Source: Chrysomallon squamiferum
Lineage: Eukaryota; Animalia; Mollusca
DNA: 64,000 nucleotides
NCBI GenBank assembly: GCA_012295275.1
Contig: CM022676.1
Span: forward strand, 4,278,001 to 4,342,000
Direction of reading: 5' to 3'
The translations under genes were made by a program, and so were the position numbers. The notes under the pieces were generated by a model. That model made no database searches, was not told the DNA's origin, and saw only the letters and a list, made by a program, of their open reading frames with translations. Positions 1 through 64,000 of the stretch are shown piece by piece. Every line of letters begins with the position of its first letter. Positions within the stretch are counted from its first letter, which is position 1.

Positions 1-110
1 CTGTTTCATACACAATATGAACACTAGTCTCATTGGCTCTGCTTATTTATTAATAAACTAAATCCACTCGACTGAATCAGAAAAATACATAATGCAACCT
101 GAGATATAAC
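1..110 (-). promoter_or_regulatory. Family promoter block of a further minus-strand paralog that lies off the left edge
   Basis: Reverse complement (ctgattcagtcgagtggatttagtttattaataaataagcagagccaatgagactagtgttcatattgtgtatgaaacag) matches the CCAAT-containing block found about 200 bp upstream of the plus-strand leader exons (e.g. 5740-5830, 14240-14600). Confidence 0.6.
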
Positions 111-482
111 ATACAGAGTTGTATTTTGAATAGTTAATTCTGCTTAGAATGTTTTTTCTTCTTCTTCGTTTTTTTTTTTTTATTTTATTTTCTTTTTTTT
201 ATTATTAGTTTTTTTTTTATTTTTATTGATGTCCGAGTGTATTTATGTACGTTTATAGATATGTGTGAAGGTGTTTTATCTTTATGTATTTATTTATATT
301 TGCATTTATACAGATATATACATAGACATGTAGTTAAGTATATATGTACGTATGTATATTTCTGTATATGTTATGTATGTATGTGTGTATATGTGTGTGT
401 TTACATACATATAAACATATATAAACAAACATACACGCAGACACACACACATATATATGTATAAATGTTTAAATATATATAT

Positions 483-600
<118 letters not shown>

Positions 601-679
601 TCGGGTATCAATTGCTTATATGTAATATATACATACATATATATACATGATATATGTGTGTGTGTGTGTGTGTGTGTGT

Positions 680-980
680 AAGTAAGTGTGCGTCTGCATT
701 TTTTAATAATTAGAAATCTTTGCTGCAGAATAAAGGGCGGCCATTTTGGTGGCGTAACCTAGGCAACATGGATGTTTGCCAAGTTTTGTTTCTTACGTTG
801 TGACATGACTTGGTCAGTTTTACTCTGGTATGTTGTGACTCTACCACTCTGTTTAAAACCAGTCATGGATGGAAAAAGACGAACAAAAAATTTAACCCAA
901 AACACCTAATACTCTTTCTGTCAAGTCATTGAGTAGCATACTCTCTCTATTGTGTTCGGTTTATACTGGAATATGTGTTT

Positions 981-1064
<84 letters not shown>

Positions 1065-2182
1065 ACTGTTTGTTGTTTTGTTTTGTTATTATTATTTGTT
1101 GTGCTTACTTTATTACATATTTTTATATTGTATTACATTATGTTACATTATGTTACGTTATTCTGTGTGTGTATGTACTGTCATATTACGATACATTATG
1201 TTATCCTATCTTATGTTATGTTATGGTTTCATATTTTGATAAATATATTTCAAGACTTCATGTTGCACAGTTATTACCATTAGTCATCCACAAATGACGT
1301 CGACTCCACATTTGGTAAATGAAACGAGACTAACTCAGATAGAGATAAATAATTTGAATATAAAATACATACCTTGTACGTACAATACACACCCCAGTAA
1401 CACGAATAACTTACAACTCATTTCCAGTATTTTAGTTTTCACTGTCGTTAATGAAAATATATACTGTCTTAGCTATGTTTTTCTCTTTTAAATTCTTCCT
1501 TGTTTTCTTTCCTGTTGATGCGTCACCACGTTTATTTTCTGTTTCGTAAGTAAAACACCCTTTATATTCTTTGTAAAATAGACTGTAATAGACTGTAATC
1601 TGTAATAGACTGGATTCAATCGACTCACTTCTTCAGTCTACGAAAAGACAGTCTACACGAAACTGATTATACTTTGAGATTTTATATTATTATTATTTAA
1701 CGTTAGTGGTATTAGCATACATTTATGTAATAATGCTATGAATTATTGACAATGTTTTAGTTCAGGAATGGGCAAGCTTTTTTCAACAAGCTGGCCACAT
1801 GAGAAATGACTCATCCTCAGTTGGGCTGCTGTTACTAATTTAGGCGATTTTGTGTTTTTACGTAGAGTTAATTTAAGAAATTTTTCATTTTCATTTACTT
1901 CAGGAACTGTTATAAAACTGTTTTTTTATGACTAGTTTAGACGAATTCGTATGAACGACTGCGCATATTGGCGTATGTGTTTATGATACAAGGAAAAGTA
2001 GAAAGATACGGTTTATTTTGTGCTATGTTCTGACTCTACACTCTATTTAAAGCCAGCCATGGATGAAAGGAAACGCACAAAACATATAACCTAAAACACA
2101 AATACTCTTTCTGTCAAGTTATTGAGTAGCATACCCTTTCTATTTTGTTCGGTTCATACTGGAATATGTTTGTATGTGTGTG

Positions 2183-2227
<45 letters not shown>

Positions 2228-2537
2228 TTGAGTGTGTGTGAGTGTGTTTTATTGTTGTTGTTTTGTTATTATTATTGTTATTATTGCTTCCTTACATATT
2301 TTAATATTGTATTACATTATGTTACACATCGTTACGTTGTGTGGTGTACTGTTATGTTATGATACATTTTATTATCCTGTGTTATCTTATGTTATGTTAT
2401 TGTTTGATAAATATATTTCAAGACTTCATGTTACCCAGTTATTACCTTAGTAATGGTGTCGACTCCACCCAGATTTCACAGTTTGTAAATGAAACGAGAT
2501 TAACTCAGATAGAGATAAATAATGTGGATATAAAATA
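680..2537. repeat. Segmental duplicate of about 38570-40297 (same orientation)
   Basis: Long near-identical stretches, e.g. 1270-2170 versus 39037-39937; the ORF track gives almost the same peptides at 1294/39061 and 2232/39995. Confidence 0.9.
1373..1421 (-). CDS. Signal-peptide (leader) exon, 49-nt variant MSCKLFVLLGCVLYVQG
   Basis: ATG, hydrophobic core, phase-1 donor caag|gtatgt; in-frame 9-nt shorter version of the 58-nt family leader. Confidence 0.65.
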
Positions 2538-2737
2538 NNNNNNNNNNNNNNNNNNNNNNNNNNNNNNNNNNNNNNNNNNNNNNNNNNNNNNNNNNNNNNN
2601 NNNNNNNNNNNNNNNNNNNNNNNNNNNNNNNNNNNNNNNNNNNNNNNNNNNNNNNNNNNNNNNNNNNNNNNNNNNNNNNNNNNNNNNNNNNNNNNNNNNN
2701 NNNNNNNNNNNNNNNNNNNNNNNNNNNNNNNNNNNNN
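2538..2737. other. Assembly gap (200 N)
   Basis: Run of N; the cluster orientation changes from minus to plus across it. Confidence 0.99.
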
Positions 2738-2755
2738 AAAACTAAAACACTGGAA

Positions 2756-2813
2756 ATGAGTTGTAAGATATTCTGGGTGTTCGTGTTACTGGGATGTGTA
2801 ATTTACGTACAAG
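2756..2813 (+). pseudogene. Orphan leader exon MSCKIFWVFVLLGCVIYVQG; gene body deleted
   Basis: Intact ATG and donor gtatgt, but the intron is joined at about 2975 directly to sequence that follows the last exon in other units. Confidence 0.7.
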
Positions 2814-4501
2814 GTATGTATTTCATATTGCGTCGAAGTTATGTTTCCTTGACTAATGTTAAAAATATATGCGTAATTATGTGATTTGCATTTTTGAAAC
2901 ATATCTGTATTAAAACACGTGACAATAACATAACATAACATAACAACATGACATAATAACAGAGTGTAAAGTAAATTCTATGTGATGATTTTGTAAAAGT
3001 TAGACGAGGGTTCGGGCGTTCGAATCTTTTATTTTTATTTTTTTTTTATATTGAAATAAACGACTTAGATGGGATTTAAAATGCTTTTGTTTTTTTGAAC
3101 AATGTTTCTGTGTGTGCATGTTTCCTGTTAAGTGTCTTTCTCTGTACTGTTATATTTTATTGGGAATTTTTGCTTATGTAACAAAGACCGAAATGATAGA
3201 AAACGGGTTAAAGGAACTGTGAACAAGCTGTTAGAACGGGAAACAGGACTAGGGTCGTATTGAAGGGAACTGACATAACTACTAAACTAGTGTGTACTAT
3301 TTCTCTGGTGACTATGTCATGTTTCTTTTTCATATAGCAGGTTTCTTTGTGTGTTCGAGATTACAAAGATTTTTTTCGTTGACATAACAAATACATTTTC
3401 CAGTTCTCTGCTATATTTTATTCTTTCCCTTCGTACATAATAAGAAAGTAATGTTTCTCTTTGTCTTTCAAATGCGTTAGTCTGTTTGTGTGTCTTTGTT
3501 TATAACAAGTTTTGTACTTGAACCATTCTTAATTTACACACCTCTCTTTTCGTTTCTATTATTCTCTATTTATCTGTTACTCTGTCTGATTGTTCTTTCT
3601 TTCTTTACTTCCCTGTATCAACACATCCATCCATCTGTCTACGCAATCACTGTCTCTGAATATATAATTACATATGTAAGAACGTATGTCTAACGAAATG
3701 ACACAACATGGGTTAAACGAATTGTGGGCAAGTAGTTAGAACAGGAAAACAGACAAGACACATAATAAAGGGAAGTTACTTAACTACTAAACGTATGGGT
3801 GTGTGTGTTTATATATATATATATATATATATAAACGTATACACATACATAGGTATAGTATACATACACAGAAACAGATATATCTATCTATCTATAGATA
3901 TATATATCTACACACACACACACACTCACATATTCATATGTACATAATATATCAGAATATGACAGTACACTATACAGCCTAACATAGCGCAATGTAAATA
4001 ATTAATATAGTATACAAATATATAATAAAGCAAGCATAATAGTAATAACAAAACAACAACAATAATAACATACAGACACACACACACACACAAAACATAT
4101 ATATATATTCAAACATTACATATACCAAAATAGAACTGACGAGGTCATGTCATTATATGTAATGTTTAAATATATATAGATAGATAGATAGATAGATAGA
4201 TATATATGCGTCATAACATGACTTGGTCAGTTTTATTTTGGGATGTTGTAACTCTACACTATTTATGTGTGTGTGTGTTTGTGAGTTATGTATATATGTT
4301 ATATATATATATATGTAAACACAAACATATACCCACATACATACATATATTCATATTGAGATATATACATACATATATACATACTGAACTAGAGGTATAT
4401 ATATACATATATCTATAAATGGAAATATGGAAATACATACCCCTGTATAGTAAAATATCTTCACAGATACTTATAAACGTATTCAAATACACTTGGACAT
4501 G

Positions 4502-4532
<31 letters not shown>

Positions 4533-4648
4533 AAAAGAACGTATGTCTAACGAAATGACAGAGCATCGGTTAACCGAATTTTGGGTAAGGAGTTAGAACA
4601 GGAAAACAGTCAAGGGAGATAATTATATATAGGTAGATAGATAGATAC

Positions 4649-4724
<76 letters not shown>

Positions 4725-5144
4725 ATAATGTAATACAGTATACAAATATGTAATAAAAGCAAGCATAATAATAACAAAACAAAACCACAACAATAACACA
4801 CACTCACACACACACACTCACACACACATACACACACACAGAGACATATTTCAGTATAAACCGAACACAATAGAAAGAGTATGATACTCAATGACTTGAC
4901 AGAAAGAGTATCATGTATTTTGCGTTAAATTTTTTGTTCGTCTTTTTCCATCCATGACTGGTTTTAAACAGAGTGGTAGAGTTACAACATATACAACAAT
5001 AAAACTGACCAAGTCTTGTCACAAAGTAAGAAACAAACCTTGGGACAAACATCCATGTTGCCTAGGATTACACAATTAAAAATGGCCGCAATTTATGTAT
5101 GCAGCAAAGATTTCTAATTATTAAAAATGCAGACGCACACTTAC

Positions 5145-5181
<37 letters not shown>

Positions 5182-5255
5182 AGGTATGTAAATACACATA
5201 TACAAGCATACACTGATACCCGAACATGCACATATACCACCTACCTGCATATATG

Positions 5256-5291
<36 letters not shown>

Positions 5292-5739
5292 TATATATAT
5301 ATATCTATATATATATATATATATATATTTAAACATTAAATATATGGGTCTGTGTGCCTGTAGGTTTTTTTATATATATGTATATCTATGTATCACAACA
5401 CACACACATATACACAGATTCATACATATATATATATACAGATATATACATACATATATATATATTAACAACATGTATATTTCATATATATATATGCAAA
5501 TACCTAAATATATAACCTGTAAGATAAAATACCTTCACACATCTATATAAATGTACATAAATACAAAACAAATAAATAAATAAAAAAACTAAAACGAAAA
5601 ATATAAATAATACAAAAAAAAAAAATCAAATCAAATCAAATCAAAAGAAAACGAAGAAGAAGAAAAAACATTCTAAGCAGAATTAACTTTTCAAAATACA
5701 ACTCTGTATGTTATATCTCAGGTTGCATTTTGTATTTTT

Positions 5740-5968
5740 CTGATTCAGTCGAGTGGATTTAGTTTATTAATAAATATGCAGAGCCAATGAGACTTTTGGT
5801 CACGTTTTGTTTCACACAGGAAGTAAACGTCATAAGTTACCAGAATAAAGTACAACAAGAAGGCGTCGAAAACTGCTTTTACATTAACAGCAGTAAAATC
5901 GAGAAAGCAGTGAAGAAAAGAAAGTAACTATATTTTTATTAACGGCAGTAAAAACTAAAACACTGGAA
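5740..5968 (+). promoter_or_regulatory. Putative family promoter/5'UTR: CCAAT (5784-5788), ETS-type ACAGGAAGT (5816-5824), CRE-like ACGTCA
   Basis: Block is conserved upstream of the leader ATG in several units (also about 20880, 46260, 52700, 56980). Motif function is inferred from consensus only. Confidence 0.5.
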
Positions 5969-6626
5969 ATGAGTTGTAAGTTATTCTGTGTGTTCGTGTT
6001 ACTGTAATTTACGTACAAGATATGTATTTTATATTCCTCCTAAAAGACAGACGTCTCATAAAGTATAGTATAGCATAAACAACAGAAGACACAGTTGAGC
6101 GCATTTACTAATGACCTGCCGTTTACCTTGAATAATACATGTAATAAATTATAGACTGGTCCGATACAACTAAATACAGAACAAAGAACAAAATTATATA
6201 AAATTAAATTTATTTATAGTTTTATTTGTAGATATATTAATTAAATTTACTAGATAATAATTAGGCTCTCGTTATTGCTTGTATGAACAGTCTGGAGCAT
6301 ACCATTAAATCAGTCAGGGGTGTACAGGATACATGACCTAATAAAGAGGTTTCTCTATCAAGTGGCTTTTCTGCATAACAGTCTGTCTGTCGGTATTTTC
6401 AGCGGGAAACAGTTATTTATACCTGAGTCTATCTCATTTCAATTAGACTAAGTCTAAGTTATATTTCGTTGACTTGTGTGATTTGAATTTTTGAAACACA
6501 TCTGTATTAAAGCATGAGACAATAAGATAAGATAACATAACATTACATTAGGATATGAGAGTCCATAACATGGCGTATCGTAATAATGTAACATAATGAA
6601 ATAAAGTAAAAGTATGGAATAAAGTA

Positions 6627-6691
<65 letters not shown>

Positions 6692-8772
6692 ATAATAATA
6701 ACAATAACAATAATAATAATAATAATAATAATACATAAATAAATAAACAAATAAATAAAAATAACACAAAACTTAACAAGAATGTAATGTAAAAAATGAA
6801 TTTAAATTTATTTGAACTTTTGTTTTTTTTCTCTCTATTTTATTATTTTAAATTTTAGGTCAATATTACAGTTTAACAACATCAGACAGATATGCAATTG
6901 TTGGATCACCTTTTACTTTTACCTGCGAGACAGATTTTCATTTTCTTGAAGTAATTTGGTCTGTGAATAACACAGAATACAGGATGCATGAACGTGGAAG
7001 TAACGGTCAGTGTTATTTTCTTAGTGAACATCCAGAAGAATACACTTTTAACTGTTCAGATGAACTAACACTCTGACAATAAAATCAGTGAAACTCAGTC
7101 AACATGGAACAGTGTGGAGATGTGGTGATTTTAAACCAGGCAGCAATGAAATAAAACTTGAAGTTAGAGGTAAAAATCAGTTTTATTATTATCATCCTAC
7201 AAAATATGTAATGCTAATGATGAAAAATGAAATAAAATCAAGAAATCAGCAAAAATAATAACAAAATAAATATATATTAGTGACATTCATAATAATTATA
7301 ATATCAACAGCAACAACTGAAACACTACACTATCACCATCACTACGACGACAACATCCATAACTAACTACATGAGCAACCCACAGTTTCTACTCTCAGAA
7401 AGAATAAAACAAAAAGATGAAGACATTGATGATGGTGCTGATGATAATAATGATCAGGTTGATAATGTGCTTTTTTCAGGTGGTCCTGGAACATCACTCA
7501 AACTGAATACTTCGTCTGTTGTGACCGCTGTGGAAGAAAGTGACGTCATAGTGTCTTGTTCGGCGACGTGTTTCATCACGTGTAATTATGAATGGAAGGT
7601 CGCAGATGACGTCATAAGTAACACGAGCATTCTGTCATTGGCTGATATTAATAGATCACAGACAGGTCTCTATGTGTGTACGGCTGAAAATCCAGATACG
7701 AACCAAACTGCTAATAAAACACTTCATTTGACTGTACATTGTAAGTAAGAAACTGATTATAGTAAAAATAAACATGATAAAATTATCCAGTAACTTAGTA
7801 TTTGTTAGAGGTGTGTGCTTAAAATATCAGACAATCAATTATAAACGTTTACGTGCGAATATCAAGTCTGTAGAAATGTTTAGATAGACGGACTCCGTCA
7901 ACGTATTAGATCACGTACAGGATGTACGATACGATAATGTTTACGTACGTAACTCATCTTCAGTTTAGCTTCCACGTACAACCCAAGGCTCATTCACGTT
8001 TTTTTTTCCGCTAAGGAACAGAAAATTAACAGACAAGTTTACTATTTCTAGATGATTGTCATGAGACTAGTGTAAGCTTGTACCATACAGAAATTAAAAT
8101 TTATGCACTTTTCTTATAGTATGCCAAACAACAACAACAACAACAATAACAATAACACCAATAACAATAACAATAACAACAATAACAATAACAATAACAA
8201 TACTGATAGTAATAATAACAATAATAGCAACAACAACAACAAAAATGGCGACAGTATTAGCAGATATAGCAAAAGTAATCATGCTCACGACACCATCCAT
8301 ATCAAACAAGACGGGAAAGATTAAACAAAAATATGAAGACAATGATGATGAAGCTGCCGATAATGATGATGATGATGTTGACAACGTTTTTACTTTTATT
8401 TATTTATTTATTTTTTGTTCAGATGGTCCTGGAACATCACTCAAACTAAATACTTCGTCTTTTGTGACTGCTGTGGAAGGAAGTGACGTCACCGTGTCTT
8501 GTTCGGCGACCTGCTTCATCTCGTGCAATTATCAGTGGAAGGTTGCAGATGACGTCATAAGTACAACAAGCATTCTGTCATTGGCTGATATTAATAGATC
8601 ACAGAGAGGTCTCTATGTGTGTACGGTTGAAAATCCAGATACGAACCAAACTGCTAAAAAACACTTCATTTGACTGTACATTGTAAGTAAGAAACTAATT
8701 ATAGTGATGGTGATGATTATAATGATGACGATAAAGCTGATAAAATAGAAAATAAATATTTATTTATTTATG

Positions 8773-8810
<38 letters not shown>

Positions 8811-10416
8811 TTTTTTTTTTTCACAGATGGTCCCGGTAGTTCACTTCGAGTCAATTCTTCATTTGACATCACTGTAGAGGAAGGAAGTGACATAACAATA
8901 TCATGCAAAGCCGAATGCTTTGTCAAATGCCTTTACAGATGGGAACTGACCAATCAGATTGTCAGTAACAACGGACTACTGGCACTGACTAATATCACGA
9001 GATTTCAAGATGGCGTCTACACATGCATTGCTTCTAATCCGGATACGAACCAAACATCACAGACGAAAATTATTCTTAATATTAAGTGTGAGTGGGAGAA
9101 TAAACTAAATGTAACGTTTATATGCTGCGCTGCAGTATATATATATATATATTCACGTCTGTATATATATTTGTATGCTTATATGTGTATAAGTCTGCAT
9201 GAATGTATGTATGTATGTATGTATACGTATTTGTATATGCATCTTTATAAATATATGTACGTATGTATGTGTGTGTGTGCATCTGTATGCAGCATGAGTT
9301 TATGTAGTATGCATCTATGCATGTTTGTTACAGAAATTACTTAGATCATTTAGCAATAGCAAATAAATAATTACCTAGTCTGTGAAGATATATTGATAAT
9401 ATCAAATATACAAATTAAGTAATTATTGAAGACATATACAAATATATTAATTTCAATGTCACATTTTTATTTGTGCTAACGAATTTTCAGGTGCTGTAGA
9501 AGACAACGGACAGTTTGGAAAAGGATTTGGCAGCGGTTTTGGAACGTTCCTTGTTCTGTCTGTTATCATTGTCATTGTCGTTGTTCTCTACGTCCGAAAC
9601 AAAAAAAGTATTTCTTTAATTTTTGTTTGTTTACTTATTTATTTTTGTTTTGTTTGTTTGTTTCTTATTTATTTATTTGTTTGCTTGTTTGTTAGTTTCT
9701 TTCTTTCTTTTTTATTTATTTGCTTACTAATTTGTTTATTTCTTTTTGTTTTACTTTCTATTGTTTATTTATTCATTCATTCATCCATTTGTTTGTTGCT
9801 TCGTTTATTCATTCATTCATTTATTCATTGAATCATGCTATTGCTTGTTTATTGTTTGTATCTTTATTTGTTTCTTTGTTCGTTTATTTCTTTTATTATG
9901 TATTTTATTCAGTTTTACGTAATAGTACAAGGGAGATAAATCTAGTATAATTTACACAATTACCCTGAACAGAGTAACCAAACCTGTTTTCGCGACTAAC
10001 TGGGCATTTCAGACACCTGATAAAGAAAAATGATGTTCAAGCAGAACAAGATTTAATCATGGATTTATTTTAGACAGACATTATACTAAAAATATTTCAC
10101 GATCGGTGCTATTCCCAGTAATGAGGTCTGCAATTACGTAGCACGATTTGATGAGAGGGGTATATTGTATACATAATAATAGCTAGTACTAGTATCACTG
10201 CCACCATCACCAACACCACCACTAACACCACTACTACTACTATAACCACTAGTACTCCTACTAATACATTACTATGTGCATGATGGTGATGATGATATTA
10301 TTATTATTATTACTATTTTTATCATTACTATTTTTATTATTATTATTATTACTATTATTATTATTGTTATTATTATTAATGCTATTCTTTTTCTTCTTCT
10401 TCTTCTTCTTCTTCTT

Positions 10417-10447
<31 letters not shown>

Positions 10448-10762
10448 TTATTATTATTAATATTACAGGTAAGAAGGCAGCTTCTAATCCAGAAAGGTAG
10501 TTTAATTTATATATTTGTACTAATTTTTTTTAGATCTGTAAAATATATTCATGTGTTTACGTACGTCTATATTCATTTATATATTGATGAGTGTATGTAA
10601 TCATGTATCTATGTACGTATGTGCATCTGTCGCAGTGTCTCTATCTGTGTATATATCTATTTATATTTGGATCGGTATATATTTATGTATGTAAAGTATG
10701 TTTGTAATATGGATATATGTATGTAATATATATGTACTAAATATATATATATATATGTATAT

Positions 10763-10827
<65 letters not shown>

Positions 10828-10986
10828 TGTATGGTATATGTATATGTATGTGTGTTTGCATTTCTTTGCTTTTATACAGATTATTACATCAATGTATATG
10901 TAGTATATTTTATTTACATTTGAATTTTCATAATCAGCTCAGATCAACAAGTGTACTACAATGCTGGTCAGAATTCTGGTAAGTTG

Positions 10987-11032
<46 letters not shown>

Positions 11033-11364
11033 GCACGTACATACATACATACATACACACATACATACATACGCACATATATACAGACACACAAACACCT
11101 CACGTATATACATATATGCATACACTCAGACATGTCTATGTACCTACCTACATTCAAAGATTGTTACATGCATTTTAATACACTCAATACATACATGAAC
11201 GCGCTAACAATGTTTATATAAGCCAAAAGATAATTTCATTCCATGTTTCAGATAATCAGACTGCAGCAGCAACAGAACATCAAGATACAGGGAATTCATA
11301 TTCTTCTCTTGAGGAAAGAGGATATGAGGTCCCATATGACGTCATTAAGTTTGAGAACAAATGA
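5969..11364 (+). pseudogene. Unit A: IgSF receptor pseudogene, L-V-I2-I2-I3-TM-cytoplasmic tail with terminal ITAM-like exon
   Basis: Leader 5969-6019 (7-nt deletion gives TAA, donor lost); V 6859-7169 (311 nt, -1 frameshift); I2 7480-7740 intact; second I2 8423-8682 (260 nt, -1 in an A run); I3 8827-9087; TM 9491-9607; tail exons 10469-10496, 10932-10978 (acceptor AG>AT) and 11252-11364 (DNQTAAATEHQDTGNSYSSLEERGYEVPYDVIKFENK*). Confidence 0.85.
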
Positions 11365-13292
11365 GATCCTGTTCATGCATGATAAACAAGGAAACAAGAA
11401 CTGTGTGTTAATCATTCACCTCTTAAGGACACCTTCACGAAAACTTCAAGAATATTAAGTTGTTAACTCAAATACAAAGACTTCAGTTTCTACAGTGAAA
11501 CCAGATTTGAACTGTGTAAATAGCTACCTGTGAGAAATGTTATAAATATTTTAGTGAGTTGCTAATCGCGAATTTTTAATCATTCATTACCATTGTGTGA
11601 GATGTGATCTATGTGAAAACTTCGTGGGATTTCTGACTTAAAATTAAACTATTTACCCACGTATATGTTAATTAAAAGAAACATTTTATCAATCTCAGTA
11701 ACATTGGTCTCAATCTCACATGTTTCATCTTTTAATCTTTTATATTTCCTCAGATGTAAGATCCTTGACGTCATGAAAGTCTCTATTTTCTTGTATAACA
11801 GTAACACGAGAAATGAAATTCCTGGTTGACAATGGCAGAATAAATCTATATTTACAATTTTTTTTTTATACTAACAAGAGTTTCCTTGTCACGGCTTCGT
11901 AAACCATATCTATCCAAACTGTTCCCTTTTTTTTTGGGGGGGGGGGGTCATATTTATATACTCTATTTACATTGAGTAAAGCATAATTCTATGTGATGAT
12001 TTTGCAAAAGTTGGACGAGCGTTCGGGCGTACGAATCGATTTTGTTTGTGTTTTTTTTGTTTTTTTATGTTGAAACAAACGGCTTGGATTGGATTAAAAA
12101 ACTTTTTGTTTTTTTAAACAATGTTTCTATGTGTGCATGTTTCCTGTTAAATGTCTTTCTCTGTACTGTTCGATTTTATTGGGAATTGTTGCTTATGTAA
12201 CAAAAGGCCGAAATGATAGAAAATGGGTTAAAGGAAATATGGGCAAGCTGTTAGATCGGGAAAAAGGACAAGGGACATATGAAGGGAACTGATGTAAGTA
12301 CTAAACTATATTTACAGGGCGTTTTTTTTTATACTAACAAGAGTTTCCTTTCCACGGCTTCGTAAACTATATCTAACCAAGCTGTTCACTTTTTTTGATA
12401 CTTGTGAGTTTTTCACATTTTTATTCTCTATTTACATAATTCTATCTGATGATTTTGTAAAAGTTTGAGAGGGTTCGGGTGTAGGAATCGATTTTTTTCT
12501 TGTTTTTGTTTTTTATATTGAAATATACGGCTTGGATTGGATTTTAAATGCTTTTGTTTTCTTAAACAATGTTTCTGTGTGTCCATATTTCCTTTTAATT
12601 GTGCATTATCTCTACTGTTCGATTTTATTGGGAATTGTTGCTTATGTAAGAAAGACCGAAATTAGAGAAAATGGGTTAAAGGAATTGTGAGCAAGCATTT
12701 TCAATGGGAAACAGCACAAGGGACGGAATGAAATGAACCATGTAAGAACTAAACCAGTGTGTACTATTCCTCTGCTCATTAACTTATCTTTCTTTATCAT
12801 ATTAGCATGTTTGTATCTGTGTTCGTGATCACAAAGATTTTTTTCGTTGACATAATAAATACATTTTCCAGTTCTCTGCTATATTTTATTCTTTCCGTTC
12901 GTACACAATAAGTAAAGTAATGTTTCTCTTTGTCTTTCAAATGTGTTCGTCTGTTTGTGTGTCTTTGTTTATAACAAGCTTTCTCCATCGATTTTTGTAT
13001 TTCAACCATTCTGATTTTTCACACCTCTCTTTTCTTTTCTGTTATTCTCAATTTATCTGTTACTCTGTCTGATTGTTCTTTCTTTCTTTACTTCACTGTA
13101 TCCACACATCCATCCATCTGTCTACCCAATCACTGTCTCTGAATATATAATTACGTATGTAAGAACGTATGTCTAATGAAACGACAGAACATGCGTTAAA
13201 CGAATTCTGGACAAGGAGTTAGAACAGGAAAATAGACAAGGGTCATAATAAAGGGAAGTTACATAACTTGTAAACGTACGTTTGAGTGTGTC

Positions 13293-13343
<51 letters not shown>

Positions 13344-13383
13344 GTTTGTGGGTATGTATACTATACCTATGTATGTGTATATC

Positions 13384-13426
<43 letters not shown>

Positions 13427-13786
13427 GCACAGATATACACACAATAGAAAGAGTATGCTACTCAATGACTTGACAGAAAGAGTGTCCTGTGTTTTAGGTT
13501 ATATCGTTAGTTCGTCTTTTTTCATACATCACTTGTTCTAAACTGAGTGGTAGAGTCCCAACGTACAACAATAAAACTGTCCACGTGATGTAATGACGTA
13601 GGACACAAAACTTGGCAAAGATGTTGTGTAGATCATGTTACTATTCAAAATGGCTGCCCTTTTTCTATGCAGCAAAGATTTCTCTTGATTAAAAATGCAC
13701 ACGCACACTTACTTACATGCACACACACACACAGACACATATAAAAGCATACATTGACACCCGAACATTTACAACCTACCTACATG

Positions 13787-13837
<51 letters not shown>

Positions 13838-13874
13838 CTGTGCGCGTCTATTTTTGTTTATATATGTACATAGA

Positions 13875-13920
<46 letters not shown>

Positions 13921-14258
13921 TTAATGTAAGTAGAAAAACACACACATATGCACACATAGATACATATATACTTAACTACATGTCTACATATATGTGTATA
14001 AATGCACATATGGAAATACATACGCCTGTAAGGTAAAATATCTTCACAGATACTTATAAAGGTACATAAATACACTCGGATATCAGTAAAAAAAATTATA
14101 ATAATAAAAAAAATATTAAAGAAATAAAGAAAAAAGAAAAAAGAAAAAGAAAACGAAGAAGAAGAAATAACACTCTAAGCAGAATTAACTATTAAAAATA
14201 CAACGCTGTATGTTATATCTCAGAGTCCATTATGTATTTTTCTGATTCAGTCGAATGG

Positions 14259-14615
14259 ATAAAGTTTATTAATAAATATGCAGAGGCACTGAGACTAGTG
14301 TTCATATTGTGTATGAAGCAGGATGTAAATCTGCTATGTTACCAGAATAAAGTTTATTAATAAATATGAAGAGCCAATGAGACTAGTGTTCATTTTGTGT
14401 ATGAAGCAGGATGTAAATCTGCTATGTTACCAGGATAAAGTTTATTAATAAATATGCAGAGGCACTGAGACTAGTGTTCATATTGTGTATGAAGCAGGAT
14501 GTAAATCTGCTATGTTACCAGAATAAAGTTTATTAATAAATATGAAGAGCCAATGAGACTAGTGTTCATTTTGTGTATGAAGCAGGAAGGAAACTTGATA
14601 CGTTAGCAGAATAAA
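14259..14615 (+). repeat. 4 x 88-bp tandem repeat of the promoter block (ABAB)
   Basis: aaagtttattaataaatatg recurs at 14261, 14349, 14437 and 14525; units alternate gaggcact / gagccaat. Confidence 0.9.
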
Positions 14616-14734
14616 GTACAAGAAGAAGACGTTGAAAACTGATTTTACATTAGCAGCAGTAAAATCGAGAAAGCAGTGAAGAAAAGAAAGTAACTATATT
14701 TTTATTAATGGCAGTTAAAACTAAGACACTGGAA

Positions 14735-16975
14735 ATGAGTTGTAAGTTATTCTGTGTGTTCGTGTTACTGCGATGTGTAATTTACGTACAAGTTATGTAT
14801 TTTATATTGCGTCGAAGTTATGTTTCCTTGAATAATGTTAAAAATATATGCGTAATTGTGTGATTTGCATTTTTGAAACATATCTATATTAAAACACGTG
14901 ACAATAACATAACATAACATAACAACAATATATAATTACAGAGTGTAAAGTAACGTAACGTAATGTAACATAATTATGGAAGAAAGTATAAATAAATAAT
15001 AAATAAATAAATTAATAAAAATAACACAAAAACTTAACAAGAATGTAATTATAAAAAATGAATTTAATTTTATTTGAATATTTTTATTTTTTATTTTAAA
15101 TTTTAGGTCTGCATTACAATTTAACAACATCAGACAGATATGCAATTTGTGGATCACCTTTTACTTTTACCTGCCAGAGAGATTTTCATTTTTTTGTAAT
15201 AAGTTGGTTTGAGAATACCAGAATGTACAAGATGAGTGATCGAGATGGACACGGTCAGTGTCATTTTCACAGTGAACATCCAGAAGAATACACTTTTAAC
15301 TGTTCAAATGGTATTAACACTGTGACAATAAAATCAGTGAAACTCAGTCAACATGGAACAGTGTGGAGATGAGGTGATTTTAAACCAGGCAGCAATGAAA
15401 TAAAACTGGAAGTAAGAGGTAAAATTAACTTATTTATTATTAATATTATTACTGTATATATTATACGTTTAACAAAAGTAATGATATAAAACTGGAAGTG
15501 AGAGGTAAAATTAAGTTTCATTATTATCATCCTACGAAATGTGTACTGTTAATTATGACAAAACAATAAACTAAATAGATCAGCAAACATATTAGCAAAA
15601 TAAATATAAATAAATAAATAAATAACAAAACTAAATAAATAGTACTGACGTTAGTAATAATTATAATATCATCAGCAACAACTGAAACACTGCACTATCA
15701 CCATCACTCCGACGAGAACATCCATAACTAACAATACGAGCAACCCACAATTTCTACTGTCAGAAAGATTAAACAAAACTATGAAGACAGTGATGATGAT
15801 GCTGCCGATAATGATGATCATGTTGATAATGTGCTGTTTTCAGGTTGTCCTGGAACATCACTCAAGCTGAATACTTCATCTGTTGTGACTGCTGTGGAAG
15901 TAAGAAACTAATTAGAGTAAAAATAAAAATGATAAAGTGAACAAATAACTTAGTGTTTATTAGAGGTGTGTGTTAAAATATCAGACAATCAATTATAAAT
16001 GTTTACGTGCGAATATCCAGTCTGTAGAATGGCTTAGATAGACGGACTCCGTCAACGTATTAGATCACGTACAGGATGTACGATACGGGTCACGTACGTA
16101 ACTCATCTTCAGTTTAGCTTCGACGTATACCCCAAGGCTCATTCGCGGTTTTTTTTGTACTTTTTTTTTAATTCATTTTATTTTGAATTTAATTTTGAAT
16201 ACAGATCATAAATAGTTATATAATAACTATTCAGAGAGATTCAGAGAGAGAGAGAGAGAGATATAGATGCATGCATCAGAAATGATAGAGAAATATTAAA
16301 ATCTAAATTATTTTTGGAAGTATCTTTCTTTTATTTTTTTGACAAACATTTTTTGACCCTTAACTTACTTTGAGTAGCATATAATAACGTAATCTCACGT
16401 TTTTATTTTCATTACTTAATTTTCAGGCCCTGTAGAAGATAACGATCAGTTTGGAAAAGGATTTGGCAGCGGTTTTGGGACGTTTTTCGTTGTGTCTGTT
16501 ATCATAGTCATCATCGTCTTCCTCTACTTCCGATATAAAAGAAGTATTTATTGATTTGTTTGTTTATTTATTTGTTTGTTTGTTTCCTTCTTTCCTTCCT
16601 TCTTTCTTTCTTTCTTTCTTTCTTTCTTCTTAATTGATTCTTTTTATTTTACTTTCTAATATAATATACACAGACACATATTAGCACGATTATTGTTTTC
16701 TTCGCAGATCACAATTTTTAAATATAAGAAAACATAATTGAATTCTATGTTTCAGGTAATCAGACTGCAGCAGCAGCAGAACATCAAGATACAGAGAATT
16801 CATATTCTTCTCTAGACGAAAGACGATATGAGTTCATATATGACGTCTTAATACCTGATGGTAAGAGAACTGATATTAATTAACGATAAAGAAGAAAACC
16901 AGTATTGTTTGTTAACCATACGCTTATTCAGACACTTCCACGAAAACAGAAACAAGAGAGATAGATAGATAGATG

Positions 16976-17007
<32 letters not shown>

Positions 17008-17356
17008 CATAGATGGATAGATAGATATTTAGATAGATGATAGATAGATAGATAGATAGATATAGGTATTTGTTATCCGGAAATGTTTGTAATTTTATGA
17101 ATTTATATTTTAATTTGATGAATCAGTTAAAATAGAAACATTCTAAAAATTTCCATTTATTTTCGATATGATGAATTACCTAAATAGTTATTTTATGTTG
17201 AAATTGTGTTTTCCATTCATGTTTTATATACACCTTTAGCACGAAATTGTTTTTTCCACATGTTAAAAAAGTTTTATAGAAAGGAAAATTTCACTGCATG
17301 TTTCAGATAATCAGACTGTGCCAGCGGCTGTACAACAAGATACAGAGATGTTATAA
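14735..17356 (+). pseudogene. Unit B: L-V-(truncated I2)-TM-ITAM exon-terminal exon
   Basis: Leader 14735-14792 (donor GT>TT); V 15107-15418 with the F-strand Cys TGT>TGA at 15370; I2 stub 15844-15899; TM 16427-16543; 105-nt exon 16756-16860 (NSYSSLDERRYEFIYDVLIPD); terminal exon 17307-17356. Confidence 0.85.
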
Positions 17357-18803
17357 AGTTTGAAAATGAACGAAATGTTGTTCATGAATGTTAAAGAAGA
17401 AAACAAGTTCTATTTGTTAATCATGTACTTTTAAAACTGTTTCACAGAAATTAATTTGTTAAAGTCAAATTTTTTTTTTATTAAAATACAAAGACTTCAG
17501 TTTCTACAGTGACACCGCATTTGAACTGTGTAAATAGCTACCTGTGAGAAATGTTATAAATACTTTAATGAGTTGCTAATCGCAAATTTTTAATCATTGT
17601 TTACCATTGTATGAATTGTGACTCTATGTGAAAACTTCGGGAGATTTATGACGTAAAATTAAAATATTTACCCACGTATACATTAATTAAAAGAAACATT
17701 TGATCAATCTCTGTAACACTGGTCTCATTCGATATCTTTCATGTTTTAATGTTTTATATTTCCTCAGAATAATCCTTGATATTTAAAGTCTTTTTTTTAA
17801 TACAGTAACATGAGAAATGAAATTTCTTCCCACGGCTTCGTAAACTTTGTCTGTCAAAGCTGTTCTCTTTTTTGGTGATACCTGTGAGGTTTTCATATTT
17901 TTATTCTCTATTTACATTGAGTGAAACATAATTCTATATGATGATTTTGTAAAAGTTTGACGAGGATTGGGGCGTACGAATCGATTTTTTTTGTGTTTTT
18001 TTTGTTGTTTTTTTATATTGAAATAAAAGGCTTGGATTGGATTAAAAAATTTTCTTTTTTTAAACAATGTTTCTGTGTGTGCATCTTTCCTGTTAAATGT
18101 CCTTCTGTACTGTTAGATTTTATATGGAATTGTTGCTTATGTAACAAAGACAGAAATGATAGAAAATGGGTTAAAGGAACTGTGAGCAAGCATTTAGAAC
18201 GCGAAACAGGACAAGGGACGTAATGAAGGGAACTGATGTAACTACTAAACTAGTGTGTACTATTTCTCTGCACATTACGTCATGTTTCTTCTTCATATAG
18301 CTGGTTTCTTTCTGTGTTCGTGATTACAAAGATTTTGTTCGTTCACATAATGAATACATTTTCCAGTTCCCTGCTATCTTTCATTCTTTCCCTTCGTACA
18401 ATATAAGAAAGTAATGTTTCTCTTTGTCTTTCAAATGTGTTCGTCTGTTTGTGTGTCTTTGTTTATAAAAATCTTTCTCAGTCGATTTTTGTACTTGAAC
18501 AATTCTGATTTTACACATCTCTCTTTTCTTTTCTATTATTCTCTATTTACCTGTTACTCTGTCTGATTGTTCTTTCTTTCTTTACTTCACTGTATGCACA
18601 CATCCATGCATCTGTCTACCCAATCACTGTCTCTGAATATATAATTACGTATATAAGAACGTACGTCTAACGAAATGACAGAACATGTGTTAAACCTATT
18701 GTGGGAAACCATTCAGAACAGGAAAACAGACAAGGGACATAATGAGTGTGTGTGTGTGTGTCTGTGTACATATATAAATAAATAAATAATTAAATATATA
18801 TAT

Positions 18804-18835
<32 letters not shown>

Positions 18836-18874
18836 GTATGCACATACATAGGTATAGTATACGTACTCACAAAC

Positions 18875-18910
<36 letters not shown>

Positions 18911-19288
18911 TCGCACACACACAATAGAAAGGGTATACTACTCAATGACTTGACAGAAAGGGTGTCATGTGCTTTAGGTTATATCGTTAGTTCGTCTGTT
19001 TTCATGCATCACTGGTTTTAAACAGAGTGGTAGGGTCAGAACATACAACAATAACACTGACCACGTGATGTCATGACGTAAGAAACGAAACTTGGCAAAG
19101 ATGTTGCGTAGGTCACGCCACAATTCAAAATGGCCGCCCTTTTTCTATGCAGCAAAGATTTCTGTTGATTAAAAATGCACATGCACACTTATTTACATGC
19201 ACACACACACACACACACACAGAGACACACACACACACATATAAAAGGAAAGTTTGTTATCCGAACATATACCACCTACCTACATGTG

Positions 19289-19319
<31 letters not shown>

Positions 19320-19345
19320 CTTTTCATTATTACATTCACACGTAC

Positions 19346-19392
<47 letters not shown>

Positions 19393-20403
19393 CACAGATA
19401 TATCCACACATATATGCTTAACTACATGTCTATATATATGTGTATGAATGCAAATATGGAAATACATACACCCGTATTGTAAAATATCTTCACACATACT
19501 TATAAACGTACATAAATACATTCGGACATGAATAAAAAGAAAAAAAGAAAGAAAAGTAAATAAAAGAACGTAAGTCTAACGAAATGACAGAACATCGGTT
19601 AACCGAATTTTGGGTAAGGAGTTAGAACAGGAAAACAGTCAAGGCAGATAATTATATATAGGTAGATAGATACGTATACACATACATAGGTATATTATAC
19701 ATATACACAGATATATGTACAAACTCACACACACACATACATTCATACGTACATAATATATAATAATATGACAGAACACTACACAACGTAACGTAACGAT
19801 GTGTAACATAATGTAATACAGTATACAAATATGTAACAAAGCAAGCATAATAATAATAACAAAGCCACAACAATAATAACACACACACAGCTACACACAC
19901 ACCTACACACATACACACACACACCTACACACACCTACACATATACACAAACACACACATATTTTAGTATAAACCGAACACAGTAGAAAGAGTATGCTAC
20001 TCAATGACTTGACAGAAAAAGTATCATGTGTTTTGCGTTAAATCTTTTGTTCGACTTTTTTCATCCATGGCTGGTTTTGAACAAAGTGGTAGAGTTACAA
20101 CATACCAGAATAAAACTGACCAAGTCTTGTCATAAAGTAAGAAACAAACCTTGGCAAACATCCATGTTGCCTAGGTTACGCCGCAATTCAAAATGGCCGC
20201 TCTTTATCTATGCAGCAAAGATTTCTATTTACTAAAAATGCACACGCACACTTATTTACACACACACACACATACACACACACACATATATATAGGTATG
20301 TATGTATACACATATACAAGCATACACTGATACCCGAACATGCACATATACCACCTACCTGCCTACGCTCATAAATATTATATACATACAACATATGTAC
20401 ATG

Positions 20404-20438
<35 letters not shown>

Positions 20439-21087
20439 AACATTAAATATATGTGTGTGTGCAAGTGTATTTGTGTATATATGTATATATATGTAAACAC
20501 AGACATGCACACACACATATATATATATATATGTAAACACACACATATACACACATTCATACATATATACATATAGAGATATATACATACATATATACGT
20601 ACTTAACTACATGTATATTTACATATATGTATAAATGCAAATACCTAAATACATACACCTGTAAGGTAAAATACCTTCACACATACTTATAAATGTACAT
20701 AAATACAAAACAAATTAAAATAAACTAAAACAAAACTATAAATAAATGCAAACAAATAAAAGAAAATAAAAGAAAAAGAAAACGAAGAAGAAGAAATAAC
20801 CTACTAAGAAGAATTAACTATTCAAAATACAACTCTGTATGTTATATCTCAGGCTGCATTAGGTATTTTTTTTGTTTCAATCGAGTGGATTTAGTTTATT
20901 AATAAATGAGACTTTTGGTCACGTTTTGTTTCACACAGGAAGTAAACGTCATAAGTTACCATAATAAAGTACAAGAAGAAGGCGTCGAAGACTGCATTTA
21001 TATTAAGAGCAGTAAAATCGAGAAAGCAGTGAAGAAAAGAAAGTAACTATATTTTTATTAACGGCAGTTAAAACTAAAACACTGGAA

Positions 21088-21145
21088 ATGAGTTGTAAGT
21101 TATTCTGTGTGTTCGTGTTGCTGGGATGTGTAATTTACGTACAAG
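21088..21145 (+). CDS. Unit C leader exon MSCKLFCVFVLLGCVIYVQG
   Basis: Intact ATG, hydrophobic core, caag|gtatgt phase-1 donor. Confidence 0.8.
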
Positions 21146-21768
21146 GTATGTATTTTATATTCGTCCCAAATGACAGGCTTCTCATATAGAATAGTCTAGC
21201 ATATACAACAGAAGACACGGTTGAGCTCATTTACTTATCACCACCCGTTTATCTTCTATAATACATGTAATAAATTGTGGAATAGTCTGATACAACTAAA
21301 TACAGAAAATAGAACAAACTTATATAAAATTAGATTTATTCACAGATTTATTAATTACATTTACCAGATTATAATTAGGCTCTCCCTTTTGCTTGTATGA
21401 ACAGACTGGAGCATACCATTAAATCAGTTAGGGGTGTACAGGATACAAGACTGAATAAATAGTTTTGTCTATCAAGTGGCGTTTCTGCATTATAGGCTGT
21501 CAGTCTGTCTTTTGAGACGCAACCATTTTATCTGTACCTGAGTTCAATTAATTTACAAACTGTGAAAACTTGACTGAGTCGAAGTTATGTTTCGTTGACT
21601 AATGTAGAAAAATATATATGCGTAATTGTGCGATTTGAATTTTTGAAATATATCTGTATTAAAACATGAGACAATAACAAACCATAACATAACATAACAT
21701 AACAACATGGCGGTCCATAACAGAGAGCAACGTAACGTAACGTAATGTAACATAATTATGGAATAAAG

Positions 21769-21809
<41 letters not shown>

Positions 21810-21908
21810 AAAATAACAGAAAAAAGAAAATAACACAAAAAAGAATGCAATTATAAAAAAATGTATTTAATTTTATTTGAATTGTTCTTTTATTATTTTA
21901 AAATTTAG

Positions 21909-22214
21909 GTCTGCATTACAGTTTAACAACATCAGAGAAATATGCAATTGTTGGATCACGTTTTACTATTACCTGTCGAGGACATGCTACTCTAATTAAC
22001 TGGTTTGAGAATAACACAAGATACAGGATGCGTGCACTAGATGAACACGGTCACTGTTATTTTCTTAATGAACATCCAAAAGAATACACTTTTAACTGTT
22101 CAGATGATATAAACACTCTGACAATAAAATCAGTGAAACTCAGTCAACATGGAACAGTGTGGAGATGTGGTTTTATGTCTGACCGCAGCAATGAAGTAAA
22201 ACTGGAAGTGAGAG
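21909..22214 (+). CDS. Unit C V-like Ig exon (open, 306 nt)
   Basis: tttag acceptor and gag|gtaaaa donor; LHYSLTTSEKYAIVGSRFTITCRGHATLINWFEN...NTLTIKSVKLSQHGTVWRCGFMSDRSNEVKLEVR has the Ig C-W-C pattern plus an extra Cys pair. Confidence 0.85.
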
Positions 22215-22564
22215 GTAAAATTCAGTTTCAGTATGATCATCCTACGAAATATATACTTTTAATGATGATAAAACAATAAACTAAATAAATCAGCAAAAAT
22301 ATTAGCAAAATAAATACAAATAAATAAATAAATAGGAAAATAAATAAATAGTAGTGACATTAGTTATAATTATAATATAATCAGCAACAACTGAAACACT
22401 ACGGTATCACCATCACTTCGATGACAACATCCATAACTAACAATACGAGAAACCCACCATTTCTACTGTCAGAAAGATTAAACAAAAATATGCAGACAAT
22501 GATGATGAAGCTGCCGATTATGATGATGATGTTAATAACGTTTTATTTATTTTATTTTTTTCAG

Positions 22565-22631
<67 letters not shown>

Positions 22632-23103
22632 GAACAAAAACAACAATAACAACAGTATCAGCAGGTAGAACAATAATAATGATGATGAAGATGACAATGA
22701 TGTTGATGATTATTATAATCATGAGGATGATGTTGATAGTAATAGAAACAAACAAATATCATTGATGTATTTATTTATTTATTTCTTCTTCTTCTTCGTC
22801 TTCTTATTATTATTATTATTATTTTTTTTTTTTTTTTTTTTTACAGACGGACCCGGCAGCTCAAATGTCTTTACAGATGGGAACTGAGGAATCAGATTGT
22901 CAGTAACAACGGACTACTGGCACTGACTAATATCACGAGAGATCAATCTGGCATCTACACATGCATTGCTTCTAATCCGGATACGAACCAAAGATCGTAT
23001 ACTAGAATTATTATTAAGTGTAAGTTTTAATTAATTTTTATTTTTATTTTAATTTTGAATACAGATCATAAAATAGCTATATAAAAACTATTCAGAGAGA
23101 TTC

Positions 23104-23312
<209 letters not shown>

Positions 23313-23404
23313 TATATGATAAAATGCAATGATTTTAAACCAGAACTGAGAGGCAGACAATGATGATGAAGCTGCCGATTATGATGATGATGTTAATAAC
23401 GTTT

Positions 23405-23506
23405 TCAAGTCGTTTTTACCTTCGTCAAGGAATGATATTTGTTGATGTTAACGTTGTTCATCATCAACCAGTTGGAGGAGAAAGTGGAATGGTGTGAGTA
23501 GGCGCA
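23405..23506 (+). mobile_element. Remnant of the Tc1-like element upstream of the TM exon
   Basis: Matches the reverse complement of 33845-33935 (gttggaggagaaagtggaatggtgtgagtaggcg). Confidence 0.6.
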
Positions 23507-25960
23507 CCCACGAATCACAAAACCCAAATAAATAATTTGTTATTAGTCAGGCCCTGTAGAAGACAGCAGTCAGTTTGGAAAAGAATTTGGCAGCGGTTTT
23601 GGAACTTTGTTTTTTGTGTCTGTTATCATTGTCATTGTCGTTGTTCTCCATGTCCGAAACAATTGAAGTATTTCTTTATTTGTTTGTTTGTTTGATTCAT
23701 TCTTTCTTTCTCTATTTCTTTTTATTTTGTTTTCTATTCTTTATTTATTTATTCATTCATTCAATTGATAGTTCGTTCATTTATTCATACCTTCATACTA
23801 GTGTATGTTTGTTCTTTGTATGTTTATTTATTTTATTATGTATTTTAATTACACTTACGCATGGATAAAAGGGGAGATAAATCAAGACTACTTTACACAA
23901 CTACATTACACAGAGTAATCAAACCTGTTTTCTTGACTACCTGTCTAGTTCAGCCACCTGATAAATACTAATTCCATTTATGTTTCATATACACCTTAAC
24001 TAAATAGTTATTTTATGTTAAAATTGTGTTTGTGTGTTTATATATGTCTACATACACACACGTCAGCACGATTATTGTTTTCTCCACACCTCACAAGTTT
24101 TATAGAAACGAAAATTTCGTTGTATGTTTCAGATAATCAGACTGCGCCAGCGGCTGTACAACAACATACAGAGATGTGATAAAGTTTGAAAATACATGAA
24201 ACTGTTGTTCGTGAATAACAAAGAAGAAAACAAGTTTTATTTGTTAATCATGTACTTCTTAAAACTGTTTTATGAATACTAACAAGATATTAATTTGTTA
24301 AAAGTTTTTTTTACTAATATACAAGGCCTTCAGTTTCCACAATGACACAAAATTTGAATACTGTAAATAGCTACCTGTTATAAATATTTTAATCAGTTGC
24401 TAATCCCGAATTTTTAATCATTAATTACCATTGTCTGAGATGTGGCTCTAACTATGTGAAAACTTCGGGAGATTTCTGATTTAAAATTAAACTATTTACC
24501 CACGTATACCTTAATTAAAGGAAACATTTGATCTCAGTAACGCTGGTCTCATTCGCACATGTTTCATCTTTTAATGTTTTATATTTGCTCAGATGTAAGA
24601 TCCTTCACGTCATGAAAGTCTCTATTTTCTTGTATCACAGTAGCATGAGAAATGAAATTCCTGGCTGAAAATGTCAGATTTTTTTTATACTAACAAGAGT
24701 TTTCTTTCCACGAGTTCGTAAACTTTATCTGTCAAAGCTGTTCTCTTTTTTGGTGATACCTGTGAGTTTTTCATATTTTTATTCTCTATTTACATTGAGT
24801 AAAGCATAATTCTATGTGATGATATTGTAAAAGTTAGACGAGGGTTCGGGCGTACGAATCGATTTTGTTTGGTTTTGTTTGGTTTTTTATGTTGAAATAA
24901 ACGACTTGGATTGGATTTAAAATGCTTTTGTTTTTTTAAACAATGTTTCTGTATGTGCATGTTTCCTGTTATATGTCTTTCTCTGTAGTGTTATATTTTA
25001 TTGGGAATTGTTGCTTATGTAAAAAAAGACGGAAATGATAGAAAATGGGTTGAACGAACTATGGGCAAGCTGTTAGAGCCGGAAAAAGGACAAGGGACAT
25101 AATGAAGGGAACTGCTGTAAGTACTAAACTATATCTAACCAAGCTATTCACTTTTTTGGTGATACTTGTGAGTTTTTCATATTTTTATTCTCTATTTACA
25201 TTGAGTGAAGCATAATTCTATATGAGGATTTTGTAAAAGTTTGACGAGGGTTCGAGCGTACCAATCGATTTTGTTTGATTTTTGTTGTTTGTTTTGTTTT
25301 TTATATTGAAATAAATGCATTGGATTGGATTTAAAAAGCTTTTGTTTTTTCAAACAATGTTTCTGTGTGCGCATATTTCCTTTTAAAGAGGTCAAGGGAC
25401 GTAATGAAGGGAACTGATGTAACTACTAAACTAGTGTGTACTATTTTTCTGCTCATTATGTTATTTTCTTTATCATATTACCAGATTTGTTTATGTGTTC
25501 GCGATAACAAAGATTTTTCGTTGACGTAATAAATACATTTTCCAGTTCTCTGCTGTATTTTATTCTTTCCCTTCGTGCACAATAAGTAAACTAATGTTTT
25601 TCTTTGTCTTTCAAACGTGTTCGTCTGTTTGTGTGACTATGTTTATAACAAGCTTTCTCCATCGATTTTTGAAATTCAGCCGTTTTGATTTTACACACCT
25701 CCCTTTTCTTTTCTGTTATTCTCTATTTATCTGTTACTCTGTCTGATTACTCTTTCTTTCTTTACTTCACTGTATCCACACATCCATCCATCTGTCTACC
25801 CAATCACTGTCTCTGAATATATAATTACATATGAAAGAATGTATGTCTAACGAAACGACACAACATGGGTTAAACGTATTGTGGGGAAGCAGTTACAAGA
25901 GGAAAACAGACAAGGGACATAATGAAGGGAAGTTATGTAACTACCAGACGTATGTGTGTT

Positions 25961-25998
<38 letters not shown>

Positions 25999-26043
25999 TA
26001 CAAACATACGTATACACAAACATAGGTATAGTATACATACACA

Positions 26044-27968
<1,925 letters not shown>

Positions 27969-28608
27969 GTATTTCTTTATTTGTTTGTTTATTTACTGAT
28001 TTATTTATTTATTTTTGTTGGGTTTGTTTGTTTCTTATTTATTTATTTATTTCTTTGATTGTTTGCTAGTTTCTTGCTTTCTTTTTTACTTCTTTGTTTA
28101 CTTATTTGTATATTTCTTTTTATTTTACTTTGTATTATTTATTTATTCATTCATTTATCCATTTGTTTGTTGCTTCGTTTATTCATTCATTTATTTATTC
28201 ATTCATTCATGCTGTTACTTGTTTATTGTTTCTATCTTTATTTGTTTCTTTGTCCGTTTGTTTATTTTGTTATACATTTTATTTAGTTTTACCTATAAGT
28301 ATAAGGGAGATAAATCTAGTCTAATGTAGCCAATTACCCTGAACAGAGTAACGAAACCTGTGTTCGCGACTAACTGGGCATTTCAGATACCTGATAAAGA
28401 AAAATGATTTGTAAGCAGAACAAGGTTTAATCATGGATTTATTTCAGACAGACAAAATAGTAAAAATATTTCACGATCGGTACTATACCCAGTAATGAGG
28501 TCTGCAATTACGTAGCATGATTTGAAGAGAAGGGTATACTGAATACATAATAATAGCTAGTACTAGTATCACTGCCACCAGTATCAACACCACCACAACT
28601 ATTAGTAT

Positions 28609-28668
<60 letters not shown>

Positions 28669-29180
28669 AACTATGTTTATAACGGTGATTATTATTATTA
28701 TTTTAATTATTATTATTATTTTACTATTATTAATGCTATTCTTCTTCTTCTCATTATTATTATCATTGTTGTCATTATGAAACATGTACGAAAGAGACCA
28801 GTGTTGGTGAGATTGATCAAATGTTTCTTTTAATTAATGTAAACGTGTGTAATATATTTAAATTTTTAGTCAGAAATCTCCCGAAGTTTTCACATAGTTA
28901 GAGTCAAATCCCAGACAATGGTAATGAATGATTAAAAATTCGCGATTAGCAACTCATTAAAATATTTAAAACATTTCTCACAAGTAGCTATTTACACAGT
29001 TCAAATCTGGTGTCACTGTAGAAACTGAAGTCTTTGTAACTTAAAAAAAAAAAAACTTTAAACAAATTAATATTCTGTAGGTTTTCATCAAACAGTTTTA
29101 AGAAGTGTATGATTAACAAATAGAACTTGTTTTCTTCTTTATCATTCACGAACAACAGTTTCATTTAGTTCCAAACTTTA

Positions 29181-29227
29181 TCACATCTCTGTATGTTGTT
29201 GTACAGTCGCTGGCACAGTCTGATTAT
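29181..29227 (-). CDS. Unit E terminal exon DNQTVPATVQQHTEM* (tyrosine core deleted)
   Basis: catgtttcag acceptor; homologous to 17307, 24133 and 62462. Confidence 0.6.
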
Positions 29228-29700
29228 CTGAAACATGCAATGAAATTTTCGTTTCTATAAAACTTGTGAGGTGTGGAGAAAACAATAATCGTGCTAACGT
29301 GTGTGTATGTAGATATAGATATAAACACATTAACACTATTTTAACATAAAATAACTATTTAGTTAAGGTGCATATGAAACATAAATGGAATTACTATTTA
29401 GAATGTTTCTATTTTATTCTCATCAAATCCAAAATCGAAAAATTCGAAAATTTCGAAACATTTCGGATAAGGGTTTGTCAAGTTATATATATATATATAC
29501 GATTTATAACCGGAAAAGAAACAGCTATATCTATCTATCTATCTCTCTATCTATATATGTATGACAAATTCCCATTCTTTGTACATCATAACAGTAAGAA
29601 AACCTTGGTGGTTTCTTTTGTGAAAGTGTCTGAATAAGTGTATGATTAACAAACAATACTTATTTTGTTCTTTCTCATTTATTAATATCAGTTCACTTAC

Positions 29701-29805
29701 CATCGGGTATTAAGACGTCATATGTGAACTCCTATCCTCTTTCTTCTAGAGAATAATATGAATTCCATGATTCTTGAAGTTCTGCTGCTGCTGCAACCTG
29801 ATTAT
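29701..29805 (-). CDS. Unit E ITAM-like exon 4 (in-frame stop after the first YxxL)
   Basis: 105 nt, phase 1-1; DNQVAAAAELQESWNSYYSLEERG* with TAT>TAG at 29732-29734. Confidence 0.7.
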
Positions 29806-29904
29806 CTGAAACATGGAATTAAATTATGTTTCGTTTTATTTAAAAATTTTAAAGTGCGGAGAAAACAATAATCGTGCTAACGTGTGTGTGTGTGTGTGTG
29901 TGTG

Positions 29905-29940
<36 letters not shown>

Positions 29941-30649
29941 CATACACACATACATATATCCAAACACATAGGTACATACATACAGATATAGATACATAAA
30001 TATACATCGATGTACGACTGTGGATGTGACTGTTTATATTATATTTTACAGCTATTTCAAAATCATTTACAAAGTGTCTCTCTTCGAAATCTGAAATCAA
30101 GTTGACATTCCATACACAGAGACTTCGAGACAAACACGTTTATAAATCCACTTAAAACTATTTCGAACATATTTAGAATCTATTCTTTCTCAAAATCTGT
30201 AAAACATCTAATACTTCGGAAAAAAACACACGAAGTAAACATACATTCTTTCCAATATATATATATATATATTTCCGTACCTTCTAGTGAATTAATTCAC
30301 TAACACAAGTTTTTACACCTATATTAATCAGATTAAAATATCGTTGTTTATCTGTAAGCTATGTATATCTGTTTATGTAAATCTGTAATGTACGTATGTC
30401 TGTGTGTAACTATGTACGTATTAATTAATATATAATTGTAAGGATGGGTCATTTGTCATTTAAAACAATTTTAACGTAAAATAACTATCTACTTAAGCTG
30501 TATATGAAATATAAATGTAATTCGTATTTAGAATGTTTCTATTTTAAGGCTATCTCAACAAATCGAAAATCCAAAAATTCAGAAAATTCAGAAACCCTTC
30601 GGATAAGGAATTGTCACCGGAAAAGAAATACCCATATCTATCTATTTAT

Positions 30650-30724
<75 letters not shown>

Positions 30725-30816
30725 GTTTCTTGTTAGTGAAAGCATCTGAATAAACATATGATTAACAATGAATACTCGTTTTCTTCTTTATCATTTATTA
30801 ATATCAGTTCACTTAC

Positions 30817-30921
30817 CTTCAGGTATTAACACGTCATATGCAAACTCATATCCTCTTTCCTCTAGAGAAGAATATGGATTCTCTGAATCTTGAAGTTCTG
30901 TTGCTGGTGTAGTCTGATTAT
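30817..30921 (-). CDS. Unit E ITAM-like exon 3
   Basis: 105 nt, ttcag acceptor and g|gtaagt donor; DNQTTPATELQDSENPYSSLEERGYEFAYDVLIPE. Confidence 0.8.
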
Positions 30922-31267
30922 CTGAAACATGGAATTAAATTATGTTTTGTTTTATTTAAACATTGTAATGTATATATACACACACAAACACGTAGATACA
31001 GACAGAGATACACACATATACATCGATGTAAGAGTCTGCCCGTGGCTGTGTATATTATATTTTCCAGCTATTTCAAAATCATTTACAAAGTATCCCTCTT
31101 AAAAATCTAGAATAATTTTAGCATTTCATACAAAGACACTTCTAGAGAAAGATATTTCTAAATCTATATAAAACTATGTCGAACATCTTTGGAATCTATT
31201 TTTTCTCAAAATCTGTAAAACATCTAATATTTCGGAACAACAAAAGGAAAATAATATACATTCTTTG

Positions 31268-31339
<72 letters not shown>

Positions 31340-31844
31340 ATATATATGTAATATTGCTGTACCTTCTAGTGAATTAATTCGTAAGCACAAGTTTTTACAC
31401 CTATATTAACCAAACTAAAATATCATTGTTTTCATGTAAGCTATGTCTGTGTGTCCATGCAAATATACAATGTAAGTCTGTGTGTGTGTACCGATCTACG
31501 TATTAATTAATATGTAATTGTATGGATGGATGCTTTGTCATTTAAAACCATTTTAACATCAAATAAATATTTATTTAAGCTATATATGAAATATAAATGG
31601 AATTAGTATTTAGAATATTTCTATTTTAAGCCAATCTCATCAAATCGAAAATCCAAAAATTCCGAAAATTCCGAATCATTTCGGATAAAGGATTGTCAAC
31701 TTATGTATGTACGATTAATTACCGGAAAAGAAATATCTATCTATCTATCTTGTTTCTTTTTTCGTGAAAGTTGCTGAATAAACGAATGATTAACAAATAA
31801 TATTCGTTTTCTTCTTCATCATTTATTAATATCAGTTCACTTAC

Positions 31845-31949
31845 CATCAGGTATTAAGACGTCATATGCGAACTCATATCCTCTTTCCTCTACAGAAGAA
31901 TATGAATTCCCTGTGTCTTGAAGTTCTGCTGCTGCTGCAATCTGATTTT
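31845..31949 (-). CDS. Unit E ITAM-like exon 2
   Basis: 105 nt, phase 1-1; ENQIAAAAELQDTGNSYSSVEERGYEFAYDVLIPD. Confidence 0.8.
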
Positions 31950-32439
31950 CTGAAACATGGAATTAAATTATGTTTTGTTTTATTTAAAAATTGTGATGTG
32001 CTGAGAACACAATAATCGTGCTAACGGATATATATATATATGTACACACACAAATACGTAGATACATACATAGATACACAAAACAACATCGATGTAAGAG
32101 TCTGCCTGTGACTGTGTATACTATATTTTACAGATATTTCAAAATAATTTACAAAGTGTCTGTTAAAAATCTAGAACAATTTTACAATTTCATACAAAGA
32201 CACTTCTAAACAAATATATTTATAAATCTATATAAAACTATTTCGAACATATTTAGAATCTATTCTTTCTCAAAATCTATCTATCTATATATATGTATGT
32301 ATGTATGTATGTATGAATGTATGTATGTATGCATGTATGTTTATGAGGATTTCTTTTCGTGAAATTGTCCGAATAAGCGTATGGTTAACAAGCTATACCC
32401 GTTTTCTTCTTTAGCATTAATTAATATCAGTTCACTTAC

Positions 32440-32530
32440 CACCAGGTAATAAGACGTCATATGGGTCGTCATTTCCTCTTTCCTGTAGAGAAAATATGAA
32501 TTCTCTATATTTTGATGCACATTGCTGATT
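32440..32530 (-). CDS. Unit E ITAM-like exon 1 (91 nt, apparent 1-nt deletion)
   Basis: ISNVHQNIENSY..SLQERGNDDPYDVLLPG when one base is restored (tattttctcta versus tattcttctcta in paralogs); good acceptor and gtaagt donor. Confidence 0.7.
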
Positions 32531-32825
32531 CTGAAATTGCAAACGTAAATAAAATATATTACATATACTTCGATGCACTAATCCGAGAATGAGAAAAAGA
32601 ATGGAAACACATACATACATACATTAACACATATTTACATACATATATACATATATAAAATCATACACACATATATACGTACATATATACATACATACAT
32701 ACACATATATATAAACTCACAAAAGAACATGGAGATATACATAAGCACATATAGACAGATGGACAAAAAAACATGAACTATATTTTACAGAATGAAAATA
32801 GTAAAAAAAGTACAAATTAATTTAC

Positions 32826-32856
32826 CTTTCTTGGTTCCAAGTTGAGTTGTTTTCTT
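32826..32856 (-). CDS. Unit E juxtamembrane micro-exon (31 nt, KENNSTWNQE)
   Basis: Follows a (TTA)n tract, ends ccaagaaag|gtaaa; positional equivalent of 10469-10496 and 42945-42975. Confidence 0.6.
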
Positions 32857-32857
32857 C

Positions 32858-32947
<90 letters not shown>

Positions 32948-33029
32948 CAACAACAACAATGATAATTATAATAACCTTATCATCATCAGGAGCATAGTAG
33001 TGTAGTAATAGTTTTAGTTTTTGTAGGAT

Positions 33030-33061
<32 letters not shown>

Positions 33062-33566
33062 CAGACTGATACTAGCTATTTCTATGTGTACAGGATACTT
33101 CTGTGCTTAAATCACTCTACCTGAATACTGACATAGTCATGAAACATTTTCAGCATTATGCCTGTCTAAAATTAAATTTATCATTAAATGTTCTTGTTCT
33201 TAGATATCATTTTTTACCTCAGCCATGTCATTATCAGGTGGCTGAAATACACAGGTGGACAAAAAAACAGGTTTGATTACTCTGTGTAAGGTAATTGAGT
33301 AAAGAAGTCTTGATTTATCTCCCCTTTACTCTATGGGTAAGTGTAATTAAAATACATAATAAAATAAATGAAAGAACAAGGGACCAAATAAACATACAAA
33401 GAACAAACAAATACTAGTATGAAGCTATGAATAAATGATCGAACGATCAAGTGGATGAATGAATAAATAAACAATGAATAGAAAATAAAATAAAAAGATT
33501 CAATTAAAAAGAAAGAAAGAAAGAAAGAAGGAAGGAAGCAAACAGAACAAACAAACAAACAAATAC

Positions 33567-33683
33567 TTCTTTTGTTTCGGACGTAGAGAACAACGACAAT
33601 GACAATGATAACAGACAGAACAAGAAAACTTCCAAAACCGCTGCCAAATTCTTTTCCAAACTGACTGCTGTCTTCTACAGGGC
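33567..33683 (-). CDS. Unit E transmembrane exon
   Basis: 117 nt, phase 1-1; CPVEDSSQFGKEFGSGFGSFLVLSVIIVIVVVLYVRNKR, a hydrophobic stretch followed by basic stop-transfer residues. Confidence 0.85.
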
Positions 33684-33844
33684 CTGAAAATTGATTAATA
33701 AAAATAAAATCTTGAGGTTATCTTATTATATACTACTCAAAATAAGTTAAGGGTCAAAAGTGTTTGTGCAAATAAAGATAAGCTAATATGCTGATATTCT
33801 GACGACTAATGACAAATTATTTATTTGGGTTTTGTGATTCATGG

Positions 33845-34392
33845 ATCCGCCTACTCACACCATTCCACTTTCTCCTCCAACTAGTAGATGCTGAACAACG
33901 TTAACAGCAACAAATGTAATTCCATGACGAATCTAAACAAGAGCCAGCCCATCACTCAACTAGAGAAGATGTTTGATTCATCTGCTGCACTGGATATGAC
34001 GTCTACGCCGATGAAGACGAGCCATTCGCTGACGGGCTGACTACAGGATGCCGACGTCGGGAAGTTTGGTCTACCAAACGATTACTGACGTTCTGATCAG
34101 AAACATTGTTGCCTTTACAATCTCTGAGTCTCATTGTTGCCTTTACAAGTCGCGAAGACGTCGTGTCGGAACAAAACCCTGTTGCAACGTCGCCATCATC
34201 AGCAGTCGGTCTTTTCGAACTGTGGTCTTCCAGAATGGGACAGATTAGTCGTCCTGAATCTCTTTCAGATTCTACAGATAACAATTTGCCTTACATTTAG
34301 ACGGAGAGCCACATCTTTGAGTGTGTCCATCTTGTAGCCAGCCAGTGACCCTTCCCCTGTCTTGCAAAACTCAGTTGTCGTCAAAAAAAGCA
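33845..34392 (-). mobile_element. Decayed Tc1-like (Tc1/mariner) transposase, N-terminal two thirds
   Basis: Across frameshifts: DRGRVTGWLQDGHT (HTH start), HSGRP (GRPR-like), NVSDQNVSNRL (TVRNRL-like), DES (first catalytic D context), SDG, and VGGESGMV*VG resembling GGGSVMVWG. More GC-rich than its flanks. No TIRs recognised. Confidence 0.75.
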
Positions 34393-35293
34393 TCTTCAAC
34401 TTAAAAGTGATGATGAAACGAAAATGTTCATCGCTTTTATTGCTAAAATTGGCATTGAATTATGCTAAGCACGTGCAAATGGTGCTTGACGTGTCAGAGT
34501 GGGTGCTTCGAGGCACGTTGTCTGTTAAGTCTGACTGTATGTTTTAGCTTCAATTCCATGAAAAGGAAATCTGGGTTAATTTAAAAAATGTATAAAGATA
34601 AGGGCAATGATTGCATGCCCATATGTCTTTAGTCCAGATGATGACACAAACATTAATATTCTAACCCTATCTGCACCATCAAAAAAAAACAAAAAAAAAC
34701 AAACAAAAAAAAAAAAAAGATACTTGGAAAAAAATTTTTAAGAATGCCTTCGACCTTGACTTCTTTTGAGCAGTTTATTATTTATACTTCTTCAGTAGAT
34801 TAGTAATTTGTATTTGCTATTATTAATATATCTTCAGAGAGTAGTTAACTATTTATTTGCTATAGTTAAGTTATCTTCAGTTAAAACGGTAACTTTTATT
34901 ACTATTAATTATGATGTATGTAACAAACATGAACATATGCATACTACATAAAACATACTACATAAGCACACACACATACGCACGTAATATACACACAGAT
35001 GGGCACATATATACATTATATATACATACTTATATAAAAGCACACTTACATAGATATATCTTTAAATATATTCATACTTGCATACATGCAGAGAGATTAC
35101 ATTACATATACCTATCTATTTCTCTATCTATCTATCTATCTATACATATATACATATATATATATAGACAGATGAATATACACCTACATATACATAAGTA
35201 TAATGACACAAACACACGTACATATACATCTATACACATACATTTATACATACACACATACCACCGCACATATTAAGAATGAAGATAACGTAC

Positions 35294-35572
35294 AAAGATG
35301 AAACGATTCCAAAGATTTTCTCACTGCTGTTTTCACCTTGTTTTCCGCCTCACAATAAAATCCTTCCCAGTCTGAACAAGATGTCGCTATACAACTGTAG
35401 TCCAATGTCGTGGCGTTCTGAACTTGGTGCAGCAGTTGTCTCCCTTTCAGTATTTTAATTGCGGACTTCGGATTACTGTCAACGTTACATACAAATGTTG
35501 CATTTAGTTTATTCTCCCTTGCATAGTTACTCAAATGCTCAGTGATCACTTTTGTCTTAATGGAAGGTTGGT
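35294..35572 (-). CDS. Unit E membrane-proximal Ig exon (I4)
   Basis: 279 nt, phase 1-1; NATFVCNVDSNPKSAI...SCSDWEGFYCEAENKV. Confidence 0.85.
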
Positions 35573-35624
35573 CTGGAGTCAAAAAAAAGTAGATTTTAAT
35601 ACTTCTCTATCATTTATTATCCAT

Positions 35625-35724
<100 letters not shown>

Positions 35725-35803
35725 CTCTCTGAATAGTTTTTCTATAACTATTTTATGATTTGTATTCAAAATTAAACTCAAAATAAAATGATTTAAAACT
35801 CAC

Positions 35804-36064
35804 ATTTAACGTTAATAATAGTTTTGGTCTGTGATGTTTGCTTCGTATCCGGATTAGAAGCAATGCATGTGTAGACGCCATCTTGAAGTCTCGTGATATT
35901 AGTCAGTGCCAGTAGTCCGTTGTTGCTGACAATCTGACTGGTCAGTTCCCATCTGTAAAGGCATTTGATGGTGCAATCGGCTTTGCATGATAATGTGACT
36001 TCACTTCCTTCCTCTACAGTGATTTCAGACGAAGAATTGACTCGAAGAGAAATACCGGGACCGT
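35804..36064 (-). CDS. Unit E Ig exon I3
   Basis: 261 nt; GPGISLRVN...VTLSCKADCTIKCLYRW...DGVYTCIASN; cacag acceptor and gtgagt donor. Confidence 0.9.
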
Positions 36065-36096
36065 CTGTGAAAAAAAAAAAAGTAAAAATAATAATG

Positions 36097-36163
<67 letters not shown>

Positions 36164-36530
36164 TAATAAGTGCATAATTTTTAACTTGTGTATGGTGCAA
36201 GCTTATCCTAGTCACACGACAATCATTTTGAAAATGTAAACTTGTCTGTTGATTTTCTGTTCCTTATCGGAAAAAACGTGAATGAGCCTTGGGTTGTACG
36301 TGGAAGTTAAACTGAAAATGAGTTACGTACGTGACCCGTAACGTAGATTCTCTACGTGACCTAATACGTACGCAGACTCCATCTACTCTAGACTTCTCTA
36401 TTAACTGCATATTCGCACGTAAACGTTTGTAATTGATTGTCTGATATTTTAAGCATACAGCTCTAACAAATACTAAGTAATTTGTGAATTTTATCATTTT
36501 TATTTTTACTATAATTAGTTTTCTACTTAC

Positions 36531-36791
36531 AATGTACAGTCAAACGAAGTGTTTTTTTAGCAGTTTGTTTCGTATCCGGATTTTCAGCCGTACACACATA
36601 GACACCTGATTGTGATATATGAACATTAGCCAATGATAGAATGCTCGTTTTACTTATGACGTCATCTGCGACCTTCCATTCATAATTACACGTCACGAAA
36701 CAGGTCGCGGAACACAACACTGTGACGTCACTTCCTTCCTCAGCAGTCACAACAGATGAAGTATTCAGTTTGAGTGATGATCCAGGACCAT
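36531..36791 (-). CDS. Unit E Ig exon I2
   Basis: 261 nt; DGPGSSLKLN...CSATCFVTCNYEW...QSGVYVCTAEN; gtaagt donor. Confidence 0.9.
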
Positions 36792-37185
36792 CTTAAAAAA
36801 GCAAATTATCAACATCATCACCATCATTATCGGCAGCTTTGTCATCATTGTCTTGATACACACTATTTGATTGTTTCTCAGAGTAGAAACTGTGGGTTGC
36901 TCGAATTGTTAGTTATGGATGTTGTCGTCGAAGTGATGGTGACGATGTAGTGTTTTAATTGTTGATGTTGATACTACAGTTACTACAAAAATCATACTAT
37001 TTATTTATTTATTTATTTATTTTGCTAATATTTTTGCTGATTTATTGATTCTATTGTTTTGACATTATTAACAGTACATATTTTGAAGGATGATTTTATC
37101 TTTCACTTCCAGTTTTATTTCATTTCTTTCTTTCAACATATAATAGGTACAGTAATAATATTAATAATAAATAAGTTAATTTTAC

Positions 37186-37497
37186 CTCTCACTTCCAGTT
37201 TTATTTCATTGCTTCGTAGTCTGTAATCACCACATCTCCACACTGTTCCATGTTGACTGAGTTTCACTGATTTTATTGTCACAGTGTTAATACCATTTGA
37301 ACAGTTAAAAGTGTATTCTTCTGGATGTTCTCTATGAAAATGACACTGACCGTGTCTATCTAGATCACCCATCCTGTATATTATGTTATTCTCAAACCAA
37401 ATTATTCCAGGAAAATGAAAATCTCTCTGGCAGGTAAAATTAAAAGGTGATCCACAAATTGCATATCTGTTTGATGTTGTTAAATTGTAATACAGAC
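37186..37497 (-). CDS. Unit E V-like Ig exon
   Basis: 312 nt, open; LYYNLTTSNRYAICGSPFNFTCQRDFHFPGIIWFEN...HGTVWRCGDYRLRSNEIKLEVR. Confidence 0.9.
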
Positions 37498-38170
37498 CTA
37501 AAATTTAAAATAATAACAAAATAAAAATAAAATAAAATAAAAATTTGTTAAGTTTTTGTTATTTTTATTTATCTATATATTTATTTATTTATACTTCATT
37601 CCATAATTATGTTACATTTCGTTACGTTACCTTACTCTCTGTTATGGACCGTCATGTTGTTACGTTATGTTATGTTATGGTTTGTTATTCTCTTGTTTTA
37701 ATACAGATATTTTAATACAGATATATTTCAAAAATTCAAATCACACAATTACGCAGATATATTTTTCTACATTAGTCAACGAAACATAACTTCGACTGAG
37801 TCAAGATTTCACAGTAAGTAAATTAAATGGACTCAGGCACAGAAAAATGGTTGCGTCTCAAAAGACAGACTGTCCGCCCATAATGCAGATACTCCATTTA
37901 ACAGACAAAACTCTTTATTAGGTCATGTTTCCTGAACACCCCTGACTGCTTTAATGGTATGCTCCAGTCTGTTCATAGAAGCAACAGCGAGAGCCTAATT
38001 ATAATCTGGTAAATGTAATTAATAAATCTACAAACAAATCTATAAATCTGTATTATTCACAGTAAACGGCAGGTCATTAGTTAATGCGCTGAACCGTGTC
38101 TTCTGTTTTTTTCATGCTATACTATACTTTATGAGACGTCTGTCTTTTGAGAGGAATATAAAATACATAC

Positions 38171-38228
38171 CTTGTACGTAAATTACACATCCCAGTAAAA
38201 CGAACACACAGAATATCTTACAACTCAT
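38171..38228 (-). CDS. Unit E leader exon MSCKIFCVFVLLGCVIYVQG
   Basis: 58 nt, intact ATG and gtatgt donor, phase matches the V exon. Confidence 0.85.
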
Positions 38229-38362
38229 TTCCAGTGTTTTAGTTTTAACTGCTGTTAATAAAAATACAGTTACTTTCTTTTCTTCACTTCAGGAGTATGT
38301 ATGTATGTATGTATATATCTCTATATGTATATATGTATGTATGTGTGTATATAGGTGTGTTT

Positions 38363-38427
<65 letters not shown>

Positions 38428-38508
38428 CATACATATACACAAACATAAGCACAAACACACACACATATATATATATATATAATGTTTAAATATCTACAGA
38501 TATATATA

Positions 38509-38545
<37 letters not shown>

Positions 38546-39139
38546 GTGTGTATGAGTATGTACGTGCGTTTAGGTAAGTGTGCGTGTGCATTTTAAATAA
38601 TTAAAAATCTTTCCTTCAGAGATAAAGGGCAGTCATTTTGAATTGTCGCATGAATTATACAACATGGATGTTTGCCAACTTTTGTTTCTTATTTTATGAC
38701 ATGACTTGGTCAGTTTTATTTTGGTATGTTGTAACTCTACCACTCTGTTTAAAACCAGTCATGGATGAAAAAAAAACGCGGAAAAAATGTATTTCTATTT
38801 TGTTCGGTTTATACTGGAATATGTGTGTGTATGTGTGTATTATAGTTGTTGTTCTTTTGTTATTATTATTATACTTCCTTTATTACATATGTTTATATTG
38901 TATTACATTATGTTACATTGCGTTACGTTATTCTGTATAATGTACTGTCATATTACGATACATTATGTTATCCTATCTTATGTTATGTTATTGTTTCATA
39001 TTTTGATAAATATATTTCAAGAGTTCATGTTACTTAGTTATTACCATTAGTCATCCACAAATGACGTCGACTCCACATTTGGTAAATGAAACGAGACTAA
39101 CTCAGATAGAGATAAATAATTTGAATATAAAATACATAC

Positions 39140-39188
39140 CTTGTACGTACAATACACACCCCAGTAACACGAATAACTTACAACTCAT
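39140..39188 (-). CDS. Additional upstream leader exon (49 nt) MSCKLFVLLGCVLYVQG
   Basis: Same sequence as 1373-1421; intact phase-1 donor. Confidence 0.6.
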
Positions 39189-39933
39189 TTCCAGTATTTT
39201 AGTTTTCACTGTTGTTAATGAAAATATATACTGTCTTAGCTAAGTTTTTCTGTTTTAAATTCTTCCTTGTTTTCTTTCCTGTTGATGCGTCACCACATTT
39301 ACTTTCTGTTTCGTAAGTAAAACACCCTTTATATTCTTTGTAAAATAGACTGTAATGGACTGTAATCTGTAATAGACTGGATTCAATCGAAGGACTTCTG
39401 CAGTCTACGAAAAGACAGTCTACACGAAACTGATTATACTTTGAGATTTTATATTATTATTATTTAACGTTAGTGGAATTAGCATACATTTATGTAATAA
39501 TGCTATGAATTATTGACAATGTTTTAGTTCAGGAATGGGCAAGCTTTTTTCAAGAAGCTGGCCACATGAGAAATGACTCATCCTCAGTTGGGCTGCTGTT
39601 ACTAATTTAGGCGATTTTGTGTTTTTACGTAGAGTTAATTTAAGACATTTTTCATTTTCATTTACTTCAGGAACTGTTATAAAACTGTTTTTTTATGACT
39701 AGTTTAGACGAATTCGTACGAACGAGTGCGCATATTGGCGTATGTGTTTATGATACAAGGAAAAGTAGAAAGATACGGTTTATTTTGTGCGATGTTCTGA
39801 CTCTACACTCTATTTAAAGCCAGCCATGGATGAAAGGAAACGCACAAAACATATAACCTAAAACACAAATACTCTTTCTGTCAAGTTATTGAGTAGCATA
39901 CCCTTTCTATTTTGTTCGGTTCATACTGGAATA

Positions 39934-39990
<57 letters not shown>

Positions 39991-40304
39991 TTGAGTGTGT
40001 GTGAGTGTGTTTTATTTTTGTTGTTTTGTTATTATTATTGTTATTATTGCTTCCTTACATATTTTAATATTGTATTACATTATGTTACACATCGTTACGT
40101 TGTGTGGTGTACTGTTATGTTATGATACATTTTATTATCCTGTGTTATCTTATGTTATGTTATTGTTTGATAAATATATTTCAAGAGTTCATGCTACCAG
40201 TTATTACCTTAGTAATGGTGTCGACTCCACCCAGATTTCACAGTTTGTAAATGAAACGAGATTAACTCAGATAGAGATAAATAATGTGGATATAGAATAC
40301 ATAC

Positions 40305-40362
40305 CTTTTACGTACAATGCAGATCCCAGTAACACGAACACACAGAATAACGTAAAACTCAT
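40305..40362 (-). CDS. Additional upstream leader exon (58 nt) MSFTLFCVFVLLGSALYVKG
   Basis: Diverged but open and hydrophobic; aaag|gtatgt donor. Confidence 0.6.
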
Positions 40363-41002
40363 TTCCAGTATTTTAGTTTTCACTGTCGTTAATAAAAATA
40401 TAGTTTTAGTTTTAGTATCTTTTCCTCGATAATTTCTTGTTTTCACAGCAGTTAATAAAACATCGTTTTAATTTTATTATCTATTATTTACTACTTTCTT
40501 GTGTTCACTGCTATGAATAAAAAATGTTTTTCTTCTTTGCCAAGTTGTAAGATTTACTCTGACTACCTTCTTGTATGGATACCTTTACAATTGTTATTTA
40601 ATGAAGTATCACGATCAAAAGTCAGTGCATTTCAAGTCAATTCACCTGGTAGGCCCAGTGATGAAATGTTTTATCACACACAGATACATACACACATAAA
40701 CAGACATAGATACATATACATACAGACCGATATATAGATTATATGCTTAACAAAACGCCCAAGAAAGCCTAGTTCTGTTTGTACAGATATAATAACCAAA
40801 CTAGCAACACCCCCTATAAATATCACTGGATCCGTCTTTCGGACGACTTTGTCAAGTGTAATTCAACACGATAGGAAAGCAGCTGCACAAGAAAGATTAT
40901 TTACACCGATAAATCTTTTTCTCCTACGATCGCATTTGCACCCGTGACATAACAAAGTGAAAGAGTGTACAAACTGTCGCGTATTCTTCTGTGTTTCGAC
41001 AG

Positions 41003-43754
<2,752 letters not shown>

Positions 43755-46484
43755 TAAACAAGGGAAGAAGTTCTGTTTGTCAATCATTCACTTTTTAAGG
43801 CACTTTCATGAAAACTTGAAGAATATTAATTTGTTAAATATTTCTATTAAAATAGAGAGACTTCAGTTTCTACAGTGACACCAGATTTGAACTGTGTAAA
43901 TAGCTACCTGTGAGAAAAGTTATAAATATTTTAATGAGTTGCTTATCGCAAATTTTTAATCATTCATTACCATTGTGTGAATTGTGACTGTAACTATGAG
44001 AAAACTTCTGGAGATTTCTGACGTAAAATTTAAATTTTACCCACGTATACATTAATTAAAAGAAACATTTGATCAATCTCGGTAACACTGGTATCATTCG
44101 CACATGTTTCATCTTTTAATTTTTTATATTTCCTCAGATGTAAGATCCTTCACGTCATGAAAGTCTCTGTTTTCTTGTATAACAGTAACATGAGAAATGA
44201 AATTCCTGGCTGACAATGGCAGAATAAATCTATATTTACATGTTTTTTTTAATACTATCAAGTGTTTCCTTTCCACGGCTTCGTAAACTTTATCTGTCAA
44301 AGCTGTTCCTTTTTTGGTAATACTTGCGCGTTTTTCATATTTTTATTCTCTATTTACATTGAGTGAAACATAATTCTATGTGATGATTTTGTAAAAGTTT
44401 GAGAGGTTTCGGGAGTAGGAATCGAATTTTTTTCTTGTTTTTGTTTTTTATGTTGAAATAAACGGCTTGGATTGGATTTAAAACCCTTTTCTTTTTTTAA
44501 ACAATGTTTCTGTGTGTGCATGTTTCCTTTTAATTGTCTTTGTCTCTACTGTTCGATTTTATTGGGAATTGTTGCTTATGTAAGAAAGTCCGAAATGAGA
44601 GAAAATGGGTTAAAGGAATTGTGAGCAAGCATTTTGAACGGGAAACAGCACAAGGGACGGAATGAAATGAACCATGTAAGAACTAAACCAGTGTGTACTA
44701 TTCCTCTGCTCATTATCTTATCTTTCTTTATCATATTAGCAGGTTTGTATCTATGTTCGTGATCACAAAGATTTGTTTCGTTGTCATGAAAAATATATTT
44801 TCCAGTTCTCTGCTATATTTTATTCTTTCCCTTAGTACACAATAAGTAAACTAATGTTTCTCTTTGTCTTTCAAATGTGTTCGTCTGTTTGTGTGTCTTT
44901 GTTCATAACACGATTTCTCCATCGATTTTTGTATATCCACCATTCTGATTTTACACACCTCTCTTTTCTTTTCTATTATTCTCAATTTATCTGTTACTCT
45001 GTCTGATTGTTCTTTCTTTTCTTCACTGTATCCACACTTCCATCCATCTGTCTACCCAATCACTGTCACTGAATATATAACTACGTATGTAACAACGTAT
45101 GTCTAACGAAATGACAGGACATGGGTTAAACGAATTGTGGGGAAGCAGTTAGAACAGGAAAACAGACAAGGGACATAATAAAGGGAAGTTACGTAACAAC
45201 TAAACGTATGAGTGTGTGTGAGTGTATGTATATATGTATATATAGATATACGTAGACACATACATAGGTATAGTATACATAGACACTTATATATATATAC
45301 ACACACACACACAGATACATACATACGTACATAATATATCACATATGACAGTGCACTACTCAGCGTAACGTAACGCAATGTAACATAATGTAACATGTTA
45401 TAAAAATATCCAATAAAGCAAGCATAATAATAATAGCAAAAACAACAACAATATTAACATACAGAAACACACAGACACACACACACACACACACACAATC
45501 ACACACACATACACATATTTCAGTATAAACCTAACACAATAGAAAGAGTATGTTACACTATGGCGTGACAAAATAAAGAATATCATCTGTTTTGAGATTA
45601 ATTTGCGGTCGTCTTTTTCCATCCATGACTGGTTTTGAACAGAGTGGTAGAGTCACAACATACCAGAGTAAAACTGTCAAAGTCATGTCGTGACGTAAGA
45701 AACAAAACTTAGCAAACATCCATGTTGTATATGTCACGCGACAATGGCCGCCCTTTATCTCTACAGCAAAGATTTCTAATTATCAGAAATGCACACGCAC
45801 ACTTACTTACACGCACCCACACAGACACATATACAATCATACATTGATACCCGAATATTGACATACACACATATATCACCTATCTGCCTACGCTCATAAA
45901 TATTATATACATGCATATATGAATATACATACATACATATATATGTGTGTGTGTATATGTAAATATTTGTGTATGTATCCATATATATGTAAAGACACAT
46001 ATATACACATATGCAAATATGGAAATGCTTACACCTGTAAGGTAAAATACCTTCAAATATACCTATAAACGTACATAAATACACGTGCACATCAATAATA
46101 AAATAAAAAAATAATAATAAAAAAATAAAAAATTAATAAAAGAAAATTAAAAGAAAATAAAATAAAAACAAAACGAAGAAGAAGAAAAAACATTCTAAGC
46201 TGAATTAACCATTCAAAATTCAACGCTGTGTGACATATTGCACTGTGCATTTTTTCTGATTCAGTCGAGTGGATTTAGTTTATTAATAAATATGCAGAGC
46301 CAATGAGACTTTTGGTGACGTTTTGTTTGACACAGGAAGTAAACGTCATAAGTTACCAGAATAAAGTACAAGAAGAAGGCGTCGAAAACTGTTTTTACAT
46401 TGAGAGCAGTAAAATCGAGAAAGCAGTCAAGAAAAGACAGCAACTATATTTTTATTAACGGCAGTAAAAACTAAAACACTGGAA

Positions 46485-46542
46485 ATGGGTTGTAAGATAT
46501 TCTGTGTGTTCGTGTTGCTGGGATCTGTAATTTACGTACAAG
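46485..46542 (+). pseudogene. Orphan leader exon MGCKIFCVFVLLGSVIYVQG with full promoter block; gene body deleted
   Basis: Intron 1 is fused at about 46722 to family 3'UTR sequence (cattcattaccatt...gtgactctaactatg). Confidence 0.75.
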
Positions 46543-47829
46543 GTATGTATTTTATGTTCCTCTCAAATGACAGGCTTCTCATATAGAATAGTCTAGCATA
46601 AACAACAGAAGACACGGTTGAGCGCGTTTACTTATCACCTGCCGTTTACCTTGAATAATACATGTAATAAATTATGGAATAGTCTGATACAATTAAATGC
46701 AGAACACAGAACAGAATTATATATTACCATTCATTACCATTTTGTGAATTGTGACTCTAACTATGAGAAAACTTCGGGAGATTTATGACGTAAAACTAAA
46801 ATATTTACACACGTATACATAAAGAAAAACAAACATTTCATGGGTCTCAGTAACACTGGTATCATTCGCATGTTTCATCTTTTAATTTTTTATATTTCCT
46901 TCCTATGTAAAATCCTTGACGTCATGAAAGTCTTTATTTTCTCGTATAACAGTTACATGAGAAATGAAATTCCTGGCTGACAATGTCAGATTTTCTTTAT
47001 ACTAACAAGTTTTCTTTCCACGGCTTGGTAAACCATATCTATCCAAGCTGTTCTCTTTTTTTGTGATACTCGTGAGCTATTCATATTTTTATTGTCTATT
47101 TACATTGAGTGAAGTAAAATTCTATGTGATGATTTTGTAAAAGTTTGTCGAGGTTTCGGGAGTACGAATCTTTTTTTTTTCTTTTTTTTTTTTTTTTGAT
47201 ATTGTAATAATCGGCTTGGACTAGATTTAATCTTTTTTTTTTTTTTTTTTTTTTTTGAACTATGTTTCTGCGTCTGCATGTTTCCTGTTAAATGTCTTTC
47301 TGTGTACTGTTAGATTTTATGGGGAATTTTTGCTTATGTAACAAATACCGAAATGAGAGAAAATGGGTTAAAGGAACTGTGAGCAAGCATTTAGAACGGG
47401 AAACAGGACAAGGGACGTAATGAAGGGAACTGATGTAACTACTAAACTAGTGTGTACTATTTTTCTGCTCATTATGCTGTCTTTCTTTATCATATAGCTG
47501 GTTTGTTTCTGTGTTCGTGATCACAAAGATATTTTTCGTTGACGTAATAAATACATTTTCCAGTTCTCTGCTATATTTTATTCTTTCCCTTCGTACACAA
47601 TAAGAAAGTAATGTTTCTCTTTGTCTTTCAAATGTGTTCCTCTCTTTGTGTGTCATTGTTTATAACAAGCTTTCTCCATCGATTTTTGTATTTCCACGAT
47701 TCTGGTTTTAGACACGTCTCTTTTCTTTTCTGTTATTCTCTATTTATCTGTTCTCTGTCTGATTTTTCTTTCTTTTCTTTACTTCACTGAATCCACACAT
47801 CCATCCATCTGTCTACCAATCACTGAATA

Positions 47830-47936
47830 TATAATTCCGTATATAAGAACGTACGTCTAACGAAATGACAGAACATGGGTTAAACCTATTGTGGGCAAGC
47901 AGTTAGAACAGGAAAACAGACAAGGGACATAATAAA

Positions 47937-47984
<48 letters not shown>

Positions 47985-48057
47985 ATAAATAAGTAAATAA
48001 ATATATATATATATAGGTATGCACATACATAGGTATAGTATACCTACCCAAAAACAG

Positions 48058-48117
<60 letters not shown>

Positions 48118-48400
48118 AGAAACACACACACAATTGAAAGAGTATGCTACTCAATGACTTGACAGAAAGAGTATCATGTGTTTTGCATTAAATCTTTTGT
48201 TCGATTTTTTCCACCCATGACTGGTTTTAAACAGAGTGGTAGAGTCCCAACATACAAGAATAAAACTGACGAAGTCTTGTCATAAAGTAAGAAACAAACC
48301 TTGGCAAACATCCATGTTGGCTAGGTTACGACACAATTCAAAATGGCCGCCCTTTATTTATGCAGCAAAGATTTCTAATTACAAAAAATGCACACGCACA

Positions 48401-48438
<38 letters not shown>

Positions 48439-48974
48439 GGTATGTATGTATACACATATACAAGCATACACTGATACCCAAACATGCACATACATAGGTA
48501 TAGTATACCTACCCACAAATATATATATATATATACACACATACACATACACACACACACACGCGCACACACAGAAAAACACACACAATAGAAAGAGTAT
48601 GCTACTCAATGACTTCACAGAAAGAGTGTCATGTGCTTTAGGTTATACCTTTAGTTCGTCTGTTTTCATGCATCACTGGTTTTAAACAGAGTGGTAGGGT
48701 CAGAACATACAACAATAACACTGACCACGTGATGTCATGACGTAAGAAACAAAACTTGACAAAGATGTTGCGTAGGTCACGCCACAATTCAAAATGGCCG
48801 CCCTTTTTCTATGCAGCAAAGATTTCTGTTGATTAAAAATGCACACACACACACACACACACATATAAAAGGAAATTTTGTTATCCGAACATATACCACC
48901 ACACACACATATATATATATATATATATAAAAGGAAATTTTGTTATCGTACGAACATATACCACCTACTATATA

Positions 48975-49028
<54 letters not shown>

Positions 49029-50062
49029 TATATACATACCTATATACTTAACTACATGTCTATATATATGTGTATAAATGCAAATATGGAAATATATACA
49101 CCCGTATTGTAAAATATCTTCACACATACTTATAAACGTACGTAAATACACTCGGACATGTATCAAAAGACAAAAAAAAATAAAAGTAAATAAAAGACCG
49201 TATGTCTAACGAAATGACAGAAGATCGGTTAACCGAATTTTGGGTAAGGAGTTAGAACAGGGAAACAGTCAAGGGACATAATTATATATAGGCAGATAGA
49301 TACGTATACACATACATATATAATATTATGACATACACTACACAACGTAATATATATATATAATATATATATATATACAATATAAAAATATGTAACAAAC
49401 AAGCATAATAATAATAACGAAACCACAACAACAATAACACATATGACAGTACACACACAACGTAACGTAACGACATGTAACATAATGTAACACAATACAC
49501 AAAAACATGAAACAAACACAGACATATATAATAATAAACAAAACCACAACAACAATAACACACACACACCTACTTGACACAAACCAACACACATACACAC
49601 ACGTCAAATCTTTTGTTCGACTTTTTCCATCCATGACTGGTTTTAAACAGAGTGGTAGAGTTACAACATACCAAAATAAAACTGACGAAGTCTTGTCATA
49701 AAGTAAGAAACAAACTTGATTAAACATCCATGTTATGTATTTTACGTTAAATCTTTTTGTTCGACCTTTTATCTATCCAGCAAACTGGTTTTGAAAAAAA
49801 ATGCACACGCACAGTTACAACATACCAAAATAAAATTGACACACACACACTTGTCATAAAGGTATGTATGTATACACAATACAAACATACACTGATATCC
49901 GAACATGCACATCCATGTTACGCTCATAAATATTATATACATACAACAAAATGTACATGCCTATATATATATATGCAGCAAAGATTTCTATATTATATAA
50001 AAATTTTAACATTAAATATATGTGTACAAGTATTCACACACACATATATATGACACACAGAG

Positions 50063-50094
<32 letters not shown>

Positions 50095-50191
50095 GTAAAA
50101 CACACACATACACACACATGTATATATATATAGCATACACTGATACCCAAACATGCACACACATAGGTATAGTATACCTACCCACAAACAG

Positions 50192-50236
<45 letters not shown>

Positions 50237-50596
50237 CAAAGAAAAACACACACACAATAGAAAGAGTATGCTACTTAATGACTTCACAGAAAGAGTGTCA
50301 TGTGCTTTAGGTTATATCGTTAGTTCGTCTTTTTTCATGCATCACTGGTTTTAAACAGAGTGGTAGGGTCAGAACATACAACAATAACACTGACCACGTG
50401 ATGTCATGACGTAAGAAAGAAAACTTGGCAAAGATGTTGCGTAGGTCACGCCACAATTCAAAATGGCCGCCCTTTTTCTATGCAGCAAAGATTTCTGTTG
50501 ATTAAAAATGCACATGCACACTTACTTACATGCACACACACACACACACACACACATATAAAAGGAAATTTTGTTATCCGAACATATATACCGACC

Positions 50597-50658
<62 letters not shown>

Positions 50659-50704
50659 GTGTTTTCATACATACATTCACACGTACATACACATATATAT
50701 ATAT

Positions 50705-50777
<73 letters not shown>

Positions 50778-51640
50778 TATATACACTTAACTACATGTCT
50801 ATATATATGTGTATAAATGTAAATATGGAAATATATACACCCGTATTGTAAAATATCTTCACACATACTTATAAACGTACATAAATACACTCGGACATGA
50901 ATAAAAAGAAAAAAAAAGAAAAGTAAATAAAAGACCGTATGTCTAACGAAATGACAGAAGATCGGTTAACCGAATTTTGGGTAAGGAGTTAGAACAGGGA
51001 AACAGTCAAGGGACATAATTATATATAGGTAGATAGATACGTATACACATACATAGGTATATTATACATACATACAGATATATATATATATATATACAAA
51101 CACACACACATACATTCATACGTACATAATATATAATAATATGACAGTACACTACATAACGTAACGTAACGACGTGTAACATAATGTAATACAATATAAA
51201 AATATGTAACAAAGCAAGCATAATAATAATAACAAAACCACAACAATAATAACACACACACACCTACACACACACACCAACACACATACACACACACACC
51301 TACACACCCCTACACACAGACATACACACACACACACACATATTGGAGTATAAACCGAACACAATAGAAAGAGTATGCTACTCAGTGACTTGACAGAAAG
51401 ATTATTATGTATTTTGCGTTAAATCTTTTGTTCGACTTTTTCCATCGATGACTGGTTTTGAAAAGAGTGGTAGAGTTACAACATACCAAAATAAAACTGA
51501 CGAAGTCTTGTCATAAAGTAAGAAACAAACCTTGGCAAACATCCATGTTGCCTAGGTTACGACACAATTCAAAATGGCCGCCCTTTATCTATGCAGCAAA
51601 GATTTCTAATTACAAAAAATGCACACGCACACTTACTTAC

Positions 51641-51671
<31 letters not shown>

Positions 51672-51772
51672 TATATATGGAAACAGACACATACACACAC
51701 ATGTATATATATAGCATACACTGATACCCAAACATGCACACACATAGGTATAGTATACCTACTCACAAACAG

Positions 51773-51804
<32 letters not shown>

Positions 51805-52066
51805 GCACACACACAGAAAAGCACTCACAATAGAAAGAGTATCCTACTTAATGACTTCACAGAAAGATTGTCATGTGCTTTAGGTTATATCGTTAGTTCG
51901 TCTTTTTTCATGCATCACTGGTTTTAAACAGAGTGGTAGGGTCAGAACATACAACAATAACACTGACCACGTGATGTCATGACGTAAGAAACAAAACTTG
52001 GCAAAGATGTTGCGTAGGTCACGCCACAATTCAAAATGGCCGCTCTTTTTCTACGCACACTTACTT

Positions 52067-52098
<32 letters not shown>

Positions 52099-52500
52099 AT
52101 AGGTATGTATGTATACACATATACAAGCATACACTGATACCCGAACATGCACATATACCACCTACCTGCCTACGCTCATAAATATTATATACATACAACA
52201 AATGTACATGCAATATATATCTGTATATATATATATATATAGATATATATTTTAACATTAAATATATGTGTGTGTGCAAGTTTCTTTGTGTATATATGTA
52301 TATATATGTAAATACAGACATACACACACACATATATATATATATATATGTAAACACACACATATACACCCATTCATACATATATATACTGAGAGAGAGA
52401 GATATATACATACATATATAGTACTTAACTACATGTATATTTACATATATGTATAAATTCAAATATTGAAATACATACACCTGTAAGGTAAAATACCTTC
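47830..52500. repeat. Expanded intergenic spacer: nested tandem copies of conserved blocks separated by AT/AC microsatellites
   Basis: The blocks gtctaacgaaatgacagaac, caatagaaagagtatgctactcaatgactt and aaacagagtggtag...aaaatggccgccc recur many times here and in every spacer (about 3690-5540, 13170-14070, 18660-20700, 45100-46080, 54290-56800). Confidence 0.85.
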
Positions 52501-52922
52501 ACACATACTTATAAATGTACATAAATACAAAAAAAAGTTAAATAAATTAAAACAAAAATATAAAGAAATACAAAAAAATAAAATAAAATAAAATAAAAAG
52601 AAAACGAAGAAGAAGAAATAACCTACTAAGAAGAATTAACTATTCAAAATACAACTCTGTATGTTATATCTCAGGCTGCATTAGGTATTTTTTCTGATTC
52701 AATCGAGTGGATTTAGTTTATTAATAAATATGCAAAGCCAATGAGACTTTTGGTCACGTTTTGTCTGACACAGGAAGTAAACGTCATAAGCTACCAGAAT
52801 AAAGTAGAACAAGAAGGCGTCGAAAACAGCTTTTACCTTGAGAGCAGTAAAATCGAGAAAGCAGTCAAGAAAAGAAAGTAACTATATTATAATTAACGGC
52901 AGTTAAAACTAAAATACTGGAA

Positions 52923-52980
52923 ATGAGTTGTAAGATATTCTGTGTGTTCGTGTTGCTGGGATGTGTAATTTACGTACAAG
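52923..52980 (+). pseudogene. Orphan leader exon MSCKIFCVFVLLGCVIYVQG; same deletion junction as 46485
   Basis: Junction gaattatatattaccattcattaccatt at about 53160 is the same as at about 46722. Confidence 0.75.
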
Positions 52981-54364
52981 GTATGTATTTTATATTCGTC
53001 CCAAATGACCGGCTTCTCGTATAGAATAGTCTAGCATAAACAGCAGAAGACACAGTTGAGCGCATTTACTAATTACCTGCCGTTTACCTTGAATAATACA
53101 TGTAATAAATTATGGAATAGTCTGATACAATTAAATGCAGAACACAGAAGAGAATTATATATTACCATTCATTACCATTTTGTGAATTGTGACTCTAACT
53201 ATGAGAAAACTTCGGGAGATTTATGACGTAAAACTAAAATATTTACACACGTATACATAAACAAAAAGAAACATTTGATGGGTCTCAGTAACACTGGTAT
53301 CATTCGCATGTTTCATCTTTTAATTTTATGTATTTCCTCAGATGTAAGATCCTTGACTTTATGAAAGTCTTTATTTTCTTGTATAACAGTAACATGAGAA
53401 ATGAAATTTCTGGCTGACAATGTCAGATTTTCTTTATACTAACAAGTTTTTTTCCACGGCTTGTTAAACCATATCTATCCAAGCTGTTCTCTTTTTTTGT
53501 GATACTCGTGAGCTATTCATATTTTTATTGTCTATTTACATTGAGTGAAGTAAAATTCTATGTGATGATTTTGTAAAAGTTTGTCGAGGTTTCGGGAGTA
53601 CGAATCTTTTTTTTTTTTTTTTTTTTTTTTTTTTGATATTGTAATAATCGGCTTGGACTAGATTTTTTTTTTTTTTTTTTTGAAATATATTTCTGCGTCT
53701 GCATGTTTCCTGTTAAATGTCTTTCTCTGTACTGTTAGATTTTATGGGGAATTTTTGCTTATGTAACAAAGAACTAAATGATAGAAAATGGGTTAAAGGA
53801 ACTGTGAGCAAGCATTTAGAACGGGAAACAGGACAAGGGACGTAATGAAGGGAACTGATGTAACTACTAAACTAGTGTTTACTATTTTTCTGCTCATTAT
53901 GCTGTCTTTCTTTATCATATTGCTGGTTTGTTTCTGTGTTCGTGATCACAAAGATATTTTTCGTTGTCATAATAAATACATTTTCCAGTTCTCTGCTATA
54001 TTTTATTCTTTCCCTTCGTACACAATAAGAAAGTATTTTTCTCTTTGTCTTTCATATGTGTTCGTCTCTTTGTGTGTCTTTGTTTATAACAAGCTTTCTC
54101 CATCGATTTTTGTATTTCCACGATTCTGGTTTTAGACACCTCTCTTTTCTTTTCTGTTATTCTCTAGTTATCTGTTACTCTGTCTGTTTGCTCTTTCTTT
54201 CTTTACTTCACTGTATCCTCACATCCATCCATCTGTCTACCCAATCACTGTCTCTGAGTATATAGTTACGTATATAAGAAGGTACGCCTAACGAAATGAC
54301 AGAACATGGGTTAAACCTATTGTGGGCAACCATTCAGAACAGGAAAACAGACAAGGGACATAAT

Positions 54365-54416
<52 letters not shown>

Positions 54417-54497
54417 ATATATAAATAAATAAATAAATAAATAAATATATATATATAGGTATGCACATACATAGGTATAGTATACCTACCCACAAAC

Positions 54498-54562
<65 letters not shown>

Positions 54563-55978
54563 GAAACACAAACACAATAGAAAGAGTATGCTATTCAATG
54601 ACTTGACAGAAAGAGTACCATGTGTTTTGCGTTAAATCTTTTGTTCGACTTTTTCCACCCATGACTGGTTTTAAACAGAGTGGTAGAGTCCCAACATACC
54701 AAAATAAAACTGACCAAGTCTTGTCATAAAGTAAGAAACAAACGTTGGCAAACATCCATGTTGCCTAGGTTACGCCACAATTCAAAATGGCCGCCCTTTA
54801 TCTATGCAGCAAAGATTTCTAATTACAAAAAATGCACACGCACACTTACTGACACACACACACACACGCACACTTACTTACACACAGACACACACATATA
54901 TATAGGTATGTATGTATACACATATACAAGCACACACTGATACCCAAACATCACATACATAGGTATAGTATACCTACCCACAAACAGATATATATATATA
55001 TATAATCACACACACACACACGCAAACAGAGAAAAACACACACAATAGAAAGAGTATGCTACTCAATGACTTCACAGAAAGAGTGTCATGTGCTTTAGGT
55101 TATATCGTTAGTTCGTCTTTTTTCATGCATCACTGGTTTTAAACAGAGTGGTAGGGTCAGAACATACAACAATAACACTGACCACGTGATGTCATGACGT
55201 AAGAAAGAAAACGTGGCAAAGATGTTGCGTAGGTCTCGACACAATTCAAAATGGCCGCCCTTTTTCTATGCAGCAAAGATTTCTGTTGATTAAAAATGCC
55301 CATGCACACTTACTTACATGCACACACACACACACACATATAAAAGGAAACTTTGTTATCCGAACATATACCACCTACCTACATGTGTATGTATATATAT
55401 ATATGTATATGTATATGTGTTTTCATACATACATTCACACGTACATACATACATACATATATTTATATATACATACATATACATATACATATATACAGAT
55501 ATATACATACAAATATACTTAACTACATGTCTATATATATGTGTATAAATGCAAATATGGAAATACATACACCCGTATTGTAAAATATCTTCACACATAC
55601 TTATAAACGTACATAAATACACTCGGACATGAATAAAAGAAAAAAAAAAAGAAAAGTAAATAAAAGAACGTATGTCTAACGAAATGACAGAACATCGGTT
55701 AACCGAATTTTGGGTAAGGAGTTAGAACAGGAAAACAGTCAAGGCAGATAATTATATATAGGTAGATAGATACGTATACACATACATAGGTATATTATAC
55801 ATACACACAGATATATATATATATACAAACACACACACACATACATTCATACGAACATAATATATAATAATATGACAGTACACTACACAACGTAACGTAA
55901 CGACGTGTAACATAATGTAATACAATATAAAAATATGTAACAAAGCAAGCATAATAATAATAACAAAACCACAACAAT

Positions 55979-56025
<47 letters not shown>

Positions 56026-56508
56026 CACACACCTATTGGACACATAAACACACACACAAATATTTCAGTATAAACCGAACCCAGTAGAAAGAGTATGCTA
56101 CTCAATGACTTGACAGAAAGAGTATCATGTGTTTTGCATTAAATCTTTTGTTCGACGTTTTCCATCCATGGCTGGTTTTAAACAGAGTGGTAGAGTCACA
56201 ACATACCAAAATAAAACTGACCAAGTCTTGTCATAAAGTAAGAAACAAACATTGGCAAACATCCATGTTGCATAGGTTACGCCACAATTCAAAATGGCCG
56301 CCCTTTATCTATGCAGCAAAGATTTCTAATTAGAAAAAATGCACACGCACACGTATTTACACACACAGACACATACACACACACATATATATATATAGGT
56401 GTGTATGTTATCACATATACAAGCCTACACTAACACCCGAACATGCACATATACCACCTACCTGCCTACGCTCATAAATATTATATCAATACAACATATG
56501 TACGTGCA

Positions 56509-56539
<31 letters not shown>

Positions 56540-59218
56540 AACATTAAATATATGTGTGTGCAAGTATGTTTGTTTATATATGTATATATATGTAAACACA
56601 GACATAAACACACACACACACACACATATATATGTAAACACATACATATACACACATCCATACATATATATATATATATATATAGATACATATATACGTA
56701 CTTAACTACATGTATATTTACATATATGTAAAAATGCAAATATCGAAATACATACTCCTGTAAGGTAAAATACCTTCAACATACTTATAAACGTACATAA
56801 ATACAAACAAATAAATAAATAAATAAACTAAGACGAAAATATAAATAAATACAAAAAAAATAAAAGAAAAGAAAATAAAAAGAAGACGAAGAAGAAGAAA
56901 TAACCTACTAAGAAGAATTAACTATTCAAAATACAACTCTGTATGTTATATCTCAGGCTGCATTAGGTATTTTTTCTGATTCAATCGAGTGGATTTAGTT
57001 TATTAATAAATATGCAGAGCCAATGGGACTTTTGGTCACGTTTTGTTTCACACAGGAAGTAAACGTCATAAGTTACCAGAATAAAGTCCAAGAAGAAGCC
57101 GTCGAAAACTGCTTTTAACTTGAGAGCAGTAAAATCGAGAAAGCAGTCAAGAAAAGAAAGTAACAATATTTTTATTAACGGCAGTTAAAACTAAATCACT
57201 GGAAATGAGTTGTAAGATATTCTGTGTGTTCGTGTTGCTGGGATGTGTAATTTACGTACAAGGGATGTATTTTATATTCGTCCCAAATGACAGGCTTCTC
57301 ATATAGAATAGTCTAGCATAAACAAGAGAAGACACGGTTGAGCGCGTTTACTAATTACCTGCCGTTTACCTTGAATAATATATGTAATAAATTATGGAAT
57401 AGTCTGATACATTTAAATGGAGAAAATACAACAAACTTATATAAAATTAGATTTATTCACAGATTTATTTGTAGATTTATTAATTACATTTACCAGATTA
57501 TAATTAGGCTCTCCCTCTTGCTTGTATGAACAGAATGGAGCATACCATTAAATCAGTTAGGGGTGTGCAGGATACATGACCAAATAAATAGTTTTGTCTA
57601 TCAAATAGCGTTTCTGCATTATAGGCTATCTGTCTGTCTTTTGAGGGAACCATTTATCTGTACCTGAGTTCATTTCATTTACTTACTGTGAAATCTATAC
57701 TCAGTCGAAGTTATGTTTCGTTGACTAATGTAGAAAAAATATATATGCGTAATTGCGTGATTTGAATTTTTGAAATATATCTTTATTAAAACATGAGACA
57801 ATAACAAACCATAACATAACATAACATAACATAACATAACATAAAATAACAACATGACGGTCCATAACAGAGAGTAACGTAACGTAAGGTAATGTAACAT
57901 AATTATGGAATAATGTATATAAAAAAACAACAAAAAAAACAACAACAAAAACACAACTAAAATAACAGAAAAAAAGAATGTAATTATAAAAAAATGTATT
58001 TAATTTTATTTGAATTGTTCTTTTATTATTTTAAAATTTAGGTCTGCATTACAGTTTAACAACATCAGAGAAATATGCAATTGTTGGATCACCTTTTACT
58101 ATTACCTGTCGAGGACATGCTACTCTAATTAACTGGTTTGAGAATAACACAAGATACAGGATGCGTGCACTAGATGAACACGGTCACTGTCATTTTCATA
58201 ATGAACATCCAAAAGAATACACTTTTAACTGTTCAAATGGTATTAAGACTGTGACAATAAAATCTGTGAAACTCAGTCAACATGGAACAGTGTGGAGATG
58301 TGGTTTTATTTACCGCAGCAATGAAATAAAACTGGAAGTGAGAGGTAAAATTCAGTTTCAGTATTATATACGAAATATATACTTTTAATGATGATAAAAC
58401 AATAAACTAAATAAATCAGCAAAAATATTAGCAAAATAAATACAAATAAATAAATAAATAGCAAAATAAATAAATAGTAGTGACATTAGTTATAATTATA
58501 ATATAATCAGCAACTACTGAAACACTACGGTATTAGCATCACATCGATGACAATATCCATAACTAACAATACGAGAAACCGAAATTTCTACTGTCAGAAA
58601 GATTAAACAAAAATATGCAGACAATGATGATGAAGCTGCCGATTATGATGATGATGTTGATAACGTTTTATTTTTATTTATTTTTTTTTTTTTCCAGACG
58701 GTCCTGGAACATCACTCAAACTCAATACTTCGTCTGTTGTGACTGTTGTGGAAGGAAGTGACGTCACAGTGTTGTGTTCGGCGACGTGTTTCATCACGTG
58801 TAATTATCAATGGAAGCTCGAAAATGACGTCCTAAGTAAAACAAGCATTCTCTCATTGGCTAATGTTCAGATATCACAATCACGTTTCTATGTGTGCGTG
58901 GCTGAAAATCCAGATACGAAACAAACTGCCAATGAAACACTTCGTTTGACTGTTCATAGTAAGTAATAAACTAATTAGAGTAAAAATACAAATGATAAAA
59001 TAAACAAACAAGTCAACATTTCTTAGACGTGTATATTTATAATATCAGAGACCCAGATATAAAAGTTTATTCAAGAATATCGAGATAAAAAAATTAGACT
59101 CACTTTGTTAGGCTATAGATTGCTTTATCTCTCTATTTATCTGAGTGTGTTTCTGTGTCTGTGTGTCTCAGGGTATGGGCGTGCCAGGGCGTGTTTAATG
59201 TTTACAATTTACTTTCAG

Positions 59219-59530
59219 AACGTCCGAATCTTCGAGGGTCTGCCCCTTACGCTTTCAGCGGTCTTTCATTTACGTTGACATGTCAGATTTTCCAAACTTC
59301 ACATAACGTCAGGTGGTTTGAGAATGACGTCAGCTATGACGTGTATAGTAATGGGCGCGCACACTGTGATGTTTTGTCACGTATTAGTGGAAATTACACT
59401 TTCAAATGTTTCCGTAAGAAGTTTCTAGTTACTATAAAATCTGTGAACAGAAATCAAGAAGGAAATATTTGGCGATGTGAAAATATCGATCATCAATATT
59501 CCAGTAACACAATTGTGTTGAAAGTTAGAG
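59219..59530 (+). CDS. Divergent second V-like Ig exon (V2), seen only in unit G
   Basis: 312 nt, phase 1-1; YAFSGLSFTLTCQIFQTSHNVRWFEN...HC...YTFKC...VTIKSVNRNQEGNIWRCEN...SNTIVLKVR keeps the four-Cys V pattern. Confidence 0.85.
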
Positions 59531-59571
59531 GTATTATAATTTCAATTTAATTTATGATAATAATAATAATA

Positions 59572-59614
<43 letters not shown>

Positions 59615-60169
59615 CAAAAACAAAAACAACAATAACAACAGTATCAGCAGGTATAACAATTATAATGATGATGAAGATGACGATGATGTTGATGATTATT
59701 ATAATCATGAGGATCATGTTGATAGTAATAGAAACAAACAAATATCATTGATGTATTTATTTATTTATTTCTTCTGCTTCTTCTTCGTCTTATTATTATT
59801 ATTATTATTATTATTATTTTTTTTTTTTTTTTTTTTACAGACGGACCCGGCAGCTCACCTCGAGTCAATTCTTCATCTGAAATCACTGTAGAGGAAGGAA
59901 GTGACGTCACATTATCATGCAAAGCCGATTGTTTTATCAGATGTCTTTACAGATGAGAACTGAGGAATCAGATTGTCAGTAACAACGGACTACTGGCACT
60001 GACTAATATCACGAGAGATCAATCTGGCATCTACACATGCATTGCTTCTAATCCGGATACGAAGAAAAGATCGTATACTAGAATTTTTATTAAGTGTAAG
60101 TTTTAATTAATTTTTATTTTAATTTTGAATACAGATCATAAAATAGTTATATAGAAACTATTCAGAGAG

Positions 60170-60273
<104 letters not shown>

Positions 60274-61596
60274 GATAAAAAACAATGATTTTAAACTGGA
60301 ACTGAGAGGTAAAATTAACTTATTTTTTATTAATATTATTACTGTACCTATTATATGTTTAAAACACAGAACAAAATTGTATAAAATTAGATTTATTTAT
60401 AGATTTATTTGTAGATTTATTGATTAAAGTTACTAGATAATAATTAGGCTCTCGTTATTGCTTGTATGAACAGACTGGATCATACCATTAAAGCAGTTAG
60501 GGGTGTACAGGATACATGACCCAATAAAGAGTTTTGTCTATCAAATGGTGTGTCTGCACTATAGGCTATCTGTCTGTCTTTTGAGAGGGAACCATTTATC
60601 TGTACCTGAGTTCATTTCATTTACTTACTGTGAAATCTATACTTAGTCGAAGTTATGTTTCGTTCACTAATGTAAAATGTATATGCGTAATTGTGTGATT
60701 TGTATTTTTGAAACATATCTATGTTAAAACATGAGACAATAACAAACCGTAACATAACATAACCTAACAACATGGCGGTCCATAACAGAGAGTAATGTAA
60801 CGTAACGTAATGTAACATAATTATGGAATAATGTATATAAAAAAAACAACAAAAAAACAACTAAAATAACAGAAAAAAAGAAAATAACACAAAAAAGAAT
60901 GTAATTATAAAAAAATGTATTTAATTTTATTTGAATTGTTCTTTTATTATTTTAAAATTTAGGTCTGCATTACAGTTTAACAACATCAGAGAAATATGCA
61001 ATTGTTGTATCACCTTTTACTTTTACCTGTCGAGGATATGCTCCTCTAATTAACTGGTTTGAGAATAACACAAGATACAGGATGAGTAAAGTAAACGAAC
61101 ACGGTCAGTGTTATTTTCATAATGAACATCCAGAAAAATACACTTTTAACTGTTCAGATGATATTAACACTCTGACAATAAAATCAGTGAAACGCAGTCA
61201 ACATGGAACAGTGTGGAGATGTGGGTTTTTTTCTGAACTAAGCAATGAAATAAAACTGGAAGTGAGAGGTAAAATTCAGTTTCACTATTATCATCCTACG
61301 AAATATATACTTTTAAAGATGATAAAACAATAAACTAAATAAATCAGCAAAAATATTAGCAAAATAAATACAAATAAATAAATAAATAGCAAAATAAATA
61401 AATAGTAGTGACATTAGTTATAATTATAATATAATCAGCAACAACTGAAACACTACGGTATCACCATCACTTCGATGACAATATCCATAACTAACAATAC
61501 GAACAACCCACAATTTGTATTGTCAGAAAGAATAAACAAAAATATGCAGACAATGATGATGAAGCTGCCGATAATGATGATGATGTTAATAACGTT

Positions 61597-61702
61597 TTCA
61601 AGTCGTTTTTACCTTCGTCAAGGAATGATATTTGTTGATGTTAACGTTGTTCAGCATCAACTAGTTGGAGGAGAAAGTGGAATGGTGTGAGTAGGCGCAC
61701 CC
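61597..61702 (+). mobile_element. Remnant of the Tc1-like element upstream of the TM exon
   Basis: Same fragment and same left junction as 23405-23506. Confidence 0.6.
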
Positions 61703-64000
61703 ATGAATCACAAAACCCAAATAAATAATTTGTCATTAGTCGTCAGAATTTCAGCATATTAGCTTATCTTTATTTGCACAAACGTTTTTGACCCTTAATT
61801 TATTTTGAGTAGTATATAATATCTTAATCTCACGTTTTTATTTTCATTAATGAATTTTCTGGCCCTGTAGAAGACAGCAGTCTGTTTGTAAAAATATTTG
61901 GCAGCGGTTTTGGAACTTTGCTTGTTCTGTCTGTTATCATTGTCATTGTCGTTGTTCTCCATGTCCGAAACAATTGAAGTATTTCTTTATTTGTTTGTTT
62001 GATTCCTTCTTTCTTTCTCTATTTCTTTTTATTTTATTTTCTATTCTTTATTTATTTATTCATTCATTCAGTTGATCGTTCGTTTATTTATTCATACCTT
62101 CATACTAGTGTATGTTTGTTCTTTGTATGTTTATTTATTTTATTATGTATTTTAATTACACTTACGCACGGATAAAAGTGGAGATAAATCAAGACTACCT
62201 TACAAAACTACATTACACAGAGTGATCAAACCTGTTTTCTTGACTACCTGTCTAGTTCAGCCACCTGATAAATACTAATTCCATTTATTTTTCTCATACA
62301 GCTTTACTAAATAGTTATTTTATGTTAAAATTGTGTTTGTGTGTTTATATATCTATCTATTTATATATATATATATGTACATACACACACGTCAGCACGA
62401 TTATTGTTTTCTCCACACCTCACAAGTTTTATACAAATGAAAATTTCATTCCATGTTTCAGATAATCCGACTGCGCCAGCGGCTGCACCACAACATACAG
62501 ACTTGTGATAAAGTTTGAAAATAAATGAAATTGTTGTTCGTGAATGACAAAGAAGAAAACAAGTTTTATTTGTTAATCATGTACTTCTTAAAACTGTTTT
62601 ATGAATACTAACAGGATATTAATTTGTTAAAAGTTTTTTTTACTAATATACAAGGCCTTCAGTTTCCTCAATGACACAAAATTTGAATACTGTAAATAGC
62701 TACCTGTTATAAATATTTTAATCAGTTGCTAATCCCGAATTTTTAATCATTCATTACCATTGTCTGAGATGTGACTCTAACTATGTGAAAACTTCGTGGG
62801 ATTTATGACTTAAAATCAATCTATTTACACACGTATACATTAACAAAAAAGAAACATTTGATCAATCTTGGTAACACTGGTGTCATTCATACATCTTTCC
62901 GCTTTTAATTTTTTATATTTCCTCAGATGTAAGATTCTTGACGTCATGAAAGTCTTTATTTTCTTGTATAACAGTAATATGAAAAATGAAATTCCTGGGC
63001 GACAATGGCAGAATAAATCTATATTTACAGGTTGTTTTTATACTAACAAGAGTGTTCTTTCCACGGTTTCGTAAACTTTATCTGTCAAAGCTGTTCTCTT
63101 TTTTTGTGATACTTGTGAGTTTTTCATATTTTTATTCTCTATTTACTTTGAGTGAAGCATAATTCTACATGATGATTTTGTAAAATTTGGACGAGGGTTT
63201 GAGCGTGCCAATCGATTTTGTTTGATTTTTGTTGTTTGTTTGTTTTTTATATTGAAATATACGGCTTAGATTGGATTTAAAATGCTTTTGTTTTTTCAAA
63301 CAATGTTTCAGTATGTGCATGTTTCCTGTTAAGTGTCTTTCTCTATACTGTTAGATTTTTGGGGGAATTGTTGCTTATGTAAAAAAAAAACGAAATGATA
63401 GAAAATCGGTTAAAAGAACTATGGTTAAGCAGTTAGAACTGGAAAAAGGACAAGGGACATAATGAAGGGAACTGATTTAAGTACTAAACTATATCTAACC
63501 AAGCTATTCCCTTTTTGGTGATACTTGTGAGTTTTTCATATTTTTATTCTCCATTTACATTGAGTGAAGCATAATTCTATATGAGGATTTTGTAAACGTT
63601 TGACGAAGGTTCGAGCGTACCAATCGATTTTGTTTGATTTTTGTTGTTTGTTTTGTTTTTTATATTGAATTAAACGGCTTGGATTAGATTTAAAAAGCTT
63701 TTGTTTTTTCAAACAATGTTTCTGTGTGTGCATATTTCCTTTTAAAGAGGACAAGGGACGTAATGAAGTGAACTGATGTAACTACTAAACTAGTGTGTAC
63801 TATTTTTCTGCTCATTATGTTATTTTCTTTATCATATTACCAGATTTGTTTATGTGTTCGCGATAACAAAGATTTTTCGTTGACATAATAAATACATTTT
63901 CCTGTTCTCTGCTGTATTTTATTGTTTCCCTTCGTGCACAATAAGCAAACTAATGTTTTTCTTTGTCTTTCAAATGTGTTCGTCTCTTTGTGTGTCTTTG

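Follow-up and report, generated by a model that had tools for sequence, protein, structure and literature searches.

In unit E, a receptor gene of the mollusc Chrysomallon squamiferum, the reading that we favour with moderate confidence is that the tail exon was duplicated as a unit of ~1 kb comprising the exon and its intron, and that two of the resulting cassettes (c2 and c3) are spliced in series and so supply a tail with two ITAM-like motifs, for which recruitment of a kinase of the Syk/Shark type is predicted. The window analyzed here, a stretch of 64,000 nt of contig CM022676.1, is animal DNA of 31% G+C rich in microsatellites. Exon mapping by BLAST combined with splice-site reading revealed a tandem cluster of genes for transmembrane proteins with Ig domains. 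The plus strand carries units A, B, C, D, F, and G/H, while unit E lies in the opposite orientation on the minus strand. Phase 1 is shared by every coding exon of this cluster.

Across the window, E is the only unit in which all ectodomain and transmembrane (TM) exons are open and bounded by canonical splice sites. Along the minus strand, it starts with a leader exon that runs from an ATG through a signal peptide to a phase-1 end (38171..38228), followed by an N-terminal Ig V-like exon of 312 nt (37186..37497), two Ig exons of 261 nt (Ig2, 36531..36791, Ig_2 E-value 1.4e-8; Ig3, 35804..36064, Ig_3 E-value 1.1e-9), a membrane-proximal Ig exon of 279 nt (Ig4, 35294..35572, for which the Ig_3 E-value of 0.0016 is below cut-off), a TM exon of 117 nt in phase 1-1 (33567..33683), and the tail exons. 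The TM exon ends in a weak GTATTT donor, which is common to six of the seven TM exons in the window. No additional exon was found between Ig4 and TM, and none of the E exons scanned matched an Fn3 family. While the V exon had no match in Pfam, the model of its domain (pLDDT 86) matched antibody and TCR V domains in Foldseek, a protein atlas grouped the domain with mollusc clusters, and cysteines are kept at the B- and F-strand positions along with two more. From leader to c4, nine exons with canonical splice sites throughout form a single open frame of 523 codons. As predicted from this chain, the product is a 523-residue single-pass immunoglobulin receptor of a likely gastropod family, and E is likely an immune-type surface receptor.

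The initial annotation of this region had described four successive tail exons in E, three of them symmetric 105-nt exons, and this description holds. The three exons, c2 (31845..31949), c3 (30817..30921), and c4 (29701..29805), all on the minus strand, start 1028 nt (c2–c3) and 1116 nt (c3–c4) apart, and share the same 25-nt acceptor (ending in TTTCAG), a GTAAGT donor, and phase 1-1, the latter also common to the TM exon (33683-33567) as previously proposed. Each of the three had been thought to encode Yxx[L/V]-x8-YDVL, which is correct for the intact c2 (YSSV-x8-YDVL) and c3 (E-x-x-YSSL-x8-YDVL, the best ITAM match) but not for c4, where the internal stop noted earlier, a TAG at codon 24, lies between the tyrosines and leaves only YYSL, 31 nt ahead of the last junction. 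The first cassette, c1 (32440..32577, minus strand), is degenerate: besides the 1-nt deletion already reported, its 5′ end is replaced. The nearest acceptor yields an out-of-frame exon of 91 nt (32530-32440), while an upstream AG at 32577 yields an open 138-nt phase 1-1 exon with only the YDVL half-site left. A fifth copy of the same exon is the terminal exon of E (29180..29227, minus strand), from which a 46-nt deletion has removed the motif. The array of ~1 kb exon-plus-intron tandem repeats spans 29701..32577 on the minus strand, and since the introns between copies are homologous to each other (72–92% in BLAST blocks), the duplicated unit is the exon together with an intron of ~1 kb.

Overall, 11 homologs of the tail exon were detected in the window, including five internal ones (B and c1–c4), two motif-bearing terminal exons (A and F), and four short terminal exons (B, C, E, and the last unit) that represent the same exon minus the 46 nt carrying the motif. 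The distribution of the motif is as first annotated, i.e., B has one internal cassette (16756..16860, plus strand, 105 nt, YSSL-x8-YDVL), A and F each have one motif in the terminal exon (11252..11361 and 43624..43751, both plus strand, YSSL-x8-YDVI), and C and the last unit have none. In a tree, the internal cassettes form one clade with support of 100/99, apart from the terminal types, while their inner order, including the position of B, is unresolved. Joined in silico from leader to c4, the exons of E encode a 98-residue tail with two ITAM matches. Two motifs are also retained when c4 is skipped, and none when c1 is entered by its nearest acceptor or when the TM exon is joined to the terminal exon. 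The range for E is therefore zero to two complete motifs, and not four.

We evaluated splicing of the cassettes by aligning four runs, three of them RNA runs from a single study, to 661 nt around c2 at 80% likeness. The RNA runs placed 9, 12, and 4 contigs, respectively, all <95% alike to E, which are thus derived from paralogs or alleles of E. In X3 record 21 (500 nt, depth 3.4), four family exons follow each other in exact register and intron-free (105 + 87 + 105 + at least 95 nt), the 87-nt exon corresponding to an 18-nt in-frame shortening. In X3 record 20, a cassette continues into the start of another family exon where the intron would be, and in X2 record 16, the TG of a cassette end precedes an exon start and then a terminal-type end, both from hand reading of 30-letter loose ends. 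Taken together, these in-register joins indicate that cassettes of the family are spliced in tandem, head to tail, as the earlier proposal requires; none of these contigs was assigned to E, and low-depth contigs running through repeats may be mis-joined. Two pieces of X3 record 21 have 1 and 0 differing letters, but this near-identity is not proof of an origin in E, because their 5′ 28 nt are unlike c2 and one contig includes a doubtful 67-nt exact repeat. Intron-homologous sequence is included in X3 records 18, 19, and 22, while the X4 contigs contributed nothing on the cassette exon. Neither a TM-to-cassette join nor exon skipping was seen in the RNA contigs around c2. Among the differences listed, none falls on either tyrosine of the motif, whereas RNA contigs do differ at the middle tyrosine. 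On the same 661 nt, 247 contigs of run X1 were placed, and up to 32 of them had one variant in common; this points to many genomic copies but is not a copy number. For E itself, we consider it quite probable that c2 and c3 are spliced in tandem.

Next, relatives were sought using the V domain alone (HMMER profile), yielding 68 proteins, with names established for 18 of them and 2 more. The best matches were Gigantopelta aegis proteins labelled 'CEACAM-like', then proteins of Haliotis, Dreissena, Mya, Lottia, and other molluscs, with E-values to Gigantopelta-type proteins of 1.7e-64 and 3.5e-39. Word-based searches missed this family, with 0 of 12 candidates belonging to it when the V domain was used, and 28 generic matches at 26–39% identity for the constant Ig profile. 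The 'CEACAM1/5-like' proteins of G. aegis, a vent snail (XP_041372832.1, XP_041346676.1, XP_041379697.1, XP_041373955.1), combine a V domain, a GPGS-type Ig domain, a membrane-proximal Ig domain, and a TM helix, as does E. The homologous domains occur in the same order in both, with identities of 40–52% for V, 44–49% for Ig2, 34–44% for Ig3, 35% for Ig4, and 32–39% for TM. The Gigantopelta tails also carry a YSSL-x8/9-Y[DE]xL pair like that of the E cassettes. This pair is present once in each of the six full in-frame tails, and its half-sites are far better kept than the spacers: compared to c3, P0116 matches at 6/8 half-site but 2/8 spacer residues, and P0099 at 8/8 half-site residues. In the predicted isoform P0115, the pair is lost by a frame change. 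Tail-only BLAST to Gigantopelta gave E-values of 0.12–0.31, which are not significant alone. Unlike E, the Gigantopelta proteins combine a single ITAM with a third tyrosine motif, and none of the six tails repeats the 35-residue cassette.

The tyrosine pair had been expected to be conserved in paralogs elsewhere, and it is kept in distant relatives. A crude filter retained 15 of the 68 proteins as having a TM helix and a tail of 30–250 aa. Strict ITAMs were found in 3 of these 15 tails (two from related G. aegis genes and one from Mya arenaria) versus 0.07 expected from shuffles, and loose ITAMs in 6 versus 0.24, the 7–9-residue spacing of the pair being kept in two mollusc classes. Judging from these tails, the motif is constrained across species. 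Within the window, the cassettes show no sign of purifying selection. Cassette exons are 83–91% identical versus 84–88% for the adjoining downstream intron, and pN/pS is 1.41 for the four cassettes and 1.78 when A and F are added, versus 0.41–0.69 for constant Ig and TM exons. Tyrosine codons are invariant (0 of 6 columns variable versus 29 of 93), which is not significant (P 0.10). The counts behind these window statistics are small and non-independent, and are consistent with either neutral drift or a fixed core with diversification around it. The V exons reached a pN/pS of 1.30 (five copies, namely E 37186-37497, B, C, G, and H, one of them with a stop), versus the same 0.41–0.69, a pattern that a diversifying domain for ligand binding would produce.

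These patterns bear on a plausible alternative, to which we nonetheless give less than even weight, i.e., that the ancestral ITAM is real and a single copy suffices for its function, the additional copies in E being tolerated debris of a microsatellite-rich and unstable cluster, with no selected effect of their number. This alternative does not conflict with the first half of our favoured reading, and the two differ on whether the number matters. It would account for the damage to two of the four E cassettes, for the lack of a purifying signal, and for the unrepeated motif in all six motif-bearing Gigantopelta tails. Each unit other than E also has a frameshift, a stop, a lost splice site, or a missing part: the V and one Ig exon are frameshifted in A, the V exon has a stop and Ig2 is truncated in B, Ig3 exons are broken in C and G, C and H have a stop at the TM exon end, F has lost its TM donor and is without V, and D has a disrupted Ig4 and no tail exon. 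Since broken symmetric exons could be skipped, these damaged units are not proven pseudogenes. Ongoing rearrangement is further indicated by orphan leader exons and by the inversion of E, which appears to have cut two genes since D is without a tail exon and F without 5′ exons. However, E has more copies than any other unit and is also the unit in which every other exon is intact, and the RNA contig with four exons in frame includes an in-frame deletion of 18 nt. A stop near the last junction also escapes decay under the 50-nt rule, and the stop of c4 is placed where it would do so.

The initial annotation had proposed that ITAM number could be tuned by exon copy number and by exon skipping. 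Copy number does vary among paralogs, with 0, 1, or 2 intact motifs in the window and at least four exons in one RNA contig, but tuning as such is unsupported so far, as E has at most two complete ITAMs, its cassettes show no sign of purifying selection, and no skipping isoform was seen. We regard selection on cassette copy number only as a tentative possibility, and regulated skipping of cassettes as unlikely. More doubtful still would be the broadest version, in which a large mollusc family uses the one-exon ITAM as a dial, with paralogs, haplotypes, and isoforms bearing zero to at least four ITAMs behind a diversifying V domain. If true, activation thresholds would be set for microbes, possibly including symbionts, in the way vertebrates use ITAM multiplicity.

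Whether the cassettes signal as ITAMs can be judged from several features. The pattern Yxx[L/I]-x6-8-Yxx[L/I] matches c3, B, A, and F but not c1 or c4, while c2 is a near match with Val at the first +3 position and no acid at −3. The consensus as given in passages of PMC6994640 includes an acidic residue three ahead of the first tyrosine, and this residue is Glu in c3 and B, Gly in c2, A, and F, and Trp in c4. Among 100,000 shuffled peptides, the ITAM pattern arose in 0.85% for c2 and 0.69% for c3, the copies being one duplicated sequence and thus non-independent. Based on exon phase, the cassettes would follow the TM helix in frame, and annotated Gigantopelta proteins have the motif at the same tail position. 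The tails of c2, c3, A, and F had no Pfam match to the ITAM profile at E-values up to 1, a search of low sensitivity for such short queries, and a PDB sequence search with the tails returned no match. Overall, we consider it fairly likely that the cassettes function as ITAMs, and by analogy the motif is probably one that would recruit a Syk/Shark-type kinase.

It is improbable, in our assessment, that the tyrosines are instead mainly inhibitory or adaptor sites (for SHP-2/SHIP or single-SH2 proteins) or YxxL endocytic signals, rather than a Syk-recruiting ITAM. This would be consistent with the second tyrosine of A (11252-11361) and F (43624-43751), where V-x-Y-x-x-I also fits the ITIM consensus given in sections of PMC9546547 (Val at −2), with the third tyrosine motif of the Gigantopelta tails, and with passages on Botryllus co-receptors in which one substitution toggles between ITIM and hemITAM at the very position that is V in the second half-site of A and F. 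In the internal cassettes (B and c2–c4), however, Phe occupies this −2 position, the E cassettes have Asn ahead of the first tyrosine, and neither half corresponds to the ITIM consensus; the conserved spacing of the pair in two mollusc classes also argues against this reading. Even less probable is that E is silent or decaying, or that its damage and duplication are partly assembly artefacts, such that the array never becomes protein: no RNA match was assigned to E (a run search that is uninformative either way), most neighbouring units are broken, and single-base indels are a frequent assembly error in multi-copy regions, but the uninterrupted 523-codon chain with canonical splice sites speaks against this, and the copies, because they differ by 9–17% in exons and introns, are not a collapsed or doubled read.

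Under our favoured reading of c2 and c3 as serial ITAM-like cassettes, the tail exon would have been tandemly duplicated with its ~1 kb intron, and the fast-evolving V domain would bind a ligand and cause the receptor to cluster. A Src-family kinase would then phosphorylate both tyrosines, in line with established ITAM biology, and a Syk/Shark tandem-SH2 kinase would dock, as suggested by ITAM biology, by the oyster CgIgR-Syk pair (from parts of PMC6994640), and by a SYK-like gene annotated in G. aegis (from parts of the PMC7895826 supplement). The outcome may be a haemocyte- or epithelium-type response, e.g., phagocytosis, and by analogy E is most likely an activating receptor. Unequal crossing-over would gain or lose ITAMs with the frame kept, since the whole motif lies in one symmetric exon and its number can change without a frameshift, and ITAM copy number would thus turn over in a birth-and-death cluster.

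Several known systems resemble E in part. As described in sections of PMC6994640, the oyster receptor CgIgR has an ITAM in its tail, binds bacteria, and co-precipitates CgSyk; it is a mollusc Ig receptor with a tail ITAM, like E, but with a single one. Passages on Hydractinia Alr (PMC9546547) describe, as in the E cluster, clustered V-set receptors with pseudogenes and one exon per domain, along with tail ITAMs or ITIMs and alternative tails produced by splicing. Unlike E, Alr proteins have an Fn3-like extracellular spacer and some overlapping ITAMs, and tandem whole-ITAM exons are not described in these passages. The mammalian CEACAM cluster, including the ITAM-bearing CEACAM3 and dog CEACAM28, is like this one a fast-expanding cluster of receptors with V and constant Ig domains, whose members gain or lose ITAMs through splice-site loss and stops (parts of PMC2110893). 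The same parts of PMC2110893 describe the mammalian ITAM as dispersed over several small exons with a phase-0 intron interrupting it, because of which it is not stackable as one exon, whereas in E it lies whole in one phase 1-1 exon. Fish proteins named CEACAM gave matches of 31–34%, no better than hemicentin-like matches. The N domain of vertebrate CEACAMs is not known to have the Ig disulfide, unlike the V domain of E which keeps the Ig cysteines, and E is in all likelihood no vertebrate CEACAM. The tail of CD3 zeta bears three ITAMs, and this chain is an adaptor of fixed motif number that has no ligand-binding ectodomain. Draper, with one ITAM and EGF repeats, has Drosophila isoforms in which the Shark-binding ITAM is kept, interrupted, or lost by splicing (parts of PMC13148388). 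Neither CD3 zeta nor Draper is known to vary paralog ITAM number by exon copy, unlike the E family.

While ITAM Ig receptors are already known in oyster, Hydractinia, and vertebrates, those compared here have a motif that is single or split between exons, and what sets E apart is a whole ITAM in one frame-symmetric exon. We found no description of such a stackable exon in the open-access literature, most subscription papers being outside that search. A single invertebrate family with 0, 1, 2, and ~4 motifs offers a natural series for testing ITAM multiplicity against signalling outside vertebrate lymphocytes. In the parts of PMC7895826 available, a 'CEACAM-like'-labelled orthogroup has 130 members in G. 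aegis, and the relatives identified here are linked to it by name. Membership of this like-labelled orthogroup peaks in three chemosymbiotic molluscs (130, 101, and 103 genes versus 0–59 in the 15 others, with 0 in Octopus and Euprymna), which makes the family a candidate for a role in recognizing microbes; ITAMs are unmentioned in the portions of the PMC7895826 supplements seen.

Other features of the window concern its rearrangement history. Around the inversion, unit D stops after the TM intron at a microsatellite (~28600-28780), and F is without 5′ exons (~40400-41000). More leader-like copies lie upstream of the E leader, near 39140-39188 and 40296-40394, and leader exons at 46453, 52892, 39188, and 40394 have no V exon after them. 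Inverted copies at 1072-2537 and 38845-40299 are 95.6% identical and include a leader exon (1452), which suggests that a putative sister of E, of recent origin and on the minus strand, lies past the left edge of the window. Between 44 and 57 kb, upstream blocks are repeated. The TM exons of C (23551-23667) and H (61862-61978) have the same stop immediately past the helix, and both units are predicted to encode tailless receptors, possibly decoys or products of decay. The intron between Ig4 and TM in E includes a more G+C-rich stretch (~33940-34800) that the introns of paralogs do not have; Pfam gave no convincing match for two short open frames within it, and the stretch is perhaps a mobile-element remnant. 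A 49-nt intron piece at 31566-31614 recurs in many unrelated contigs of all three RNA runs and is probably a dispersed repeat. Finally, unit H has its V exon placed immediately upstream of the TM exon, and unit G has a second, divergent V exon (59219-59530, 37% to the V of E), which mirrors the V-Ig-V-Ig layout of Gigantopelta proteins.
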